Positions 1 through 64,000 of a stretch of 64,000 nucleotides of DNA are shown piece after piece. Positions within the stretch are counted from its first letter, which is position 1. The number at the start of each line of letters is the position of its first letter. The position numbers and the translations under genes were made by a program. Below the pieces are notes generated by a model. The model was not told the origin of the DNA. It saw only the letters and a list, made by a program, of their open reading frames with translations, and did no database searches. Source of the DNA: Candidatus Zixiibacteriota bacterium (GTDB lineage Bacteria; Zixibacteria; MSB-5A5; RBG-16-43-9); NCBI GenBank assembly GCA_030692925.1, contig JAUYBY010000023.1, forward strand, positions 22,612 to 86,611, given 5' to 3'.

Positions 1-408
1 GAGGGTTACTGCCCAACCCATCGCCGGATTTTACCTGAGGATATCCTGAAAAGGAAAGCCCTATATCCTAAAGCGGAGGTGATAGTCCATCCCGAATGTA
101 TTCCTGAGGTTATCGCTATGGCGGATAAGGTCCTCTCCACTACCGGCATCTGCAAATATGCTAAAGAATCCAACTCCGAGGAGTTCATAATAGGAACAGA
201 GATAGGGATTTTGCACAAGCTGAGAAAGGAAAATCCAGAGAAAAGATTTTACCCAGCCTCAGAATTAGCTGATTGCCCGAATATGAAGCTGAATAACCTG
301 GAGAAGATTTTATGGTCCCTGCAGGACTTAGTATATAAAGTAGAAGTTCCAGAAGAGATCGCGAGAAGGGCTAAAAGGTCGATCGACCGGATGTTAGAGA
401 TTGTTTAA
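1..408 (+). CDS. nadA: Quinolinate synthase NadA, C-terminal part (5' end lies outside the window)
   Basis: The frame is open from nt 1 (EGYCPTHRRILPED...VIVHPECIPEV...). The cysteine/histidine motifs and the VHPEC region are typical of NadA. ORF-track entry 79..408 is its internal-Met version. Confidence 0.75.
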   Translation, partial: EGYCPTHRRILPEDILKRKALYPKAEVIVHPECIPEVIAMADKVLSTTGICKYAKESNSEEFIIGTEIGILHKLRKENPEKRFYPASELADCPNMKLNNLEKILWSLQDLVYKVEVPEEIARRAKRSIDRMLEIV

Positions 409-592
409 ATAGAGGAAATAGGTTCCTGAAGAATTGAAAAGGATTGTCGGGCAGGGGTGCCCGACCTACGAGAGAATAGCACCTTTTATCACGTAGGCGG
501 GGCTCCCAGCCCCGTGAAACAAGTCTTTCTGAGTTTTGCTAAAACCTTTCAAAAGAGAGTGGAGTTAGTCTCCACCTTTTTAGTTTTAGGAT

Positions 593-1435
593 TTGACTAT
601 GCCAGAACTGCCTGAAGTTGAAACGGTTGTCCGCGGGTTAAGGAAAACGGTTTTAGGCAAAAAAATTAAAAGCCTGAAAATTTATCCTTCCAGAGTTCTG
701 CACAGTTCCCCCGCATTCTTAAAGAAGAATTTGATCCACCAAAGGATTCAAGAGATAAGCCGAAGGGGAAAAAATATAATCATCAAATTGTCCAGTGGTG
801 ATCTACTGGTGATTCACTTAGGCATGACCGGAAATCTGTTTTATCTGAATAGACCGGCTTTTATGGGCAAGCATGACCATATAGACTTGGAATTCTCTGA
901 CAGAACTTACCTGAGATATAGCGATATCAGAAAATTCGGCAAATTCAAGCTGGTAAAGTCGTCTCAATCTGCCAAGGAGGAGGTTCTAAAAAAGTTAGGA
1001 CCAGAACCATTAGAGATATCCAGAGATGATTTTGTCCAGCTTTTGCAGAAAAAAAAGGGAAGGATTAAATCGGTTCTTTTGAATCAGTCTATTATCGCCG
1101 GGATTGGAAATATCTATGCGGACGAGGCTTTGTTCGAGGCTAAGATCCATCCTCTGCAGAAGGTGTCTGATATCAGTCGGAATGGGTTAATAAAACTACA
1201 TCAGGCGATTCAGAAGATCTTAAGAAAAGCTATAAAAGCTGGCGGTTCCTCAGTTGACAACTATCGAGATGTGAACGGGGAAAGCGGGTTTTTCCAATTC
1301 TATCACAAGGTCTACGGCAGAGAAGGAGAACCCTGTAAAAGATGCGGCACCAAAATCAAAAGGATAATCATAAACCAGCGCTCAACTCATTTTTGTCCCC
1401 AATGTCAGAAAAAAAGTAGGGGTTCCAAAATTTGA
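593..1435 (+). CDS. mutM: Formamidopyrimidine-DNA glycosylase (Fpg/MutM)
   Basis: N-terminal PELPEVE catalytic motif, H2TH region and C-terminal CxxC...CxxC zinc finger; about 280 aa. Confidence 0.9.
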   Translation: MTMPELPEVETVVRGLRKTVLGKKIKSLKIYPSRVLHSSPAFLKKNLIHQRIQEISRRGKNIIIKLSSGDLLVIHLGMTGNLFYLNRPAFMGKHDHIDLEFSDRTYLRYSDIRKFGKFKLVKSSQSAKEEVLKKLGPEPLEISRDDFVQLLQKKKGRIKSVLLNQSIIAGIGNIYADEALFEAKIHPLQKVSDISRNGLIKLHQAIQKILRKAIKAGGSSVDNYRDVNGESGFFQFYHKVYGREGEPCKRCGTKIKRIIINQRSTHFCPQCQKKSRGSKI

Positions 1436-1586
1436 GCCCCTACCTATGTCCAAATAAAAAAGGAGTACAAAAATAAATGGAGGTCTAAAGACCTCCGCTG
1501 CAAAAATAAAAACAAAATAGACCCGGGTTGTGGTTCTTCCTGAATGACAACCTGGGTCTATTAACTATTAAGCTCTTAAAAACTTC

Positions 1587-2354
1587 TTACACCTCTTCTT
1601 TCTCCAAAAAGAGGTTCCTCATCAGCTCGTCGATCTTCTCGATGCGGAAGGGCTTGGATAAATATCCGTCCGCGCCCTCGTTTAAGGCTTTGTCCTCCGG
1701 GTAGGCGTTGGAGTATCCGGTGATCATTATCACCGGAGTTTTAAGGTTCTTCTCCTTAATCCTCTTTATCAGGGTTATCCCATCCATATGGGGCATCTTG
1801 ATATCGGTGATGATCAGATCAAAAGGCTGCTCCTGCAAAATCTGCCAGGCTTTTTCACCATCCTCAGCCGCAAAAGGAAGATAATCCAGAGAGGAAAGGG
1901 TGTCGATGAGCATATTCCTCAGAATCTCGTCATCATCTATCACCAGGATCCTTTTAAGAGCAGACCTTTTTTCAGGCTCCGGTCTTTTGTGTCCCATAAG
2001 ATTCTGGATTGCCTCCTCGATCTTTCCAATGCGGAAGGGCTTTGCCAGAAAGCCGTCTGCTCCTTTCTGCAGCGCCTGTTCCATAGTGTAATTGAAATTG
2101 TAGCCGGTAATAAGCAGGACTGGCAGGGATGGGTTTTTTGCCTTAATCGATTCCAGAAGAGAAAAGCCGTTCATCCTGGGAAGCTTGATGTCAGCTATTA
2201 CCAGATCCATCTTCTGCTGGTCTAAAAGGGTCAAAGCCTCTTCTCCGTCCTTGGCTCCGAAGGTGTTGTAACCCAGGGCGGATAAAGTGTCGATCATCAG
2301 CTGACGAACCTTCTCCTCGTCATCCACGATCAAAACCTTCGTCCCTTGTTTCAT
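1587..2354 (-). CDS. Response regulator with two tandem receiver (REC) domains and no output domain
   Basis: Two repeats of LIVDD...D...MP..GF/DG...K....P..ITGY, the CheY-like receiver signature. Confidence 0.8.
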   Translation of the reverse strand: MKQGTKVLIVDDEEKVRQLMIDTLSALGYNTFGAKDGEEALTLLDQQKMDLVIADIKLPRMNGFSLLESIKAKNPSLPVLLITGYNFNYTMEQALQKGADGFLAKPFRIGKIEEAIQNLMGHKRPEPEKRSALKRILVIDDDEILRNMLIDTLSSLDYLPFAAEDGEKAWQILQEQPFDLIITDIKMPHMDGITLIKRIKEKNLKTPVIMITGYSNAYPEDKALNEGADGYLSKPFRIEKIDELMRNLFLEKEEV

Positions 2355-2448
2355 ATGGACCTCGAGTTTGTGGGTGTGAACTTAAGTCTCCATATCTTTT
2401 TATCGTATTTTTTTGAGATTACTTGAGGAGATACAGAAAAAAACTGAT

Positions 2449-2503
2449 TGTGGTTGCCCAATTTATTGGGCTTATTTTAAGCTCGATAAATCGAGCAACT
2501 ACA
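2449..2503. repeat. REP-like palindromic doublet (TGTGGTTG-CCCAATttATTGGG ... GCTCGATaaATCGAGC-AACTACA)
   Basis: Same unit family as at 15412-15466, 15653-15706, 25805-25945 and 26385-26520; conserved GTAG/CTAC ends. Confidence 0.7.
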
Positions 2504-2655
2504 GGCAGCCTCCAATTTCACGGGCTTCCAAAAAATGCAAAGGAAAAGTCGGGCAGGGTGCCTGACCTATGAAGAGTCATTATTTCACATCAGAGATACT
2601 ATTTGGAGCTATGGGGAACTGACACCTCGTCCTCACAGGAGTGAGGACGCTACAA

Positions 2656-4032
2656 TCATCTGGAACGGATAAGGTTCAAAACCTCAGATTTCTTTTGCTC
2701 TAATAACTCTTTTGTATTTGCCTCTAAGTTAAGTCTAAGCAGAGGCTCGGTGTTGGAGGGCCTTAGGTTGAACCACCAGTCAGGATATTCTATGGTTATA
2801 CCGTCCAGGTGGTCGATTTTAGCGTTCTTATACTGGGATTCGATTGCCTCGAGCTTCTTCGGGACATTTTCTACCCGGGAGTTTATCTCTCCAGTCCTGA
2901 AATAATGATCGATAGAACTTACCAGTTGAGAAAGCGGCTTATCCTCTTCGGAGAGAAGCTCTAAACAGACCGAAAGGGCGATCATTCCGGAATCAGCAAA
3001 ATAGTTTTTACGGAAATAGAAATGGCCAGAATGTTCGCCGCCGAAAGTTGCATTATATTTTTTCATCAGGGGTTTGATGAGTGCGTGTCCCACTGGCGTG
3101 CGGATGGGTATCCCTCCGTTTTGCTGAATGACCTCACGAACAGTCCTGGAACAGGGAACATTGTATAATATGGTTGCGCCTTTTTCCTTTTGAAGAAGCC
3201 TCTTAGCCACCAGGGCAGCAACCATATCTCCACCCAGGGTTACTCCCTTCTCGTCTACCAAAAACATCCGGTCCGCATCACCATCAAAAGCAACACCGAA
3301 ATCCGCTTTCTCCTCTAAAATCTTTTTCCTCAAAGGGACCATATTCTCCGGAATCATAGGATTGGGCACGTGGTTAGGGAAAGAGCCGTCCAGTTCAAAG
3401 AACATCGGAATCAGCTTGCAGGGAAGATGGGAGAAAAAATCAGGCAGGACCTTTCCGGCGATTCCGTTCCCGGCATCGGCTACTATTTTAAAGGGCTTGA
3501 TTTTCTGCGGTTCGATAAAAGATAAAAGGTGCTGTATGTAATCGGGCTGGATATCCTGATTTCTGACCTCACCTTTTTTCTCCGGGTTTGAAAAATCTCT
3601 TTTAAGTATGATTTCCTTGATCTGCTCAATCCCCTCTTTGCCACTTAAAGGGACAGCCTCCTCCTTGCACATCTTTATCCCGTTATATTCCGGCGGATTG
3701 TGCGAGGCGGTAATCATTGCTCCGAAATCGTATCCGAATCTGCCAACCGTAAAGTACAGAGCATCAGAAGTGCACAAGCCTATATCTATCGCATCTGCGC
3801 CTGCCTCGGTAATCCCGCGGGCAAGGCTTTTGAACAAGGCATTTGAGGAGAGCCGCATATCCCGACCTATGACCACCATTCTGGGATTAAGATATCGAAC
3901 AAACGCCTTGCCTATAAGGTAAGCCACATCGTTGTTCAGTTCATTAGGATATATACCCCTTATATCGTAAGCCTTAAAGATTGAGAGGTTTATTTTGAAG
4001 TTTTCTTTTTCCATTATCTGCTCCAGTTTCAA
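2656..4032 (-). CDS. Phosphomannomutase/phosphoglucomutase (AlgC/ManB-like, alpha-D-phosphohexomutase)
   Basis: FKAYDIRG N-terminus, TASHNPPEYNGIK active-site serine loop and four-domain length. Confidence 0.85.
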   Translation of the reverse strand: MKLEQIMEKENFKINLSIFKAYDIRGIYPNELNNDVAYLIGKAFVRYLNPRMVVIGRDMRLSSNALFKSLARGITEAGADAIDIGLCTSDALYFTVGRFGYDFGAMITASHNPPEYNGIKMCKEEAVPLSGKEGIEQIKEIILKRDFSNPEKKGEVRNQDIQPDYIQHLLSFIEPQKIKPFKIVADAGNGIAGKVLPDFFSHLPCKLIPMFFELDGSFPNHVPNPMIPENMVPLRKKILEEKADFGVAFDGDADRMFLVDEKGVTLGGDMVAALVAKRLLQKEKGATILYNVPCSRTVREVIQQNGGIPIRTPVGHALIKPLMKKYNATFGGEHSGHFYFRKNYFADSGMIALSVCLELLSEEDKPLSQLVSSIDHYFRTGEINSRVENVPKKLEAIESQYKNAKIDHLDGITIEYPDWWFNLRPSNTEPLLRLNLEANTKELLEQKKSEVLNLIRSR

Positions 4033-4207
4033 ACAACTATAAGGAAAAAAGTCGCCCTTGTCAAATCTTTCTTTTTAATAGTCTTTGGAGTGCATCCTTT
4101 GGCGGAATGCACTCCAAAAAGCCGTAGCGTTGCCAATCTTTTGGCAAGGTAAAGAGGTATCCATCCGGTCCGGAGACGAAAAAAAGTCTTTTCTCAAGAT
4201 TTTTTGC

Positions 4208-4254
4208 TTGACAAATCCTTGTTCTGCCGATAAAATATGTGAAAGTATTCACAA
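4208..4254 (+). promoter_or_regulatory. Sigma70-like promoter (TTGACA-17-TAAAAT) followed directly by a Rex operator (ATGTGAAAGTATTCACAA)
   Basis: TTGACA at 4208-4213, 17-nt spacer, TAAAAT at 4231-4236. An 18-bp inverted repeat TGTGAA-N6-TTCACA at 4237-4254 matches the Rex box consensus TTGTGAAnnnnTTCACAA. The rex ATG lies 5 nt downstream. Confidence 0.7.
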
Positions 4255-4258
4255 CGCT

Positions 4259-4897
4259 ATGCGAAAAATCTCGGAATCCACAATCCACAGGCTGTCGCTT
4301 TATTACCGCACTCTGGTTAGTCTACAGAGAGAAAGGTATATCACCGTTTCCTCCAGAGAGCTGGCTAAAAGGGATAAGCTCACCCCAGCCCAGGTGAGGA
4401 AAGACCTCTCCTTTTTCGGGAGCTTTGGCACAAGGGGATTAGGATACCCGGTGAACGAGCTTAAAGATAAGATCGCCTCTATTCTGGGATTGAACCGGAC
4501 CTGGAATGTGGCTCTGGTGGGGGTGGGAAACGTGGGTTCAGCTTTGGTCTCCTACAAGGAATTTCCCAGGCAGGGGTTTGTCATAAAGAAAATATTCGAC
4601 AACGACCAGAGGAAAATCGGAAAAAACCACAAGGGGATCCTGGTCTCAGACGTAAGGAATCTGGCTAAAGAACTGAAGGAGGACAGAATTGAGATCGTGG
4701 TCCTGGCTGTTCCGGCTTCTGCCGCCCAGAGCGTGGTGGATGAGGTAGTATCAGCCGGAGTTCATACTATTCTTAACTTCGCTCCGACCAACCTCAAGGT
4801 CCCGGACAACGTAGTTCTGCGCACGGTCAATATGGCAATGGAGTTAGAGCATCTCTCCTTTGCCCTTTCCAACCGGGGGAAAATAAAAGAGCTATAA
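4259..4897 (+). CDS. rex: Redox-sensing transcriptional repressor Rex
   Basis: N-terminal winged-helix region (TIHRLSLYYRTL...) and a CoA-binding/Rossmann domain (ALVGVGNVGSAL...). Start placed at the internal Met because ORF-track start 4085 overlaps the gene's own promoter and operator. Confidence 0.85.
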   Translation: MRKISESTIHRLSLYYRTLVSLQRERYITVSSRELAKRDKLTPAQVRKDLSFFGSFGTRGLGYPVNELKDKIASILGLNRTWNVALVGVGNVGSALVSYKEFPRQGFVIKKIFDNDQRKIGKNHKGILVSDVRNLAKELKEDRIEIVVLAVPASAAQSVVDEVVSAGVHTILNFAPTNLKVPDNVVLRTVNMAMELEHLSFALSNRGKIKEL

Positions 4898-6121
4898 CTT
4901 CTTTATCCCCGGTATCAAAAACCCGGTTAATCCACCCAGGGCAACTAAAACTCCACTTAAGAATACAATCATCTGGACGTGTAAAAGCCCTCCCATAACT
5001 CCTACCAAAGCTAAAGAGATCGGTCTTAAGCCTCCGCTAATTGTTCCAAGAGTGCCGAAGACCCGGCCTTGTTTCTCGTGTGGTATTTTGGACTGAAACA
5101 CGACCGGGACTAAGATGTTGGCAAAGGAGAACCCAAACCCGCACCCGCCCAGAAGAAAGATCGAGGTCCAGAAGGATTCCGAGACCCCGAACAGGGCTAA
5201 AAAGGACCCAGCTACAACTATTCCTATCATTATAAAGGTTCCTTTTCTTCTAACTCCGCCAATCATCCCGAGGAAAAGGCTGCCCAGAACCATTCCTACA
5301 GAGATGCTTGAGCCAAGCACCCCGAATCCCTCTGCTCCCATCTTCAATATCTTCTTAACCATCAACGGGATTAAAACCCCTACCGGAGCCACGAAGAAAT
5401 TCAGCACGGAGAATAAAACCACAAGCCCCAGTATCCCTGACTCTTTACGGATGAAATTCAGACCATCCATAAGCTCCTGCAGGAATCTTTTTCTTTCCTC
5501 TGAAGGAAAAACCTGCTCAACTTTGACTCTCACCAGGAATATGGCGATAACCGAGACGAAAAAGCTTAAAGCGTCCAAAATCATTACTGTTCCAGTTCCA
5601 AATAAGGCTACCAGTGCTCCCCCTAAAGCGGGCCCGATAATCCCGCTCAAGTTACTGCTCATCTGAGAGATCGAATTAGCCCGGACTAACTGCTCCTTAT
5701 TTACTATCACCGGTAGGAATGAGGCTAAGGCGGGGTTAAAGAAGGTTGACATAGATGAAAGGAAGGCTGCGATTACAAATATGTGCCAGACCTGAAGTTG
5801 ATTCAAAAAGTAAAGCACTCCAGGTACAGTGATCAGCACCCCACGCCCCAGGTCCATCAGGATCAAAAGCCTCCTTTTATCCACCCGGTCAACGTATGTT
5901 CCAGCAAAAGGTCCCAGGATGATGGCAGGCAGGGAAGAGCAGATAGCCACAGTAGCCATAGCGGCAGTGGAGCCGGTTTTTTCCAGGACCCACCACATCA
6001 GGGCTATTATATACAAGAAATCGCCGACCACTGAGATAGTCTGGCCTATCCAGATTGAAAAGAAATTCAGATTCCGAAAAATCGAACCATAGCCCCGGTT
6101 TTTTTCCTGCAAACTTTCCAT
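4892..6121 (-). CDS. MFS transporter (EntS/macrolide-efflux-like)
   Basis: About 12 predicted TM helices, G-rich MFS motifs, 409 aa. Confidence 0.75.
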   Translation of the reverse strand: MESLQEKNRGYGSIFRNLNFFSIWIGQTISVVGDFLYIIALMWWVLEKTGSTAAMATVAICSSLPAIILGPFAGTYVDRVDKRRLLILMDLGRGVLITVPGVLYFLNQLQVWHIFVIAAFLSSMSTFFNPALASFLPVIVNKEQLVRANSISQMSSNLSGIIGPALGGALVALFGTGTVMILDALSFFVSVIAIFLVRVKVEQVFPSEERKRFLQELMDGLNFIRKESGILGLVVLFSVLNFFVAPVGVLIPLMVKKILKMGAEGFGVLGSSISVGMVLGSLFLGMIGGVRRKGTFIMIGIVVAGSFLALFGVSESFWTSIFLLGGCGFGFSFANILVPVVFQSKIPHEKQGRVFGTLGTISGGLRPISLALVGVMGGLLHVQMIVFLSGVLVALGGLTGFLIPGIKKL

Positions 6122-7219
6122 TTATCTATTATCAATTCTCAGTTTAAAAATATTTTCTCCGGTTTTCAAATCGAAGAATAAAGCTTTATCCAAATTGAAA
6201 GATAATTCTGAGAAAATCCCGAGATGAAGGTTTTCATAAAATCTTTCCCTGGTCACTAATTTCTGGTCTCCGGCTTTAAAATAAAGGAAAGCCTCAGCGC
6301 CGACAGGCTCGATCTGCTCTAACTCAAATTTCAGATTCTGGCTTTTTCCAGCAATCCGGACATCTTCAGGTCTTATTCCCAGGCAGATTTCCCTGCCGGC
6401 GTACGCTTTCAAATCCTCCTCAAATTTCCCAGGGAGAGAGAGTCTACTCCTGTCCCCAAAGGTAAATTCCAAAGAAGAGGTTAGAATACCTTTAAGCAGA
6501 TTCATTGAAGGCGTTCCTATGAAGGAAGCAACAAAGATATTAGAAGGTGAACTGTACAACTCAAAAGGTGCTCCGATCTGCTGAATAGTGCCTTCCTTCA
6601 AAACCAGGCACCTATCACCCAGGGTCATAGCCTCTAACTGGTCATGGGTCACATATACGACAGAGGTCTTTAAGCTTTTGTGAAGTTTTAAAAGCTCCCC
6701 TCTCATCTGGACCCTGAGAAGAGCATCTAAATTGGACAAGGGTTCATCAAAAAGAAAAAGTTTTGGTTTTCTGACTATTGCCCTGCCTAAAGCCACCCTT
6801 TGTCTTTCCCCTCCAGAAAGAGCTTTGGGTTTTCTCCGAAGTAGCCCACCCAATCCCAGAATGTCGGCAGTCTCACAGACCCTTAGTCTGATTTCCTCTT
6901 TTGAATATCCTCTGAGTTTCAAGGGAAAAGCAAGGTTCTCAAAAACTGTGAAATGAGGGTACAGGGCATAGTTCTGGAAAACCATAGCCACATCCCTTTG
7001 TTTAGCTGGGAAGTGGTTGATCAGAATTCCATCTAAATAAATCTCTCCTGTGGAAACCTCCTCCAATCCTGCTATCATTCTCAAAATGGTGCTTTTGCCG
7101 CAGCCAGACGGACCTACCAGCACGAAAAACTCGCCTTCTTCCACCTCGAAGCTGATATCCTTCAAGACCTGATTTTTGTCAAAATACTTGTTTACTTTAC
7201 TGAGCTGGAGTTTAGCCAT
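6122..7219 (-). CDS. ABC transporter ATP-binding protein, MalK/UgpC family with C-terminal TOBE-like domain
   Basis: Walker A GPSGCGKST, signature LSGGERQRV, Walker B LFDEPLSNLD, about 120 aa C-terminal regulatory domain. No cognate permease in the window. Confidence 0.85.
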   Translation of the reverse strand: MAKLQLSKVNKYFDKNQVLKDISFEVEEGEFFVLVGPSGCGKSTILRMIAGLEEVSTGEIYLDGILINHFPAKQRDVAMVFQNYALYPHFTVFENLAFPLKLRGYSKEEIRLRVCETADILGLGGLLRRKPKALSGGERQRVALGRAIVRKPKLFLFDEPLSNLDALLRVQMRGELLKLHKSLKTSVVYVTHDQLEAMTLGDRCLVLKEGTIQQIGAPFELYSSPSNIFVASFIGTPSMNLLKGILTSSLEFTFGDRSRLSLPGKFEEDLKAYAGREICLGIRPEDVRIAGKSQNLKFELEQIEPVGAEAFLYFKAGDQKLVTRERFYENLHLGIFSELSFNLDKALFFDLKTGENIFKLRIDNR

Positions 7220-7368
7220 AGTTAAAAAGAATTTGATTTATTATATATTTTGATCTTCAGATTGGCAAGGTATTAAAAAGGATTTTCTTAAAAATTTAGT
7301 TATTTGACTTTTTCTTCATCTTGTATCTGAAATTACATTTTTTTCTATGGAAAAGTTCTAAGATTTGC

Positions 7369-7397
7369 TTGACAAGTGATTTGGAAGCCTTATAATG
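7369..7397 (+). promoter_or_regulatory. Consensus sigma70 promoter TTGACA-17-TATAAT
   Basis: TTGACA at 7369-7374 and TATAAT at 7392-7397, upstream of the 7434 CDS. Confidence 0.65.
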
Positions 7398-7433
7398 AAA
7401 TTGAAAAACTAAGGAAAAATCTCTTGGGTTTTT

Positions 7434-9185
7434 ATGAGTAATTTAAGGTCCTTGTCAAAAATTACCTTAATCCTATTGTTGTTAGGGTCTGGATGTGCCG
7501 TTAATCATTCCCTCTCTAAAAAGGGATTGACCCGAGAACAGAAAACCACCTTAAACTATCTAAAAAAAGCTGGTGCAACTAAGGCTGAATTGGATACTCT
7601 ATCTATTCTTTTAAAAGCTGATACTTCTCCAGCAAAAATTCAGAAAAAAATTGATCTTATTATCCGAAGAAGCCTATCCCGGCTTTCTTTAGAACAAAAA
7701 GCAGTTTATTATTCTCTAAGAGAAGAGGAGCGTCTGGAATATCTGGCGGCTCCTGATAAAGAGAGATGGATAAAAAAAAGAGAAGATAGGTCAGTTAAAA
7801 AACTGTGCAGCACCAGGGAAGGAAAAACCCAGTATTATGCACTAAAAAACCTTCTTTCAAAAGAGGATCTGAAGGATTTTGTCAAAAAGGATTCTACTGA
7901 GAGGGTCGAGTGGCTCAAGAGCTTCTGGGCTAAAAGTGACCCTACTCCTACTACAGAAAGAAATGAATGGGAGGAGGAGTTTAACCGGAGAGTAAGGCAC
8001 GCTTTAGAAAATTTTCATTCTACTTTTGGACAAAAACCCTGGGATGATCGGGGCGATGTCTACATTAAACTGGGACCGCCGGATGAACGAAGATTATCAG
8101 TAGAAAATCCTTCGAAGTTTAGGATTGAGAGGATAGGAGATTCAGTCTATGATACCGAACGCGAGTATTATAAAACTGCAGGAGAGACCTGGTATTACGT
8201 AATAGAAGGAAAAGACGTTTACCTCCAATTTGAGGATCTCGTTGTCGGTTATTTAACCCTTGTCCCTTATAGGTCAGGAGACATTCGGGATCTTGATTAC
8301 ATGTCTAACTTTCTTGCTCAGAATGGCGAGCTGGGGTTAAGTAAAGCGGTATACCATCACGATTACGGTGGCGAGCCTTTAGATTTTGCCTGGGAGATTA
8401 TCAAATTCCGGAGTCTGAATAATGTTTATGAAGTCCTGGTCAATGTAGGAATACCGACTGGCAAGTTAGAAAAAGACTCATCGGGCCTGGTCCATTACAA
8501 CCAACAGATTGCTATTAGGGATGAAAAAGGCAAATTTATTTACTGTGATTCTGTCAGGGTCTGTCAAAGAGTGCCTGATTTTAAAAATCAACTTCTTATC
8601 GATCAGAGAGGATTTCTTTTAACCCCTGGGACATATAGCGTGGCTCTTGAGGTAAGAGATCCAGGAAGTAAAAGGATTGGCTTATATGAAGATGAACTTT
8701 TCTTGCCTGGTTATGTTTCCCCGGATTCATTGCATCAGCCAAACTTAGAGCTCAGCCGGGCTATTCTGGCATCGGAGGCAAAAGAAGCGCAACCAGATGA
8801 GGAGGAAAGTAAATTCTTTTTAAATGGATACCTGATTATTCCAAATCCAAGCCATATCTTTTTGGTGGAACAGGAGCCAAAAATTAAAGCCTATTTTGAA
8901 ATCTACAATCTTTTACCTAAAGATGATTCATTAAGGTTCGCAACCATTTCCCAGATAATAAAATATGTCAGTAAAGATTCAGCAGTGGTAAGTTCTGATA
9001 CAACAGTAACAATCCATCCAGGATTTGTTCCAGGAACTGTTGCCTATCAGATTATACCCTTAATAAATTCTCCCGGGCTTTATCTGGAACCAGGTGATTA
9101 CCTCTGGAGAATCGATGTAATTGACCTTAATCTTCCCAATAAGATTGAAAGCATAGTCAACAAATTGAAAATCGTGAAAGATTAA
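7434..9185 (+). CDS. GWxTD-domain lipoprotein
   Basis: Signal peptide with lipobox LLGSGC. The motif KPWDDRGDVYIKLGPPDE matches the GWxTD-domain signature (GWxTDRG..yI.yGpPD). Confidence 0.6.
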   Translation: MSNLRSLSKITLILLLLGSGCAVNHSLSKKGLTREQKTTLNYLKKAGATKAELDTLSILLKADTSPAKIQKKIDLIIRRSLSRLSLEQKAVYYSLREEERLEYLAAPDKERWIKKREDRSVKKLCSTREGKTQYYALKNLLSKEDLKDFVKKDSTERVEWLKSFWAKSDPTPTTERNEWEEEFNRRVRHALENFHSTFGQKPWDDRGDVYIKLGPPDERRLSVENPSKFRIERIGDSVYDTEREYYKTAGETWYYVIEGKDVYLQFEDLVVGYLTLVPYRSGDIRDLDYMSNFLAQNGELGLSKAVYHHDYGGEPLDFAWEIIKFRSLNNVYEVLVNVGIPTGKLEKDSSGLVHYNQQIAIRDEKGKFIYCDSVRVCQRVPDFKNQLLIDQRGFLLTPGTYSVALEVRDPGSKRIGLYEDELFLPGYVSPDSLHQPNLELSRAILASEAKEAQPDEEESKFFLNGYLIIPNPSHIFLVEQEPKIKAYFEIYNLLPKDDSLRFATISQIIKYVSKDSAVVSSDTTVTIHPGFVPGTVAYQIIPLINSPGLYLEPGDYLWRIDVIDLNLPNKIESIVNKLKIVKD

Positions 9186-9355
9186 ACAGGTGGATTTGAG
9201 GCATTTTCTAACTTTTGTCCAAATTCTACCGGATTTATCCAATAAAACAAAATGTTCATTTTTCTATATCTTGTATCCGAAACAGAATATTTTACAATAT
9301 ATTGAGGCAGGGGTCATATTTTTTAAAAAAATTTTAAGGGGTTTCAAGATTTTGC

Positions 9356-9383
9356 TTGACAAGAGATTATGCAGGGTTAGATT
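9356..9383 (+). promoter_or_regulatory. Putative promoter (TTGACA-16/17-TAGATT) for the small ORF below
   Basis: The box gATTTtGCTTGACAAG is also found at the 7369 promoter. A leader of about 185 nt would follow. Confidence 0.35.
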
Positions 9384-9574
9384 AATAGTTGAGGAGAGGG
9401 ATGTAATTAGCTGGGTAATTTAGTATTAGAATTACTCCTCACAAGCACTTGCTTTTTGAAAAGGGATATTTGAAGGTAAGATAAGTTTAGCAGATTAATT
9501 GATGTTTTGAAAAGGCGCAGGAATTTTTTTATCTGTGAATGTTCATTTTTTGAACATAAGGAGGAGGTGATTCT

Positions 9575-9655
9575 ATGGAGCTGAAAGAATTAATCCTGGA
9601 GGTGGAGGAGTTAGAGGAGAAGATTGCTCCTTTAGCATCTAACGACGGACAGTAG
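9575..9655 (+). CDS. Candidate small protein, 26 aa (MELKELILEVEELEEKIAPLASNDGQ)
   Basis: Strong SD AGGAGGAGGTGA 5 nt before ATG. A perfect inverted repeat ATGTTCA-N5-TGAACAT sits just upstream of the SD, and an intrinsic terminator lies downstream. Absent from the ORF track because it is under 60 aa. Confidence 0.3.
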   Translation: MELKELILEVEELEEKIAPLASNDGQ

Positions 9656-9706
9656 TAACCTGTTTTAGTTATTTCCTTAAAACGACAAGTAGCACCTCCT
9701 ATAGGA

Positions 9707-9740
9707 AGACCACCCTGCTCCTGGGTGGTCTTTTCTTTTT
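9707..9740 (+). terminator. Intrinsic terminator (AGACCACCC-tgctcct-GGGTGGTCT + T-run)
   Basis: 9-bp GC stem followed by TTTTCTTTTTCTTTC. Confidence 0.6.
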
Positions 9741-9744
9741 CTTT

Positions 9745-12700
9745 CTAGGCTGAACTCGTCATCTCCTGGGCAAGTTTTTTTATGTCGGTGAGGAGATCAA
9801 GCTTTTCTTTTTCGTCAAGGTAGCTTTGTTTTAACTCCGGGTCATCTATATTCTGGCTCAAGGCTTTTATGAGTTTGCCAGCCTTTTCATATTCCTTATA
9901 AGCATTTTCAAGGTCATTTTTCAAAAAGCTGAGTTTTCCTCTGAGGAAATAAATTCTCCAGATAATCTCAAGCCGGTTGAGCCTTAATGCCTTCTCTAAA
10001 GCCACCTCTGAATATTCTAAAGCCTGATTTAGATTCCCTTGTTTAAACTCCTTGCGGAGGAGCATATAATAATATTCGGACTCAATTAAAGGCATACTAT
10101 TCTGATCAATGATCTTTTTAGCATTTTCCAGATAGCTTTCAAGCATCCGGTTCTGGCTTGAATCCAAATAAGCCCAGGCAAGATCTAAACTTAAGCTGAG
10201 CTTATCCTCCAACGAGTTCAGCTTCTCAGCCAGGGCGATCGAATTTTCCAGCAGCTTCAAGGCTTCAGCGGTCTTTTTGTTTTTTCTTAAGAGTATTCCC
10301 TTTAAGCGACCAACTGCTATTTGGGTCCTTTTATCATCTATCGCCCTTGATATCTCCAGAGCTTCTTCCAAAAACCGATTCGCATCTTCTGAACGGTTCA
10401 ACAGAAAGAACAACCTTCCCAGAGAGAGCAGAACTGAAACTTTCAATTCTTTATCCTTTATTTCGTCGGAAATATCTAGAGCTTCTTTCAATTGAGTTAA
10501 TGCACCCTGATAGGAACCAGTTTCCAGGTCTATATTAGCCAGACTTTTTAATAAATAGCCGACCGGCTGCTGGAAGCCTATGTCCCGGGCTATTTCTAAT
10601 CCCCGTCTGGCATAATTTGTAGCTTTCTGGTAATCTCCTAATTTAAAGTAAGATTCGCTAAGATTTACCATATTTATAGATATTTCCTTTTTGTTTTCAG
10701 TCTCCTGGTTCAGCTTTAAAGATTCAAGGTAATATGGGATAGCCAGAGAATAAAATCCTGAGAAATACTCGACCAACCCCAGGTTGTTCAGAGACTGTGC
10801 GATCTTCTCCTTATTCTGTAGCTCTTTTCTTATCTCCAGAGATTCAGTATAATATCTTCTGGCTTCAGAATATTGATGCAAAGAAAGATAAATTGAACCG
10901 ATGTTATTCAAGGTGGAGGCTATATGATACTTATCACCCAGAGATTTTTGTATTTTCAATGCTTCCGCAAATACCTCTAATGCTTTTTGATATTGGGAAT
11001 CGATCCAATAGATATTGCCTAAATTATTCAGGGTGTGTGATACCTCTTTATTGTCCTTTAATTCCTGGAAAATCTTTTTGGCTCTTAATAGAGCATCCAA
11101 TCCTTTAGGGTAATCATGTTTTAACCTAAAAAGATCTCCCAAATCCTTATAGGTCTCAGCGATTAGTCTCTGGTTTTCTGAAAATTCAACTATCTTCAGG
11201 ATCTCCTCATAGTCTTTTTGAGCCTGGTTTAACTCTCCGATACTCTTCAAAAGATCGCCCCTTTGCATCAGAGCCTGAGCAATTTTTTCTGATTTCTCCC
11301 TTTCATCAGAGAGTTTTTCAGCGGCCGCCAAGGCTTTTTCAAGATATTTTAAAGCCTGAGGAAAGTCCAGATCCTTCTGATTTTTGATGGCACAGATAAG
11401 GGAGTAATCATAAGCTTTAAAGTAATCATCGCTGGAGATGAAATGAGAAGCGATCTCTTCGGTCTCGATTTCCTCTCCCCTGGATTTTCGTCCCTCCAGA
11501 AAATATGCCAGTTTACGATGGAGAGCTTCCTTGTCTCCTACGAAGTTCTTGTAGGTTAAAGACTGGAGCGTGGGGGTGGCGAAAGCATATGTCAGGGAGT
11601 TAAGTCTTTTCTGAGCCTGAATCAAAATTCGGTCTTTCAAAAGGATGAAGAGAGATTCGAATGTTTTGTCCTCTTCATATCCTGTCAGGAATTTTATAGA
11701 GTTCAGGTCAAACTCCATACCGATAACTGAAGTTAGATTGAGAAAATTCAAGATTTCCTCAGGATATTTTCTGAGATTCCCCAGGATCGTCTTTTCGATA
11801 GTGTCAGGGATATTGATCCCTTTTAGAAGCTGTTCTTCAAATCTAAAGAAGCTTTTTTCAACATACAGGGCTTTCTTTTCAAACAGATACTTCAAAATTT
11901 CCAAAGCAAAAAGTGGAACCCCGGAGGAATTCTGGTAAATGAAATCAAGCAAAGTATCAGGGACAGTTTTCTGTCCTAACTTCTGAGACAGGAGCTTACC
12001 CAGGTCCTGCATCGTAAGAGAGGGTAATCTCAGAAGGTGGAACTGGTTTGAACCAGTCAGGCAGTTGATCAAAGATTTAAGCTTACCCTTTGGGTCTAAA
12101 TTGGCTTCTTGTAGGGTTCCACATAAGAAGAGCTTAGATTTATCCAGGACTTTAGTCAGTTCCTCCAACAAAACCAGACTTCCTTCTCCCATATGGTGAA
12201 GGTCCTCAAAAGCTAAAACAAAAGGATAAAGATTAGAAGCCTCAAGTATGAAAGAAGAGAGTTTTTCCAGTTCTGAACTGGCCTGACTTTCTTTTTCATA
12301 ACCTTGGTTTAAGAAAGATTTAAAAATCTCTTCATATCTTTCGCCAAATGAGGGATGAAGCTTTTCAAAAAAGGGCCAGATTCGGCTGAAAAGCTCTCTT
12401 ACGGGCTGGAGAGGGTGGGTCTCATCCTTGAGGCAATCTATCTGAACAAAAAGAATCCCTTCAAGCTGGGCTTCCCTTTTTAGGTATTTAAGAAGAGTGG
12501 ATTTACCTATTCCCATCTCTCCCTCGATCAGAAATAACCTTCCTCCCCGGGTAAGTGATTCATCCAGCTCTTTTTTCAGTGCCTCATATTCTTTCTCCCG
12601 GTCGAGGATCTTACCACCGTAGATTCTGTTTAAATAGGAAGTCTTCTCAGACCCCCAGGCTGGAAAAGGAGTAATATCCGAAAGAGCCTCTTTTAGCTCT

Positions 12701-13473
12701 GATATATCCTGAAAGCGATCCTCAGGTTTTTTTTCAAGCAGTTTCAGAACCAGTGAGTCCAGACCCTGCGGCAATTCAGGTCTTAAGACAGACGGAGGAG
12801 GGGCGATTTTCTCCAGATGGTCAGACCTCAAAATCAAAGGATCCTCAGAGGAAAAAGGGACATTTGAGGTCAGAAGCTCAAACAAGATTATCCCCAGAGA
12901 ATAAAGATCTGTCTGCGGGTCGATTTTTTGACCGAGAAAAACCTCTGGAGCCATATATTCAAGTGTCCCTGCAGTGCTGGAAGAAGCTTGAGAGAAGGTT
13001 TTGCGTGCTAATCCGAAGTCCAGGAGTTTTACGGAGAAGATGTTACCGGTTAACTTGAAATTGGAGGGTTTAAGGTCAGCATGCACAAGATCCTGAGAGT
13101 GAAGGTACTCCAGTATGTCGCAGATCTGCCAAACGACCTGGTAAAACCTGTTTAAATCTGGCCGGGCAACTTCTGGAGTGAGCTCTTCTCCCTGCACCAT
13201 CTCCATAGTGTAGAAGGCGCTTTTGTCAAGAGTATACCCAAAATCATAGACCTCCACTATGCCGGGGTGAGACAGCTCTGAGGTCAGCCTGAATTCCTGC
13301 TTGAAATTCTCCAGGCTGTCTTCTTTCTGCTCTTCTTGGGCAGAATGGAGCTTCAGGGCAACAGTTTTTCCCTCCCACAAGTCTATAACCTCTAAGACCT
13401 TTCCCAAGCCACCCTGGCCAATTTCCTTTATGACTTGATAGCGTGGAGTAATGAACTCTTTTTCGGTTGACAT
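9745..13473 (-). CDS. Ser/Thr protein kinase - STAND/AAA NTPase - TPR-repeat protein (1242 aa)
   Basis: Kinase motifs HADLKPSNF, DFGLAR and APE; Walker A GEMGIGKST; about 500 aa of C-terminal TPR repeats. Confidence 0.85.
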   Translation of the reverse strand: MSTEKEFITPRYQVIKEIGQGGLGKVLEVIDLWEGKTVALKLHSAQEEQKEDSLENFKQEFRLTSELSHPGIVEVYDFGYTLDKSAFYTMEMVQGEELTPEVARPDLNRFYQVVWQICDILEYLHSQDLVHADLKPSNFKLTGNIFSVKLLDFGLARKTFSQASSSTAGTLEYMAPEVFLGQKIDPQTDLYSLGIILFELLTSNVPFSSEDPLILRSDHLEKIAPPPSVLRPELPQGLDSLVLKLLEKKPEDRFQDISELKEALSDITPFPAWGSEKTSYLNRIYGGKILDREKEYEALKKELDESLTRGGRLFLIEGEMGIGKSTLLKYLKREAQLEGILFVQIDCLKDETHPLQPVRELFSRIWPFFEKLHPSFGERYEEIFKSFLNQGYEKESQASSELEKLSSFILEASNLYPFVLAFEDLHHMGEGSLVLLEELTKVLDKSKLFLCGTLQEANLDPKGKLKSLINCLTGSNQFHLLRLPSLTMQDLGKLLSQKLGQKTVPDTLLDFIYQNSSGVPLFALEILKYLFEKKALYVEKSFFRFEEQLLKGINIPDTIEKTILGNLRKYPEEILNFLNLTSVIGMEFDLNSIKFLTGYEEDKTFESLFILLKDRILIQAQKRLNSLTYAFATPTLQSLTYKNFVGDKEALHRKLAYFLEGRKSRGEEIETEEIASHFISSDDYFKAYDYSLICAIKNQKDLDFPQALKYLEKALAAAEKLSDEREKSEKIAQALMQRGDLLKSIGELNQAQKDYEEILKIVEFSENQRLIAETYKDLGDLFRLKHDYPKGLDALLRAKKIFQELKDNKEVSHTLNNLGNIYWIDSQYQKALEVFAEALKIQKSLGDKYHIASTLNNIGSIYLSLHQYSEARRYYTESLEIRKELQNKEKIAQSLNNLGLVEYFSGFYSLAIPYYLESLKLNQETENKKEISINMVNLSESYFKLGDYQKATNYARRGLEIARDIGFQQPVGYLLKSLANIDLETGSYQGALTQLKEALDISDEIKDKELKVSVLLSLGRLFFLLNRSEDANRFLEEALEISRAIDDKRTQIAVGRLKGILLRKNKKTAEALKLLENSIALAEKLNSLEDKLSLSLDLAWAYLDSSQNRMLESYLENAKKIIDQNSMPLIESEYYYMLLRKEFKQGNLNQALEYSEVALEKALRLNRLEIIWRIYFLRGKLSFLKNDLENAYKEYEKAGKLIKALSQNIDDPELKQSYLDEKEKLDLLTDIKKLAQEMTSSA

Positions 13474-13552
13474 AACTTCAGAATATTTTTTTAAAGAGAG
13501 GAGAGGGAGAATTTCAAATTTCTAAAAAAAAGGTCTCAACGTCAGTAACAAT

Positions 13553-15265
13553 TTAAGAGGAGCTTAAAGGGAAGCTGAGCAGGAAGGAGGTACCTTTTCC
13601 TAACTCGCTTTCCACCTTTATTTCCCCTTTATGGTTTCTTATGATCTTCTGACAGGTCACCAGCCCCAGTCCATGACCCTCTTTCTTGGTGGTGAAATGC
13701 GGCTCAAAGATCTTACTTAAGTTTTCCGCAGGGATCCCTGTCCCGTTATCCTCTATTTTCACCCAGACTTTTTTCTCTTCAGGCCTGTATTCACTGGAGA
13801 TCCAAATCTCCCCTTTTCCGTCTGGCCTTTCCTTTATAGATTCAGCCGCATTGTTAAACAGGTTTAAAAAAACCTGCTGGATTTGACCTGCATCTAATTC
13901 CAGCATAGGTAACTCCGGGTCAAAGTTGGTGTTGAACTTTATCTGGGAGAACTTAGTCTGCGGTTTTAAGGAGAAGAGCAGGTCCTCGATCAGGTTTTTC
14001 AGGTCATATTTCTCCACTTTAGTCTCCAGCCTGGAGAAATCCATCAGCCCATCGGTGAAGCGTTTCATAGTGTTGACGCTTTCCAGGATAGCCCTGGCAT
14101 TGGAGGAGACTTTTTCAAGCTCACCTTTTTTCAAGTGTAAAGGTAAGAGCTCAGCGTTGTTCAGGATTATGGTAAGGTAGTTATTTAACTCATGCCCTAT
14201 GGAAGCTGACATCTCCCCGGCAGCCACCAGTTTCTCAGACTGGATAAGCCTTTTTTCCAGAAGCACCTTATCGGTGATGTCCTCCACTACCAGGATCAAG
14301 CCCATTATTCTGTTCTCCACGTTTTCCAAAGGGCTTACCTTTACAGATAAGACTAATTCTTCATCTTTAAACTTATGAAAAGATTTTGCCTCCTCATAAG
14401 GCTGGCCAGTATATAGCACCTGATAGCAGATCTTTTTCCACTTGTTCTTCTCCTCCTCTGGAACCAAGTCTAAAATGGAGATCTGGTTGAAGGAAAGATC
14501 TGAAAGATCCTCTCTCCAGCCGGCTTTCTTGAAAATCTCCCTGGAAGCCTGGTTGGCTATGGTGATCCAGAGGTTGTTGTCCACCACCAGCAGCCCAATC
14601 GGGGTGCGGCTGACCACGTTTTCGTTGTATATTTTCAGGGCTAAAAGGTTCTCGTATAATTTGGCATTCTCAATGGCAATGGCAGCCTGTCCGGCAAAAA
14701 GCTCAAAAACATAAAGGTCGCTCTGCAAAAATACGTTGTTTTTAGAGGAGTTGTCCAGATACAAAATCCCGATGATCTTCTCCTTACTTTTCAGGGGAAC
14801 GCACATTATCGATTTTAACTTGAGTTCCAGGATGCTTTTTTGTTTGGAGAACCTCTCATCTTTTAAGGCATCGCTGGTATAGATCGATTCGCCAGTTGTT
14901 GCCACCTTATTGGCAATCGACATACTTATCCTGAAGTCCTCTTTGCTCAAAGATTCGTTGGTTATATTATGCGCGGTCTTGAACTGCAGCTCTCCTTTAT
15001 CATCTAAGAGCATCAGGAAACCTCTTTCCGCCCTTAAAAGAGAGACTGCCTTTTTCATCACGGTCTGCAGGATGTCATCCAGCACCAGAGAGGAGTTAAT
15101 CGCCTGACTGACCTCTAAGAGGGCTTCTAAATCGTCATTTTTAAATTTTCCAGTAGTGTTATTTTGTAAACGGGGGTGTGCGGTCTGGACTTTCTGAAAG
15201 AGGCTTTCCATTTCCTCCAAGGCAGTTTTGTCCTTTTTGTTAACCCCTGAATTGTTCATTCCCAT
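13553..15265 (-). CDS. Sensor histidine kinase with GAF and PAS domains
   Basis: GAF region, PAS region, HisKA H-box (SIGHELNNYL) and HATPase_c N/G boxes (NLFNNAAESI, GTGIPAE, GHGLGL). Confidence 0.85.
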   Translation of the reverse strand: MGMNNSGVNKKDKTALEEMESLFQKVQTAHPRLQNNTTGKFKNDDLEALLEVSQAINSSLVLDDILQTVMKKAVSLLRAERGFLMLLDDKGELQFKTAHNITNESLSKEDFRISMSIANKVATTGESIYTSDALKDERFSKQKSILELKLKSIMCVPLKSKEKIIGILYLDNSSKNNVFLQSDLYVFELFAGQAAIAIENAKLYENLLALKIYNENVVSRTPIGLLVVDNNLWITIANQASREIFKKAGWREDLSDLSFNQISILDLVPEEEKNKWKKICYQVLYTGQPYEEAKSFHKFKDEELVLSVKVSPLENVENRIMGLILVVEDITDKVLLEKRLIQSEKLVAAGEMSASIGHELNNYLTIILNNAELLPLHLKKGELEKVSSNARAILESVNTMKRFTDGLMDFSRLETKVEKYDLKNLIEDLLFSLKPQTKFSQIKFNTNFDPELPMLELDAGQIQQVFLNLFNNAAESIKERPDGKGEIWISSEYRPEEKKVWVKIEDNGTGIPAENLSKIFEPHFTTKKEGHGLGLVTCQKIIRNHKGEIKVESELGKGTSFLLSFPLSSS

Positions 15266-15403
15266 CCTCCACAGGAGAAGAGTTTAAAAGATAAAGATTC
15301 ATTTCTTTTTATCGGCAGATTGGGCATTTTTATAATGATAGAATGAAGAGAAAAAAACTGTAGCGTTGCCTCTTTCAGGGAGAGGGAATAAAAACACAAA
15401 AAA

Positions 15404-15710
15404 TGGTAAGTTGTAGTTGCCCAATTTATTGGGCATGTTTTTAGCTCGATAAATCGAGCAACTACATCTGAGGCAATGTAAAGTGGAACAGACATCTTGT
15501 CTGTTCTTTGAAGTCAGATAGGGATGTCGGCCCATCATTAGGGGAGGGTCGTCCTCACGGGAGTGAGGACGCTATAGCTTTGAAGTCTGCCAGATGGGTT
15601 CGGGAATTCCAATTCCCGAACCAACCTCAAAAATCACAAACGGATGGTAAGTTGTAGTTGCCCAATTTATTGGGCATGTTTTTAGCTCGATAAATCGAGC
15701 AACTACCCGT
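15404..15710. repeat. Composite (BIME-like) REP cluster: two 75-bp direct copies of the TGTAGTTG-CCCAAT../GCTCGATAAATCGAGC-AACTACA doublet flanking three other hairpins
   Basis: Doublets at 15412-15466 and 15653-15706; hairpins GTCGTCCTCACgggaGTGAGGACGC and GTTCGGGAATTccAATTCCCGAAC lie between them. Confidence 0.75.
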
Positions 15711-15732
15711 GCTGGGGGTGGAGTTAAACTCC

Positions 15733-16422
15733 CTACGCGGGTCTCCGTGTACTGAAGTAATCTTTCAATGCCTGGCGATGGGACTGAAATGCGATATTTT
15801 GAGGGATGCTTTTCGCAGGGAAAAACTTTACTTCTGAGGCATCATCCCCGGGTAAGGGTTCTCCGCTTACGATTTCTCCCAGATAAACTATGAGGATTGC
15901 ACGGGTGCGCGGGTCATCTGAACCTGAATAGACCCTGAATAAACCGGTCAACTTTATTTCTAAATTGGTCTCTTCTTTTACCTCCCTCACTGCACAATGT
16001 TCTGGAGATTCTCCATATTCTATAAAGCCGGCTGGCAGGCACCAGTCACCTTTATAAGGGTTATATTTTCTTCTGACCAAAACGATTTGACCTTCTTTTT
16101 CGATGATGACTCCTGCAGCAGGAGTTGGATTTCGGTATAAAACAAATCCACACACCGGACAGACCTTTCTCAAATTGTGGTCTATCCTTTTTTTGATTAA
16201 CTCCGCACTACAACGCGGGCAATATCTAAAATCTTCATCTTTTCTCAGATATTTGAAATAAAGATCATCCTCTTGTTCTTCTTCTTTTTTAGAAAACTTA
16301 GCTTTTCTTTTATAGACCTTCCCGCTTTCCTTTACCCGGGTCACAGGGGAAATAGACCAGGTTCTTCTGGTCTTGGGCTTTTTGATGGTCAATTTATCTT
16401 GAGAGGACTTTCTATAACCCAT
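15733..16422 (-). CDS. NUDIX hydrolase with NudC-type zinc ribbon and a very basic N-terminal tail
   Basis: CPRC-x15-CPVC zinc ribbon before the Nudix box GESPEHCAVREVKEETNL; Lys/Arg-rich first 60 aa. Start codon abuts the upstream stop (TAAATG), indicating translational coupling. Confidence 0.7.
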   Translation of the reverse strand: MGYRKSSQDKLTIKKPKTRRTWSISPVTRVKESGKVYKRKAKFSKKEEEQEDDLYFKYLRKDEDFRYCPRCSAELIKKRIDHNLRKVCPVCGFVLYRNPTPAAGVIIEKEGQIVLVRRKYNPYKGDWCLPAGFIEYGESPEHCAVREVKEETNLEIKLTGLFRVYSGSDDPRTRAILIVYLGEIVSGEPLPGDDASEVKFFPAKSIPQNIAFQSHRQALKDYFSTRRPA

Positions 16423-18639
16423 TTATAAAACCTTCAATATCACAATCGTGAAATCATCATACAAAGAGATGCCGTGCGCGAAGTTCTCGACTTCCCCGAC
16501 GATAAGCTCCTTCAGCTCTTCGCAGGAAAGTTTCCTGTTTTCCAAAAGCAGCTCCAAGAGCCGGTCTTCTCCGAACATCTCCTGTTTCTCATTGAAGTTC
16601 TCGGTTAGCCCATCCGAATAAAAGAAGACCAGGTCCTCAGATTCAAAAAGAATTTCCTCCATCTGGTAGGTTGCCTCAGGAAAGGGTCCCAGGATAAGCC
16701 CTCCTGTTTTGAGAAATTCCACCTTTTGGTCTTTGCGAATGACTATGGGATAGTTGTGCCCGGCATTGCAATAGGAAAGTTTTCGGGTATGAGGATTGAA
16801 CTCGCCGTAAAACATCGTTGCGAACCTGCCGTCGGAGACCGAAGAGGAGATGAGCTGATTTATGTTGGAAATAGTTTCAGAAGGCTCGAATTTATTTTTC
16901 ATCATCGCCCTTAAGGAGGCGTGTAAAAGCGATACCATCAAGGCGGCAGGGACACCTTTGCCCGAGGCATCAGCTATGGCAACCCCTAAGGAACCATCAG
17001 ACCTCTCTAAAAAGTCATAATAATCCCCTCCGACCTGATGGGCAGGCTGGGTATAAGCGGAAAGCTCAAAAGCTTTTCCTTTAGGAAAAGCCTTAGGCAA
17101 AAGCCCGAGCTGGATTTGCTTTGCTACCAGAAGCTCCTCCTCTATCTTTTGTTTTTCTAAAGACTCCTGATAGAGCTGGGCATTTTTATAGGCGACAACG
17201 AACTGGTTAGCCAGAACCTTTAAAAGGGTCAAATCCTCATAGGTATATTTTAGACCGGTGATTTTTTTGGTCAGACCGAAAAACCCGATGAACTCCTCAG
17301 AGCTATAAATTGGAACTATGAGAAAAACATCTGAGTCAGACAGGGTTTTAAAAAGGGGAGTATCTTTTTCAAAGCTCAGCTCATCTAAAAAAAATGGCCG
17401 GTCCTTTAATCTAAGCTCCTGGATCAAATGGTCATCTTCCGGGAAGGAAAGGTTTTTATCTTCTGAAAAAAGAGAAAATCTTCCATTTTTTGCATCGCAC
17501 AGGCAGAGGTAAACCTCCTCCACTAACATCTCCTTTTTCAAGGCCTCAAAGATTGTGCGGTTAAGCTCATCCAGATTCAGGATGGAGATTATCTTACGGC
17601 TGAACATCTCCATCATTATGCGGTAATCAGCTTTGTCCTTTAATAATAACCTTTTCACTAACTCATCTATCCATCCCATAATTGGCTGGAAAAGGAATAT
17701 GGCCAATATGAGGTAACCTATCTCTAAGATTGGCACCCTGCGGCCTAAAAGGGTCTGCATCAGATTACTCAACTGAGTAATCAAAAGAAAATAGATACCC
17801 AGAAGAAGGGCAGAGGTCAGGGAATAGACCAGACTCTGTCTTACCAGGGTCCTGATATCCAGAAAGCGATAGCGGATGATTGACCAGGCAATTGAGCCGC
17901 TCCCTATCAGAAGGGCTCCTATGGTTAAAGCATACCTCAGGCTGTCCGGAATCTTCAAGCTGGTCAAGGCAGGCAAGATAAAGGCGACCGCATAAAGTCC
18001 AGCAGCAGATCTAATACCCCAGGTAACCAGTTGAGCCTGAGTTTTCAAGCGGCTCTGAGTCAGTTTTCTGGTTCCCTGGTAAAGGAAGAGAACCGCCAGG
18101 AAAAGATAGGTTAAGTTTATGATCGAAAAAAACTGTAGATGAAACCTGTAGATTACCTCCACCGAAAGAGAAAGGAATTTGAGAACGAAAGTTACCGGTT
18201 GGAGAATAAAACCTCCCAGTCCGGATACATTTTCCAGGGAGGAGAGATTGATGAGATTGCGTGGCTGGTACAGAAATAAAACCAGGAGGAGGCGAAAGAT
18301 ATGAGGCGTGAAAATCAGTATCTTGGCCCGTAGGTGTTTTTTCAAAAAAAGATTTTCCACTGGAAAAACCAGGGAGAAAAGCAGAAGCTGGGGGAAGAAA
18401 AGCTCCCACAAGAAAAAGATATTGGTGTAGAAAACTGAAGTGGTAGATGCCAGCCCGCCAGCTTTAAGAATGGTTCCGAAGGCGGCAAAGATAGGGCCTG
18501 AGCCGGCAAAGAAAAGCATCAGGCTGGTTATCCGGTTTAGCCTGCCCCGGTAATCCTCGGAGAGGATAGTAATCCCTAAAAAGAAAAGGACTATGCCGCA
18601 GACCAGATAGACTGAAGCTACTAAAGTAAGAAGACCCAC
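16423..18639 (-). CDS. Membrane-anchored PP2C (SpoIIE/RsbU-type) phosphatase with GAF-like linker
   Basis: About 8 N-terminal TM helices and a C-terminal PPM domain (HQVGGDYYDF..., GVAIADASGKG..., FYSDGLTE). Confidence 0.8.
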   Translation of the reverse strand: MGLLTLVASVYLVCGIVLFFLGITILSEDYRGRLNRITSLMLFFAGSGPIFAAFGTILKAGGLASTTSVFYTNIFFLWELFFPQLLLFSLVFPVENLFLKKHLRAKILIFTPHIFRLLLVLFLYQPRNLINLSSLENVSGLGGFILQPVTFVLKFLSLSVEVIYRFHLQFFSIINLTYLFLAVLFLYQGTRKLTQSRLKTQAQLVTWGIRSAAGLYAVAFILPALTSLKIPDSLRYALTIGALLIGSGSIAWSIIRYRFLDIRTLVRQSLVYSLTSALLLGIYFLLITQLSNLMQTLLGRRVPILEIGYLILAIFLFQPIMGWIDELVKRLLLKDKADYRIMMEMFSRKIISILNLDELNRTIFEALKKEMLVEEVYLCLCDAKNGRFSLFSEDKNLSFPEDDHLIQELRLKDRPFFLDELSFEKDTPLFKTLSDSDVFLIVPIYSSEEFIGFFGLTKKITGLKYTYEDLTLLKVLANQFVVAYKNAQLYQESLEKQKIEEELLVAKQIQLGLLPKAFPKGKAFELSAYTQPAHQVGGDYYDFLERSDGSLGVAIADASGKGVPAALMVSLLHASLRAMMKNKFEPSETISNINQLISSSVSDGRFATMFYGEFNPHTRKLSYCNAGHNYPIVIRKDQKVEFLKTGGLILGPFPEATYQMEEILFESEDLVFFYSDGLTENFNEKQEMFGEDRLLELLLENRKLSCEELKELIVGEVENFAHGISLYDDFTIVILKVL

Positions 18640-18647
18640 TTTATATC

Positions 18648-19082
18648 TTATTCCTTATTCTTCAAATATTTGGTGAGACGAACTATGGTCCCGCCTTCAG
18701 GCTTGAAGATAAAATCGACTTTGTCCATCAGAGACCGGACGATGAAAATCCCCCTTCCAACTTCTTTCAGGAGGTTTTCTTCAGTTATAGGGCAGGGGAG
18801 AGAGTTAAGGTCAAACCCTTTCCCTTCGTCCTCGACCTCTATGCAGATACAGGACTTATCGCAAATGAGCCGAAGGGTGACTTTTTTTTCGGGATCCTTT
18901 TTGTTTCCGTGCACTATGGCGTTATTGACCGCTTCGGTCACTGAAATCGCCAGATCGGCCAGCTGGTTTTTGTCCAGTTTTAATTTTCTTAATTTGCCCT
19001 CTACGAAATCATCCACTTTAGCTAAATAAAGCTGGGAGCTGGGGATAATTATCTGGTTTTTCCTGCGGATTACCTTAGTCAT
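18648..19082 (-). CDS. RsbW/SpoIIAB-like anti-sigma factor / serine kinase (GHKL ATPase)
   Basis: HATPase_c fold motifs (EAVNNAIVHG, DEGKGF, GRGIFI); 144 aa. Confidence 0.8.
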   Translation of the reverse strand: MTKVIRRKNQIIIPSSQLYLAKVDDFVEGKLRKLKLDKNQLADLAISVTEAVNNAIVHGNKKDPEKKVTLRLICDKSCICIEVEDEGKGFDLNSLPCPITEENLLKEVGRGIFIVRSLMDKVDFIFKPEGGTIVRLTKYLKNKE

Positions 19083-19159
19083 TTTCTTAAATAAAAAAAG
19101 GTAGGTTGATCGACCTACCTTTAGATCTGCATTAAGTTCTTTCCAAAATAAAAGAGAGT

Positions 19160-19498
19160 TTAATTGAAGCTTCCCACTGCCTGATCAACTGATTCAAAGG
19201 TCTCAAACACGGTTATGAGCTTGGTGATGGTTAAGAGGCTCTGGATTTTTTCGGTCACATTAGCCAGTTTCAGCTCTCCGCCATTATTCCGCATGGTGGT
19301 CAGTCCGGAGATCAATATGCCCAGGCCAGTGCTGTTCATCCAATCTACTTTAGCCAGGTCGATTACAACCTTCTTTTTTCCTTGACTTATAAACTCGTGC
19401 AGCTTGTCGTGCAAAAGGGTTGCATCCGGGCCTCCCATGATCTTTCCTTTGGGTTCTAAAATCACTATCCCTTTATCTTCACGCGTAGTCAATTTCAT
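19160..19498 (-). CDS. STAS-domain anti-sigma-factor antagonist (RsbV/SpoIIAA-like)
   Basis: 112 aa with the conserved phosphorylatable MNSTGLG region. Confidence 0.85.
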   Translation of the reverse strand: MKLTTREDKGIVILEPKGKIMGGPDATLLHDKLHEFISQGKKKVVIDLAKVDWMNSTGLGILISGLTTMRNNGGELKLANVTEKIQSLLTITKLITVFETFESVDQAVGSFN

Positions 19499-19553
19499 CT
19501 TCTCCTCCTAAATTTTTTTTACGCAGAAAGAGATATAGAGTTTCAGGCCAGAT

Positions 19554-19985
19554 TCATTTAAAGAGTGCCTTGATCTTTCCCCAGGTGGTGAGATTAAGCA
19601 CTCCCATGGTGGTTAAGTTTATATCCTTTACAAAGTTGCCAGCTTTAACCTCGAAAGGCAGAGTAACTCCATACCCCTTGACTTCTAAGGTTATATAGTC
19701 ACCTTGTTCCCATCCATCCTTTTCCGAAGTGGAGGGGTCATCAGCAGGAATTAAGAGAGAATATACTCCGTTTTTAACTAGAGCCTCAGGCTTAGTTGCA
19801 ACCCCTGGGATGGAAGCCATTACCCTGCAATCGTCTGGCACCGGATTTCCTCTGTAGGTTACTTTACCTGTAAGTTGACAAACTGTATTCCCGGATTGCC
19901 CTATAGCCTCAATACTCAAAGCCAGACAGAAGAGTATAAAACAACCTTTCCAGCTTAATCTCAAAATCTTTATTACCCCTCTCAT
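19554..19985 (-). CDS. Secreted hypothetical protein (signal peptide; possible CarboxypepD_reg-like beta-sandwich)
   Basis: N-terminal signal peptide; no confident family assignment. Confidence 0.4.
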   Translation of the reverse strand: MRGVIKILRLSWKGCFILFCLALSIEAIGQSGNTVCQLTGKVTYRGNPVPDDCRVMASIPGVATKPEALVKNGVYSLLIPADDPSTSEKDGWEQGDYITLEVKGYGVTLPFEVKAGNFVKDINLTTMGVLNLTTWGKIKALFK

Positions 19986-20007
19986 AAAAGTCCTCTAATC
20001 TCTGTTT

Positions 20008-20035
20008 ATTATAGAAATTATCGAAGGTTTGTCAA
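20008..20035 (-). promoter_or_regulatory. Minus-strand promoter TTGACA-16-TATAAT for the 19985 gene
   Basis: Reverse complement reads cccTTGACAaaccttcgataatttcTATAATaaacagagattagaggacttttATG. Confidence 0.55.
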
Positions 20036-20334
20036 GGGAAATTAACAGATTTTTGGAAAAAATGCTTCTTCACCAGACCATTGACCAAAATGAATTTTGA
20101 CCACGAAAACCTTTCTTTTCTGACCTTTTACTGACTTATTTGTTTTCATATATCAAACCGCAAATAATGTTCCCGATATTAACTCCTTGAAAATCAAATA
20201 ATTAACTTCAGAGAATTTCTTAAAACTTGTATGGCGTTTGAACAAATCTCAAAATATTATCCTTTTTAATGAAAATTCTAGAGTTTGTTACTTCAAAATC
20301 GATTTATACGATAGAAAAAAAGTCAAACATCGGC

Positions 20335-21144
20335 TTAAGTTTTTTTGGTAGAAATCCTCTGGTAGAAATTCCAGAGCTTGAAGTAATTATTAGGTCCTAA
20401 AATAGTCTTGAGAAAACTTAGGAAATTGTCCCTTAGTTTTTTTTTCAGATAGAGCTTTTTATGCTGATTCACTATGGAGACAAAATAAGAGAATGAGTCA
20501 CCAAATCGAAAAGAAATTCTCTTAAGCTCAAGAAGGTTAGTATAAATGTCATTCAAACCAAATCTGGAAGTGCAGATTCCTTTGTAGCCAAGCTCCCTGG
20601 CGATCTCTTTTACCTTTGGACTGTGATATCCACCAGGCAGACTCAAAAGATCGATTTTCTTCACGGTGATTTCCTCCAGCATTTTTTTTGATTCCTGAAG
20701 CTCCAGCTTCAATTCATTCTCATTCAGAGTCGACAGAAATTGATGAGTTTTGCCGTGCGTGCCGAACTCCATTCCTTCCTGGCTCATCCTGAGAATCTGA
20801 GATTTACTCAGATGACCGGGTTTCTCAATAAAATCGCTGGTCAAAAAGAAGATTGCTTTGTAGTCGAATTTGTTAAGCAGGGGAAAAGCTATGGTATAAT
20901 CGGTCTGGTTTCCGTCATCGAAGGAGATTATCAAATTCTTTTCCGGGAGAGAGGATTTATTCTTAGACGATTCCAATAACTGGCTCACTGAAATGGTGCT
21001 CCATCCACTGGAATGAAGATACTCTAATTGTTTTGCGAATTCTTCCTCCTTTAGAAGATAAACCTTATCTTCTGGGCTGTACTTTGACAGGTCATCTTCC
21101 TTAGATAAGATTCCGTGATAAAGAAGGATTAGCATTTTGTTCAA
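20335..21144 (-). CDS. Polysaccharide deacetylase (NodB-homology, PgaB/IcaB-like)
   Basis: FDDGNQTDY, THGKTHQFL and LLYHGI motifs; TTG or ATG start. Confidence 0.85.
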   Translation of the reverse strand: MNKMLILLYHGILSKEDDLSKYSPEDKVYLLKEEEFAKQLEYLHSSGWSTISVSQLLESSKNKSSLPEKNLIISFDDGNQTDYTIAFPLLNKFDYKAIFFLTSDFIEKPGHLSKSQILRMSQEGMEFGTHGKTHQFLSTLNENELKLELQESKKMLEEITVKKIDLLSLPGGYHSPKVKEIARELGYKGICTSRFGLNDIYTNLLELKRISFRFGDSFSYFVSIVNQHKKLYLKKKLRDNFLSFLKTILGPNNYFKLWNFYQRISTKKT

Positions 21145-21169
21145 GACTCTCCTCTTTACTAAAACTTTT

Positions 21170-21232
21170 GTGCGTGCCAGATCCCCTGACCTGGCATGCT
21201 TCCGGTCGGGTCAGGGGACCCGACCACCACAT
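21170..21232. repeat. About 65-bp double-hairpin element C (GCCAGATCCCCTGACCTGG...CGGGTCAGGGGACCCGACCACCACA), copy 1
   Basis: A second copy (about 80% identical) is at 46912-46977. Both copies are flanked by diverged duplications of adjacent gene termini. Confidence 0.7.
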
Positions 21233-21322
21233 CAACCTTATCTTCAGAGTTTATCTTTGAAAGATTCTCTTCCCTGGATAAGAGACGGTGATAAAGAAGA
21301 ATCAAGGTTTTGTTCAAATTTT

Positions 21323-22471
21323 TTACCTCTTGGATGGCTCCCAGATTATTTCTCTTTTTCCTGAGATAAATTTAACCCAGGCAAAAAGCAGGGCAAAGTT
21401 GATCAGATAAAAATAAAATATCGACTCGAAATAAGAAAAAATTCCTGCTGATTTTTTGTTATTCAAAAAAAGCCAGTGAATCAGAGCAATCAGAACAGTC
21501 AAAAGCTCAAATAGAAAAGTGAGTCTGAAAATCAGATGAGTGTGCAGCAGAAAAATACTGGTCAGGAACAAAAGCAAGAGCAAGAAAGGGGTAAGCCATC
21601 TCAACAGTTTATGGCTCAAAAGCTCCAGGCTGAAAATACCATACTTAAAGGGATTCAATAAAGAAAGCTCCGAGAAAAAGACCTCCAAGCCTCCTAAGGT
21701 GGTTCTTCGTCTTCTCCGGAACTCCTCTTTGAAATCAGTGACTTTAGTGACAAAGGCAGTTGCCTCAGGCTCTGAGACCACCCTTTTTCTTTTTTTCACA
21801 ACCTGAAGCGGAAGATAAAAATCGTCTATAAGATCGTTCGGTATCTCGTTTACAAGCTCTCTTCTGATGGCATAAAGGCACCCACTCACCCCGGTCAGGT
21901 TTCCGCTTTGACTTTCCAGCCTTCTTAATTTCATCTCCAGGCCAACATAAAGCCCTTCCCCGGATTCAGACTTTTCTGAAAAAGCAGAGATGCTCCGGTC
22001 TTCTCCGCTTACGCAGCCCACATCCGGATCAGCGAAATTTCTGGCTATGTTTCTCAAAGAGTTTTCGCTCAAAAAGGTAGAGGCATCTGTGAAAAAGACC
22101 AGCTCGGTCTGAACATCTTTCAAAGCCAGATTTAAAGCCCTGGTCTTTCCTCCCCTTTTTCCCGGTCTGATAAGTTTGACTCCCTGGTTCACAAATGATT
22201 GTGCGATCTCTTCAGTTCTGTCTGTGGATGAGTCAGAGATGACTATTATCCTTAATTTTTCCTGAGGATAATTAAGCCTGAGGCAATTCTCCAGCTTACC
22301 TCTGATCACCTTCTCACCATTATATACCGGGATAAGAAGAGTAGCTCCAGGAAGGTATTCTCCCTTTTGAACTGGGTTGGATCTGAGAAAAGATATGATT
22401 TTCAGGAGAAGAAAATATCCCGAATAGGTATAAAACAGCAGAAATAGTAAAATGATGAAAAAAATAATCAT
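21323..22471 (-). CDS. Family-2 glycosyltransferase, membrane-integrated (PgaC/NodC-like)
   Basis: N-terminal TM, GT-A motifs (VISDSSTDRT, FFTDAS), C-terminal TM helices with LRW motif. Confidence 0.8.
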   Translation of the reverse strand: MIIFFIILLFLLFYTYSGYFLLLKIISFLRSNPVQKGEYLPGATLLIPVYNGEKVIRGKLENCLRLNYPQEKLRIIVISDSSTDRTEEIAQSFVNQGVKLIRPGKRGGKTRALNLALKDVQTELVFFTDASTFLSENSLRNIARNFADPDVGCVSGEDRSISAFSEKSESGEGLYVGLEMKLRRLESQSGNLTGVSGCLYAIRRELVNEIPNDLIDDFYLPLQVVKKRKRVVSEPEATAFVTKVTDFKEEFRRRRRTTLGGLEVFFSELSLLNPFKYGIFSLELLSHKLLRWLTPFLLLLLFLTSIFLLHTHLIFRLTFLFELLTVLIALIHWLFLNNKKSAGIFSYFESIFYFYLINFALLFAWVKFISGKREIIWEPSKR

Positions 22472-23334
22472 CTCAGTATCTGAGAATAAAGCTCCTCGTA
22501 GTTTTTTACCATCGATTCCTTGGAGAATTTCTCCATAACCCTTTTCCTGCCCTCCTCTCCCATCTTTTTTCTTAACTTTTCATCTTTTAGAAGCTGTATT
22601 ATAGTCTCTGCCAACTTCTCCGGCTCGGCAGAAGGGACGAGAAAGCCAGTTTTACCTTCCAGAACCAGCTCCGGATTTCCGCCCACCCTGGTGGCAATTA
22701 CCGGCTTGCCAGAAGCCATCGCTTCCAAGATCGAGATAGAACAACCTTCCAGACGGGAGGATAAGATGAAGACATCCATAAGGTTTAAAAGAGAAGGGAT
22801 GTCATCCCGATGTCCTAAGAGCAAGACCTTGTCCTCCAGTTCCAGTTCAGCCCTGAGTTTAAGCAAATTAGTCTTAAGTTCACCCTCTCCGATTATCAAG
22901 AGCTTAGCCTGAGGAAAAAAAGGGGAGACCTTAGAAAAAGATAGAATCAGAGTGTAATGGTCTTTAACTTCTCTCAGGTTACCTACATTTCCCAGTATAA
23001 GATCTTCCTTTAAGAGGTTTAACTCTTTTCTGAGCTTCTCCTGGTCAAACTTTTTTTCGAATTTGCTGGTGTCGATCCCGTTATAAATAAGCTTGATTTT
23101 TTGAGGGAGCAGTTTCAAGTCTTCTTTAAGCAGATTCTGTATATCTTTGGAGACTGCCACGATCTTCTGGACGTGGCTGATCAGAACCTTATAAGAAAGC
23201 CTCCTGGTCCACTTCCCGAAGATATAATAACGGTTGTGAACTGTGGCGAGCATCGGCATAAAGATAGCCTGAGGTGAACCTGTTAGGTAGAGTTCGGGAG
23301 GCATCATAAACCCAGATATCTGCTGCTGGAACAC
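22468..23334 (-). CDS. Family-1 (GT4) glycosyltransferase lacking about 100 aa of the N-terminal domain
   Basis: C-terminal GT-B domain with EGCSISILEAMASGKPVIAT. The N-terminal Rossmann half is incomplete, and the gene overlaps the upstream ORF by 146 nt. Confidence 0.65.
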   Translation of the reverse strand: MFQQQISGFMMPPELYLTGSPQAIFMPMLATVHNRYYIFGKWTRRLSYKVLISHVQKIVAVSKDIQNLLKEDLKLLPQKIKLIYNGIDTSKFEKKFDQEKLRKELNLLKEDLILGNVGNLREVKDHYTLILSFSKVSPFFPQAKLLIIGEGELKTNLLKLRAELELEDKVLLLGHRDDIPSLLNLMDVFILSSRLEGCSISILEAMASGKPVIATRVGGNPELVLEGKTGFLVPSAEPEKLAETIIQLLKDEKLRKKMGEEGRKRVMEKFSKESMVKNYEELYSQILR

Positions 23335-23749
23335 CTATCCTGACCAGCCCTGAGATAATGGAATTTATCGGCTCGATAATCGAATCGATCAAATTGCCTG
23401 AAGGATAATAAGTTTCAGTGCAATTGAAATTGACCCGGATGGCGATTTTGTCCCCGGAGTTGTAAGAGCTCATTATCCTCTGCCAGGCAGAAACTGCATC
23501 CGAAAGTCCGGTAAGCTCACACACTCCTCTATCCGCCATCGTGTCCACTAAATTCTGGTTGACATAATCACCATAATAGCCGCTGGCAAAATCCCAGTTG
23601 GTGGCGTTCGGGTTATGAATCTGGACCACCCGGGTCGCGGGTATATTCTTAATCAAGCTTTTTGACTCTCCTTTCAGAGCTTCAGGTAAAAAGATTATCC
23701 CTCCTCCCATGCCTAATCCGATATTTTTGAGAAAATCTCTTCTGCGCAT
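23189..23749 (-). CDS. Hypothetical Tat-signal protein whose 3' end overlaps the GT1 gene
   Basis: MRRRDFLKNIGLG twin-arginine motif; the C-terminal 25 aa look like read-through noise. Confidence 0.4.
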   Translation of the reverse strand: MRRRDFLKNIGLGMGGGIIFLPEALKGESKSLIKNIPATRVVQIHNPNATNWDFASGYYGDYVNQNLVDTMADRGVCELTGLSDAVSAWQRIMSSYNSGDKIAIRVNFNCTETYYPSGNLIDSIIEPINSIISGLVRIGVPAADIWVYDASRTLPNRFTSGYLYADARHSSQPLLYLREVDQEAFL

Positions 23750-23870
23750 ATTTTCCTCCGAATATTCGATTATTTACAATATAAACGGAAAGGGTTAAAA
23801 TCCAAAGAATTTTAATCCCCTTATCTTTTAAACGTAACTTTAGCGAAATTTTATTTGAGCCCCGAAATTA

Positions 23871-24806
23871 TCAGGAGTTCAATCCAGCATACCAGTCCAG
23901 GGTTATCTTCAAGCCTTCTTCAAATCCGGTTTTTACCTGGTAGTCCAAAAGCTTTTTGGCTTTGTTGATATCACCCAACGAGTGCCGGACATCTCCCGGC
24001 TTAGGATCGGAATAGACCGGCTCAACTTTCTTCCCGCTCAAGCGCACCAGGTTGTTCCAGAGCTGGTTTAAAGTGTGTCTCTGGTTGCAGGCGATATTGA
24101 TGCTTTCCCCGGCAACAGAAGAGGCTTTACAGGCGCTCAGGTTGGCATCCACTACATTTTCCACATAGGTAAAATCCCTGGATTGCTCACCATCCCCGAA
24201 GATACTGGGCTTATTTGCTTTCAAAAGAGCCATTATAAACCTGGGGATTACCCCGGCATATTCTGAGTTCGGGTTCTGCCTTGGACCAAACACGTTAAAA
24301 TACCTTAAAGAAACAGTTTCCAGTCCATAAACCTTGTAGAATACCTGACAGTATTCCTCTCCGGCCAATTTGCTGATAGCGTAGGGAGAGATCGGGTTCG
24401 GGCACATAGTTTCGACTTTAGGCAAAGTGGGGGTATCTCCATAAACTGAAGAAGAAGAAGCATAGATAAATCTTTTTACCTGGTGGATTTTGGCAGCTTC
24501 CAGAAGGTTTAAGGTCCCGTTTATATTGACCTCATTGGTAGTCAAAGGGTTTTTTATAGATCTCTGAACTGAGGTCAGGGCTGCCTGATGCAGGATGAAG
24601 TCAACCCCTTCTACTGTTTTGATGACTGTCCAGAAATCTCTGATGTCTCCTTCCACCAGCTCGATCTTATCCAGGAGATTTTTTAGATTTTCCCTTCTGC
24701 CAGAGGAGAAATTATCCAATACCCTGACTTTTTCTCCTGCCTGGACTAATTTCTCAACTATATGGGAGCCGATAAAACCAGCTCCACCAGTGACTAAATA
24801 TAACAT
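23871..24806 (-). CDS. NAD-dependent UDP-sugar 4-epimerase (WbpP/Gne-like SDR)
   Basis: GGAGFIGSH, YASSSSVYG and YAISK catalytic motifs. Confidence 0.85.
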   Translation of the reverse strand: MLYLVTGGAGFIGSHIVEKLVQAGEKVRVLDNFSSGRRENLKNLLDKIELVEGDIRDFWTVIKTVEGVDFILHQAALTSVQRSIKNPLTTNEVNINGTLNLLEAAKIHQVKRFIYASSSSVYGDTPTLPKVETMCPNPISPYAISKLAGEEYCQVFYKVYGLETVSLRYFNVFGPRQNPNSEYAGVIPRFIMALLKANKPSIFGDGEQSRDFTYVENVVDANLSACKASSVAGESINIACNQRHTLNQLWNNLVRLSGKKVEPVYSDPKPGDVRHSLGDINKAKKLLDYQVKTGFEEGLKITLDWYAGLNS

Positions 24807-24807
24807 A

Positions 24808-25803
24808 TCAATTCAGGTTAAGTTTCTTCTTAACCAGCTCCACTGTGTTCTGGTCTTCTGCCTGTTCTAACCTTTTTAAAGCCTCATCTCTTTCGAGATA
24901 ACCTTCCCTTACCAGTTTGGCTAACTCGAAGGCATAGGGATGGAAACCGAACCTTTGCTTATGCACCAAATTAGCAAACGAGTTCAAAAGGCAGTTAGTC
25001 GAGTTCGAGTCGGTATCAACTGGCATATTCCAGCCGAGCTTTTCGATCTTTTTGAATATTTTCTTCTCATCGTATTCCAGAAAAGCTAAAGGGCTGATAT
25101 TATAAGGAAAATCCTCTTTTTGCTCGAAATGTTTCTCCTCTAAAAAATAAGGATTGATCTTTTCACCGGCGATCCTGAAAAGCGGCTCTTTGATGGCATT
25201 CTGCATCCCCTTCAGCATTGAGGGGTTGTTCTTGAAAATGGAGGCGGATATCGGTGCCTGACCCGGTGACCAGCCATAGGTTATAAAAGGTATCTTCTTT
25301 TCTAAAGCCAGTCGCAAAGTGGTGGATTTGACAATCCCCATACAGGAAGTGCAGATGGTGCTTGCCCGGTCTAAGGTTTTGCGGGAGAAGATATCTTCTT
25401 GGGTGCCGGTCAAAAATATTTTCTTTAAAAGGGTGAAATCCGGCTTGAAAAATATATGGTCTACTCCTAAATTTTCCACAACTTGACGGATATTCTTAAA
25501 AGCCTGTTCTGATAAAAAACCGTTGTCAAAGGTCAAAGCTAAGATTTTAAGGTCATATTCTTCTTTCAAGAGACTGAGGGCATAAGTGCTGTCTTTTCCC
25601 CCGGAATAAGCCATCAAAGCATCGTAGGAACTGGAGTTTTTGAATCTATCCAGAAGCTCCTGGAACTTCTGCAGGTATTTTACCTTCTCCTTTTCCAGAT
25701 ATTCTTTTCCCTTGAACTCCTGGCAGAAATTACACACCCCTTTTGAATCAAAACTTATGCCAGGAAAGGTCTCTGGTAGCACGCAGTTGGTACAGATTTT
25801 CAT
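24808..25803 (-). CDS. N-acetyl sugar amidotransferase (PP-loop ATPase of LPS/O-antigen clusters, WbuX-like)
   Basis: N-terminal CxxC...CxxC ribbon, SGGKDS PP-loop; 331 aa. Confidence 0.7.
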   Translation of the reverse strand: MKICTNCVLPETFPGISFDSKGVCNFCQEFKGKEYLEKEKVKYLQKFQELLDRFKNSSSYDALMAYSGGKDSTYALSLLKEEYDLKILALTFDNGFLSEQAFKNIRQVVENLGVDHIFFKPDFTLLKKIFLTGTQEDIFSRKTLDRASTICTSCMGIVKSTTLRLALEKKIPFITYGWSPGQAPISASIFKNNPSMLKGMQNAIKEPLFRIAGEKINPYFLEEKHFEQKEDFPYNISPLAFLEYDEKKIFKKIEKLGWNMPVDTDSNSTNCLLNSFANLVHKQRFGFHPYAFELAKLVREGYLERDEALKRLEQAEDQNTVELVKKKLNLN

Positions 25804-25804
25804 A

Positions 25805-26520
25805 GGTGTTTTTCAGTAGTCGCCCAATTCATTGAGCTTTTTTTATGCCTGATAAATCAGGCAACTACATACTCGATAGATCGAGCAACTACAGTTACAT
25901 ATTGTAGTTGCCCAATTCATTGGGCAATATTTTCTTCCAAACAATCCATAGACTATGATTCATAAAACTGACTGAATTTTATCTTCTCTTTCAACGGATT
26001 ATTTATAATATATTCCCTGATTTTAAGCAACGCTTTCTCGTTTCGAATTACATGTTCATAATAATTAGGTTGCCATAATCTTATTCCGGCTTCTTTACTG
26101 GTCAAAGACTTGAATCTTCTTACTATCTCGCCTAAACCGAGTTTAGATTCCTGCAATATAATAATCATATGTATATGTAAAGGTAATATAGAATAATAAT
26201 CAATATTAATGCCCTCGATTCCTTTTAACTCGTCTAAGGCAGTGCGAATTTCCCTGCTGAACTCTTCTAAATAAGGGCGTTGATAACTTGAACAAATGGT
26301 AACAAAATAGTAACCGTTTTGAGAGTAATCATAATGTTTTAATCTTATATTTTTTATCGACCTCATGATTTAACCCTTGCGGTATCCTACTTGTTGTGCT
26401 TTTTGCTCGATGAATCGAGCAACTACAGTCACATATTGTAGTTGCCCAATTCATTGGGCATCTTTTATACCTGATAAATCAGGCAACTACAGGCTCGATG
26501 AATCGAGCAACTACAATTCC
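25805..26520. mobile_element. RAYT (REP-associated tyrosine transposase) locus: IS200/IS605-like Y1 transposase gene flanked on both sides by REP arrays
   Basis: REP units on both flanks share CAACTACA-gtYacatat-TGTAGTTG inverted heads: left flank 25821-25926, right flank 26405-26515. Confidence 0.75.
25953..26366 (-). CDS. tnpA: IS200/IS605-family Y1 (HuH) transposase, RAYT type
   Basis: HuH motif LHIHMII and the C-terminal LWQPNYYEHVIRNE motif (catalytic Tyr); 137 aa. Confidence 0.8.
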   Translation of the reverse strand: MRSIKNIRLKHYDYSQNGYYFVTICSSYQRPYLEEFSREIRTALDELKGIEGINIDYYSILPLHIHMIIILQESKLGLGEIVRRFKSLTSKEAGIRLWQPNYYEHVIRNEKALLKIREYIINNPLKEKIKFSQFYES

Positions 26521-27486
26521 TCAGAGGAGATTCGGAGCGTTCTGGTTCAGATGAATCGAGGCTTTCCTTTTCTGGTCAAAATCCCGATAGGCTCTTATTA
26601 TCTGTTCCTCTGAAAGGTTTAATACCTGACTTACCTTTGAAAGAGGGATTTTGTTCTCCTGAGCATACAAGAGTAAGTCCAACAGGTCATAAGGCATACA
26701 GAAGAAAAACTCCTGATCTGATACTACTGCAGAGAAGGTGTCCGGGCTGGGAACTCGCTTGATTATCTCCTCCGGGATGTCCAGAAATTTAGCTAGCTGG
26801 TATACCTGAGTCTTATAAAGATGAGCAATCGGCTCCAGATCAACTCCTCCATCCCCAAATTTCACGTAAAAACCCTGAGCATATTCACTTAAATTAGTGG
26901 TGCCGATGACCATATAGTTATATTTTTCAGCATAATAATAAAGCTGGATCATCCGGCTTCTCTGTTTCATATCCGTTGCTGCCACAATCCCCAAAAGCCC
27001 TTCTTTGGAAAGGCGAAAACTTTTCTCCTCTCCTTTGGGACTGATCATCTTCAAGCTGAAATAATTAATCCGGTCCCTTTCTAATAAGTCCTGGGGAAGC
27101 CCAATTTTTATTTTATAGGAACTGTCATAAGCGGGGGAAATCTTTTTAATTACCTCGTCTCTCTTTTTATAACATCCCAGACTTTCCATGGCTTGGGTCA
27201 GGTCGACTTTTTCGGTTCTTATGCCCAGTTTCTTAGCTAAAAGCTCTCCATAGGTTAAGCTTATCGGATTCGATTCTTTTTCCGGCAAAAAGACACCTAA
27301 AACCTTATCCTTGCCCAAAGCCCTGACCGATAAAGCAGCAGTTAGAGCTGAGTCTATGCCTCCGCTTATTCCCACCACCGCACCCTCTCTTCTGAAATGC
27401 GTAAAAACCTGTTCTTTTATGAATTCACAAATCCTTTCGCATTCTTTCTCAGAATTTATATCCAGGATATTTTTGTGAAAGTCCAT
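26521..27486 (-). CDS. nadE: NH3-dependent NAD+ synthetase NadE
   Basis: PP-loop GISGGIDSAL, and VIGTTNLSEYAQGFYVKFGDGGVDLEPIAHLYKTQVYQLAKFL matches the NadE core. Confidence 0.75.
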   Translation of the reverse strand: MDFHKNILDINSEKECERICEFIKEQVFTHFRREGAVVGISGGIDSALTAALSVRALGKDKVLGVFLPEKESNPISLTYGELLAKKLGIRTEKVDLTQAMESLGCYKKRDEVIKKISPAYDSSYKIKIGLPQDLLERDRINYFSLKMISPKGEEKSFRLSKEGLLGIVAATDMKQRSRMIQLYYYAEKYNYMVIGTTNLSEYAQGFYVKFGDGGVDLEPIAHLYKTQVYQLAKFLDIPEEIIKRVPSPDTFSAVVSDQEFFFCMPYDLLDLLLYAQENKIPLSKVSQVLNLSEEQIIRAYRDFDQKRKASIHLNQNAPNLL

Positions 27487-27497
27487 TTTCTTCTCTC

Positions 27498-29066
27498 CTA
27501 TCCTACGGATCCGTTTTTCTCGGATTTTAAACCGACTTTTCTTATTTTCCCTGATTCGGTCTTGGGCAGGGTCTCAACTAATTCCAGGTATTTGGGTACC
27601 ATAAAGTCCTCTAAATTTTTTTGACAATACCTCAGAATGTCATTTTCCGAAAGGATTATTCCTTCTTTCAAAACCACAAAGGCTTTGATCGCTTGTCCTA
27701 AAATCTCATCTGGCACTCCCACGACTGCTGCTTCTAATACGCCTTCAAGATTATATAAAACATTCTCGATTTCCTTGGGGCTTACCTTTTCTCCCCGGCA
27801 TTTTATTATGTCATCTTTTCTTCCTACGAAATACAAAAATCCTTCTTCATCCATCCTGAATAAATCTCCAGTATATAAAACCCTTTCCCAAGGCAGGGGA
27901 CCCGGTTTTAAAACCTTGGCGGTTTCCTCTGGGAGTTCCCAGTAACCAAGCATCACGTTTGAGCCCCGGACAACAAGCTCCCCAACTTCTCCGGGTGAAA
28001 CTCTTTGTCCATCCTCATTAACTATATAAACTTCCTCATTTGGCATACCCTTTCCGATTGAGTTAGGCCTTCTGTCAAGCTCTTCTGGAGGAAGAAAGGA
28101 CACCCTTTTGCATTCGGTCAAACCGTACATTGAATACAATTTTGCTTTTGGAAAGGTCTCCCTGATTTTCTTTATGAAGGCAACAGGTAAAGCTGCAGCG
28201 GTGTTGGTGATATATCTTAAGGAATCGAAATTCTGTTTTTTCAAGTCTTCTAATTGAAGCAATATGGCGAAAATGGTGGGGACTCCTGGAAATCCGGTTA
28301 CCTTTTCCTTTAGCATCAGATCAACAATCACATAAGGATATAAGAAACTTTTTTCCAAAATTACTCTTCCGCCTATTTTGAAACCCATTAGAATTTGATA
28401 AAGCCCATAGTCAAAAGATAAAGGTAAGACGTTGAGGATGACATCATCACTGGTATTCTCCAGATATTGAGTAATAGAGTTTGACGCGGAGACCATATTC
28501 AGATGAGATAGCATCACCCCTTTGGGGTTTCCGGTCGTGCCGGATGTATAGATTATGCTTGCCAGGTCCAGATCGATATTTTTGTTCCGAAGTGGATTGT
28601 CAGGATAGGAGCCTAAAACCTTGTCAAAGTAAGAGACCCTTTTGTCAGGGAAGAACATTTTTACTTCAGATTCCTGCTTGCCTGCAAGTATGACAGACTT
28701 GACTGAGGGCGCTTTCTGCAAAACCTCCTGGATGAGATCCAGTTTATCAGAACCGGTGATTAAAGCTTTGACCCGGCAGTTATTTAAGATATAGGCAAGC
28801 TTATCTTTCTTAGTGGTCGGGTTGATAACCACGAAAACCGCATTTGCTTTTAAAATTCCGAAAATGGATAAAACCGCCTCGACTGAGTTCTCCAAGAAAA
28901 TCGCAACCCGGTCGCCCCTTTCCACTCCAGAATCTTTTAGGCCACTGGCTAACCTATTGGCAGAGCTATTGATCTGCTGATAGGTCAGCCTTTCGCCCTG
29001 ACAGACTAAGGCGATCTTGTCAGGAAATTTTTCAGCACTTTTTTCAAGGAAATGATTTAAAAGCAT
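27498..29066 (-). CDS. AMP-dependent synthetase/ligase (acyl- or aminoacyl-AMP ligase)
   Basis: YTSGTTGNPKGVMLSH (A3), TGD (A8) and GRxDD motifs. Confidence 0.85.
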   Translation of the reverse strand: MLLNHFLEKSAEKFPDKIALVCQGERLTYQQINSSANRLASGLKDSGVERGDRVAIFLENSVEAVLSIFGILKANAVFVVINPTTKKDKLAYILNNCRVKALITGSDKLDLIQEVLQKAPSVKSVILAGKQESEVKMFFPDKRVSYFDKVLGSYPDNPLRNKNIDLDLASIIYTSGTTGNPKGVMLSHLNMVSASNSITQYLENTSDDVILNVLPLSFDYGLYQILMGFKIGGRVILEKSFLYPYVIVDLMLKEKVTGFPGVPTIFAILLQLEDLKKQNFDSLRYITNTAAALPVAFIKKIRETFPKAKLYSMYGLTECKRVSFLPPEELDRRPNSIGKGMPNEEVYIVNEDGQRVSPGEVGELVVRGSNVMLGYWELPEETAKVLKPGPLPWERVLYTGDLFRMDEEGFLYFVGRKDDIIKCRGEKVSPKEIENVLYNLEGVLEAAVVGVPDEILGQAIKAFVVLKEGIILSENDILRYCQKNLEDFMVPKYLELVETLPKTESGKIRKVGLKSEKNGSVG

Positions 29067-29096
29067 AATGAAATCTTCTTTTCGGGATTAAATCTA

Positions 29097-29342
29097 TTAT
29101 CCCTGCTTTCTCTGGATATAGGTTATCAGATTCTGTATGGAATCCAGATTCTCCGGGACAAGCTCCTCATCCTCCACCTTGATCTTGTAGGTCTCCTCGA
29201 TGAAATTGACCAGCTCTAAAACCCCGGTGGAATCTATTATCCCGTTCTGCAGAAACGACTCGTCTTCTTTTATAGCCCGGTTCTTGTCCCCCAGGAGGAA
29301 GTTGTTCTGGATAAAAGTCCTAAGTTTTTCCTCCATAACCAT
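29097..29342 (-). CDS. Acyl carrier protein
   Basis: 81 aa with DSTGVLELV phosphopantetheine-attachment serine; sits directly upstream of the ligase. Confidence 0.75.
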   Translation of the reverse strand: MVMEEKLRTFIQNNFLLGDKNRAIKEDESFLQNGIIDSTGVLELVNFIEETYKIKVEDEELVPENLDSIQNLITYIQRKQG

Positions 29343-29446
29343 TTTCTCTCCTTAGTTTGCTTAAAATAAAAATCAGGAACTCTTACTATTTCTTGATACC
29401 TATAGTTACCTTTAGCTTATCGGAACTATTATTTACTGGTTTAACT

Positions 29447-29475
29447 TATATACAGTAGAAGATTGAATTTGTCAA
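29447..29475 (-). promoter_or_regulatory. Minus-strand promoter TTGACA-17-TATATA for the ACP-ligase operon
   Basis: Reverse complement reads TTGACAaattcaatcttctactgTATATA. Confidence 0.4.
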
Positions 29476-29606
29476 GATTTTTAAGCAGGGTTTTTGAAGG
29501 AGATTGAGTGTAAAGCCTTAGCTTTACCTCTTTAAGGATGCTATTGAAAGTTTATCTCAAAAGGAACAGGTGTCGAAAGGTAACTCCTTACACCACCGTA
29601 ATCTAT

Positions 29607-30389
29607 CTATTCTCCTTCACCCGGAGTAAATTCGATTACCTTGCTGCCAATTTGTGTGGTAATAAAAAGCCTATAAGTGTAATTCTCCGGTTTTATAACA
29701 ACTTCTTGTCGGTTGTATCCATAGGGGTCATATATAATTAGGGGAAGAGGAAAATATACATAACCGTTTACACTTTCACCTGGAAAAACTGTATTTCGTC
29801 GTAAAATCCCAGAATTTACACTACTCTGAAATATATCATATAAAATAGCAGTGTTTATCATTGAACTCTTTGCTCTAGTCTCAATAATATCTACTTTAGC
29901 ATCTCTATCATTTACAATCCACTTATCTCCTTTTTGGTTTGTTATTGTAGTTGGCTGGGTGGACATTGCTTTCAACGTACCACCTATTGCCTGTGCTATT
30001 AGGCTTACTGTTTTTTCATTTTTAATGTGTGCTAGGATTTTTGTTGGTGATTCAGGAGCAATATTATCAAAAGACTTTTCATCTGCTTGAATGCTCGGAA
30101 TGTTGAGCTTCACTGCTTTTAAGGGTTCAAAAAGGTATGGTGTATGAGAATTATTTTTATAGAGTAACCATAACCTCATATATTCTGTGCCGGCCAACTT
30201 AGTCGGTTCCAATAAAACTATGATGAATGAACTATCTGTGTTCACTGCCCCGATAGGGAGACCATTTCTGTAAAAAGACATTACTTCAGAATTTTGAGTG
30301 GGCAAATAAATTACTGGTGGTTTTGTACTGGCACAATTACAAAGTATCAAAGTTGTCAGAACCAAGATCAATAAATCTATTCGTCTCAT
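29607..30389 (-). CDS. Hypothetical lipoprotein
   Basis: Signal peptide with LILCNCAS lipobox; no recognisable domain. Confidence 0.45.
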   Translation of the reverse strand: MRRIDLLILVLTTLILCNCASTKPPVIYLPTQNSEVMSFYRNGLPIGAVNTDSSFIIVLLEPTKLAGTEYMRLWLLYKNNSHTPYLFEPLKAVKLNIPSIQADEKSFDNIAPESPTKILAHIKNEKTVSLIAQAIGGTLKAMSTQPTTITNQKGDKWIVNDRDAKVDIIETRAKSSMINTAILYDIFQSSVNSGILRRNTVFPGESVNGYVYFPLPLIIYDPYGYNRQEVVIKPENYTYRLFITTQIGSKVIEFTPGEGE

Positions 30390-30575
30390 ATCCTATCTCC
30401 TTATTTGTTTTAAATGTATCGTAAATCCATTACAGCCCTAATAAAAGGTTGCCACATAATGCAGCAAGGCATACAGCGACGCTTTAATTACATTATCAAA
30501 ATCGTTTCTAAGATTAAATTAGAAGATATTTTAAGTCTGTCAAGAGAAAAGTAATTCTTTTTAAAATCAGCACTA

Positions 30576-30666
30576 CCTAAATTTCTCTTGACTTGGCCCT
30601 TAAATTATTACTAAATATAATTCCTGAATGTAGTTGCAACAGGGCGTCCAATTGGACACCCCTACG
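30576..30666 (+). repeat. 91-bp direct repeat, copy 1 (promoter-like TTGACT..TAAATA plus REPIN-like GTAG-palindrome-CTAC)
   Basis: About 92% identical to 31698-31788. The central palindrome GGCGTCCAATTGGACACC is inverted relative to copy 2. Confidence 0.8.
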
Positions 30667-30763
30667 TGGACTGGACAAATCGTCATTCTGTTACCTCCTG
30701 ACACCAACATTAGAAACCTCGTGTATTACCCTCAAACAAGTTTGTGGGTGCCACCTTGCCGCA

Positions 30764-31495
30764 TCATTTCTTCACGGCGACAATGACAGTATCGCTTCCA
30801 CATAAAACCTCTTTGGAGAGATACATCTTGAAAATATTCAGGTAATGCTTTTCATCTGGTTTTCCCTGATACAGTTTCCTGTAGGTCAAAAGATAACGCA
30901 GAAAAATATAAGGATAGATAAAAGGATAAAGAATTAAACTGCCTGTGCGCAGGCGGTAGGTGGTAAGGGTCTGGATCTCGAAACCAGCAAATCTGAGAAA
31001 TGTTTCCAGGCGGTGAAAAGGGATTAGGTTAATGTGTTCCATATAGATATTGGGCAAATCCTCTCTTAACGGGCGCGGGGGGTTATCGTAAACTCCGGTT
31101 AGAAAATATAAAAAACGGCTTTCCAAAGAGGAGATATTCGGGGTGGTCAGAAAAAGTCTGCCGCCCTTTTTTAAAATCCTGAAACATTCCCGAAAGAATA
31201 AAAATTGATTCTCGATATGTTCTATTCCTTCGATGGATACGATGTAATCAAAACTCTCAGGCCCGAAGGAAAGTTCTTTGGACATATCTAACTTCTGATA
31301 AGAGACCTCGGGGAAAAGATGAAGAGATTCGTCGATTTCAGCGGCAATCGTTTCAAAGCCAGATTCTTTTGCCTGTAGGGCAAAATATCCGGGACCTGAG
31401 GGGATATCTAACAAACGCCCGGGTGGATTTGGTTTTAACAGCTTCCAGATCAAATCGTGCAAGTAGGGGTTATGTTTTGGTGGAATTTCCTGCAT
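30764..31495 (-). CDS. Class I SAM-dependent methyltransferase
   Basis: Motif I LLDIPSGPGYFA and motif post-II ILKKGGRLFLTTPN. Confidence 0.8.
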   Translation of the reverse strand: MQEIPPKHNPYLHDLIWKLLKPNPPGRLLDIPSGPGYFALQAKESGFETIAAEIDESLHLFPEVSYQKLDMSKELSFGPESFDYIVSIEGIEHIENQFLFFRECFRILKKGGRLFLTTPNISSLESRFLYFLTGVYDNPPRPLREDLPNIYMEHINLIPFHRLETFLRFAGFEIQTLTTYRLRTGSLILYPFIYPYIFLRYLLTYRKLYQGKPDEKHYLNIFKMYLSKEVLCGSDTVIVAVKK

Positions 31496-31697
31496 CTTAT
31501 CCTCTGAAAAGGCTCAGCAAGGTAAGCGACCGAAGCCTGGTTGGCTTATTCTCAATAGCTCCACAAAACCGGGCCAATAAGAAAAGAATCAGTTATTTTA
31601 AATTTGTCAACTAAAAAAACGCATTCTGATAACCTCACCCTATTCCCCTTCCTATAGCAGAGGAGTCTATCTAAGTAGAAAGGAGGAGGAGTAATTG

Positions 31698-31788
31698 CCT
31701 AAATTTCTCTTGACTTAGCCTTTAAATTATTGCTAAATATAATTCCTGAATATAGTTGCGACAGGGTGTCCAATTGGACGCCCCTACG
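31698..31788 (+). repeat. 91-bp direct repeat, copy 2, followed by two more REP units (31815-31868)
   Basis: See copy 1. The downstream units are GTTCGATgaATCGAAC-CCCTACG and TGTAGGGG-CTTGATttATCAAACC. Confidence 0.8.
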
Positions 31789-31886
31789 CGGGTTCTGAAT
31801 CTTAACCGGTCTGGGTTCGATGAATCGAACCCCTACGAATGAATGTAGGGGCTTGATTTATCAAACCCTGCAAAAGCGAAGGGATT

Positions 31887-34202
31887 ATGGCTGGGGAATA
31901 CCCAAGTTTCAGAAAAGATTTAATCATAAGCCAGCAGGAATATGAGGGGAAGACCTACTACGTTATCAAAGACCCGATTACCAGGAAATTCTTCCGAGTA
32001 AAAGAGCCGGAATATTTTATCACCCAAAATTTGGATGGGACAAAATCTAATCAAGAAATAATCCAGGAATTTGAAAGAAAGTTCCAGGTCAAGCTGGACC
32101 TGACGACTCTGGAGAGTTTCCTCAACCGGTTGGAGAAATTAGGTTTTTTAGAAGGTGAAATCTCACAGAGGGAGCTTTCCAAATTACAGTATGAAGCTGA
32201 AAAGAAAAAAAGTCTGCTCAAGAAAATCCTCTTCATAAAAATAAAAGCTTTTGACCCGGATAAATTCTTAGATAGGCTACTGAAAAAATTCAGGTTTGTC
32301 TATACAAAGGGTTTTTTGCTTTTCTCCTTGGCCGTAATTTTTCTGGCTCTTGTCGTCACCATCTCAAACTGGGAGGATGCTGGATACAGCTTCAAGAAAC
32401 TGTTTGCTTTGACCACTATTGTCAAGCTCTGGCTGGCTATTTTTTTAATTGCCTTGGTGCACGAGTTGGGGCATGCTTTAACCTGCAAATATTTTGGAGG
32501 TGAAGTGCGCGAGATGGGGTTTTTGCTCATTTATTTTCAGCCTGCTTTTTTCACCAACGTCTCAGATGCCTGGATGTTCAAGGAGAAAAGGAAAAAACTA
32601 TTAGTCTCCTGGGCAGGGATATATATCCATCTTTTCCTTTGGGCTTGCGTCACACTTTTGTGGAGGATTACCGATTTAGAGACTCAGCTTAACTCCTTTC
32701 TCTTTGTGGTTATGGTAGCTTCCGGGGTTTTAATCCTCTTCAATTTCAACCCCCTGATAAAATTGGATGGATATTACCTGTTATCCGACTGGCTGGAAAT
32801 ACCGAATTTGCGAAAGAAAGCTTTTGGCTATTTAGGCTCTATTGTCAAGAACAAAATTCTCAGGGTCAGGGAGAAAATCCCTGAAGTCACTGCCCGGGAT
32901 AAAAAGATTTTTCCCTTGTACGGCACCCTGTCCATATTTTATTCTTTTGTCCTCATCCTTTATTTTTTCCTGAAGGTGGGTAATTTTCTGATATCCCGGT
33001 ATCAGGGTTTCGGATTTGCCTTGTTTTTGGTAATCCTTTATTTTATCTTTCAACAGCCGTTAAAAATTCTTTTGGCTGGCGGTTTTCATTTTTTCTTAAT
33101 CAAAAAAGAAGGACTTATGAAGCCGAAGAAGATCTTCATCTATGGCGGAGTAATCATCTTAATCCTGATTTTATTATTTATTGTCAAACTGGATTTGAAG
33201 ATCAGCCAGGAGTGCGAATTCGCCGCCATGGAGAGGTATTCCATTGTTAACAGTCCCTCTGCGGGGTTCATTGAGGAACAGCTTTATCAAGAGGATAAAG
33301 AAGAGAAAAGGCAGATGAATGTCTTGAGACTGATCTCCTCCACCTACGGGATAGCGAATTTGGAACCAATGGTAAAGGAGGGGCAAAGGGTTAAAAAGGG
33401 ACAGGTTATAGTTCGCGTGTTTTCCAATCAATATATCAATGAACTGGAGGAGAACGAGGCAGCCATAAGAAAGGAAAAGGCTAATCTGGAACTTCTGGAA
33501 AAAGGAGCCAGGCCTGAGGAGATAGCCCAGGCTAAAGAACAGGTGAGAAAAGCAGAAGCTAAACTTGAGTCAAACGAGAATGAACTTAAGAGGCTTAAAG
33601 AGCTTTTTTCCCGGAACCTGATCTCCAAGGAGGAGCTGGAGAAAAAGGAATCCGAACATACGGTCCTGGCCGCAGAGCTGGGGATTGCCCAGAACAATCT
33701 GAAGATACTTCTGAGAGGTGCAAAAAAAGAAGAGATCGACATGTCTAGGGCTGAGATCAGCCGGCTGGAGGCTAAAGCGAAATTCTATAAAGATCAAATC
33801 GCTAGTTCGGATTTCAAATCACCCATCTCCGGGATCGTCACCTCGGTGCAGCCGGAAGGGAATCTCTTGAGCATCGCCAATTACGATACCATAAGGGTCT
33901 TGATGCCGGTATCAGAAAAAGATCTGGACGTCATAAAATCAGGCCAGAAGGTCAAAGCTAAGGTAAGAAGCTTTTCCTGGAAAACTTTCTACGGGGTGGT
34001 AACCAGGATCGCCTATCAGGCAGAACAACATAAATCCCGCCAGGTTTTCCTGGTCACCAGCAGAATAGATAACTCCGAGCTACTTTTGAAACCCGGTATG
34101 ACCGGGCAGGCAAAAATCTACTGCGGAAAAAGAAGCATCGCCTACCTTCTTCTGCGCCGGATAATTAGCTGGATCAGGGTAGAGGTCTGGTCCTGGTTTT
34201 GA
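31887..34202 (+). CDS. Tripartite protein: PqqD-like RiPP recognition element (RRE) + peptidase M50 (site-2-protease-like, HELGH) + HlyD-family periplasmic adaptor
   Basis: aa 20-95 match PqqD (FITQNLDGTKSNQEIIQEF...LESFLNRLEKLGFL versus PqqD [18 protein letters not shown]...VVEFL). TM helices carry HELGH. The C-terminal 340 aa contain a coiled coil, a lipoyl-like region (GQVIVRV, SPISGIV) and a beta-barrel (KPGMTGQAKI). Confidence 0.7.
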   Translation: MAGEYPSFRKDLIISQQEYEGKTYYVIKDPITRKFFRVKEPEYFITQNLDGTKSNQEIIQEFERKFQVKLDLTTLESFLNRLEKLGFLEGEISQRELSKLQYEAEKKKSLLKKILFIKIKAFDPDKFLDRLLKKFRFVYTKGFLLFSLAVIFLALVVTISNWEDAGYSFKKLFALTTIVKLWLAIFLIALVHELGHALTCKYFGGEVREMGFLLIYFQPAFFTNVSDAWMFKEKRKKLLVSWAGIYIHLFLWACVTLLWRITDLETQLNSFLFVVMVASGVLILFNFNPLIKLDGYYLLSDWLEIPNLRKKAFGYLGSIVKNKILRVREKIPEVTARDKKIFPLYGTLSIFYSFVLILYFFLKVGNFLISRYQGFGFALFLVILYFIFQQPLKILLAGGFHFFLIKKEGLMKPKKIFIYGGVIILILILLFIVKLDLKISQECEFAAMERYSIVNSPSAGFIEEQLYQEDKEEKRQMNVLRLISSTYGIANLEPMVKEGQRVKKGQVIVRVFSNQYINELEENEAAIRKEKANLELLEKGARPEEIAQAKEQVRKAEAKLESNENELKRLKELFSRNLISKEELEKKESEHTVLAAELGIAQNNLKILLRGAKKEEIDMSRAEISRLEAKAKFYKDQIASSDFKSPISGIVTSVQPEGNLLSIANYDTIRVLMPVSEKDLDVIKSGQKVKAKVRSFSWKTFYGVVTRIAYQAEQHKSRQVFLVTSRIDNSELLLKPGMTGQAKIYCGKRSIAYLLLRRIISWIRVEVWSWF

Positions 34203-34221
34203 TTTTTTTAAAAAAAAGTCC

Positions 34222-34249
34222 TTGACAAAGGGGAACTTGCCAATATATT
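34222..34249 (+). promoter_or_regulatory. Promoter TTGACA-16-TATATT
   Basis: Sequence tccTTGACAaaggggaacttgccaaTATATTaag, downstream of the M50-HlyD stop. Confidence 0.5.
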
Positions 34250-34459
34250 AAGTTAATTTACCGTAGGAGACAACAAAAGGGTAAGCAATACCTCAAATAT
34301 AAATAAATCAACTAAATGTCAAAATATATCTATAAGTACGAGATAATCAATAACAACTGGAATAGGCCCCCTCCGTAAAAAAATCATGCTGGAGAGTTTT
34401 CATTATTTTTTGTTGAAAGATAGACCATAAAAACTTTAACTTAAGAAAGGAAAAAGAAA

Positions 34460-35020
34460 ATGTCAAAATACAAACTCTTCGGGATGAGCTTACTGCTTAT
34501 CCTGGGAATAATCCTCTTAAGCTCCTGCGCCAAGCCTCCGGACAAGGAGATGCAGGCAGCCAGAGATGCGGTTTCAGCTGCTATGAATGCGGAAGCCAAT
34601 ATGTACGTGCCCGATCTTTTCACTTCTGCCCAGGATTCTTTAAACCAGGCAGAGGCCTTCGTGTCTGAGAAGAAATATGGAGATGCCAAAAGGTTAGCCC
34701 TGTTTGCCAAGAGCTGGGCTGATTCTGCAGCGGCTATGGCCGAAACCAAGAAAGAGGAGATGAAAGCCTCCGCCGAGAATGCCATAAAAGAAGCCACTGC
34801 CAAAGTTGATTCCATGAAAAAGATGAAGGTTCCTGCTAAGATGAAGAAAGAAATGGATAAAATGATGAAGATGTGCGAGGACACTCTATCTGAGGCGAAA
34901 AAGGCCCTGGAGGCGGGGAATTATAAACAGGTACTGGATAAGGCTAACGAGACCATCAACAATGCAAATAAGGCCGAGGCGAGCATGGCAAAGAAAACAG
35001 CAGGAACGAAAAAGAAATAA
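34460..35020 (+). CDS. Lipoprotein, DUF4398-like coiled-coil
   Basis: LLSSC lipobox; Ala/Lys/Glu-rich helical protein. Confidence 0.5.
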   Translation: MSKYKLFGMSLLLILGIILLSSCAKPPDKEMQAARDAVSAAMNAEANMYVPDLFTSAQDSLNQAEAFVSEKKYGDAKRLALFAKSWADSAAAMAETKKEEMKASAENAIKEATAKVDSMKKMKVPAKMKKEMDKMMKMCEDTLSEAKKALEAGNYKQVLDKANETINNANKAEASMAKKTAGTKKK

Positions 35021-35154
35021 AATCTTTTTCATTCTAAATTTACGGAGACAAGAAAATGCCTAAAGCAAAAAAGAAAAAAGGCGGTTGCAAAACCAAGAAG
35101 CCCTGCTAAGATTTAAAGACAAAAATAGTTTAGAGAAAAAGGGCTTATTTTTTA

Positions 35155-35191
35155 AAAATCAGTCCCGCTTAAAGCGGGACTGATTTTTTTT
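35155..35191 (+). terminator. Intrinsic terminator (AATCAGTCCCGC-ttaa-GCGGGACTGATT + TTTTTTTT)
   Basis: 12-bp perfect stem followed by a T8 run. Confidence 0.8.
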
Positions 35192-35272
35192 ACACAGATA
35201 AATTTTATTATTGCATTTTAAAAAGGAATAGCTCATATTAAAAAACCGTTTTAAGTTAAAAGGAGGTGGAAG

Positions 35273-35845
35273 ATGTTCATAATGCCCAAACAGGTTTTCC
35301 TCACCAAGGGGGTAGGAAAACATATGGAGAAGCTTTCCAGTTTTGAGTTGGCTTTAAGGAATGCCGGGATCGCTCGCTTTAATATCGTAAGCGTCTCCTC
35401 CATTTTTCCGCCGGAGTGTAAATTAATCACCAGAGCGCAAGGGATGAAAAAACTGCAGGATGGCCAGATAATCTTCTGCGTGATGAGCCGTAACTCGACC
35501 AACGAGCCCAACCGTCTGATCTCTGCCTCGGTGGGACTGGCTATACCCAAGGAGAAGAAATATTACGGGTTCCTTTCCGAGCACTCGGCTTATGGCCAGA
35601 CCGAGAAAAAAGCTGGAGACTATTCTGAGGATTTAGCCGCCTCTATGCTAGCCACCACCCTGGGTTTGGATTTTGACGTGGACAAAAACTATGACATGAG
35701 AAAAGAGATCTGGAAGATCTCAGGCAAAATAGTCCGCACCATGAGTAGCACCCAGTCCGCAGAAGGGGATAAAAATGGCCTCTGGACTACGGTGATAGCC
35801 GCGGCTATCTTCATCACCCAGGCCGAGCCTAAAAAACCGGCCTGA
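35273..35845 (+). CDS. pdaD: Pyruvoyl-dependent arginine decarboxylase
   Basis: LTKGVGKH...LSSFELAL..AGIARFNIVSVSSIFPP matches the PdaD family, including the SS self-cleavage site. Confidence 0.85.
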   Translation: MFIMPKQVFLTKGVGKHMEKLSSFELALRNAGIARFNIVSVSSIFPPECKLITRAQGMKKLQDGQIIFCVMSRNSTNEPNRLISASVGLAIPKEKKYYGFLSEHSAYGQTEKKAGDYSEDLAASMLATTLGLDFDVDKNYDMRKEIWKISGKIVRTMSSTQSAEGDKNGLWTTVIAAAIFITQAEPKKPA

Positions 35846-35873
35846 GAAGAATCTTTAAGGAGGTATTTTTGAG

Positions 35874-36908
35874 ATGGACGAATTTTTGAAAAATCCTACC
35901 CGTCCCTTAGAAATCGAGAATATAAAGGATGTAGCTCAGCTTTTAGAAAAGATGAGCGGGATATCTTTTCAGGGAAGAAATCTGTCCACGGCTCTGAGCG
36001 TGTGGAAAGAAATGCTCAAAAAGAATGTAGTCATCTTCTTAGGCTTGTCCGGAGCGATGATCCCCGGGGGTTTGAGGAAGATACTGGTCTACCTGATAAA
36101 AAATCGACTGATCGACTGTCTGGTCTCCACCGGAGCTAATCTTTTTCACGATCTGCACGAGAGTCTGGGAAAATACCATTACCTGGGGGATCATCTGACG
36201 AGCGATCTGAAATTAAGAAAAGCAGGTATCGATAGGATCTATGATACCTTTGCCTCAGAAGAGGAGTTCAGGGAAACAGACGAATATATCAAGGAGTTTG
36301 CCCGCTCATTTTTCGATCTGGAGAAAAGTTATTCCACCCGGGAGTTTTTCTATTCTTTAGGAAAAGTGTTATCCCGGATGAAGAAAAAAGAGGGAATGAT
36401 CAGTTCAGCCTATGCTTCCGGCATCCCGATCTTCTGCCCGGCAATAGGAGACTCCTCTTACGGGATCGCCCTGGTTGAGCTGGGCAGAAAAACTGGCAAA
36501 AGGTTCCAATTTGACGTTATCCAGGATGCAGAAGAGATCTCCAATTTAGTCCTCTGGGCTAAATCCACCGGAGTCATCTACGTAGGAGGTGGAACCCCCA
36601 AGAATTTTATCCAGCAGGCTGAGGTCATTGCCTCCCTCCAGAGAGAAGGCAATAAATGCGGGCATGAATATGCCATTCAGATAGTGGTTGACTCTCCGCA
36701 CTGGGGAGGGCTTTCCGGATGCACTTTCTCTGAGGCACAGTCCTGGGGGAAAATCCACCCTAAGGCAAAAACGGTCACGGTCCATTCGGATGCCACTATA
36801 GCTCTCCCGTTTTTGGTAGGGGCACTCTCACAAGGGTCCAGGGGTTTAATCCGCAAAAGAAAAAAACCAGAGTTCAAGTTCGGAAAAGAACTTTTGATGA
36901 AAAGGTAA
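35874..36908 (+). CDS. Deoxyhypusine-synthase-family protein (DHS-like; possible homospermidine/aminobutyl transferase)
   Basis: 344 aa; DHS-like NAD-binding regions (LVSTGANLFHD, GGGTPKNF). Confidence 0.65.
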   Translation: MDEFLKNPTRPLEIENIKDVAQLLEKMSGISFQGRNLSTALSVWKEMLKKNVVIFLGLSGAMIPGGLRKILVYLIKNRLIDCLVSTGANLFHDLHESLGKYHYLGDHLTSDLKLRKAGIDRIYDTFASEEEFRETDEYIKEFARSFFDLEKSYSTREFFYSLGKVLSRMKKKEGMISSAYASGIPIFCPAIGDSSYGIALVELGRKTGKRFQFDVIQDAEEISNLVLWAKSTGVIYVGGGTPKNFIQQAEVIASLQREGNKCGHEYAIQIVVDSPHWGGLSGCTFSEAQSWGKIHPKAKTVTVHSDATIALPFLVGALSQGSRGLIRKRKKPEFKFGKELLMKR

Positions 36909-36913
36909 AAGAA

Positions 36914-37831
36914 TTGTTAGACAGAAAGCTTTTTCTTCCCAATAATTTCTTAGGCATTCTTCAGCCCTTCTCAACTTACAAAAAATCTAAGTTCGTCATC
37001 CTTCCAGTTCCTTACGAGCAGACCACCACCTACAAGGCTGGAACCAAAGAAGGACCCCAGGCAATTATCACAGCCTCTAAACAGGTCGAGCTTTTCGATG
37101 AGGAGCTAAAAACAGAAGCTTATAAGGCCGGAATCTATACCACGGAGGAGTTAGAGCCCACCTCTAAGGGGCCTGAAAAGATGATAGAAAGAATCTATCG
37201 ACTAAGTCGGGAGCTCCTTAAAGACGGGAAAGTGATTGTGACGTTAGGCGGGGAGCATACTATCTCCGTCGGCATGATAAAAGCCTATAAAGAAAAATAT
37301 AAAGATCTTTCAGTCCTGCAGCTGGATGCTCATGCGGACTTAAGACAGAGTTTTCAGGGGAGCAAGTTCAGCCATGCCTGCACTATGAGAAGAGTAAGGG
37401 AGTTCGCACCCGCAGTACAGGTGGGAATAAGGAACTTAAGTTTAGAGGAGCATAACTGGGTCAAGAAAAATAAGATCCACCTTTTCTATGCTAGGGAAAA
37501 AGATAAAAACTCGGTTGACAAGATCATAGATTCCCTTTCGGATAACGTTTATTTGACCTTTGACCTGGATTTCCTGGATCCCTCGATTATGCCTTCTGTG
37601 GGGACTCCGGAGCCGGGAGGTTACTTGTGGTATGAAACTCTGGATTTTCTCAAGACTTTATCTCAGAGGAAAAAGATAGTCGGATTCGACATAGTTGAGC
37701 TCTGTCCCCAGCCCGGAAATATAGCCCCGGACTTTCTGGCAGCTAAGCTGATTTATAAGCTTATCGGATATATAATAACGCAAGATGGAAAAAGGAAGAT
37801 GGAAAAAGGAAAAATAAAGAGAAAAAAATGA
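36914..37831 (+). CDS. speB: Agmatinase / ureohydrolase (arginase family)
   Basis: Mn-binding motifs GGEHTIS, DAHADLR and DLDFLDPS. Confidence 0.85.
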   Translation: MLDRKLFLPNNFLGILQPFSTYKKSKFVILPVPYEQTTTYKAGTKEGPQAIITASKQVELFDEELKTEAYKAGIYTTEELEPTSKGPEKMIERIYRLSRELLKDGKVIVTLGGEHTISVGMIKAYKEKYKDLSVLQLDAHADLRQSFQGSKFSHACTMRRVREFAPAVQVGIRNLSLEEHNWVKKNKIHLFYAREKDKNSVDKIIDSLSDNVYLTFDLDFLDPSIMPSVGTPEPGGYLWYETLDFLKTLSQRKKIVGFDIVELCPQPGNIAPDFLAAKLIYKLIGYIITQDGKRKMEKGKIKRKK

Positions 37832-38564
37832 AATGGTGGGAGAAATTTTTCGACGAATATTATCCAGAGGTCTATTCTCACTTAGAGGATTTGACTTCCA
37901 GGGAAGTCGATGGGGTGGTAAAGGTTTTAGGACTTAAGCCAAAAAAGAAGATTTTAGACTTATGTTGCGGATACGGCAGGCATTGTCTGGAGCTTGCCCG
38001 CAGAGGGTTCAGAGTCACCGGTTATGATTTTTCCTCCTATTTCATAGAGAGAGCCAGAAAAGAGGCAGACTCCTTGAAGCTTAAGGCGAAGTTTATTCGA
38101 GGGGATATGAGGAAGCTTCCTTTCAAATCGGAATTCGATGCGGTCATAAATATGTATACTTCTTTTGGTTATTTTCAGAATGAAAAAGAAGATTTACAGG
38201 TTCTGAAAGGGATAAATAAAGCCTTAAAAGAGGAGGTATATTCCTTCTGGATACCATCAATCGAGAATTTGTGTTAAAAAGTCTTCAGAGGAGAAGATGG
38301 TATCCCAGGAAGGGCTTTTTTGCTTTAGAGGAAATCATCTTCGATCCTTTTACCAGCCGGATGGAAAATACCCGCACTTTAGTTTTCGAAAACCAGCCCA
38401 AAAGGGAATATTTTTTCTCAGTCCGTCTTTACACTCTCACCGAGATGATCTCGAACTTGAAGAAAACAGGTTTTACAACTGAACAGATTTTCGGGGACTT
38501 CGATCTGACAGAATACTCCTTGCAGAGTCCCCGCATGATAATCCTTGCCAAGAAGGTAAGTTAA
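37828..38564 (+). pseudogene. Class I SAM methyltransferase interrupted by a -1 frameshift in an A4 run near 38228-38231
   Basis: ORFs 37828..38277 and 38271..38564 are the two halves. Frame +2 continues ...SLKRGGIFLLDTINREFVLKSLQRRRWY, and inserting one A in TTAAAAG restores a single 245-aa ORF. Confidence 0.7.
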
Positions 38565-38611
38565 AAGGTATTTTCTCACCAATTGTTTCTTCAATTTGAC
38601 GTTTTTAATTA

Positions 38612-41600
38612 TTGGATTTCAAGAAAAGAGATCAGATGATGTCTACCTCAACGCTTTTGGATCTGGCAAACAGGTCTGATGGTTTTTCGATCCTGAGCGA
38701 GAAGATTGCAGAAGGGAAAAAGCGTATAGTTTTATCCGGGCTGATCGGGTCAGGGAAATCTTTTCTTTTAGCTCACCTGAAGGAGAAACTTCAGGTTCCG
38801 ATTCTGGTCCTGACCTATCATCCGGATGAGGCTACAAAGCTTTTTGAGGACCTGCAATCCTTCTTGGGAGAAAATGAGGTTTCGTTTTTCCCCTCAAGGG
38901 AGATTCTGCCCTATGAGCTGGAAGTCCCTTACTCTGAGGTACTGGGTGCCAGGCTCTCCTGCTTATATGATCTTTTGTTCCAGAGAAAAAAGGTGGTGGT
39001 GACCCATATCCGGGCAATTCTGGAAAAGACCATCCCTCCGGCTGAGCTGAAAAGTAAAATCATCCAACTGAAGGTCGGACAGGAGCTGGAGATAGACGAT
39101 CTGGTGCAGAGTATTTTAGGCTTGGGCTTCAAAAGAACCCCCCAGGTAGAAGAGGTGGGCACTTATAGCCAGAGAGGAGGGATTTTAGACCTTTTCCCTT
39201 ATACTTCAGAGAATCCTCTAAGGATAGAGTTCTTCGGCAATCAAATCGAATCGATAAGGGAGTTTTCGGTTTTTAACCAGAGGACTATCACCAAAAAAGA
39301 TGAGGTTATAATCTTACCTAAAAGGGAGTTTCATCTAAGGGACGAAGAGCTGGAAAAATACCTAAGAGGGCTGGAGGATAAGGAAGCTCAAAACTTAAGG
39401 AATAGGATTAACCTCTATCAGGAGATCCCGGGTTTAGAATGGATGGCACCCCTTTTCAGACTTCCTCAGGGTGAGCTGCTCGATTACCTACCAGAAGAAA
39501 CTCTCTGTTTTTTGGATGAGCCGGAGTTAATCCAAAGGAAAATAGGGCAGATCTGGGAAGAAGCAGAAGAAAGGTATCAGGAGGCAGACTCAAAAGGGGA
39601 ATTGGTTCCGAAACCGGGTGCTTTTCTGAGAGGAGTAACTTCATTTGAAAACCGGATAAAGAAGTTCCAGCATCTGGAAAATCATTACTTGAAAAAGGAG
39701 AATCTGGATTTCGATTTTGGGATGACTGAACCGGAAAGTCTGATCTCAGATTTTAGCCGGTTGAAGAAGACTTTAGAAAAAGAGGAGAATAGAGGAAGAA
39801 GAATCTATATAACCTGTGAGAATTCAGGTCAGAGGGAAAGATTAGAAGAGCTTATGGAAAAGGATGCAGAAAAGGTCATCTTCTTGTTACTTAACTTGAG
39901 CTCAGGTTTTGTCTTCCCGGAACTGGATTTAGCAGTCCTTCCAGAACATCAGCTTTTCAGGCGCTATTTCAGAAGAAGAAAGAAAAGAAGATTTAAAGAA
40001 GGTCTGCCGCTTTCAGCTTATACCAGCCTTTCTTCAGGTGATTTTGTTGTGCATATCGATTTCGGCATAGGGAAGTATGCCGGGCTGGAGACTCTTTCAA
40101 TAGATGAAAAGAAGAGAGATTGCCTGCTTCTTTTATATAAGGACGGAGATAAGCTATATGTCCCGGTGGAGGAATTTAACCGGATCCAGAAATATATTGG
40201 AAAAGATGGTGAGCCGAACCTTTCTAAATTAGGCTCGCCTTCCTGGGAGAAGACCAAAGAAAAGACCAAGCAAGCCCTGAAAGAAATGGCAGAAGAGCTT
40301 ATCCAGCTTTATGCAGAGAGGAAAGCAAAACCAGGATATTCTTTTTCACCTGACACCTCCTGGCAGAAAGAGTTAGAATCGTCCTTCATCTACGAGGAGA
40401 CCCCTGACCAGATAGAGGCTATAGAAGCTATCAAGAAAGATATGGAAAAACCTGTGCCTATGGATCGTCTGGTGTGTGGAGATGTAGGTTATGGGAAGAC
40501 TGAAGTTGCCTTAAGAGCAGCATTCAAATGCGTGATGGACGGGAAACAGGCAGCAGTGCTTGTTCCCACCACGATTTTAGCTCAACAGCACCATACCACT
40601 TTCACCGAGAGGTTAAAAGATTACCCGGTTCAAATTGAAGTCTTATCCCGTTTTAAGTCGCCTAAAGAGCAAAAAGAGATAATCGAATTGGTTGAAAAGG
40701 GGAAAATCGACATTGTCGTTGGTACACACCGGCTCCTGCAAAAAGACATCCAGTTTAAAGATTTGGGACTCCTGATAATCGATGAAGAGCAAAGGTTCGG
40801 AGTTGCCCATAAAGAGAAGCTCAAAAAGTTTAAGAAATCAGTAGATGTCTTGACCCTGACAGCCACTCCTATTCCCCGGACTTTGCAGCTTTCCTTATTA
40901 GGGGCTAAAGATATGTCCATAATCAACACGCCGCCCAAGGACAGACTGCCGATCCAGACCCAGATTTCTCCTTTTGACAAGGAGTTGATAGCAGAGGCGA
41001 TCTTAAGGGAGGCTGATCGGGGCGGGCAGGTCTATTTTGTGCATAATCGGGTTGAGTCGATCAATTCCATTTATAATTTATTAAGAAAACTACTTCCTGA
41101 TCTTAGGCTGGCAGTAGCCCATGGCCAGATGGAGGAAAAGGTCTTGGAGAAGATCATGTTGCAATTTTTGGAGGGGAAATACGATTGTCTACTCTGCACC
41201 AATATCATCGAGTCCGGCCTGGATCTGCCCAATGTCAATACGATCCTGATCAACCGGGCTGATAGATTCGGATTGGCTGAACTTTACCAGTTAAAAGGAA
41301 GAGTAGGCAGGTCCAACCGTAAAGCTTATGCTTATCTTTTAGTCCCGGATTTCGGGGACCTGACCCCCCAAGCCCGGAAAAGACTTTCTGCTATTCAGCA
41401 GTATACCCAGTTAGGCTCAGGCTTCTATTTAGCTTTAAGAGACCTGGAGATCAGAGGAGCAGGAAACATTTTAGGTCCCCAGCAGCACGGTTTCATAGAG
41501 GAGATCGGTTTTGACCTGTACTGCCAGCTTTTAGAAGAGGCGGTAAGGGAGATAAAAGGAGAAGAAATCAAGAAAGTCAAAGCGACGAAATTAGAGATAG

Positions 41601-42010
41601 ATTTAGATCTTTTCATTCCCCAGCAGTATATAGAAGATAGCCAGCAGAGGATGGAGATCTATAAAAAGCTCTCAGAGGTCAAAAGGAACGAGGATATCGA
41701 GGAGTTGAAGATAGAACTTAGGGACAGGTTCGGGTCTATGCCTAGAGAAGCAGAAGAGCTTCTGGAGGTATCGGAGATTAAACTCTTATGTCAGGCAAAG
41801 GAGATCTCCAAGCTTACCTTGAGAGGGGATCGGTTGAAGATAGAATTCGATCAAAGCAAAAAGGTGGGGAAAGAAGAGATCAGGAAATACCGGGAAGGAC
41901 TTACTTACCCGATGGAGTTTTTCGCGGATGAGAATTTGAAAATGGAACTATCTTTAAATTCGACCGAAAATCGCCTGGAGCAGACAAAAAAGGTCTTGCA
42001 AAAATTATAG
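38612..42010 (+). CDS. mfd: Transcription-repair coupling factor Mfd
   Basis: 1132 aa; UvrB-homology N-terminus, RNAP-interaction domain, SF2 helicase motifs (GDVGYGKTEVA, DEEQRFG) and TRCF C-terminal domain. Confidence 0.95.
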   Translation: MDFKKRDQMMSTSTLLDLANRSDGFSILSEKIAEGKKRIVLSGLIGSGKSFLLAHLKEKLQVPILVLTYHPDEATKLFEDLQSFLGENEVSFFPSREILPYELEVPYSEVLGARLSCLYDLLFQRKKVVVTHIRAILEKTIPPAELKSKIIQLKVGQELEIDDLVQSILGLGFKRTPQVEEVGTYSQRGGILDLFPYTSENPLRIEFFGNQIESIREFSVFNQRTITKKDEVIILPKREFHLRDEELEKYLRGLEDKEAQNLRNRINLYQEIPGLEWMAPLFRLPQGELLDYLPEETLCFLDEPELIQRKIGQIWEEAEERYQEADSKGELVPKPGAFLRGVTSFENRIKKFQHLENHYLKKENLDFDFGMTEPESLISDFSRLKKTLEKEENRGRRIYITCENSGQRERLEELMEKDAEKVIFLLLNLSSGFVFPELDLAVLPEHQLFRRYFRRRKKRRFKEGLPLSAYTSLSSGDFVVHIDFGIGKYAGLETLSIDEKKRDCLLLLYKDGDKLYVPVEEFNRIQKYIGKDGEPNLSKLGSPSWEKTKEKTKQALKEMAEELIQLYAERKAKPGYSFSPDTSWQKELESSFIYEETPDQIEAIEAIKKDMEKPVPMDRLVCGDVGYGKTEVALRAAFKCVMDGKQAAVLVPTTILAQQHHTTFTERLKDYPVQIEVLSRFKSPKEQKEIIELVEKGKIDIVVGTHRLLQKDIQFKDLGLLIIDEEQRFGVAHKEKLKKFKKSVDVLTLTATPIPRTLQLSLLGAKDMSIINTPPKDRLPIQTQISPFDKELIAEAILREADRGGQVYFVHNRVESINSIYNLLRKLLPDLRLAVAHGQMEEKVLEKIMLQFLEGKYDCLLCTNIIESGLDLPNVNTILINRADRFGLAELYQLKGRVGRSNRKAYAYLLVPDFGDLTPQARKRLSAIQQYTQLGSGFYLALRDLEIRGAGNILGPQQHGFIEEIGFDLYCQLLEEAVREIKGEEIKKVKATKLEIDLDLFIPQQYIEDSQQRMEIYKKLSEVKRNEDIEELKIELRDRFGSMPREAEELLEVSEIKLLCQAKEISKLTLRGDRLKIEFDQSKKVGKEEIRKYREGLTYPMEFFADENLKMELSLNSTENRLEQTKKVLQKL

Positions 42011-42067
42011 AATAATTTATATTAACGGTTTAAATGAATCGAACTTAACCCTAATAAGGAGGAATCG

Positions 42068-43822
42068 GTGAGAAAGAGAATTGCAATATTAGCCCTGGTG
42101 GTACTTGGGCTGGTCTCTGGGAGCGGTTGTGAATCAAAACAAGACCAGATGGTGGCACAGGTGGGAAAGGATAAAATCACCGTGGGAAGGGTAGCCAATG
42201 ATTTTGTGGCTATGAAAAAGGGGTCGCAGATACAGTTAGAGTCGAATCTCCCCCTGCTGGAACAGGTAAAGCAATTTGTGGACCAGGAGATCGACGGAAA
42301 ACTTCAGATTCAGGCAGCTTATGAAAAAGGTTTTGATAAGGACCCTCAGATAATAAGCCGACTGGATCAGGAAAAGGATAAGCTTCTGTTAAATCAACTT
42401 TTCCAGAAAGAGGTTTTAAGCAAAGCCAAGGTCACGGATAAAGACGTTGAGGATTTCTACAAGAAATTAGGGGAGAGGATCAAAGTAAGACACATTCTGG
42501 TCAAGACAAAAAAAGAGGCTGACCAGATTTACCAGACCCTTAAAGGCGGGGCAAATTTCGACTCCTTAGCCAAGGAGAAATCTATTGATCCAGGCACCAA
42601 AGAAAAGGGTGGTGACCTGGGTTTTATCACCTGGAACGCCTTACTCGGTTTAGGTCCATTTAAAGAGGCGGCTTTCAAGTTAAAACCCAATGAGATTTCC
42701 CATCCGGTCAAGACCATTGCCGGATGGCACGTGATAAAATTAGAGGAGAGAAAAAAAGAGGAGCAAAAACCGTTTGCCGAGGAAAAGGACCGGTTGAAAA
42801 TGAGCCTGCAGATGATGAGGCAGCAGGAGGCAGCCTTAACCTATGTCTACGATCTAATGGAGAAGTCAGATCTTCAGATGGTCAGCCCGACTTTAAAGAA
42901 GTTAGAGGAAAAAGCCAGGGAGTTAGCTGCCAAAGATACCCTGCAGACACAACCTCAGATGGCAAATATCGACCCCGGTCAGCTCACAGAAGAGGAGAGG
43001 TCTTTGCCGGTTCTGAAGTATAAAGGTGGAGTGCTGAAAGTGGATGATTTTCTCCAGTTCTATAATCGTCTGCCTTATTACCAGAGGCCGCCTCTGACGG
43101 ATGAGGATAATCTGAAAAACATGGTTTTCAATTATCTTCTCGCTCAGGAGTTTTTGAAAAAGGAAGCCTTGAAGAAAGGGATAGATAAAAGCAAAGAATA
43201 CAAAGACAGGTTGAATCAAATAAAAGAAGGGGCGATGGCGGATAAATTCAGGAAAGAGGTGATCTGGGAAGACTTAACTGTGGATTCAACTGAGATAGAA
43301 CTTTTCTATGAAAGGAATAAAGATAAATTTATCGCTCCGGCTCAGGCGCACGTCCTGGAGATTATGGTCAAAACCGAAGAGGAGGCTCAAAAGATGTTAA
43401 AACAGCTTCGGGCAGGAGCCGATTTTAAAAAGCTGGCCCAGGAGAATACAATCCGGACCTATGCCAAGAAAAACGGTGGCGACCTCGGATTTATTGCTAA
43501 AAGCAACTACCCGGAGCTTTTCGACGCAGCATTCCAGCTCAAGAAGGGACAGCTTGGTGGTCCGATTCATCTGCTGCAAAGTCCGGTGGGTGAAGGTTAT
43601 TCGGTCATAAAGCTGGTGGAGAAAACTGAACAGAGACAGAAAACCCTAAAGGAAATAGAGCCGGATATGCAGAGTGGTGCCACCTACGAGAAGAGAAATG
43701 CTGTGTATCAACAGTGGTTAGCTCAAGCCCGGGCAAAAACCCAGATCAAAATCGACCAGAGCGGGCTTCAGGCTGTAGTTAAGATGGTGGAAAAGGAGCT
43801 TCCTGAGGAGAAAAAGGGATGA
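42068..43822 (+). CDS. Periplasmic chaperone / peptidyl-prolyl isomerase with two parvulin domains (PpiD/SurA-like)
   Basis: Signal peptide; rotamase motifs VRHILVKTKKEAD and AHVLEIMVKTEEEAQ. Confidence 0.75.
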   Translation: MRKRIAILALVVLGLVSGSGCESKQDQMVAQVGKDKITVGRVANDFVAMKKGSQIQLESNLPLLEQVKQFVDQEIDGKLQIQAAYEKGFDKDPQIISRLDQEKDKLLLNQLFQKEVLSKAKVTDKDVEDFYKKLGERIKVRHILVKTKKEADQIYQTLKGGANFDSLAKEKSIDPGTKEKGGDLGFITWNALLGLGPFKEAAFKLKPNEISHPVKTIAGWHVIKLEERKKEEQKPFAEEKDRLKMSLQMMRQQEAALTYVYDLMEKSDLQMVSPTLKKLEEKARELAAKDTLQTQPQMANIDPGQLTEEERSLPVLKYKGGVLKVDDFLQFYNRLPYYQRPPLTDEDNLKNMVFNYLLAQEFLKKEALKKGIDKSKEYKDRLNQIKEGAMADKFRKEVIWEDLTVDSTEIELFYERNKDKFIAPAQAHVLEIMVKTEEEAQKMLKQLRAGADFKKLAQENTIRTYAKKNGGDLGFIAKSNYPELFDAAFQLKKGQLGGPIHLLQSPVGEGYSVIKLVEKTEQRQKTLKEIEPDMQSGATYEKRNAVYQQWLAQARAKTQIKIDQSGLQAVVKMVEKELPEEKKG

Positions 43823-44667
43823 GAACTTACCTTCTACTGATATTCTCCGTCTGGCTCTTGAGCATTCCCGGATGCAAGAGCTCAAACCGGGTTCAAGCAG
43901 GGAAAGTTCTGGCTAAAGTGAACGGAGAGGAGTTAACTGAGGAGGAGATGAGAGCTGAGCTTTCCTTAGCCTATGGAGACAGCATCCTTCCTGGAGCTAA
44001 GCTGGACTACTTGAATCGCTGGATTGATAATCAGCTTTTATATGAGGAGGCAAAAAGAAAAGGACTGGAGAAACTTCCCCAGGTGAAGATGAGGGCCAGG
44101 CAGGCAGCCAGGGACATAACGGTCTTAAGCTTGTTAAATGATCAGATAGCAAAAAATATTCAGGTCTCCGAGGATGAGGCCAGAAGGTTTTATGTTCAGA
44201 ATAAAGATTTTTTCAAAAGGGAGCAAGAGGAAGTCAGGGCCAGCCATATCCTTTTCTCCAGCCAGGCTCAGGCGGATTCAGCTTCTGCCCGTTTGAAAAA
44301 AGGTGAGGATTTCAAGCTTTTAGCCCGGGAATTGTCCTTAGACTTACTCACCAGAAATACCGGGGGAGATATCGGTTATTTCAGTCTCTCCAATACGGAC
44401 CCGGTCGTAGCCAGGGTCGCTTCTGGCCTTCAAACCGGGATGGTCTCCCCACCTTTCAAGACCGCAATGGGCTACCACATCCTGAAGGTCACAGACAGAA
44501 AACCGAAGGGAAGCATCCGGGATTTCAAGGAGGTCAAAGCAACCCTGATGAACCAGCTGCTTCAGGAGAAAAGAAACCAGGCAATCTCCAGCCTGTTGGG
44601 GGAATTGAAGAAAAAAGCAAAGATAGAGAAATTCGGGTGGGCAACAGATTCCCAGGTCACCCGGTAG
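43819..44667 (+). CDS. Parvulin-type PPIase (PrsA/SurA-like), single rotamase domain
   Basis: ASHILFSSQAQADSA...GGDIGYF...MGYHILKV. Confidence 0.7.
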   Translation: MRTYLLLIFSVWLLSIPGCKSSNRVQAGKVLAKVNGEELTEEEMRAELSLAYGDSILPGAKLDYLNRWIDNQLLYEEAKRKGLEKLPQVKMRARQAARDITVLSLLNDQIAKNIQVSEDEARRFYVQNKDFFKREQEEVRASHILFSSQAQADSASARLKKGEDFKLLARELSLDLLTRNTGGDIGYFSLSNTDPVVARVASGLQTGMVSPPFKTAMGYHILKVTDRKPKGSIRDFKEVKATLMNQLLQEKRNQAISSLLGELKKKAKIEKFGWATDSQVTR

Positions 44668-44682
44668 GAGCTCTCAAAAAAA

Positions 44683-45972
44683 ATGAAGATAATAAAGAGT
44701 CTCTTTTTCCTTGGCTTGTTCCTGCTTTCGTTCCCCCTGCCTGTTCTGGCTCAGGATACTTTAGATTATGTTGTGGCTGTAGTGGGGAAAGAGATCATCT
44801 TAAATTCAGAACTTAAGCTTCAATTGGAAATCTATCTGACCCAGACCGGTCAGAAGATCAGCTCTGCGCAGGAATTAGACCAACTGAAAAAAAGTCTGCT
44901 GGACCAGATGATAAACGACCGGCTTCTTCTGATCCAGGCGCAAAAGGATACGCTTTTGAAAGTTAGCGATAAGGAGATAGATCAGACCCTGGAAAGCCAG
45001 TTAAGCAAGATCAAAAGCCAGTTCCCCAATGAGGAAGCCTTCCAGAGGGAGCTGAAAGCTGAGGGGCTTACCGAAGCCGAATTCAGAAGAACGTATCGGG
45101 GGCAATTCCAGGAGCAGCTTTTAAGGGACAAGCTGATCTCGTCCAGGCTATCCAAGGTGAATATCTCCTCACGCGAGGTCAAGGAATTCTACGATATCTT
45201 TAAGGACAGTCTGCCTGAACAGTCAGAGTCTGCCAAATTGAGCCAGATTTTTTTGAAAATAGAGCCCAGTCAGAATACCAAAGATTCCCTGAAGAGTTTT
45301 GCCCAGACTCTTGCACAAAAGGCTAAAGAGGGGGAGGATTTTTCTGAGCTGGCAAGAAAATACTCTGAAGATCCTAGCTCTAAAGAGGGTGGGGATTTAG
45401 GTTTTCTGAAAAAAGGGGAAATACTGCCGGAATTTGAGGAGAAGGCGTTTTCCTTAAATCCGGGCGAGATAAGCGATGTGGTGCAGACACCTCTGGGTTT
45501 TCACATAATCAAGTTAGATGAAAAAAAGGATGACCAGATACATGTTCATCATATCCTGATCAAAATCCAGCCCTCCCCGGCTGATTCGTCCCGGGTTTTG
45601 AGTCTGGCTGATTCCTTATATCAGGGACTTAAAAACAGGGCCGATTTTGTCCAGATGGTCAAAGATTATTCTCAGGATGAGGACTCCAAGAAAAAAGGAG
45701 GAGAACTGGACTGGTTACCTTTGGCCCAGCTCCCTCCAGAGTTAAAGGATAAGATCTCCCAGGCAGAGATCGGTCAGATAATCCCCCCTGTCACTGCCGA
45801 GGACGGCGTGTATGTCCTCAAGGTGCTGGACAAGAAAAAGCAGAGGAAGTTGAGCCTGGAGGAGGACTACGATACTATCAAGGAGATGGCCAAGAGAAAA
45901 AAGGCAAGCAATGAGATTATGAAATGGATAGATACTCTTAAAGAGAGGACTTACGTGGAGGTGAGGATATAA
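44683..45972 (+). CDS. SurA-like chaperone with two parvulin domains
   Basis: N-terminal SurA_N-like region; rotamase motifs SQIFLKIEPS and HHILIKIQPS. Confidence 0.75.
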   Translation: MKIIKSLFFLGLFLLSFPLPVLAQDTLDYVVAVVGKEIILNSELKLQLEIYLTQTGQKISSAQELDQLKKSLLDQMINDRLLLIQAQKDTLLKVSDKEIDQTLESQLSKIKSQFPNEEAFQRELKAEGLTEAEFRRTYRGQFQEQLLRDKLISSRLSKVNISSREVKEFYDIFKDSLPEQSESAKLSQIFLKIEPSQNTKDSLKSFAQTLAQKAKEGEDFSELARKYSEDPSSKEGGDLGFLKKGEILPEFEEKAFSLNPGEISDVVQTPLGFHIIKLDEKKDDQIHVHHILIKIQPSPADSSRVLSLADSLYQGLKNRADFVQMVKDYSQDEDSKKKGGELDWLPLAQLPPELKDKISQAEIGQIIPPVTAEDGVYVLKVLDKKKQRKLSLEEDYDTIKEMAKRKKASNEIMKWIDTLKERTYVEVRI

Positions 45973-45979
45973 ATTAAAC

Positions 45980-46255
45980 TTGCGTATAGACCAGTTTCTT
46001 TCTGAAGCCCGGCTGATAAAGAGAAGAACTCAGGCGAAATTAGCCTGCGATAAGGGTCTTGTTTTTTTGGACGGGATTAAGGCTAAGCCGGGAAAAGAGG
46101 TTAAACCCGGGCAGAGGATAGTTCTGAACCTAACTCAGAGAAAGATTGAACTGGAGATCTTAAAGCTTCCCTCAAAGAACTTGAGAAAAGAGGAGGCAAA
46201 AGAACTATACCGGGTAATATCAGAGGAAATAAAAAAGGAAAATCTTTTCGAATAG
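45980..46255 (+). CDS. S4-domain RNA-binding protein (Hsp15/YabO-like)
   Basis: MRIDQFLSEARLIKRRTQA...DGIKAKPG S4 fold; same mfd-neighbour position as B. subtilis yabO. Confidence 0.7.
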   Translation: MRIDQFLSEARLIKRRTQAKLACDKGLVFLDGIKAKPGKEVKPGQRIVLNLTQRKIELEILKLPSKNLRKEEAKELYRVISEEIKKENLFE

Positions 46256-46341
46256 AAAAGGAGCCTATTTTTGGTAACCGTAGAAATAAAGACTAAAGAG
46301 TAACGCAACCTGAAGGTTGTGGCTACCCTTTCAAAATCAGT

Positions 46342-46376
46342 AAACCCACGTTGCCCTCAACGTGGGTTTATTCTTT
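46342..46376 (+). terminator. Intrinsic terminator (AAACCCACGTTG-ccctc-AACGTGGGTTT + ATTCTTT)
   Basis: 11-bp stem with a U-rich tail after the S4 gene. Confidence 0.7.
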
Positions 46377-46502
46377 AAAATATGGTAAATTAAAAAGTAT
46401 AGATAGAACATCTGTCCTTTTTTATTGAGGAAAACTATTCTCCAGCCGATAATAGTATTAAATTAAGTTTTACTCGATCATTTTGGGAGGGATGGGCAGT
46501 AT

Positions 46503-46883
46503 ATGAGCCATGGTTTTAAAAACAAGAAAGTTCTGATCGTAGAAGATAATCCCAATATGTCCAGTCTTCTGGCGGATATCCTGTTGCAATGTTTTGACCT
46601 CAAGAGTGAAAAAGCAAAAGATGGACAGGAGGCTTTAGATATTTTAAAAGACGAGGCCTTTGACCTGGTGATAACTGATTTGATGATGCCTAAGATAGAT
46701 GGGAAAGAACTCTTAAAGACTGTGAAGCAGAATTTCCCTAAACTTCCAGTGGTTCTTATAACCGGCTACGAAGCAGAATTTAATCCGGAAGAGGAACCCA
46801 GACCTGACGGATTTCTGCTGAAGCCTTTCAAAGTGCAGCAGATTGAGGAGCTTCTAAGGAATCTCCAAAATCCTAAAAGATAG
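46503..46883 (+). CDS. Single-domain CheY-like response regulator
   Basis: VLIVEDNPNM...DLMMPKIDG...KLPVVLITGY. Confidence 0.8.
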   Translation: MSHGFKNKKVLIVEDNPNMSSLLADILLQCFDLKSEKAKDGQEALDILKDEAFDLVITDLMMPKIDGKELLKTVKQNFPKLPVVLITGYEAEFNPEEEPRPDGFLLKPFKVQQIEELLRNLQNPKR

Positions 46884-46911
46884 TTTACTTCAAATCCTCT
46901 AAGATTTTCCG

Positions 46912-46977
46912 GTGCTTGCCAGGTCCCTTGACCTGGTTCGCCATTGGCGAATCGGGTCGGGGGACCTGACGACCACA
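46912..46977. repeat. Double-hairpin element C, copy 2
   Basis: GCCAGGTCCCTTGACCTGG...CGGGTCGGGGGACCTGACGACCACA; flanked by two 45-bp copies (84% identical) of the response-regulator 3' end. Confidence 0.7.
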
Positions 46978-47039
46978 TAAAATTGACGAGCTTCTGAAAA
47001 ATCTTCAAAATCCTAAAAGATAGTAGAATAAGAAATGTT

Positions 47040-47320
47040 TGAAAGGTCTATTTCGCAGGGCTGTTCCGCCTGAAGCATTGTATGTGTGAGTTCTTCGTAT
47101 TCCCCTCCCTTGATGGCCGTTAAAAGCTTTACGGCTCGTAGAGGAGGGGTAAGGGGAGGGTGAATTGTCTTTTTTTGTCTTCCCCCTCACCCTCTCCCAC
47201 AAGCCGATAAAAGCATTACGGTGGCTGCGCCCTTCGCTCCTCGTAGAGGGAAGAGGGAAACTATTTTGTGAGTCCGGCACCTGTGCCCGACTTTTCCCTC
47301 TTTAATTCTTGAGAGATGTC
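47040..47320. repeat. Cluster of GC-rich hairpin repeats (two about 60-nt units CCCCTCCC..GCCGtTAAAAGCtTTACGG..CTCGTAGAGG..GGGGAGGG, plus GTCCGGCACCTGTGCCCGAC)
   Basis: ORF 47005..47280 lies entirely within these repeats and is probably spurious. Confidence 0.6.
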
Positions 47321-47321
47321 C

Positions 47322-47780
47322 TTACTTTAAATCCTCCAAAATCTTTAAAAGCTCGCTGTTTTCCCTCTGCTGGGGGATATCATAAACCTGAACGTACCGA
47401 ACAGTCCCTTCTTTATCTATTATGACCGTTGCCCGGTTGGTTATCCCCAGATCGGAAAGATATAAGCCGTACTTGGAGGCAACTGCTCCTTTTGGGTGAA
47501 AATCAGATAAAAGAGGATATTTGATCTGAAGCTTTTCCGCAAAGGCTTTGTGGGACCAGATATTGTCAACGCTGATTCCAAAGACCTGGGCATTCAGATT
47601 CTCAAATCTTTTCAGGTCGTTGACAAAACAGGTATTCTCCTTTGAACAGACCGGGCTGAAATCCGCCACATAAAAGGCTAAGACGATATTTTTACCTTTG
47701 AAATCTGATAACTTGTATTCCTTATCATCATGCCCCTTCAACATAAAATCCGGAGCTTTCTCACCTGGTTTTATGGGCAT
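47322..47780 (-). CDS. Peroxiredoxin (AhpC/TSA family, Bcp/PrxQ-like)
   Basis: [13 protein letters not shown] peroxidatic-Cys motif; 152 aa. Confidence 0.85.
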
Positions 47781-47883
47781 TTTTCCCTCCTTTAAATTTT
47801 CTTAGGAGTGCACAATTCTACCGATCCTGGTTCACTCCATTTAGGGCATCCAGAGACTGAGATGTTCTGTCATCTAATAGAGT

Positions 47884-48117
47884 TCACATTTTCTCTAATT
47901 GCTCGCTAAATTGCTCAGGAGTCATCTCGATTTCCCGAAGGATTTCACGAATCAATGGTCGGGCAAAGTCCCTTCCTGGATGATTAGGCACCGTGGTAGT
48001 TCTTCCATCAGGGTGACGAAAGAACACATGACTTCCCTTCTGCCGCACGGCCTTAAAGCCTAAGCTGAGTAGCAGCTTTTCCATTGTTTTGAAGTCCGTA
48101 ATCGGGAGGCGGCTCAT
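47884..48117 (-). CDS. hicA: Type II toxin HicA (YcfA-like mRNA interferase)
   Basis: KGSHVFFRHPDGRTTTVPNHPGRD matches the HicA signature; 4-nt overlap with the upstream hicB. Confidence 0.8.
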   Translation of the reverse strand: MSRLPITDFKTMEKLLLSLGFKAVRQKGSHVFFRHPDGRTTTVPNHPGRDFARPLIREILREIEMTPEQFSEQLEKM

Positions 48118-48332
48118 ATAACCACCTCAATCTGCTGAAGACCTATAAAGTGCGGTAAGTCTTCTACTGGGCCTTCATACTCTTCAAGACATAATTCCAA
48201 AACTTCTTTGAGATTTTTCTGGAGTTCGTCCAGAGTCGCACCCTGGGTATGGGCCCCGGGGATGCCGGGAACAATTCCTACGTAAAGTTTAGTCTCAGGA
48301 TCCCATTCTACATAGGCGGTAAAGGTTTTCAT
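48114..48332 (-). CDS. hicB: Antitoxin HicB (UPF0150)
   Basis: 72 aa; YVGIVPGIPGAHTQGATLDEL motif. Confidence 0.75.
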   Translation of the reverse strand: MKTFTAYVEWDPETKLYVGIVPGIPGAHTQGATLDELQKNLKEVLELCLEEYEGPVEDLPHFIGLQQIEVVI

Positions 48333-48344
48333 CGTTCACCTCCT

Positions 48345-48848
48345 TTAAATATCCGGGAAAAATCTGGCATCCTGCCAGTAAGCCTCTTTGAGATATTGCT
48401 GCTGGGTAATCAGCGCTTTAAGATGCTCCTGTTCCCATTGCACTAAATAGGAGAAAAGGTTTTTGACCTCCTCATCTCTGCTTTCTTCTGCAGATTTTCG
48501 ATAAAATTCGATTGAATTTTTCTCTAAAAGCGCTCCGATGGATAAGGCTGACATCTCGAAGTGCATATCCTTGATTCTTTTTTTGAAATCCTCAGAGAAG
48601 ATCGGGCTGGGGCTTTCGGATTTGAAGAACTCTACCTTTTTATCCTTGAACTCTATCCCTCCGGTTTTTCTCACTTTCTCGTACTGCCCCTTTAAAATCT
48701 GATAATGCTTCTTCTCATCCTCTGCCAGAGAAGAAAATACCTCTTTCCCTTTCTTATCTATCGTTTTCTCTGAAGCTAATTTGTAGAAATGATACCCGTC
48801 TATTTCCACCTGCATGGCATTGGAGAGTATGTCTAATAGTTTTTCCAT
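48345..48848 (-). CDS. Rubrerythrin/ferritin-like di-iron protein (no rubredoxin domain)
   Basis: Four ExxH-like helices (EIDGYHFY, EDEKKHYQ, EKNSIEFY, EQEHLK). Confidence 0.6.
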   Translation of the reverse strand: MEKLLDILSNAMQVEIDGYHFYKLASEKTIDKKGKEVFSSLAEDEKKHYQILKGQYEKVRKTGGIEFKDKKVEFFKSESPSPIFSEDFKKRIKDMHFEMSALSIGALLEKNSIEFYRKSAEESRDEEVKNLFSYLVQWEQEHLKALITQQQYLKEAYWQDARFFPDI

Positions 48849-48861
48849 TATTGCTCCTTTT

Positions 48862-50511
48862 CTAAGTTAGCCCGGTTATATTACCATCCTTGTCTAAGTC
48901 GAAATTGAAAGCAGCCGGATTGGTGGGGAGTCCTGGCATAGTCATTATATCGCCGGCTAAGGCATAAAGGTAACCCGCACCGGTTGCAGGTCTCAAATCC
49001 TCAATGGGAAGACGAAAATTCTCTGGTCTTCCTTTGAGCTTGGGGTCATGGGAAAAAGAGTAAGGGGTCTTGGCTATGCACATTGGTAAAAAATCTAATC
49101 CCCAGGATTTGAAAAGGTCGATCTTTTTTTCAGCTAAGGGGAAGTAGAGCACCTCGCCTGCCCCGTAGATTTTTTTGGCAATGGTTTCGATTTTTTCCTT
49201 TATCCCTCCACCTTCGTACAGGAAATTAAAACAGCATCCCCTTTGGCATAATTTTACAGCCTTTTCAGCTAATTCTGTTCCGCCCTCTCCGCCTTTGTCA
49301 AATATCTCTGCCACTGCTACGTCATCTGCTCCTGCCTGGATTGATTTTTCTTTTAAGAGCGAAAGCTCGGCTTCGCTGTCCTCAGGAAAACGGTTTATAG
49401 CCACCAGAACCGGAAGTCCGAAAAGTTTAAGATTCTGTATATGCTTTTGCAGATTTCCGCACCCTTTTTCCAGTATTTCGAGGTTCTCCTGATCAATTGC
49501 TTTCTTATCATAGATGCCTATCCCGTGCATCATCAGGCTTTTCACCGTTGCAACCAGAACTGCTAAATCAGGAGTAAGGCCGCTTTCGCGGCATTTTATG
49601 TCCATCAGTTTTTCTGCTCCGCAGTCAGCACCAAAACCTGATTCAGTCACCACGTAGTCTGAAAGCTTTAAAGATATAAGGTCAGCTATAACAGAGGAGT
49701 TACCGTGAGATATATTGGCAAAAGGACCAGTATGGATAAAGGCAGGGGTTCCCTCAGAAGTCTGAACCAAATTCGGATTAAAAGCCTTTTTTAAAACCGC
49801 AGCCATAGCGCCGGAGGATTTCAAATCCTGAGCAGTTATCATTTTCTTATTCTGGTCTATTCCCACAGTTATCCTGGAAAGCCTTTTTTTCAAATCCTCC
49901 AGATCAACTGACAAGGACAGGATCGACATAACCTCACTGGCAGGGGTGATATCAAAATAAGATTCTCTGGGAATTCCATCAGCTTTACCGCCTAAGCCAA
50001 TGATGATATGCCTTAAAGCCCGATCGTTAATATCCACAACCCTGGGCCAGAAAATCTCAGATATGTTCAGGCATAATTTATTTCCTTTTTGCAGATGAGT
50101 ATCCAGAATAGCGGAGAGGAGGTTATGTGCATAACCAACTGCGTGGAAATCACCGGAAAAGTGAAGATTTATCTCCTCCTTAGGAAGAACCTGAGCTTTT
50201 CCGCCTCCGGTAGCTCCGCCCTTTAGGCCGAATAGTGGTCCCATAGATGGCTGCCTCAGAGTGCAGATAGTTTTTTTACCGATTCTATTCAATGCTTGAG
50301 AGAGACCGATAGCAGTAACTGTTTTCCCTTCTCCAGCCGGGGTAGGGGTGATAGCCGTGACGAAAATATACTTACCGTTTTTTCTTTCTTTTAATCTGTC
50401 TAAGACCTTGAAAGACACTTTGGCAATATACTTACCGTCCAGCTCTAACTCATCCTCTTTTAAGCCGAGCTCTTCAGCTATCTCTAAAATCGGCCTTAAC
50501 TTCTCAGACAT
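48862..50511 (-). CDS. fhs: Formate--tetrahydrofolate ligase
   Basis: ITPTPAGEGKTVTAIGL P-loop and full-length homology. Start moved to Met18 (MSEKLRPILEIA) of ORF 48862..50562 to remove a 50-nt overlap with nadE. Confidence 0.9.
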   Translation of the reverse strand: MSEKLRPILEIAEELGLKEDELELDGKYIAKVSFKVLDRLKERKNGKYIFVTAITPTPAGEGKTVTAIGLSQALNRIGKKTICTLRQPSMGPLFGLKGGATGGGKAQVLPKEEINLHFSGDFHAVGYAHNLLSAILDTHLQKGNKLCLNISEIFWPRVVDINDRALRHIIIGLGGKADGIPRESYFDITPASEVMSILSLSVDLEDLKKRLSRITVGIDQNKKMITAQDLKSSGAMAAVLKKAFNPNLVQTSEGTPAFIHTGPFANISHGNSSVIADLISLKLSDYVVTESGFGADCGAEKLMDIKCRESGLTPDLAVLVATVKSLMMHGIGIYDKKAIDQENLEILEKGCGNLQKHIQNLKLFGLPVLVAINRFPEDSEAELSLLKEKSIQAGADDVAVAEIFDKGGEGGTELAEKAVKLCQRGCCFNFLYEGGGIKEKIETIAKKIYGAGEVLYFPLAEKKIDLFKSWGLDFLPMCIAKTPYSFSHDPKLKGRPENFRLPIEDLRPATGAGYLYALAGDIMTMPGLPTNPAAFNFDLDKDGNITGLT

Positions 50512-50512
50512 C

Positions 50513-52246
50513 TTAGAACTCTTTATATTTATTGGTGATTGGTAATCTGCGATCTTTTCCAAAGGCTCTGGCAGTTATCTTTATGCCAGGGGGCGCCTGT
50601 CTTCTTTTATATTCGCTTCTGTCCACCATCTGCATAACTTTGATTATCGTGTCCTCATCAAAACCTAAATCCTTTATCTCTTTGAACCCCTTGTCTTCCT
50701 CCACATAATATTTTAAAATCGGGTCTAAAACCGGGTAAGGAGGAAGAGTGTCAGAATCCTTTTGCCCGGGCTTAAGCTCGGCAGTAGGCTCCCTTTTCAA
50801 AATATCTTCAGGGATAAGCTCTTTTTTCTCTAAAAAATTTCTGTATCCGGCTAACTTATAAACTAAAGTCTTGGGAATATCTTTTAACACCACGAAGCCG
50901 CCAACCATGTCTCCATACAGAGTAGAATATCCTGCAGCTAATTCGCTTTTATTTCCGGTAGTCAGTACCAGCCAGCCGAATTTGTTAGAAAGAGCCATTA
51001 GAAGATTCCCTCTTATCCTTGCCTGGAGGTTTTCCTCAGTTACGTCCGGCTTTCTACCTTTAAATTCTGAAGACAAAGTCAAGATATAGGTCTCCAGAAT
51101 TTTCTGGATAGAAAGATCGATAAACTTCATCCCTAAATTCCGGGCTAATTTTTTAGCATCCTCGAAACTTCTTTTTGAGGTAAACTCAGATGGCATAAAA
51201 ACTGAGATCACATTTTCACTGCCCAGGGCATCTCTGGCAATGACTGCTACTAACGCGGAATCTATCCCTCCGCTTAAACCCAGAACCGCCTTCCTAAATC
51301 CGTTTTTACTCAGATAATCTTTTGTTCCCAGGACCAATGCCTGATAGACTTCAGCCAGAGGTGACAAGGGTTCTGGATTTATCCTTTTTATCTTTGGTTT
51401 TCTTCTCTTAAGAATTCTTTTTGTGACGATTATTCTGTTGACGATTTCAGATTTGAGTTTCTCTTTTTCCGTTCTCCACTTTGGGTCATGCAACCTTGCC
51501 CTGAAAACCTCATCCAAGTCCAGGTCTGCTATTATGAAATCCTCTTCAAACTGTTTGCCACGGTATAAAGTTTTACCTTCAGGGTCAAAGATCATCCCCA
51601 TTCCATCAAAGACCAGCTCATCCTGTCCGCCAACCAGGTTATTATACAAAATGAAAACCCGGTTATCGCTCGCCCGGGTGGAAAGCATCTTCTCTCTTTC
51701 TTTCCACTTATCCATATGATAGGGTGAAGCGTTGATATTCACTATCAGTTCAGCTTCGCCGATTAAAGCCTGAGCTTTTGCCGGACCTTCTGGATACCAG
51801 ATATCCTCGCAGACATTAACCCCAAAGACAAAATCGCCTATCTGATAAACAGAGAATTTCTCCCCTGGCTGGAAATAGCGATATTCGTCAAACACCCCAT
51901 AATTGGGCAGGTTGCTTTTATAATAAACGTCCACCAGTTTCCTATTATGAATTACGGCTGCCGCATTGTATACCTCTCCGTTTTTATCCACAAATCCGAC
52001 AATCACAGTCAGACCGCCAGTCTTCGGGATTATCTTCTTTAAAGCTTTGATATTGTCTTCAATGAATTGTGGTTTGAGCAGCAAGTCCTCAGGCGGATAG
52101 CCGGTAATGGAAAGCTCCGGAAAGCATACCAGCTCCACCCCCATCTTCTTGGCTTTGTCCAGATACTGGATTATCTTTCTGGTATTCCCCTCTAAATCCC
52201 CTACGGTGCAGTTTATCTGCGCCATCCCTACCCTTAAAGAACGCAT
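50513..52246 (-). CDS. nadE: Glutamine-dependent NAD+ synthetase (nitrilase + NAD-synthase domains)
   Basis: CN-hydrolase domain (CFPELSITGY, E-K-C triad) plus PP-loop GLSGGIDSALVA. Confidence 0.9.
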   Translation of the reverse strand: MRSLRVGMAQINCTVGDLEGNTRKIIQYLDKAKKMGVELVCFPELSITGYPPEDLLLKPQFIEDNIKALKKIIPKTGGLTVIVGFVDKNGEVYNAAAVIHNRKLVDVYYKSNLPNYGVFDEYRYFQPGEKFSVYQIGDFVFGVNVCEDIWYPEGPAKAQALIGEAELIVNINASPYHMDKWKEREKMLSTRASDNRVFILYNNLVGGQDELVFDGMGMIFDPEGKTLYRGKQFEEDFIIADLDLDEVFRARLHDPKWRTEKEKLKSEIVNRIIVTKRILKRRKPKIKRINPEPLSPLAEVYQALVLGTKDYLSKNGFRKAVLGLSGGIDSALVAVIARDALGSENVISVFMPSEFTSKRSFEDAKKLARNLGMKFIDLSIQKILETYILTLSSEFKGRKPDVTEENLQARIRGNLLMALSNKFGWLVLTTGNKSELAAGYSTLYGDMVGGFVVLKDIPKTLVYKLAGYRNFLEKKELIPEDILKREPTAELKPGQKDSDTLPPYPVLDPILKYYVEEDKGFKEIKDLGFDEDTIIKVMQMVDRSEYKRRQAPPGIKITARAFGKDRRLPITNKYKEF

Positions 52247-52340
52247 TTCTTCTCCCCGGATTTAATCCTTTGACGGTTCTATATATGGCTTATAATAGTT
52301 TTTCAGTGCCTTTTTGTCAACGGTTTATTGGGAAGATCTT

Positions 52341-52612
52341 TTGTAGGGGAGGGGCTTGTCCCCTCCCGTCTCACATACCCACGGGCGACCACGAGGGTCG
52401 CCCCTACGTTCTCCCTCTTCTTGCAAAATACAAGGGTAAGGGTGAGGTTCTAAGGTAAAGTCGAGTCTTATAAAGGAGGCGCCGATATTTTTAATGGGTG
52501 GGGACAGCTTGTAGGGACAGGGCTTGTCCCTGTCCGATTGAAAAACAACGGACGGCCACACGGTTCGATAAACTCACCGTCCTGAGAAGTGTAGAAGGAA
52601 GGGTCGCGCTAC
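52341..52612. repeat. Cluster of GC-rich GTAG-headed palindromes (TGTAGGG-GAGGGGcttgtCCCCTCCC; GGGCGACCacgaGGGTCGCCC-CTACG; TGTAGGGACAGGGcttgtCCCTGTCC)
   Basis: ORFs 52270..52458 and 52325..52561 lie inside the repeats and are probably spurious. Confidence 0.65.
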
Positions 52613-52618
52613 GATTTA

Positions 52619-53398
52619 TCAAACTGAATCTTTGGGTTCCTCGACTTGCGGATTCAAAGGTGCTTCATATTCCTCTAAGGTTAAGAATCCGTATTTTAGC
52701 ATCCGGTTTAAGATTATCTTTCTTCTTCTTTCAAATCTTCGGGCATCTGAGGTAGGCGGGTATTTCCGAGGGAAAGGTAAAGAGGTAGCCATCCTTATCG
52801 CCTCATCTGGCGTAAGGTCTGATGATGATTTTCCAAAATAGTATCTGGAAGCCGCCTCGCAGCCGTAGATTCCGTCTCCCCATTCGACTAAATTCAAATA
52901 AAGTTCAAAGATTCTTCTTTTGCTGAGTGCCTTTTCCAGACGGAAGGCGATTAAGATTTCCTTCAATTTTCTAAAAGGATTCTTGGAAGGTGAAAGGTAG
53001 AGGTTTTTAGCTAATTGCTGGGTAATGGTGGATGCGCCCCTGGAGAATCCTTTCTTTTTCCAGTCGATCTTTAAGGATTCTTTCATCTCCTGCAGATCTA
53101 TTCCGCTGTGAGTGAAGAAATTTATGTCCTCACTTACTAAAATAGCTTTTTTTAGATACAGAGAAACCTGGCTATAAGGCACCCAGATGCGATATTCCCT
53201 GGGTTTTTTGCCTTCTCTCTCATATTCTTTGTTCCTTATCTGGATTAAGGAAGTGGTCTCGGGATTTTCTTTTTGAAGATATTTTACATCTGGCAAGGTT
53301 AGATACTCCATAAGAAATATAAGAACAAAAATTAAAAGCAAAGCTGAAAAGATATATCGCCATTTGAATTTTTTTGGTTTTGGAAAGCTCATTATCAA
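52619..53398 (-). CDS. mtgA: Monofunctional biosynthetic peptidoglycan transglycosylase (GT51)
   Basis: N-terminal TM; EDINFFTHSGID, GASTITQQLAKNLYLS and RKxxE motifs. Confidence 0.85.
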   Translation of the reverse strand: MIMSFPKPKKFKWRYIFSALLLIFVLIFLMEYLTLPDVKYLQKENPETTSLIQIRNKEYEREGKKPREYRIWVPYSQVSLYLKKAILVSEDINFFTHSGIDLQEMKESLKIDWKKKGFSRGASTITQQLAKNLYLSPSKNPFRKLKEILIAFRLEKALSKRRIFELYLNLVEWGDGIYGCEAASRYYFGKSSSDLTPDEAIRMATSLPFPRKYPPTSDARRFERRRKIILNRMLKYGFLTLEEYEAPLNPQVEEPKDSV

Positions 53399-53402
53399 CG
53401 CT

Positions 53403-53427
53403 GGGCTTGATAAATCAAGCCCCTACA
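53403..53427. repeat. Single REP unit GGGCTTGATAAATCAAGCCC-CTACA
   Basis: Same palindrome-plus-CTACA design as the other REPs. Confidence 0.6.
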
Positions 53428-53548
53428 AATGTGGTCGTCGGATTAAAGCTCTTTGTTGGTGTCCTCACCAACAAAGATACTCCATTGGTCAGGAGACCAA
53501 CGGAGAGCAAGTGGGGCGCATTGGAATACGCCCCCACCTGAACGGTAA

Positions 53549-54808
53549 TTATCTGCGAGCGTTAGGTCCTCCATATAATCCGGGATCGCTGATGCTTCCA
53601 TCCGGGTCAGTTAAAAGAGGATTACCTTTATCGATCAAAGGTGAATTTGACTTTAGGTGAAAATCTGTCTGGCTTTCAAAAAGAGGGTCAACAGATAGGT
53701 TTCCGTTTTGCTCTGTCTGGTCTGGTATATCTTTGTAATTGCCCGCGCTGTTGTTCCAGACGTCATTGTAGGTTACTGGAAAGTTTGGATTTATATCAGT
53801 TGCCCAGACTCCAACGCAGGGGCAGACCCATTCTTTTCTCCAGCCGTTTTCAGTGATTATGTTGTTCGTGCAGACCCCTTTGCATTCTGCGCTCCAGACT
53901 GCAAATCCGCAGTTACCGTTTCTGGTGATGATATTATTCGAAGCATCCATATAAGAGGTTCCAGTAGCAATAATTCCCCAGCCCAGATTTTCGTGCACCA
54001 GATTGTTTCTCACCACTGCCCTTGAGTTGCCGAAAGTTCCGATTCCCTTCCAGTAGCCGGAGATCTCGTTGCGGTACAGTGTCGCAGTTGCATCCCAGGT
54101 TATCCCGATTCCGGCACCCCTGCCGTCGCAGATGACGTTATCCGCGATATAGGCAGTTGCTCCCCGATATAATGCCACACCATCCCAGCCGTTGTTCTGA
54201 ATCCGGTTATTCAAAATAGATATTTCCGAATTCTCTCTTCCGAATACGCCGCCTATCCCGACCACAACATTCTCGAGTCGATGAATGTTATCTGATATCT
54301 CCACGTCTTCAACTGTAACAGTGCTGAATTTAGTAACAATCCCAGCATCGGTGGCATTCCCATCAACGTCTCTTTTTCCTCCGGTTATCTTAAGCCTGGT
54401 GATAAGGGAATTTCGGCTATTTTCAAATAAAACTCCATATCCAGCTTTAGTGACCAGAGTGGTTGCATCTTTTCCACTGCCGATTATGCTCAGCCCTTTA
54501 TTCTCGACCAAAAAGCCCCGGGTGGCATTCACTCTGGTCTTATGCTCCTGGCAATTACCGCACAATTCCTCGATGTATTCTTGCGGTTTTGCCTCATAAG
54601 TTCCCTGAAAGATAAAAATTGTATCCCCATCTTTTGCCTGATCAAATGCATTCTGCAAATCCCTGAGCGGCTCCTGCTTTGACCCGACTCCGACTTTCTT
54701 ATCTTTAAGGTCATCCACAAACCAGATTCTATTGATCTGATCAGGTGAATTTGAGTTTAGGATTACAAGTAAAATTAAAATTATGAATAATTGAAACAGA
54801 TTTCTCAT
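53549..54808 (-). CDS. Secreted right-handed parallel beta-helix repeat protein (pectate-lyase/NosD-like fold)
   Basis: Signal peptide; many N/G-rich about 22-aa PbH1-like repeats (NNxIxxN, GxG). Confidence 0.6.
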   Translation of the reverse strand: MRNLFQLFIILILLVILNSNSPDQINRIWFVDDLKDKKVGVGSKQEPLRDLQNAFDQAKDGDTIFIFQGTYEAKPQEYIEELCGNCQEHKTRVNATRGFLVENKGLSIIGSGKDATTLVTKAGYGVLFENSRNSLITRLKITGGKRDVDGNATDAGIVTKFSTVTVEDVEISDNIHRLENVVVGIGGVFGRENSEISILNNRIQNNGWDGVALYRGATAYIADNVICDGRGAGIGITWDATATLYRNEISGYWKGIGTFGNSRAVVRNNLVHENLGWGIIATGTSYMDASNNIITRNGNCGFAVWSAECKGVCTNNIITENGWRKEWVCPCVGVWATDINPNFPVTYNDVWNNSAGNYKDIPDQTEQNGNLSVDPLFESQTDFHLKSNSPLIDKGNPLLTDPDGSISDPGLYGGPNARR

Positions 54809-54859
54809 ATTCTCGATCCTTTTTTATTTTTGAAAAGCTACAAGCTACCTGCTACCAGC

Positions 54860-55852
54860 TTATTTAGTCACTTCCAGAATCCTTTTAATTACCTTTTCAT
54901 CTTTTGGCAGTAGATCAACCGAAGGCAGCCTTTTGACTAACTCTTTCCAGATCGGCTCTTTTTCAAAGATTTCCTTAAAAATGGGGAGAGATTCTTTTAC
55001 TCGCCCGTTGTTTACCAGAGCAGTTGCTTCCCAGAATTTAAGCTCGATACTTTCCGGATATAATCTTTTTGCCTCAGCATATTCTTTCAACGCAGTCTTG
55101 AGGTCTTTCTTTTCCAGAGCCAGGTCACCCAAGTCTGAATGATGATATGCTTCTGCTATCTTTACCAACCTTCTTAGCTCCTTTAAAGGCTCAGGATTAT
55201 CCTCCACTCTTAAATCCAGGACCTTGTCCTGCCAGGGCTTCCCAGTCGATTTTCCTTTGACGATCAAAATCGCCGCAGACTGCTTTCCTCTTATGTCTCC
55301 GCCTTGTGCCTGAGCAGCATCTAAGGCTGCAAGCATCCTTTCAGTTAAACTCCCTTTGGTATTCTCAAAGGCTTTAGCCATAGCAGGCCAGACTTTGTCA
55401 TTCAGCATCAGATTTGCCTGAACCGAATAATTTTTTCCGGTGATGTGTCCCGCAGCCGGTATGCATTTATCACCGGTATGAGCTGCCACGTTTCCAGACG
55501 CATCAATCATCGCCACCTGGCGAACGGCATTATTCTTATCTCCGGCAAGCAGAGCTTTCAGGGCATCCTGGGCAGTTCTGCCAGCCCTCATCAAATCTAA
55601 TCCTAAAGGACCGTAGGTTACATCCACTAAAGACTGGGTTGCCACCGCACCCACTCCTGCCTCAGCCCAGGGGACAACTGGTCCTACTGAGAAATAATGA
55701 GATTGGACCGCAACCCCCATCTCGCCGGTTACACTATCTCGTGCAACGATAGAATAAGTGTGGCAGGGATAAGATTTAAGTTCCTGGGAGTTCGAAAGAG
55801 TAGCGCACAGAAGCAAAATTAAAGCTGTCAAGACAACTTTGTTGTAATTCAT
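54860..55852 (-). CDS. Secreted DUF1028-family (Ntn-hydrolase-like) protein with C-terminal TPR region
   Basis: TYSIVARDSVTGEMGVAVQSHYFSVG...AGVGAVATQS resembles DUF1028; TPR-like helices at the C-terminus. Confidence 0.5.
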   Translation of the reverse strand: MNYNKVVLTALILLLCATLSNSQELKSYPCHTYSIVARDSVTGEMGVAVQSHYFSVGPVVPWAEAGVGAVATQSLVDVTYGPLGLDLMRAGRTAQDALKALLAGDKNNAVRQVAMIDASGNVAAHTGDKCIPAAGHITGKNYSVQANLMLNDKVWPAMAKAFENTKGSLTERMLAALDAAQAQGGDIRGKQSAAILIVKGKSTGKPWQDKVLDLRVEDNPEPLKELRRLVKIAEAYHHSDLGDLALEKKDLKTALKEYAEAKRLYPESIELKFWEATALVNNGRVKESLPIFKEIFEKEPIWKELVKRLPSVDLLPKDEKVIKRILEVTK

Positions 55853-55949
55853 CTTTCCCTCCCTGAAAAAAGGTTTTTATGTGAGGATATGTTATTGTTT
55901 CTAAAAGGGATTGTCAAGATAAAGTTGAGTTGAGAAATTGGTGAACCTT

Positions 55950-56200
55950 ACGAGTTATTGCGAGCCCAGTTGGGCGAAGCAATCCGTTTACTCTGAAGGG
56001 ATTGCCGCGTCGTCCTACAGACTCCTCGCAATGACAGACTATGAGAGGCAATTAGCGTTAGCCCCACATTGCCCGCAACATGGGTCAGTCTTCTCGGAAT
56101 GTGGAAAAGCACCCTGTGTCATTCTGAGTTCCGCCGAAGGCGGAACGAAGAATCTCCTTCTTTCGCTGTAGATTCTTCGCTTCGTTCAGAATGACAGGTA
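55950..56200. repeat. Hairpin-rich intergenic block (TGTCATTCTGAG-TTCCGCCgaaGGCGGAA-CGAAGAATC ... GATTCTTCGCTTCGTTCAGAATGACA)
   Basis: Nested inverted repeats; ORFs 56085..56423 and 56119..56316 overlap them and are doubtful. Confidence 0.5.
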
Positions 56201-56315
56201 TGGAATCTTTTCCATTTGACAATCTGGTTCGCCAGGCGTTTATTATCTCTGTTGTAAAGTAAGATGAAGGGTAATTTAGTCGATAAAATAAAAGAGATAT
56301 AATCGAGGAAAGACA

Positions 56316-57269
56316 ATGTTCAAAAATTTCGCAATTACCGGCGTGGCAGGGTATGTAGCGCCGAGGCATCTTAAGGCGATAAAGGAAACAGGCAACAGAT
56401 TGGTCGCAGCAGTTGATCCGCATGATTCGGTGGGTCTTTTAGATAGCTATTTTGAAGACGTGCGTTTCTTCACCGAGTTCGAGAGGTTTGACCGGCATAT
56501 TGAAAAGCTTCGCCGGCAGGGTGAGGACCAGCGTGTACATTACGTCAGCATCTGCTCTCCTAATTATCTGCACGATGCTCACTGCCGTTTTGCTCTACGA
56601 GTCGGTGCGGATGTTATCTGCGAAAAACCGGTGGTCTTAAACCCCTGGAATATCGATGCTCTGCAGGAGTTAGAAAAGGAGAGCGGAAAAAAGATTTTCA
56701 CGGTTCTGCAGTTGCGGGTACACCCTTCTCTGATTGCACTTAAAGAGAAATTACAAAAAGAAAAGTCAAGTTTCAAAAAAGAGATTATCCTTACATATGT
56801 TACTTCCCGTGGTCTTTGGTATCTGGTCTCCTGGAAAGGCCAGGCGGAGAAATCCGGCGGCTTAGCCACAAATATCGGAATTCATTTCTTTGACCTTTTG
56901 CTCTGGCTATTTGGAAAAGTAGAAGGTTTTGAGGTCCATCTTGCCACACCGACCAGAACTGCAGGCTATATGGAGCTTGAAAATGCCAGGGTGAAATGGT
57001 TTTTGTCAATCGAGAAAACAGACCTGCCGGAAGAGTGTAAAAGCAAAGGCAAAGTAACATTCCGCTCAATCACTATCGACGGGCAGGAAGTCGAATTCTC
57101 AGAAGGGTTCACCGATCTGCACACTATCGTTTATCGGGAGACCCTGGCAGGCAGAGGATTCGGCCTGGCAGATGCCAGACCCTCTGTGGTCCTGGCTCAT
57201 GATATAAGAAATGCCGAGATAATCGGGGTTAATGAGAATTCGCATCCGTTGGTGAAAAATCTTAAGTAA
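56316..57269 (+). CDS. Gfo/Idh/MocA-family NAD(P)-dependent oxidoreductase
   Basis: N-terminal Rossmann motif FAITGVAGYVAPRHL and the EKP motif (ICEKPVV). Confidence 0.85.
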   Translation: MFKNFAITGVAGYVAPRHLKAIKETGNRLVAAVDPHDSVGLLDSYFEDVRFFTEFERFDRHIEKLRRQGEDQRVHYVSICSPNYLHDAHCRFALRVGADVICEKPVVLNPWNIDALQELEKESGKKIFTVLQLRVHPSLIALKEKLQKEKSSFKKEIILTYVTSRGLWYLVSWKGQAEKSGGLATNIGIHFFDLLLWLFGKVEGFEVHLATPTRTAGYMELENARVKWFLSIEKTDLPEECKSKGKVTFRSITIDGQEVEFSEGFTDLHTIVYRETLAGRGFGLADARPSVVLAHDIRNAEIIGVNENSHPLVKNLK

Positions 57270-57382
57270 CTTTTCCTCTAAGTAGTTAACTACAAGTTTT
57301 GGAGTATAAAGGTATAGTTTATTATCAAGTTACATAGCCGAGACATGACTTTTAAGAATGTTTTTTTAAAATACAAGTTGGC

Positions 57383-57721
57383 TTTTAATATGTATATATA
57401 CATATTAAAATAGTACATCCATTATACACGATAACATATTAAGCTATTATAGAACAATGAATTAGAATGCTATTATCATAAAATATGGAGCATATTATGT
57501 AGTATATATACTACATAATATGCATAAGATATTTGCGTGTAAAAAAAAATTAAGCAAAAGTTGAAGATTTCTCTTGACAATTTGACTATAATGTATATAT
57601 ACATTATAGTCTTTATCTAATACGGAATCAACTGATCTACTAAGGTGTTAAAACTTAATAACTTAGTCCGGATAACTTAACATAAATGATGGCTTTTATT
57701 ATTGTATATATACAATAATAA
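57383..57721. promoter_or_regulatory. Array of four perfect 26-32-bp palindromes sharing the core GTATATATAC, at 57383-57410, 57491-57522, 57584-57611 and 57696-57721
   Basis: Centres are 110, 91 and 111 bp apart. Palindrome 3 forms the 17-nt spacer of a TTGACT-17-TATAGT promoter (57582-57610), and palindrome 4 lies 20 nt before the AbiEi-like start. Confidence 0.7.
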
Positions 57722-57741
57722 GAAACTTTTACTCCTAATTA

Positions 57742-58628
57742 TGCCACGTATTAAGAAAGAAGATATCTTAAAAATCGCTAAGAACGATATAATAGAATTA
57801 CTTGATAATCTACCTTCTAAAATCCTGAAATATTCTGATCTCGAGAACATTCTATTAATAAACAGAAAAAATTGGCGTGTTACTACTACTACCACCGTCA
57901 ATGAATTCATTTCTTTTCTATTAGACCAAACAAAACTTAAGGAAGCAAAATTTAATTTTCCTTATCGTCCTGAACTAAGGTATATCTGGGGTGAAGTATC
58001 TAATTACGAATTAATTATGTCATTGAGGCCTGACTCCTATTTTACACACTATACTGCTATGTATTTGCATGAAATTACAGAGCAAATTCCAAATACCTTT
58101 TACTTAAATTATGAGCAATCTCCCAAGCGGAAGCATAAAGAGAACTTGGAACAAGATCGAATCGATTCTGCCTTCAAACGTCCAGTTAGGTCATCGAAAA
58201 ACATTGCATTCTACAACAATTTTAAAATATGCCTGCTGAATGGTATGTATACCGGCAAGCTGGGAGTAGTTGAAATTCTTGGGTTACAACGAGAGAAAAT
58301 TCGAGTCACAAATATAGAGAGAACACTTATAGATATTACTGTTAGGCCTGAGTACTCTGGAGGTGTTTTTGAGGTTTTAAAGGCTTTTCAGTTTGCCCAT
58401 GATAACGTATCGATAAACAAGCTGACCGCCATGTTTAAAAAACTGGATTATACTTATCCTTATCACCAAGCTATTGGATTCTATCTTGAGAAGGCAGGCG
58501 TTTATAATCAATCCCAAGTAGATTTACTATGCAAGTTTGATTTTGAGTTCGACTTTTATCTTACTCACCAAATGAAAGAAACCGATTATTCCAAAAAGTG
58601 GCGACTATACTACCCCAAGGGCCTCTAA
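57742..58628 (+). CDS. AbiEi-family (type IV TA / abortive-infection antitoxin-like) transcriptional regulator
   Basis: Start taken at MPRIKKEDIL, the internal Met of ORF 57702..58628. SYFTHYTAMYLHEITEQIP resembles the AbiEi_4 motif (S.ESAL..HGL..Q). The AT content is far higher than in neighbouring genes. Confidence 0.5.
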
Positions 58629-59486
58629 TTCTTTACATTTGTTTGCTACATAATCAAAATAAAAATCGAAATCTCTTAACTCTGTACTTGTTTTAACAGT
58701 ATCTTTTACGGCAGGAAAATCTGAACGATGAAATTCTTTATAGTTTTGTATGTTACCAATAAATTGTAGTGGAACCTTTTTGGCTGTAAATATATTCTTT
58801 AAGAGTTCAGTATTCTCACTCGTTGTGAGATCAATTCCGAAATGTTCAATAGTAATATAGATATCAAAGAAATCCCTTGCCCTTGCTGATCTTGATGGTT
58901 CTGTAACTATGTCAGCGTATTCTGGCATTTGCTGGCAGATAGCTCTCAGCTTTTCTATGACGATCATTTCAGGGGTATAAACATAAATAGTATATCCATC
59001 AATCTCATGCTTCTGTTTTGGGATGCAATACTCAAATTTACTGATATCGATCTTAATTTTTCTTTTTTGTTTATTGCCAACCACTAAAGCATTGCGTCGT
59101 AAAGAATCGATTTTATCAGACAGTCGGGCATAGTCTCCTGACTCTATAATTTTGAACTCAACCTGATATCCTCCCCAAAAACCAGCCATTTCTGGACTGA
59201 TCTTTTCTGGTTTTTCGACAAGGGTAACATCGAAAACCTCGTAGCCTTCTGCTTTAAATGTTTCTTTCAGAATCTTTTGAATTTTGGATTCAATAATAGG
59301 GAGGTCTTCTTGCCTAAACTCTTTCTCAATTGAAAAGTCGAGATCAACTGAGGCGCGGTGTTCGATCTGGTGAATTATATCAAGAGCATTCCCACCCTTC
59401 AAAACCAGCATATCCATTAGGTAGTCATCAGAAAACATAGCGATTATAACAAGCCTTTTGATTTTTCGGAGAAATTCAGTATCCAA
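58605..59486 (-). CDS. AbiEii/AbiGii-family nucleotidyltransferase toxin (DUF1814)
   Basis: LKGGNALDIIHQIEHRASVDLDFS matches the LxGGTAL...R.SxDIDF NTase motif; convergent with the AbiEi-like gene, overlapping it by 24 nt. Confidence 0.75.
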   Translation of the reverse strand: MDTEFLRKIKRLVIIAMFSDDYLMDMLVLKGGNALDIIHQIEHRASVDLDFSIEKEFRQEDLPIIESKIQKILKETFKAEGYEVFDVTLVEKPEKISPEMAGFWGGYQVEFKIIESGDYARLSDKIDSLRRNALVVGNKQKRKIKIDISKFEYCIPKQKHEIDGYTIYVYTPEMIVIEKLRAICQQMPEYADIVTEPSRSARARDFFDIYITIEHFGIDLTTSENTELLKNIFTAKKVPLQFIGNIQNYKEFHRSDFPAVKDTVKTSTELRDFDFYFDYVANKCKELEALGVV

Positions 59487-59573
59487 AGGTTATCCTTTTG
59501 ATTGCTTTTTCTTCAGACCTGAAAGGAGTATCACGGATTCTACTCGGGAGATTAAAAATAACATTCAAAAAAC

Positions 59574-59956
59574 TGGAGGCGGTGGGAATCGAACCCACGT
59601 CCGAAGATAAGAACTAAAGGACTTCTACAGGCTTAGCTTAGTCTTTTTTCCTTCCCGCTTTTGGCAGGAGGGACTTTCGCTCCAGGAAAGACCGACAAGC
59701 AGGTCTAACCCAGAACTATCCCGGTTTTGTTTCGCCCTCTTCCCCCAGGAGATAGAAGAAGGCTATCCTGTTTTTCTCGACGCCTTAGCCCAAACCAACA
59801 GGCAGGCTCAGGTAAGACGAGCTACCTTTTATTAGGCAGCCAATGCATACGAGTATTCGTTTGCATTTAGATTTGTTCCCAATGGATTAACGAGGTTACT
59901 GGGTACCTCGGCCTGCTTTCCTTTACCCTTGATCCCCGTCGAAACCGATCGCCCCC
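59574..59956 (-). ncRNA. ssrA: tmRNA (ssrA), tag peptide (A)ANEYSYALAA
   Basis: 5' end GGGGGCGAUCGGUUUCGACGGGGAUCAAGGG and 3' end GGACGUGGGUUCGAUUCCCACCGCCUCCA (tRNA-Ala-like T-arm and acceptor). Tag ORF GCAAACGAAUACUCGUAUGCAUUGGCUGCCUAAUAA. CCA is not encoded. Confidence 0.9.
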
Positions 59957-60037
59957 AAGAAAGTGGCTTAAGTCCTAATAAAATATACGTATAAATATGA
60001 GAAATTCAACAGAAATTTTGGGTAACCGAGAAAAAGG

Positions 60038-60065
60038 TTGACAAAAATATAGGCAATTGTAAATT
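60038..60065 (+). promoter_or_regulatory. Putative promoter TTGACA-16-TAAATT for the M16 peptidase operon
   Basis: Sequence ggTTGACAaaaatataggcaattgTAAATTgg. Confidence 0.4.
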
Positions 60066-60125
60066 GGATACCTTAGTGTAAGGTGAAAACAAGTTTATAA
60101 CTGTACATCTAATCAAGGAGAGGAT

Positions 60126-61466
60126 ATGAGCAAAAAACAAAGTTTCAAGGTAAATATGTTTTCTTCTCTGCTCCTGGTTTTAATTCCCCTTTTTTCTCTT
60201 CTGGCTCAAGAACTCAAACTGGACATAAAGAAAAATGTCCTGGATAACGGGCTGACCATTTTGACCTGCGAGGATAAATCCGCACCCACGGTTTCCTATA
60301 TGACCTTTATAAATGCTGGCTCCCGTGAGGAAAAGCCAGGAATTACTGGATTAGCTCACATCTTCGAGCATATGATGTTCCGGGGAACCAAAGAATACCC
60401 GGACTTTGATAAGGCGATAACCTCATTCGGAGCGCAGACCAATGCCTCAACTGGTGAGGATTACACCTCTTATTTTGTGAATGTGAAGAAGGATTATCTG
60501 GAAAAGATAATCCCGATCGAGGCAGATAGGGTGAGAAATTTAGTCTTTACTAATGAGGCTTTCCGAATGGAGATGGGTCCGGTTAAGGAAGAAAGGAGAA
60601 GGGGTGTGGTGGATGATCCGGATGGTTTTATCTGGGACGAGCTGGTCCAGACCGCTTACCAGGTGCATCCTTATCACCATCCGGTAATAGGTTTTGAAGA
60701 GGACCTGGAGAAAAATATCCAGGTTCAGGATGGACTGGATTTCAAGAGGAATTTCTATTCTCCTGGATATACCACCATCGTCTTAACCGGCAATTTCGAT
60801 ACTCCGAAGGCATTGGAGTTGATAAAAAAGTATTACGGGGACTGGCAAAAGACCCCTCCGCCTGATCTCAACATACCGGCTGAGCCAAAGCAGACCAAGG
60901 AGAGGGTGAAAAATTACGTGTGGAAGGATTCTGAGATCTCTCCCAAGCTTTTAATCGCTTTTCACGGGCCCAATTTTGAGATAAAAGATGACGATTTTTG
61001 CGCGCTGGAGCTTGCAGCCCGGATTCTGTTTATGTCCTCAGGTAGGCTCACTAAAAAGCTCTACAATGACCTGCAACTGGTTGAATATATCTCCGGCGGA
61101 ATGGGGGATAGAAAGGACCCGGGGCTTTTCGAGATCAGCACGTCTTTAAAAAGGGGAAAATCGATAGATGAGGCGAAACCCCTGATCTTAGAGGAGCTGG
61201 AAAAACTGAAAAATGAGCCGGTCTCGGAAAGAGAGCTGGAAAAAGCCAAAAACTCCGTAAAGGCTGAGATGATCTACCGGATGGATAACCCGCTCTCGGT
61301 TGCTTATACAATCGGGCATTTTCAGACAGCAGGTGGCGATTACAATCTGCTTTTCGAGATTCAGAAGAAATACTCGGAAGTGACTCCGGAGATGATTCAA
61401 CAGGTGGCAAGGAAATATTTCAATCCTGAGAACAGGACTGTGCTTACCTTATTACCCAAGAAGTAG
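60126..61466 (+). CDS. M16-family zinc peptidase (active subunit, HxxEH)
   Basis: Signal peptide and HIFEHMMFRGT inverted zinc-binding motif. Confidence 0.85.
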   Translation: MSKKQSFKVNMFSSLLLVLIPLFSLLAQELKLDIKKNVLDNGLTILTCEDKSAPTVSYMTFINAGSREEKPGITGLAHIFEHMMFRGTKEYPDFDKAITSFGAQTNASTGEDYTSYFVNVKKDYLEKIIPIEADRVRNLVFTNEAFRMEMGPVKEERRRGVVDDPDGFIWDELVQTAYQVHPYHHPVIGFEEDLEKNIQVQDGLDFKRNFYSPGYTTIVLTGNFDTPKALELIKKYYGDWQKTPPPDLNIPAEPKQTKERVKNYVWKDSEISPKLLIAFHGPNFEIKDDDFCALELAARILFMSSGRLTKKLYNDLQLVEYISGGMGDRKDPGLFEISTSLKRGKSIDEAKPLILEELEKLKNEPVSERELEKAKNSVKAEMIYRMDNPLSVAYTIGHFQTAGGDYNLLFEIQKKYSEVTPEMIQQVARKYFNPENRTVLTLLPKK

Positions 61467-61500
61467 CTTAACTTTCTCAAAAAATAGATGGAGGAAAAAG

Positions 61501-63000
61501 ATGAGAAATACAGGTTTGAAAATCATACTCTTAAGTTTGATCTGTCTTTTACTGGTTTTTTCAGTTGATTGCAGCAAAACCCAGAAGCTCAAGATCATTC
61601 AGGTGAAGAAGACCGAGATACCGGTGGTCAATTTCCGGGTGATGATTTTCTCCGGCTCGGCTGATGACCAGAAAGGGAAAGAAGGTTTAGCTTATTTTGC
61701 TTCTTCTATGTTGAAAAAAGGTACCCAGTCTTATTCCCGGGAACAGTTAGAAGAGCTTTTGGATTTCCTGAGTGCCAGGATAGACATAAGCGTGGACAAA
61801 CAGGTTATTGTGGTGAGCGGAACGACCCTGAAGGAAAATTTAGACAAATTTTACCCGCTCTTCTCTGAGGTCATTTTGAAACCCTCTTTTCCACAGGAGG
61901 AAATAGAAAAACAGAAGAAAGAGCAGGAAGATGGGGTCAATATGCTTCTGCAGGATGATGGGGAATTAGTAAAGGAGTGCCTGCAGGATTATATCTACAA
62001 AGACCATCCTTACGGACACCCGGTGGTGGGAGGTCTATCCTCCATAAAAAGTTTCACCAGGCAGGACGTTCAGGATTTCTATAACACTCATTTTGTCAAG
62101 GATAATCTGGTCATAGGCTTAGCCGGGGATATTGATGAAAACTTAGTGGAAAAGGTAAGAAAAGACTTCTCCGCTTTAAAAGAAGGGAAAGTGGTTCATC
62201 CGGAGGGAACTGTTCAACCGCTCAAGGGGAGGAAACTTCTTTTAGTTGAAAAAGAAGGCAGAGGTCAAACCCAGTTTTGTTTTGGTCATCCGGTTAGTTT
62301 CACGCGAAAAGATGAAAAAATGTTTTTCCCTTTGTATGTGGCAAATACCTACTTTGGCAAGCACAGGGAATCTTTCGGGGTTTTGTTTCAGACTGTCCGA
62401 ACCGAGCACGGGCTTAGCTACGGAGCTTACAGCTATATCGAGTATTTCAGGCAGGCAGGCTGGTCCAATTTAGCCTCGCCCAATATTCCGCGCAGGGAAC
62501 AGTACTTCAGCATCTGGACTTATCCTAAAAGCATCAATGGCAAATTCACTATGAAACTGGTCTTGAAAGATTTGACTGATTTAGTTGAAAACGGAGTTCC
62601 CAAAGAGGAGTTGGAAAGATACAAGAATTTCGAGATCAACCATTTCCCTTTTGAGATTCAGACACCCCAGAGGAAATTAGGGCTCCTTTTGGATGAGGAG
62701 TTTTATGGTAATTATGGTTTTGTGGACAACTTCGAAAAAAACGTTAAAGGGGTAAGCTCAGACCAGGTTAATTCAGACCTTAAGAAGTATATTTTTCCGG
62801 ATGACATTGCGATAGTGGCAATAGTCAGCAATGCCGATGATTTCAAAAAAGAGCTTTTCTCAGATCAAACTGTGATAGAATACCCCTCAGGCGTAGATGG
62901 TGCATCTTTAAAAGAAGGGGACGATAAGGTCAAAGCTTTTGATCTTAAAATCAAGCCCGAGGATGTATCTGTGGTTAAAGTTTCAGAGCTTTTTAAATAG
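61501..63000 (+). CDS. M16-family peptidase, non-catalytic partner subunit
   Basis: M16 fold without HxxEH; paired with the upstream gene. Confidence 0.75.
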   Translation: MRNTGLKIILLSLICLLLVFSVDCSKTQKLKIIQVKKTEIPVVNFRVMIFSGSADDQKGKEGLAYFASSMLKKGTQSYSREQLEELLDFLSARIDISVDKQVIVVSGTTLKENLDKFYPLFSEVILKPSFPQEEIEKQKKEQEDGVNMLLQDDGELVKECLQDYIYKDHPYGHPVVGGLSSIKSFTRQDVQDFYNTHFVKDNLVIGLAGDIDENLVEKVRKDFSALKEGKVVHPEGTVQPLKGRKLLLVEKEGRGQTQFCFGHPVSFTRKDEKMFFPLYVANTYFGKHRESFGVLFQTVRTEHGLSYGAYSYIEYFRQAGWSNLASPNIPRREQYFSIWTYPKSINGKFTMKLVLKDLTDLVENGVPKEELERYKNFEINHFPFEIQTPQRKLGLLLDEEFYGNYGFVDNFEKNVKGVSSDQVNSDLKKYIFPDDIAIVAIVSNADDFKKELFSDQTVIEYPSGVDGASLKEGDDKVKAFDLKIKPEDVSVVKVSELFK

Positions 63001-63010
63001 ACTTCTATGT

Positions 63011-63040
63011 TGGGATAGGGGTTGTATTCCTATCCCTTTT
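63011..63040 (+). terminator. Intrinsic terminator (GGGATAGG-ggttgtatt-CCTATCCC + TTTTCTCTT)
   Basis: 8-bp stem with a U-rich tail right after the M16 operon. Confidence 0.7.
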
Positions 63041-63211
63041 CTCTTACGGGCAGCCCCGCATATTGCGGGACGCCTATGGGTTCAAAGGGTGTTGATTTTG
63101 CGTCCTAGAAACGGATCCGTAGGATAGGTCGGGCACCCTTGCTCGTCTAATTTCTCGAAGAAATCTCTTGACAAAAAGAGGTAGGAAATAGAATAGTATA
63201 GGAAATAAACT

Positions 63212-63263
63212 CGCGTAGCAGAGGTTTTAAACCTCTGCCGAGCCCTAAAGGCTCGGCTACGCG
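63212..63263 (+). repeat. REPIN-like element: 8-bp outer stem CGCGTAGC/GCTACGCG enclosing two hairpins (CAGAGGttttaaaCCTCTG; GCCGAGCCctaaaGGCTCGGC), followed by GTTTTC
   Basis: GTAG/CTAC heads as in the other REPs. It sits between two copies of cTTGACAA-N15-gaaaTAGAATrag (63168-63197 and 63271-63300). Confidence 0.55.
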
Positions 63264-63295
63264 TGTTTTCTTGACAATTATATATGAGAAATAGA

Positions 63296-64000
63296 ATGAG
63301 AGATATTTTGGATAAAAAAGAACTAAAAGAACTTACCATTCCCCAGATGCTCAGAAGAAGCGCCAGGCTTTTCTCTGATTCTATTGCTTTATCTGCCTGG
63401 AAGGACGTGAAATATTATTCCATTACCTATGAAGAGCTTGAAAATAAGGTAGGATTTTTTGCCAGGGGTTTGAACTCCTCAGGTATTAGGAAAAACGATA
63501 AGGTAGGGCTTCTTTCCGAAAATCGGCCTGAATGGGGGATAGCTTATCTGGGGATTTTAAGCTCAGGCGGAATTATAGTTCCTTTAGACCCACTGCTTAG
63601 GTGTTCGGAAATAGAAGTTCTGATCCGGGATTCAGGGATGAAGGGTCTGGTAACCTCAGCTAAATTTATAACTGATATATTTGAAATAAAAAAGAAGATA
63701 CCGGGGCTTGATTTTCTTATCTGTATGGATGAAAATAAAGGGGATGGCATATTATCTTTTTCAGAGATTTTGGATAAAGGTAAAGAGAATAAGACTGAAT
63801 TGCCCGGAGCTGTTCCTGATGATACCGCGGTTATCATCTATACCTCTGGCACAACTGGCAAGTCCAAAGGTGTGTTGCTCTCTCATAAGAATATTATGTC
63901 CGATATCTGGGGAACAAAAGAGGCTTTAAAACTTTATCCAGAAGATGTTTTCCTCTCACTCCTTCCCTTGCATCATACCTTTGAATGCACAGCCGGATTT
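63296..64000 (+). CDS. Long-chain-fatty-acid--CoA ligase (AMP-binding), 3' end outside the window
   Basis: Reads MRDILDKKELKELTIPQMLRRSARLF...IIYTSGTTGKSKGVLLSH. Absent from the ORF track because no stop codon falls inside the window. Confidence 0.8.
   Translation, partial: MRDILDKKELKELTIPQMLRRSARLFSDSIALSAWKDVKYYSITYEELENKVGFFARGLNSSGIRKNDKVGLLSENRPEWGIAYLGILSSGGIIVPLDPLLRCSEIEVLIRDSGMKGLVTSAKFITDIFEIKKKIPGLDFLICMDENKGDGILSFSEILDKGKENKTELPGAVPDDTAVIIYTSGTTGKSKGVLLSHKNIMSDIWGTKEALKLYPEDVFLSLLPLHHTFECTAGF

Follow-up and report, generated by a model that had tools for sequence, protein, structure and literature searches.

Why should the two genes of an abortive-infection system that is described as a bicistronic operon, with the regulator gene before the nucleotidyltransferase (NTase) gene on the same strand (PMC3985639), lie on opposite strands and run into each other? 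The question is raised by a low-GC, strain-specific segment of the window, a 64,000-nucleotide stretch of a Candidatus Zixiibacteriota contig. The segment lies between the stop codon of a Gfo/Idh/MocA gene and the 3' end of ssrA, at its terminator T-run. The original prediction had recognized here a foreign islet with a convergent, overlapping AbiEi-like/AbiEii-like pair, and had proposed either a rearrangement or an antisense or occlusion type of control, possibly in an old remnant. Features are listed in Table 1.

Table 1. Features of the islet and of its immediate neighbourhood (positions in the window)
Feature	Position	Strand	Description	Basis
Gfo/Idh/MocA oxidoreductase gene	56316..57269	+	Conserved left flank of the slot	
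Islet	57270..59567	none	Low-GC cargo	Alignment breakpoints, GC, other cargo in the slot of relatives
P1	57383..57410		28 bp, perfect; TTTTAATATGTATATATACATATTAAAA	
P2	57490..57523		34 bp, perfect; carries the full family consensus ATGTAGTATATATACTACAT	
P3	57584..57611		28 bp, perfect; overlaps both hexamers of a sigma70-like TTGACT-17-TATAGT (57582-57610, +)	
P4	57696..57721		26 bp, perfect; proximal, centre 57708.5, about 32 nt before the ATG	
abiEi-like antitoxin/regulator gene	57741..58628	+	295 aa; N-terminal winged helix and Rv2827c-size C-terminal domain	
Antisense overlap of the two 3' ends	58605..58628	both	24 nt, codon-aligned	
abiEii toxin gene	58605..59486	-	DUF1814 nucleotidyltransferase, 293 aa, TTG start, AAGGA Shine-Dalgarno	Pfam PF08843
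Toxin 5' region	59487..59567	-	81 nt, follows ssrA directly and shares its strand	
ssrA (tmRNA)	59571..59956	-	Tag ANEYSYALAA; conserved neighbour outside the cargo	Rfam RF00023, ARAGORN

A strain-variable slot beside ssrA

The GC content of the cargo is 0.329, compared to 0.454 and 0.436 in the two flanks (0.44 to 0.45); along the region, values are 0.24 to 0.38 at 57250-59500 and 0.42 to 0.50 in the flanking DNA. The drop relative to both flanks confirms the foreign composition that had been predicted. The predicted limits (57270-59573) also proved to be nearly identical to those given by an alignment with three close relatives (L088, L089 and L090; flanking protein 90 to 96% identical), in which homology stops at 57268 and restarts at 59564-59567. 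The restart lies at the T-run, 6 to 10 nt outside ssrA and not within the gene, which was placed on the minus strand at 59574-59956 by ARAGORN and at 59571-59956 by Rfam RF00023 (201 bits). The tmRNA was the only known RNA family matched between 57000 and 60200 at a permissive E-value.

Between the same breakpoints, each relative carries an unrelated cargo: Ymh, HATPase_c_3, Dcm and Vsr in one, an ECF sigma/anti-sigma pair in another, and DUF559 in the third, so that four genomes hold four cargos, and the relatives' slots contain different genes rather than the same genes with native composition. Because close relatives hold unrelated cargo at exactly the same place, the slot is a strain-variable hotspot. 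The AbiE cassette is found elsewhere in unrelated contexts, including defence islands and small plasmids, and the best reading is that the islet is a horizontally acquired AbiE cassette.

The 3' end of ssrA is a common integration site of genomic islands, and such islands share with the islet the foreign-composition, strain-variable DNA directly 3' of ssrA. The islet could then be the eroded end of a classical integrase-driven island targeting ssrA: it adjoins the 3' end of the gene, DNA on both sides of ssrA is variable among the relatives, and the cargo polymorphism expected of such an island is present. However, we found, in agreement with the original prediction, no integrase or recombinase ORF in the islet, nor in the slot of any of the three relatives, and a search of the 64-kb window for a repeated ssrA 3' terminus returned a single match, ssrA itself, even with up to 3 mismatches allowed. 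An att duplication would moreover place the junction inside the gene, whereas homology restarts outside it. Finally, the left border is the exact stop codon of the neighbour gene in 4 of 4 genomes, which fits an exchange of cargo by homologous recombination of the conserved flanks; the junction sequences have nothing in common. An eroded island therefore seems very doubtful, and acquisition of a cassette in a variable slot is retained.

An AbiEi-like antitoxin and a DUF1814 toxin

The antitoxin ORF ends at 58628 as predicted; its start had been misplaced, the ATG being at 57741 and position 57742 lying 1 nt out of frame. The protein is matched by the PADLOC AbiEi model PDLC02267 (1.6e-21, residues 27-302), while Pfam AbiEi_1 gives 14 bits, under its threshold of 22.2. 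As matches in a PDB sequence search were marginal (E about 0.2; 6Y8Q, 9HLO_A), a fold comparison was needed, and the top PDB structure matches of the AlphaFold model (pLDDT 93.6) are AbiEi 6Y8Q and Rv2827c 1ZEL. AbiEi similarity is thus present in both the PADLOC and the fold matches and, with the Pfam match of the toxin, bears out the naming of the pair. A protein 100% identical to the antitoxin is encoded in a Zixibacteria MAG, and the C-terminal antitoxin domain is fully conserved. RefSeq labels the antitoxin 'hypothetical protein', and no NCBIfam model matches either antitoxin or toxin. With the sub-threshold Pfam score, this makes an annotation gap, so tools that use Pfam/NCBIfam models or operon logic may miss or mis-pair the antitoxin.

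The toxin matches Pfam AbiEii (PF08843, E = 5.9e-25); its PDB sequence matches are marginal (E about 0.01; AbiGII, 9HLO_B). DUF1814 (COG2253) proteins are defined by a pol-beta-type NTase motif I/II, hG[GS]x15DhD, a motif III and a motif IV (+DxxD) (PMC3985639). All four motifs are intact in the toxin, and among 67 homologs conservation reaches at least 90% for each of G31-G32-x15-D48-L-D50, EKLRAICQQ and RARDFFD; the terminal Arg of motif III is replaced by Gln in the toxin's clade. After G31-G32 comes the stretch R44-A-S46-V-D48-L-D50, and both the pattern R-x-S/T-x-D-x-D and its Ser are conserved at 90% or above in the same homologs. S46 stands 2 residues before the first catalytic Asp, the spacing seen in R63-x-T65-x-D67-x-D69 of Streptococcus agalactiae AbiEii, for which a model of T65 autophosphorylation exists (bioRxiv 10.64898/2026.01.19.700257).

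The toxin 5' region contains no palindrome, and its promoter-like sequence is weak by consensus. Family-wide, no conserved motif was found upstream of the toxin start, clear sigma70-like promoters being restricted to some clades such as Pirellulales. The toxin could also be expressed by read-through from ssrA instead of from its own promoter.

Spread of the convergent layout

The two genes share 24 nt at their 3' ends, and the TAG that ends the toxin gene lies antisense to CTA, the codon of the invariant Leu289 of AbiEi. This convergent overlap had rightly been called atypical with respect to the described abiE operon. To interpret it as the result of a local inversion or rearrangement of a formerly co-directional operon, now a decaying remnant, would agree with the bicistronic, regulator-first organization of described AbiE systems (PMC3985639) and with a site that has neither integrase nor att repeat. 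We found 482 related loci among 185,579 species genomes. In 77 of 81 fetched loci, from many phyla, AbiEii lies beside the homolog; all of these pairs are convergent, with the toxin gene on the opposite strand directly after abiEi, and no co-directional pair was seen among the fetched loci. The overlap is 24 nt long in 54 loci, 27 in 10, 39 in 6 and 4 in 8. Convergent loci come from Zixibacteria, Aminicenantes, Planctomycetota, Desulfobacterota, Bordetella, Piscinibacter, Hymenobacter and several plasmids; among the plasmids that carry the lineage are a 12.4-kb one of B. pseudomallei and others of B. subtilis, Riemerella, Staphylococcus and S. suis. Recurrence of the same layout, mostly with the same 24-nt overlap, across phyla and plasmids contradicts a rearrangement, and a remnant is contradicted by two intact ORFs with all catalytic motifs kept and by an intact, conserved array of predicted operators. 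These comparative data refute a rearranged remnant, which we regard as next to impossible.

On the evidence of the sequence comparison, convergence and a row of palindromes before abiEi are a conserved design of a large AbiE branch, present in hundreds of species and on many plasmids. The toxin is intact in 64 of 76 assessable loci, in the other 12 it is broken or missing and the neighbouring antitoxin gene is intact, and AbiEi and AbiEii identities co-vary across loci (r = 0.68). Layouts differ among more distant relatives: the pair is divergent on S. suis, S. aureus and L. garvieae plasmids, and convergent without overlap on Phycisphaera pPSMK1. No homolog was found among 50,697 records of phage genomes. 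As the cassette is carried by cultured strains (Piscinibacter sakaiensis 201-F6, Bordetella species, Phycisphaera mikurensis and a 9-kb plasmid of B. subtilis), experiments are feasible.

A literature search on convergent or tail-to-tail AbiE, DUF1814 or COG5340 pairs and on the palindrome core returned no relevant description. The best explanation is that of a widespread AbiE lineage without description in the searchable literature, whose genes are never seen as an operon and, in its main clade, converge with overlapping 3' ends. Neither the window pair nor the fetched homologs form a bicistronic same-strand operon; the branch breaks the literature definition of AbiE as a bicistronic, autoregulated operon, having its genes on opposite strands and the antitoxin alone behind a predicted operator.

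Palindromes upstream of abiEi

Upstream of abiEi, at 57383-57721, lie four perfect palindromes of 26 to 34 bp with core GTATATATAC, which the original prediction did not mention. The core occurs 4 times in the window, always within 57392-57713, compared to 0.01 expected. Homologous loci have 2 to 5 palindromes each, with an invariant core and arms that are free in sequence yet about 95% complementary. In about 81 loci, 182 palindromes whose arms reach 10 nt or more were counted upstream of abiEi, compared to 5 elsewhere. Across protein clades, the core takes the forms GGCATGCATGCC, GGTACGCGTACC, ATTATATATAAT and GCAGCG..CGCTGC, and the GGTATATATACC core is also present in Firmicutes plasmid relatives of 33% identity.

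The proximal palindrome P4 overlaps a promoter-like TTAACA-17-TATTGT (57677-57705) and is probably the main operator. Among homologous loci, -35-like hexamers upstream of proximal sites are directed towards abiEi (44, compared to 13), and on a B. subtilis plasmid the -10 of a textbook TTGATT-17-TATAAT promoter falls within a palindrome arm. As a precedent, S. agalactiae AbiEi binds a pair of 23-bp inverted repeats and Rv2827c a set of four (PMC7319586). An inverted-repeat feature is present at the abiEi promoter, is strongly non-random, and corresponds to predicted AbiEi operators.

Other roles for these sequences were considered and rejected. Bidirectional terminators do not agree with flanks that lack the A-run/T-run order, the left-hand position 14 preferring T and the right-hand one A; RNA hairpins do not agree with a share of G-U pairs of about 1%, which shows no preference for them. 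The only small ORFs that lie between palindromes are short, AT-rich and start inside palindromes, and were judged spurious. A 28-bp quantized spacing of the palindromes was unconvincing (R = 0.23). As a separate observation, spacing shows a weak relation to the 10.5-bp helix repeat (R = 0.27, uncorrected P about 1e-4), mostly due to a mode at 109 to 115 bp, and was given no weight.

Selected structure or mutational by-product

The arms supply about 200 natural variants of a predicted operator, and these covary in textbook fashion as DNA, a behaviour not usual for the sites of a repressor. Positions 11 to 13 carry 0.04 to 0.16 bits of information, yet are 94 to 95% complementary, with a mutual information of 1.45 to 1.62 bits compared to 0.03 to 0.08 in a shifted control. 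The arm covariation score is 0.694, compared to 0.134 after shuffling (0/500) and 0.07 to 0.17 for slid controls. Judging from these alignments, a repressor that plainly reads sequence does not account for positions that are nearly informationless and still complementary.

Two explanations may be weighed. The first is that the palindromes act by structure as well as by sequence: the extruded state, a cruciform or a hairpin, would be what AbiEi or RNA polymerase responds to, and abiEi expression would become sensitive to supercoiling or single-strandedness, for instance upon phage attack or plasmid entry. Besides the covariation, several properties agree with this. The AT-rich centre favours extrusion, the central 2 nt may be asymmetric, as in a loop, and folding of the single strands gives z-scores of -4 to -6. 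Sites within one locus differ in their arms, and compensated double changes are found at orthologous sites of close relatives (loci L016/L019/L020, L013/L017 and L061/L063/L080/L081). G-T pairs make up only about 1% and are not commoner than other mismatches, which suggests a constraint on both strands, hence on DNA rather than on one RNA. However, extrusion is deduced here from base order, and with 13 to 17 bp the arms are short for a cruciform that is to be stable under physiological supercoiling. The AbiEi proteins known so far bind their inverted repeats as linear duplex DNA, and mutation rather than selection could have produced the symmetry. Action through structure thus appears rather unlikely.

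The second explanation takes up this last point. Quasipalindrome correction by template switching is an established bacterial mutational mechanism, and if it operated at the replication fork around a core selected by the protein, arm symmetry would be a by-product. Free sequence combined with near-perfect symmetry would follow, and occasional very long perfect palindromes (64 bp in L029, 46 bp in L051), an excess symmetry that decays slowly out to about position 22, and first mismatches that are mostly of transition type (G-T 53 and A-C 43 of 200) point the same way. Against it, symmetry falls sharply at positions 14 to 15 (0.92, 0.71, then 0.48) and the mode of arm length is narrow, at 14 to 16, which points to a functionally defined unit of 28 to 30 bp; position 14 also has a sequence preference, T being found in 59% of sites. 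A mutational by-product is a serious candidate, if on balance an unlikely one.

Comparison with known systems

The AbiEi-AbiEii systems of S. agalactiae and L. lactis are classified as type IV and were recently proposed to be type VII; in type VII systems (MenAT1/3, AbiE), the antitoxin induces autophosphorylation of the toxin. The window pair shares with them a DUF1814 NTase toxin with motifs I to IV, the R-x-S/T-x-D-x-D phosphoacceptor context, and long inverted repeats, here predicted operators, upstream of abiEi. It differs in being convergent with a 3' overlap, whereas they are bicistronic operons with a 4-nt 5' overlap; its antitoxin exceeds theirs by about 100 aa and is about 15% identical; its lineage has 2 to 5 separate perfect palindromes of 28 to 30 bp over 100 to 800 bp, where they have a single pair of 23-bp repeats; and its toxin is not placed under the promoter with the predicted operators.

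Rv2827c-Rv2826c (MenA4-MenT4) of Mycobacterium tuberculosis resembles the pair in antitoxin size (293 to 295 aa), in fold (1ZEL, TM 0.60 at full length) and in the several inverted repeats upstream of the antitoxin gene, four within -1 to -131 in M. tuberculosis (PMC7319586). These repeats are, however, imperfect and closely packed, identity with the window antitoxin is only about 10%, and rv2827c-rv2826c is a co-directional operon (PMC7319586). The neutralization mechanism of Rv2827c/MenA4 has been reported as unknown, with neither toxin interaction nor toxin phosphorylation.

The SanaTA, RlegTA and SdenTA systems (COG2253-COG5340) combine a DUF1814 toxin with a COG5340-like antitoxin in a non-canonical gene order. 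In the accessible part of their description, the antitoxin gene of RlegTA is placed downstream of the toxin gene and SanaTA has anti-T7 activity; the same part gives the toxin gene as first and states no opposite-strand layout, and its antitoxins are much shorter (136 to 205 aa, compared to 295 aa).

Excludons and convergent restriction-modification pairs also place opposed functions on opposite strands, each gene having its own promoter and sharing its 3' end with the partner, by which earlier expression of one partner or interference with the other becomes possible. The likeness is one of layout alone: the proteins are unrelated, and the window pair is known from its genes.

Possible working and control of the toxin

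Our preferred account, which we consider probable as a whole, is that of an acquired, non-operonic AbiE toxin-antitoxin (TA)/abortive-infection cassette in a variable slot, working in five steps. First, AbiEii would be an active DUF1814 NTase toxin: its motifs are observed, and activity at tRNA 3' ends is suggested by analogy with MenT and AbiEii. Second, the winged helix of AbiEi would bind the 26- to 34-bp palindromes upstream of its own gene and, because the proximal palindrome overlaps the promoter, repress its own transcription; sites and overlap are observed, and binding is proposed from S. agalactiae AbiEi and Rv2827c. Third, the toxin would have its own promoter without operator, the absence of palindromes on its side being observed and the promoter being putative, so that toxin and antitoxin synthesis would be uncoupled. 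The balance of a TA pair without transcriptional coupling thereby becomes a directly testable question. Fourth, AbiEi would neutralize AbiEii post-translationally, most likely through autophosphorylation at Ser46, the position of T65 in AbiEii. This step may be wrong, because Rv2827c/MenA4, closest in size and fold, is the antitoxin reported without toxin interaction or phosphorylation. Fifth, transcription of abiEi may add an interference or antisense damping of the toxin.

The fifth step revives the antisense or occlusion control proposed in the original prediction, which is plausible from the layout. Terminator-like sites within 400 nt after the two stops were found in 5/67 and 8/67 loci, compared to about 10 by chance, so there is no enrichment; their absence is compatible with Rho-dependent termination. 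With no intrinsic terminator behind either gene, each transcript would probably continue, as antisense, into the partner gene. Control of the toxin might then be exerted mainly at the RNA level, in a type I-like or excludon-like manner, with a strong de-repressible abiEi promoter silencing abiEii by polymerase collision or duplex RNA, and antitoxicity of the protein would be secondary. The conserved, obligatory 3' overlap, the lack of terminator enrichment after either stop, a toxin side without operator, and the analogy with convergent restriction-modification gene pairs would all suit such a scheme. On the other hand, the divergent pairs on the S. suis, S. aureus and L. garvieae plasmids and the non-overlapping pair on pPSMK1 indicate that the pair works without antisense overlap, the conservation of the AbiEi antitoxin domain speaks for a protein activity, and the scheme reads expression from DNA layout rather than from transcripts. 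We judge it unlikely, and keep antisense damping as a possible addition to neutralization by the protein.

A combination of both ideas, to which we give little credence, is that the lineage uses a regulatory principle undescribed for TA systems, in which palindrome operators selected for structure sense the state of the DNA while head-on transcription across the obligatory 3' overlap restrains part of the toxin's activity. The operators may be cruciform- or hairpin-forming, with an invariant AT-rich centre, antitoxin synthesis thereby sensing topology or single-strandedness. If so, a loss of abiEi transcription, for instance through phage shut-off or relaxation of the host DNA, would free the toxin from RNA-level and protein-level restraint alike.

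The two genes and their products

A convergent AbiEi-like/AbiEii-like pair overlapping by 24 nt occupies an AT-rich islet beside the 3' end of ssrA, as the original prediction had described; only the abiEi start, placed at 57742, was one base out of frame. Coordinates are collected in the table.

Features of the islet and its immediate surroundings, in window coordinates
Feature	Position	Strand	Remarks
Small variable segment	55930-56170		Upstream of the Gfo/Idh/MocA gene
Palindrome P1	57383-57410		Perfect
Palindrome P2	57490-57523		Perfect
Palindrome P3	57584-57611		Perfect; overlaps both hexamers of TTGACT-17-TATAGT
Palindrome P4	57696-57721		Perfect; overlaps TTAACA-17-TATTGT just before the ATG
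abiEi-like ORF	57741-58628	+	Starts with ATG; PADLOC AbiEi PDLC02267
Overlap of the two genes	58605-58628		24 nt
abiEii toxin ORF	58605-59486	-	Pfam AbiEii/DUF1814, E = 5.9e-25; directly 3' of ssrA, same strand
T-run	59565-59573		The 6-9 nt next to the ssrA 3' end, outside the gene; T-run as read on the ssrA strand
ssrA (tmRNA)	59574 (ARAGORN) or 59571 (Rfam) to 59956	-	Tag ANEYSYALAA

The AbiEi-like protein scores below threshold against Pfam AbiEi_1 (14 bits, threshold 22.2) and has no NCBIfam model. A lack of AbiEi similarity, which would have spoken against the pairing, was nevertheless not what we found: the PADLOC profile matched almost the full length of the protein (1.6e-21), and an AlphaFold model built with 29 homologs (pLDDT 93.6, pTM 0.89) had as its best PDB matches S. 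agalactiae AbiEi (6Y8Q, E = 2e-8) and M. tuberculosis Rv2827c (1ZEL, TM 0.60 over the whole chain), with DUF1814-type transferases ranking after both. We conclude from the predicted structure that the toxin's partner has the AbiEi fold and is a two-domain member of that family, in the long, Rv2827c-like size class. Its relatives, of about 291 aa, number in the thousands, and the top matches are 55 to 66% identical.

The nucleotidyltransferase toxin gene is intact. Its product keeps all motifs found essential by Dy et al. (PMC3985639), namely G31-G32-x15-D48-L-D50, EKLRAICQQ and RARDFFD, and Ser46, within R-x-S-x-D-x-D, falls at the position of the S. agalactiae AbiEii phosphoacceptor T65. Among 67 intact homologs, the motif positions and the Ser46 context are at least 90% conserved.

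ORF finders and gene callers frequently place the start of abiEi homologs within the proximal palindrome (a TTG at 57702 in the window; likewise the homologs P0009, P0014 and P0053), which yields false N-termini ('MYIYI...'); alignment favours the ATG. On the Sulfurimonas aquatica plasmid pSULFM1 (L098, 227-2574), a 27% identical AbiEi-like gene lies head-to-head with a HipA-family toxin gene, no AbiEii gene being listed in the stretch shown; partners may be swapped within this regulator family.

Convergent layout across phyla and plasmids

Codons in the overlap are aligned in antisense, so that the toxin stop, TAG, reads on the other strand as CTA, the codon for AbiEi Leu289. The first contigs examined (an uncultured bacterium, with OLD and NERD genes as neighbours of the pair; a 187-kb contig from Zixibacteria; and single-cell genomes of Aminicenantes) all had an AbiEii gene convergent to the abiEi homolog, with an overlap of exactly 24 nt. 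Scanning one genome per species gave 482 related loci, 80 of which were fetched for layout analysis; they include Zixibacteria, Aminicenantes, Planctomycetota, Desulfobacterota, Anaerolineae, Dehalococcoidia, Ignavibacteria, Bordetella, Piscinibacter sakaiensis, Advenella and Hymenobacter, among others. Wherever a fetched locus had a toxin match, the toxin gene came next after abiEi, on the opposite strand, overlapping it by 24 nt (n = 54), 27 nt (10), 39 nt (6) or 4 nt (8). Where no contig end interrupted the locus (76 loci), the toxin was intact in 64, split into two frames in 7, reduced to its 3' end in 3 and absent from 2, a pattern of decay expected if the partner is the antitoxin. Loci whose AbiEi is more similar to that of the window tend to have a more similar AbiEii as well (r = 0.68 between the identities).

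Convergent pairs were also found on plasmids: 12.4-kb plasmids of B. pseudomallei (24-nt overlap), a 9-kb MobV plasmid of B. subtilis (49 nt), a Riemerella plasmid (14 nt), a Veillonella plasmid (10 nt) and pPSMK1 of Phycisphaera mikurensis (8-nt gap). In RefSeq, the partner is usually labelled 'hypothetical protein'. On S. suis pBM407 and on plasmids of S. aureus and L. garvieae, relatives about 33% identical are divergent, the two genes sharing an intergenic region of about 200 bp. No co-directional pair was seen among the loci and plasmids examined. Rearrangement, offered in the original prediction to account for the layout, is at odds with its recurrence in many phyla and on plasmids; as judged from these comparisons, the opposite-strand layout is conserved and the convergent overlap is characteristic of the family rather than accidental.

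The arrangement was rightly called atypical: in described AbiE systems the regulator gene precedes the nucleotidyltransferase gene in a bicistronic operon (Dy et al., PMC3985639), and neither a convergent nor a divergent AbiE turned up in full-text literature searches. Since the cassette encodes AbiE proteins but its genes do not form such an operon, we file it as an AbiE lineage that is non-operonic and has a putative operator array of several palindromes. This lineage is common yet unannotated, occurs in cultured strains, and challenges the assumption of coupling in toxin-antitoxin regulation; it should interest toxin-antitoxin and defence specialists.

Palindromes upstream of abiEi

Within the 471 bp that precede abiEi lie four perfect palindromes sharing a core, GTATATATAC, whose four occurrences in the 64-kb window all lie in this array (0.01 expected). 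In about 81 loci, each roughly 6.8 kb long, we counted 182 palindromes with arms of 10 nt or more upstream of abiEi versus 5 elsewhere, and none was upstream of the toxin; the operator-like array is on the antitoxin side only. The 200 distinct sites, in 71 loci (2 to 5 per locus, mode 3), have arms mostly of 14 to 16 nt, and neighbouring centres are typically 109 to 115 bp apart, with a minor mode at about 80 bp. At proximal sites, an upstream -35-like hexamer pointed towards abiEi in 44 cases versus 13 in the opposite direction; distal sites had no such bias. The B. subtilis plasmid promoter is a textbook TTGATT-17-TATAAT with its -10 within a palindrome arm.

The core is GGCATGCATGCC in the Piscinibacter/Ideonella clade and GGTACGCGTACC in Hymenobacter, ATTATATATAAT being a further core among divergent protein clades; Burkholderia plasmids have GCAGCG..CGCTGC at a retained 111-bp spacing, and divergent Firmicutes relatives retain GGTATATATACC between both genes. 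Because core and protein co-vary, promoters are overlapped, and AbiEi and Rv2827c are known to bind long inverted repeats (PMC7319586), the palindromes are best read as predicted AbiEi operators.

Palindromes are usually 28 to 30 bp long, well below the extremes with the same core in L029 (64 bp, about -171 from abiEi) and L051 (46 and 44 bp, at -190 and -142). A 10.5-bp periodicity of the spacing is weak (R = 0.27; L008-L087 and L092).

Symmetry of the palindrome arms

Counted from the centre outwards, positions 2-5 are invariant and positions 6-10 semi-conserved (consensus ATGTAGTATA|TATACTACAT). Positions 11-13 carry only 0.04 to 0.16 bits of information, yet their arms are complementary in 94 to 95% of sites, all four Watson-Crick pairs being used, with a mutual information of 1.45 to 1.62 bits versus 0.03 to 0.08 at a one-column shift. 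Symmetry then drops sharply, from 0.92 at position 14 to 0.71 at 15 and 0.48 at 16. Over 150 sites, pairing was 95.2% compared to 66.3% after shuffling, and the covariation score was 0.694 compared to 0.134 (reached by 0 of 500 shuffles; slid controls 0.07 to 0.17); G-U pairs amounted to about 1%. Arms differ among sites of one locus, and differences between orthologous sites of close relatives are compensated double changes. The palindromes form a striking natural covariation data set.

A repressor that merely reads sequence does not predict such symmetry, and the absence of G-T tolerance argues against a constraint on single-stranded RNA. With both disfavoured, two candidates are left: selection on DNA structure (a cruciform or hairpin, its extrusion nucleated by the AT-rich centre), or template switching, a mutational process that would homogenise quasi-palindromes.

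Proposed working of the pair

AbiEi would repress its own promoter via the palindromes, and abiEii would be transcribed independently of abiEi. Clear sigma70-like abiEii promoters are found in Pirellulales loci, the window offering a weak candidate only, and abiEii follows ssrA on the same strand at a distance of 88 nt. At the protein level, AbiEi may neutralise AbiEii, probably through induced autophosphorylation of Ser46, by analogy with what has been proposed for AbiE and MenAT1/3 (bioRxiv 10.64898/2026.01.19.700257); as a caveat on this step, the protein closest in structure, Rv2827c/MenA4, reportedly does not act via toxin autophosphorylation. Convergent transcription could contribute interference. 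Intrinsic terminators within 400 nt after the stops were not enriched (5 and 8 of 67 loci, about 10 expected by chance). The pair can do without the antisense overlap, as the existence of divergent and non-overlapping relatives shows.

The slot beside ssrA

GC content is 0.24 to 0.38 over 57250-59500 compared to 0.42 to 0.50 outside (cargo 0.329; flanks 0.454 and 0.436), which bears out the foreign composition first noticed. The Gfo/Idh/MocA neighbour has homologs of 90 to 96% identity on long contigs of related Zixibacteria. In three close relatives, alignment with the window breaks off at 57268, the stop codon of that gene, and is restored from 59564-59567, 6 to 10 nt outside ssrA, at the T-run after the tmRNA acceptor stem. 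In between, the relatives hold other cargo: 3.35 kb with Ymh, a GHKL ATPase, a Dcm methylase and Vsr (L088), 2.3 kb with an ECF sigma/anti-sigma pair (L089) and 0.5 kb with a DUF559 gene (L090). None of these three relatives carries the same genes with native composition and, AbiEi similarity being present, the reading of an islet beside ssrA stands.

The suggestion of an island integrated at ssrA held only in part. The slot is a variable hotspot, as with ssrA-targeting islands, but the absence of an integrase and of an ssrA repeat was confirmed: no integrase ORF was found in the islet or in the three relatives' slots, the ssrA 3' end occurs just once in the window (up to three mismatches allowed), and the slot junctions of window and relatives have no repeat in common. 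The ssrA-island label therefore fits only loosely; the alignments look like cargo exchange between conserved flanks, not integrase-mediated insertion into ssrA. Homology restarts slightly outside ssrA because the relatives keep the T-run, which probably belongs to the ssrA terminator. Biologically, what the window itself shows is nothing unusual: a variable slot occupied by a defence or addiction cassette.

Upstream of the Gfo/Idh/MocA gene, about 125 to 240 bp of the small variable segment are not alignable in the relatives, flanking DNA identity being up to 97% (L089) and 79 to 87% (L088, L090). The other side of ssrA is variable too: Peptidase_C1 genes lie between ssrA and the M16 peptidase gene in L090 (6866-9322, with a dockerin domain also) and L088 (9699-10954), at the equivalent of window 59957-60125, and are missing from the window and L089. 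In L001 (1-3549 and 5809-8876), the cassette sits among OLD-family ATPase/TOPRIM, NERD-helicase and PD-(D/E)XK genes, a defence-island context.

Follow-up and report, generated by a model that had tools for sequence, protein, structure and literature searches.

The window, i.e., the whole 64-kb stretch of DNA that was analyzed, contains a gene for an AbiEi-like protein of 295 amino acids on the plus strand (57741-58628). It was recognized by PADLOC (AbiEi, E 1.4e-21) and by the AbiEi fold of its product, and its start codon lies at 57741 instead of 57742, as had been given in the initial annotation. The AF2 model of the protein (pLDDT 94.4, pTM 0.90) has the two-domain fold of AbiEi, with an N-terminal winged helix-turn-helix and a C-terminal AbiEi domain. 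The best matches of this model in a Foldseek search against the PDB were AbiEi (6y8q_A, E 1.1e-8) and Rv2827c (1zel_A, E 2.8e-6, TMq 0.60), with a probability of 1.0; lower-ranked matches were to MenA1, nucleotidyltransferase, and forkhead-type folds. At the sequence level, the protein has no Pfam match at E ≤ 0.01, the C-terminal domain AbiEi_1 reaching E 0.055 and 14.1 bits (cut-off, 22.2), no NCBIfam match, and no PDB match by sequence or profile search. AbiEi_1 is weakly matched by 12 of 18 relatives (best E 1.9e-6), and the homologous clusters number at least 2455. The protein is predicted to be a winged-helix DNA-binding regulator or antitoxin and is the presumed binder of the palindromes described below.

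The gene for an AbiEii (DUF1814) nucleotidyltransferase toxin was identified on the minus strand (58605-59486) by Pfam (PF08843, E 5.9e-25) and by a PADLOC match to AbiEii. The 3′ ends of the two genes overlap in antisense by 24 nt (58605-58628), codon opposite codon (LYYPKGL∗/LEALGVV∗). Known abiEi and abiEii genes form a bicistronic operon (PMC3985639), whereas the genes described here are convergent. Such an operon was not found here, and the adjacent DUF1814/AbiEii partner was seen in 148 related loci. In 147 of the 148 loci in which both genes were found they are convergent, and of the 134 loci in which the 3′ overlap could be measured, 116 have one of exactly 24 nt. The locus belongs to a large, previously uncharacterized branch of AbiE (type IV toxin-antitoxin/abortive-infection) systems with convergent genes and a fixed 24-nt antisense overlap, an unexpected layout by which this branch is now defined.

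Both genes and the palindromes lie in a low-GC island, which was delimited by a composition profile (57270-59570, 23-39% GC compared to ~44% around it). It is flanked by a Gfo/Idh/MocA oxidoreductase gene on one side and by the 3′ end of the tmRNA gene (59571-59956, minus strand) on the other.

Four palindromes upstream of the AbiEi-like gene

Upstream of the AbiEi-like gene, four perfect palindromes were identified at 57383-57721, each centered on GTATATATAC. The distal site P1 (57383-57410) has a length of 28 bp and the structure TTTTAATAT-GTATATATAC-ATATTAAAA. It is followed by P2 (57490-57523, 34 bp, GCATATTATGTA-GTATATATAC-TACATAATATGC), by P3 (57584-57611, 28 bp, GACTATAAT-GTATATATAC-ATTATAGTC), and by the proximal site P4 (57696-57721, 26 bp, TTATTATT-GTATATATAC-AATAATAA), the center of which lies 32 nt before the start codon. 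The four palindromes with a common core and core-to-core distances of 110, 91, and 111 bp, as reported in the initial annotation, are thus real and correctly placed. Its length range of 26-32 bp holds for P1, P3, and P4; P2 is longer by 1 bp per side. P2 contains the extended core TGTA-GTATATATAC-TACA, which is common among many related loci. The left flanks of P1 and P4 are 81% identical over 26 nt, so that the two sites appear to be duplicates of one unit.

Several counts speak against a chance origin. The core GTATATATAC occurs four times in the 64 kb, always within the array, while dinucleotide shuffles gave a mean of 0.01 and none out of 100 reached four. Only three other perfect palindromes of at least 14 bp exist in the window, the longest of them with 16 bp, and when the AT-rich 471-bp region of the array was itself dinucleotide-shuffled 2000 times, a palindrome of at least 28 bp arose once. 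As spacer-free perfect inverted repeats of at least ~26 bp (26-34 bp in the window) with an easily opened center, the sites are by their sequence capable of cruciform formation. In silico, the sites fold as hairpins with energies between -6 and -12 kcal/mol, significant against shuffles; the single-stranded DNA hairpin reaches -7.1 kcal/mol for P1 (z = -4.9) and -12 kcal/mol for P2.

P3 had also been described as the spacer of a promoter. It does overlap matches to the promoter consensus on both strands, TTGACT-17-TATAGT on the plus strand (57582-57610) and TTGATT-17-TATAAT on the minus strand, and a further promoter-like match, TTAACA-17-TATTGT, is located near P4 (57677-57705). However, these are consensus matches only, and their number in the AT-rich array stretch does not exceed that in shuffles (11 vs. 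10.5 ± 3.5).

Conservation of the array, its core and its arms

Related loci were collected in two ways. A scan based on DNA alone, using the pattern GTATATATAC, a gap of 76-106 nt, and GTATATATAC, yielded at least 120 genome loci, including some from Acidobacteriota, Planctomycetota, and Myxococcota with 55-70% GC, where chance matches are negligible. In about 94 of these loci, a relative of the window protein (23-55% identity) is encoded directly downstream, together with a convergent AbiEii gene. The second sample consists of metagenome loci, which were seeded by the protein and collected blind to the motif. The exact core was found in 57 of 67 of these loci. Upstream sequence of at least 450 nt was available for 59 loci, of which 56 have one or more sites there.

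Conservation extends jointly to the array, its core, and the order of the genes, over more than 12 phyla and in unrelated chromosomal contexts, and it includes small plasmids from Bacillus and Burkholderia in culture. Far from lacking such arrays, a possibility which had been raised in the initial annotation, the homologous loci carry them, and the proposed link to an AbiEi-like autoregulator fits with the occurrence of the array beside members of this gene family in different phyla and also on plasmids. Conversely, a search for core-centered sites across genomes led mostly to this gene, which adjoins 84 of 93 loci bearing long core palindromes. No such site was found on the upstream side of AbiEii in 45 kb from 115 loci. 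In addition, 16 matches on viral contigs were set aside as a different thing, having cores of only 10-16 bp and no AbiEi-like gene. The DNA signature can be used for annotating such modules, for which the window regulator is an example where Pfam and NCBIfam models miss their cut-offs. In the open-access text searched, neither the motif nor the array nor a convergent AbiEi/AbiEii layout was found to be described, and among the listed papers that contain GTATATATAC none is relevant.

In 89 loci analyzed, the sites lie within ~450 bp upstream of the start of the AbiEi-like gene, and the center of the proximal site is located 4-40 nt before the start codon in ~70% of the related loci. Two to three sites per locus are usual, so the four sites of the window are ordinary for this family. 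The even spacing noted in the window does not extend to the family as a rule. In the motif-blind sample, the sites are 42-255 bp apart, distances around 100-120 bp forming a broad maximum, and a helical periodicity of the spacing was not significant (best R 0.216 at 9.8 bp, matched by 30% of the jittered controls).

In a few lineages, the core is replaced at every site of the locus by GTATGCATAC, GTACGCGTAC, TTATATATAA, or GCATGCATGC. The variants are uniform within each locus, with GTATGCATAC at three sites of L209, TTATATATAA at three sites of L216, GTACGCGTAC at two sites of L217, and GCATGCATGC at L219. The joint switch of the core at all sites suggests that it is recognized by a factor which the locus itself encodes. 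All variants keep the alternating purine-pyrimidine pattern, in line with the earlier suggestion of a binder that reads the core plus DNA shape. The identical core persists in homologs from Campylobacterota at only 23-25% protein identity. This is unusual for co-evolving pairs of operator and repressor and may mean that contacts with the protein are not the only constraint. The GC-rich variant GTACGCGTAC weakens the idea that the center serves mainly as an easily melted start of cruciform extrusion. Residues of the putative recognition helix were considered as a correlate of the core variants, with N123T present in four of seven core-variant lineages. This candidate was rejected, as the variant lineages are too few and the pattern is inconsistent, the helix differing in standard-core lineages as well.

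The arms show the opposite behavior to the core. Among 404 homologous sites, arm positions 10-13 are complementary in 0.89-0.95 of the cases compared to 0.26-0.32 in shuffles and an expectation of ~27%, while the entropy of 1.8-2.0 bits leaves their sequence near random. The arms thus covary almost perfectly without a conserved sequence or a strand bias to ±14-15 bp, with a step down in pairing at positions 15-16, which agrees with the selection on the dyad that had been proposed from the four window sites. Of the 404 sites, 297 are perfect over at least 22 bp, and palindromes of 28-30 bp are the most frequent (153 sites). At orthologous sites, compensated double changes outnumber single changes (53 vs. 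21). These counts come from a gapped comparison, which replaced a strict one with only five pairs and in which the bin of 60-80% flank identity may include non-orthologs. As a natural sign that the self-complementarity of DNA is selected over its sequence, the cis-element is among the clearest.

The arms were also compared with the remainder of their own locus in the manner of "spacers." Matches were more frequent than in the control (25 vs. 10.5 ± 2.8), which was not matched for base composition. This reading was not convincing, because most of the matches are partial sites sharing the extended core.

Proposed function of the palindromes

Modules of the AbiE/DUF1814 type belong to the most common systems of the toxin-antitoxin and phage-defence kind. 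Known AbiEi proteins, i.e., AbiEi of Streptococcus agalactiae and Rv2827c of Mycobacterium tuberculosis, repress their own promoters via inverted repeats (PMC7319586). The palindromes described here are likely to represent an autoregulatory operator array of the AbiEi-like protein, the arms of which are selected for intrastrand pairing or for exact dyad symmetry. We infer the link between the protein and the palindromes from their co-occurrence and from this analogy. A symmetric pair of winged-helix subunits of the AbiEi-like protein would bind each site of its own locus, recognizing the alternating purine-pyrimidine core (GTATATATAC in the window) and a weak half-site consensus of R, W, D, and T at positions 6-9 and T at position 14. 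The bound sites would coincide in part with the -10 hexamer, the start of transcription, or the leader belonging to the own promoter or promoters, and their occupation would in this way cause self-repression. Arm positions 10-13 would not be read as sequence, but their complementarity would be required on both strands. Being complementary yet unread, they imply that the sites would have to pair within each strand, as a hairpin or cruciform, or keep an exact dyad, and a flexible, easily opened center may help the extrusion of such a structure. A dimer on duplex DNA alone does not account for symmetry at unread arm positions. Repression of the own promoter, neutralization of the toxin, and abortive infection by this module are predicted functions, based on sequence, namely on the dyad sites upstream of the gene and on their overlap with -10 hexamers in Bacillota. 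Since the toxin gene is convergent, we further infer that transcription of the antitoxin gene probably opposes that of the toxin gene in cis. The branch also offers a starting point for the question of how toxin and antitoxin are kept in balance when their genes are convergent.

The core alone could be the operator, and the symmetry of the arms a functionless by-product of hairpin-templated strand switching, such as quasipalindrome correction or snap-back at the self-complementary core. Perfect palindromes far longer than any protein footprint, with 31 of the 404 sites reaching at least 40 bp and the extremes 76 bp (L100) and 88 bp (L177), are in accordance with such a process, as are the excess pairing of 0.40-0.48 that continues at positions 16-21, the mainly double and symmetric changes of orthologous sites, and the lack of a strand bias. 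However, a process free of selection should decay smoothly, whereas pairing steps down from 0.84 to 0.49 between positions 14 and 16 and the lengths form a sharp peak (6, 13, 19, 82, and 71 sites with a perfect half-length of 11, 12, 13, 14, and 15 bp, respectively). The preference for T/A at position 14 also marks a functional edge, and other palindromic operators of similar length, e.g., LexA boxes, are not known to grow symmetric flanks. A mutational origin of the symmetry is considered unlikely. Very unlikely is a role of the palindromes as RNA hairpins, be it in a leader or 5′-UTR, in a small-RNA array, in the control of translation or stability, as an RNA antitoxin, or as a decoy for the nucleotidyltransferase. 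Repeated RNAs are employed by type III toxin-antitoxin systems. The proximal site often lies between the likely promoter and the start codon, as in Halanaerobium (L009), and AbiEii/MenT toxins target RNA 3′ ends (PMC10435456). Nevertheless, the stems are strictly Watson-Crick on both strands and palindromic through the center, and a wobble signature is missing, as internal arm mismatches of the G:T and T:G type are about as frequent as those of the A:C and C:A type (22 vs. 21 among the 404 sites, 18 vs. 18 in another count). Rfam gave no match in the region apart from the tmRNA. In Bacillota, the -10 hexamer is located in the left arm, 17 nt after the -35 hexamer (both sites of the B. subtilis HRBS-10TDI13 plasmid NZ_CP015223.1 and of Pelagirhabdus), so that transcripts from this promoter would start inside the palindrome.

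The setting of the island, AT-rich, of low GC content, located at the 3′ end of a tmRNA gene as a classic integration hotspot, and with several repeated sites, had led to the proposal of an iteron-like replication origin or of a recombination or attachment site of a degraded mobile element beside ssrA. This is highly improbable, as the array is tied to the AbiEi-like gene, which it follows through unrelated contexts, and not to ssrA or to genes for replication or integration. It also occurs on plasmids with a rep gene of their own, which is separate from the array in the B. subtilis plasmid. Moreover, the sites are dyads with differing arms and not identical direct repeats, dispersed copies are absent from the window, the island contains no rep, integrase, or transposase gene, and an att-like repeat search around it found no repeat of at least 13 nt of the ssrA 3′ end. 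The absence of further copies in the 64 kb equally disagrees with dispersed REP/MITE-like repeats which lie here by chance, and the chance placement of bidirectional intrinsic terminators fares no better. Although a lenient terminator scan flags P2 (minus strand) and P3 (plus strand) and the hairpin energies are significant, the conserved part of the sites is the center and not the ends, high-GC relatives lack T tracts after the stems, two to four sites stand in series upstream of a gene start, and the neighborhood of long-core loci is nearly always that of the AbiEi-like gene. The probability of this explanation is regarded as close to negligible.

Within the preferred reading as an operator array, the sites might even act as extruded DNA structures instead of ordinary duplex operators, such that cruciform-capable arrays would form a switch in the antitoxin promoter that responds to supercoiling or DNA structure. 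This extension is speculative and rather doubtful. In its boldest form, junction-resolving or structure-specific nucleases of phages, or a phage-induced loss of supercoiling, would act on the cruciforms; transcription of the antitoxin gene would then be turned off, the convergent interference on the toxin gene relieved, and abortive infection initiated. If true, this would explain why the arms are perfect on both strands and free in sequence, why they differ from site to site, why the center is a flexible purine-pyrimidine alternation, and why the convergence of the genes is fixed. The array, being easily mutated, offers a ready test case for a role of cruciform or hairpin DNA in the regulation of bacterial genes.

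Comparison with known systems

AbiEi of S. agalactiae (6Y8Q) is the best fold match of the window protein, sharing the N-terminal winged helix and the C-terminal AbiEi domain at 15% identity, and its partner is likewise a DUF1814 AbiEii toxin. The operator PabiE consists of inverted repeats in the own promoter and mediates negative autoregulation with DNA bending (PMC7319586). It comprises one pair of 23-bp repeats of defined sequence, 3 bp apart, whereas the arrays described here consist of two to four separate perfect palindromes of 28-30 bp, 40-250 bp apart, with an invariant 10-bp center and free, self-complementary arms.

Rv2827c of M. tuberculosis (1ZEL) has a similar size (295 amino acids) and gives the best overall superposition. 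Four binding repeats are located upstream of its own gene, some of them overlapping the promoter and the transcription start (PMC7319586). These repeats have a length of 23 bp and a common sequence consensus and are arranged as two pairs within 131 bp; covarying arms have not been described for them, and the toxin gene follows that of Rv2827c within one operon.

Structure-over-sequence sites of DNA show a further likeness. The array described here shares with integron attC sites, the hairpin promoters of phage N4, and cruciform-regulated promoters a short conserved element within a paired stem of free sequence, and an AT-rich center favors extrusion under negative supercoiling. However, attC sites are imperfect, are read by the integrase on one strand, and flank cassettes, and the stems of N4 hairpins comprise 5-7 bp. 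In the loci described here, a recombinase or dedicated polymerase is absent, both strands are equally constrained, and the center itself is palindromic.

Finally, plasmid iterons resemble the array as a series of repeats for protein binding within AT-rich DNA that does not code, and the spacing in the window is near 100 bp. They are near-identical direct repeats beside a rep gene, whereas the sites described here are dyads with different arms and unconserved spacing beside the gene of a toxin-antitoxin regulator.

The palindrome array and the convergent gene pair

Four perfect palindromes, as reported in the initial annotation, are present upstream of the AbiEi-like gene, namely P1 (57383-57410, 28 bp), P2 (57490-57523, 34 bp), P3 (57584-57611, 28 bp), and P4 (57696-57721, 26 bp), all centred on the core GTATATATAC. 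Their core-to-core distances of 110, 91, and 111 bp were reproduced, and P2 is a palindrome as described, but extends 1 bp further on each side. All four occurrences of the core in the window fall within the array, while shuffles gave an expectation of 0.01. Only three other perfect palindromes of at least 14 bp were found in the 64 kb, the longest having 16 bp, and a palindrome of at least 28 bp appeared in one of 2000 shuffles of the array's own AT-rich region. P1 and P4 have left flanks (57366-57391 and 57677-57702; TTAAMATAMAWGWTGGCTTTTAWTAT) that are 81% identical over 26 nt, and for this reason the two look like a duplicated promoter-plus-site unit. A duplicated unit of the same kind is found in the Pedobacter loci L017 and L053.

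The array and two genes form a low-GC island of 2.3 kb (approximately 57270-59570; 23-39% GC versus about 44% in the surroundings) in this metagenome-assembled genome of the candidate division Zixibacteria. It is flanked by an oxidoreductase gene on one side, and on the other the tmRNA gene (59571-59956, minus strand) adjoins it with its 3′ end. An integrase gene is absent from the island, and a search for att-like repeats of at least 13 nt found none.

The first gene (57741-58628, plus strand) was detected as AbiEi by PADLOC (E 1.4e-21). Its product gave nothing above cut-off in Pfam and NCBIfam and no sequence match in the PDB. The AF2 model is confident (pLDDT 94.4), and its closest structures are AbiEi of S. 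agalactiae (6Y8Q, E 1e-8) and Rv2827c of M. tuberculosis (1ZEL, E 3e-6, TMq 0.60). Predicted fold and partner gene place the protein in the AbiEi family. The second gene (58605-59486, minus strand) encodes an AbiEii/DUF1814 nucleotidyltransferase (Pfam E 6e-25). The 3′ ends of both genes overlap in antisense by 24 nt (58605-58628), codon opposite codon (LYYPKGL∗ and LEALGVV∗). Of 148 loci, 147 have the pair in convergent order, and an overlap of exactly 24 nt recurs across phyla in 116 of 134 loci (within the range of loci L002-L217). Such constancy suggests that the 3′ ends are coupled, or that toxin and antitoxin genes interfere with each other transcriptionally. In contrast, AbiE has been described as a bicistronic operon (PMC3985639).

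Occurrence of the array across the AbiEi-like protein family

One genome per species was scanned on the DNA level for two copies of GTATATATAC separated by 76-106 nt. As this needs two exact cores 86-116 bp apart, counts and spacing are free of bias only in the protein-seeded sample. The scan yielded at least 120 loci, many of them in genomes of 55-70% GC, where chance pairs of an AT-only motif are negligible. In most loci every core lies inside a perfect palindrome of 22-76 bp, with arms that vary between sites. Using both window proteins in tblastn, an AbiEi-like homolog (23-55% identity) adjoining the array and followed by a convergent AbiEii homolog was identified in about 94 of the 120 loci among the matches listed. 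In the 89 analysable loci, every site is located no more than about 450 bp upstream of the AbiEi-like start, a region in which other perfect palindromes are nearly absent.

Among the genome loci with long core palindromes, an AbiEi-like gene adjoins in 84 of 93; the remaining nine are locus edges, apparent orphan arrays, or a repetitive coding region. No AbiEi-like gene was detected beside the long core palindromes of L012, L018, L087, L102, and L112, which may be orphaned arrays or arrays with other partners. Those of L012 adjoin ParE/ParD-like genes, and those of L018 lie by the 3′ end of a gene whose 577-aa product is ATPase-like. Matches on viral contigs have short cores only and no AbiEi-like gene. 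Two of these contigs (L130 8698-8755, L133 1100-1157) carry AGTATATATACT three times at exactly 23-bp intervals and a fourth copy 90 bp off, an iteron-like array unrelated to the AbiE sites.

A second sample, seeded by protein only and thus blind to the motif, covers 80 metagenome loci with relatives at 48-63% identity. The exact core is present in 57 of the 67 loci with at least 250 nt upstream, and 56 of the 59 with at least 450 nt have one site or more, usually two or three. In about 70% of these loci the start codon follows the centre of the proximal site by 4-40 nt, although start codons were extrapolated from alignments and such positions carry an error of perhaps 10-30 nt. No core-type site was found in 45 kb upstream of the toxin genes. 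The AbiEi-like protein family comprises at least 2455 clusters.

Furthermore, the module occurs on small plasmids of cultured bacteria, including the 9.1-kb B. subtilis plasmid NZ_CP015223.1 with two 28-bp sites and Burkholderia plasmids of 12-14 kb. On the B. ubonensis plasmid pMSMB1471 (L219), a 40-bp palindrome at 1419-1458 is built around the core GCATGCATGC. Upstream of it, two inverted repeats (1233-1258 and 1343-1370) have similar arms (GCTAYGCAGCG) and the short asymmetric centres TT and TGAA, which is the reverse of the usual site pattern and looks closer to true hairpins.

Core variants and pairing of the arms

In a few motif-blind lineages the core is replaced by GTATGCATAC, GTACGCGTAC, TTATATATAA, ATATATATAT, or GCATGCATGC, the same at each site of a locus (L209, L212, L215, L216, L154, L186, L217, L211, L219). 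One GTATGCATAC site is mixed with two standard sites in L145 and L146. All five variants differ from the main core by transitions, and purines and pyrimidines alternate over all ten bases in four of them and over the inner eight only in TTATATATAA. Such locus-wide switching is what would be expected if the core is read by a locus-encoded factor, and the AbiEi-like protein with its winged helix is the obvious choice for such a factor. The variants keep a pyrimidine-purine step at every second position; these steps are the most deformable in DNA, and their retention fits a readout of shape or bending. AbiEi of S. agalactiae was reported to bend its own operator (PMC7319586). The standard core is kept in Campylobacterota homologs at 23-25% protein identity, judged by which it is unusually well conserved for an operator.

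A comparison of the putative recognition-helix residues with the core variants gave no clean correspondence. Asn123 of the window protein is kept in 91% of the standard-core relatives, and position 123 is a threonine in four of seven variant-core lineages, making it a weak lead to a DNA-contacting residue.

The arms were analyzed in 404 distinct sites, of which 74% are perfect over at least 22 bp. Lengths of 28-30 bp are the most frequent (153 sites), and 31 sites reach at least 40 bp with a maximum of 88 bp. Counted from the palindrome centre, positions 6-8 show a complementarity of 0.88-0.92, positions 9-13 one of 0.89-0.95, and position 14 one of 0.84; the value steps down to 0.62 and 0.49 at positions 15 and 16, and continues as a tail of 0.40-0.48 to about position 21; the baseline of about 0.27 was reached by about position 25 in an earlier count of 251 sites. 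The entropy at positions 10-13 is 1.8-2.0 bits, and shuffling the right arms among sites reduced pairing to 0.26-0.32. A weak half-site consensus is restricted to R, W, D, and T at positions 6-9 and T at position 14. Internal mismatches are chiefly A:A or T:T at position 7. With 22 G:T plus T:G versus 21 A:C plus C:A, a strand bias is absent, and orthologous sites show 53 compensated double changes against 21 single ones. Given this high complementarity of near-random sequences, the missing strand bias, and the compensated changes, the arms are constrained to pair, on both strands and over a defined length, while their sequence is free. The proposal that the dyad is under selection despite differing arms is thus supported across the family.

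A minority of sites are perfect over 44-88 bp (L177, 88 bp; L100, 76 and 58 bp; L041 and L158, 64 bp; also L030 and L006), which hints at inverted duplication centred on the core, by snap-back or template switching.

Promoters and possible function of the sites

Bacillota sigma-A promoters are easily read. On the B. subtilis plasmid and in Pelagirhabdus, each of the two sites has a -35 hexamer and, after a 16-17-nt spacer, a -10 hexamer formed by the palindrome's left arm, so that transcription would begin in the core. The proximal site lies within the leader in Halanaerobium, and in Pedobacter a Bacteroidota-type TAnnTTTG motif directly precedes the palindromes. In the window, P4 and P1 are preceded by similar flanks with the matches TTAACA/TTAAAA-17-TATTGT/TATGTA. 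P3 does overlap TTGACT-17-TATAGT, for which it had been annotated as the spacer, but such matches are not above chance in this AT-rich stretch. A placement varying between -10 hexamer, start site, and leader is typical of repressor sites, whereas an RNA element of fixed position would hardly show it. A role of the sites as RNA structures is also unlikely because wobble pairs are not enriched and promoters apparently start within the sites.

From the analogy to AbiEi and Rv2827c, the conserved linkage, and the core switching, the sites are probably operators, by occupying which the AbiEi-like protein would repress its own promoter or promoters; this, like every functional statement made here, is drawn from sequence. 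In the known AbiEi and Rv2827c operators, 23-bp repeats that share a consensus form one or two pairs within at most 131 bp (PMC7319586), whereas the sites described here are separate, longer palindromes with differing arms. No description of the motif, of such arrays, or of the convergent AbiE arrangement was found in the searchable open-access literature, and reports elsewhere are possible. Since the toxin gene is convergent and transcription of the antitoxin gene would run into it, a balance in cis between the two genes is plausible.

A plain model of a dimer on duplex DNA leaves the symmetry at apparently unread positions unexplained. Two processes can account for it and both may act, namely selection for within-strand pairing (cruciform or hairpin capacity) or for an exact dyad, and hairpin-templated strand switching. 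Palindromes could arise long by snap-back at the self-complementary core, and would then erode outside ±15 bp and be maintained inside. That strand switching alone makes and re-perfects the palindromes, with arm symmetry wholly without function, would agree with the perfect palindromes of 40-88 bp and with the pairing tail past position 15. However, the sharp edge at positions 14-15 and a distribution of lengths with a clear peak favour selection on pairing or on an exact dyad and leave this alternative rather improbable. As a cis-element under selection for DNA self-complementarity, the array would be of general interest.

The comparative data contradict readings as an origin, iteron, recombination site, REP/MITE element, or terminator. 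The origin, iteron-like, or recombination site next to ssrA considered in the initial annotation is thus not upheld, as the array is tied to AbiEi-like genes across the family and no att-like repeat was detected.

Finally, other repeats were observed in the window. A GC-rich 22-nt direct repeat, TTGTAGGGGAGGGGCTTGTCCC, is intergenic with two 86% identical copies (52341-52362 and 52509-52530) 168 bp apart, and a 15-nt inverted repeat (56141-56184) is located in the next intergenic region. Both are possibly extragenic repeat elements.
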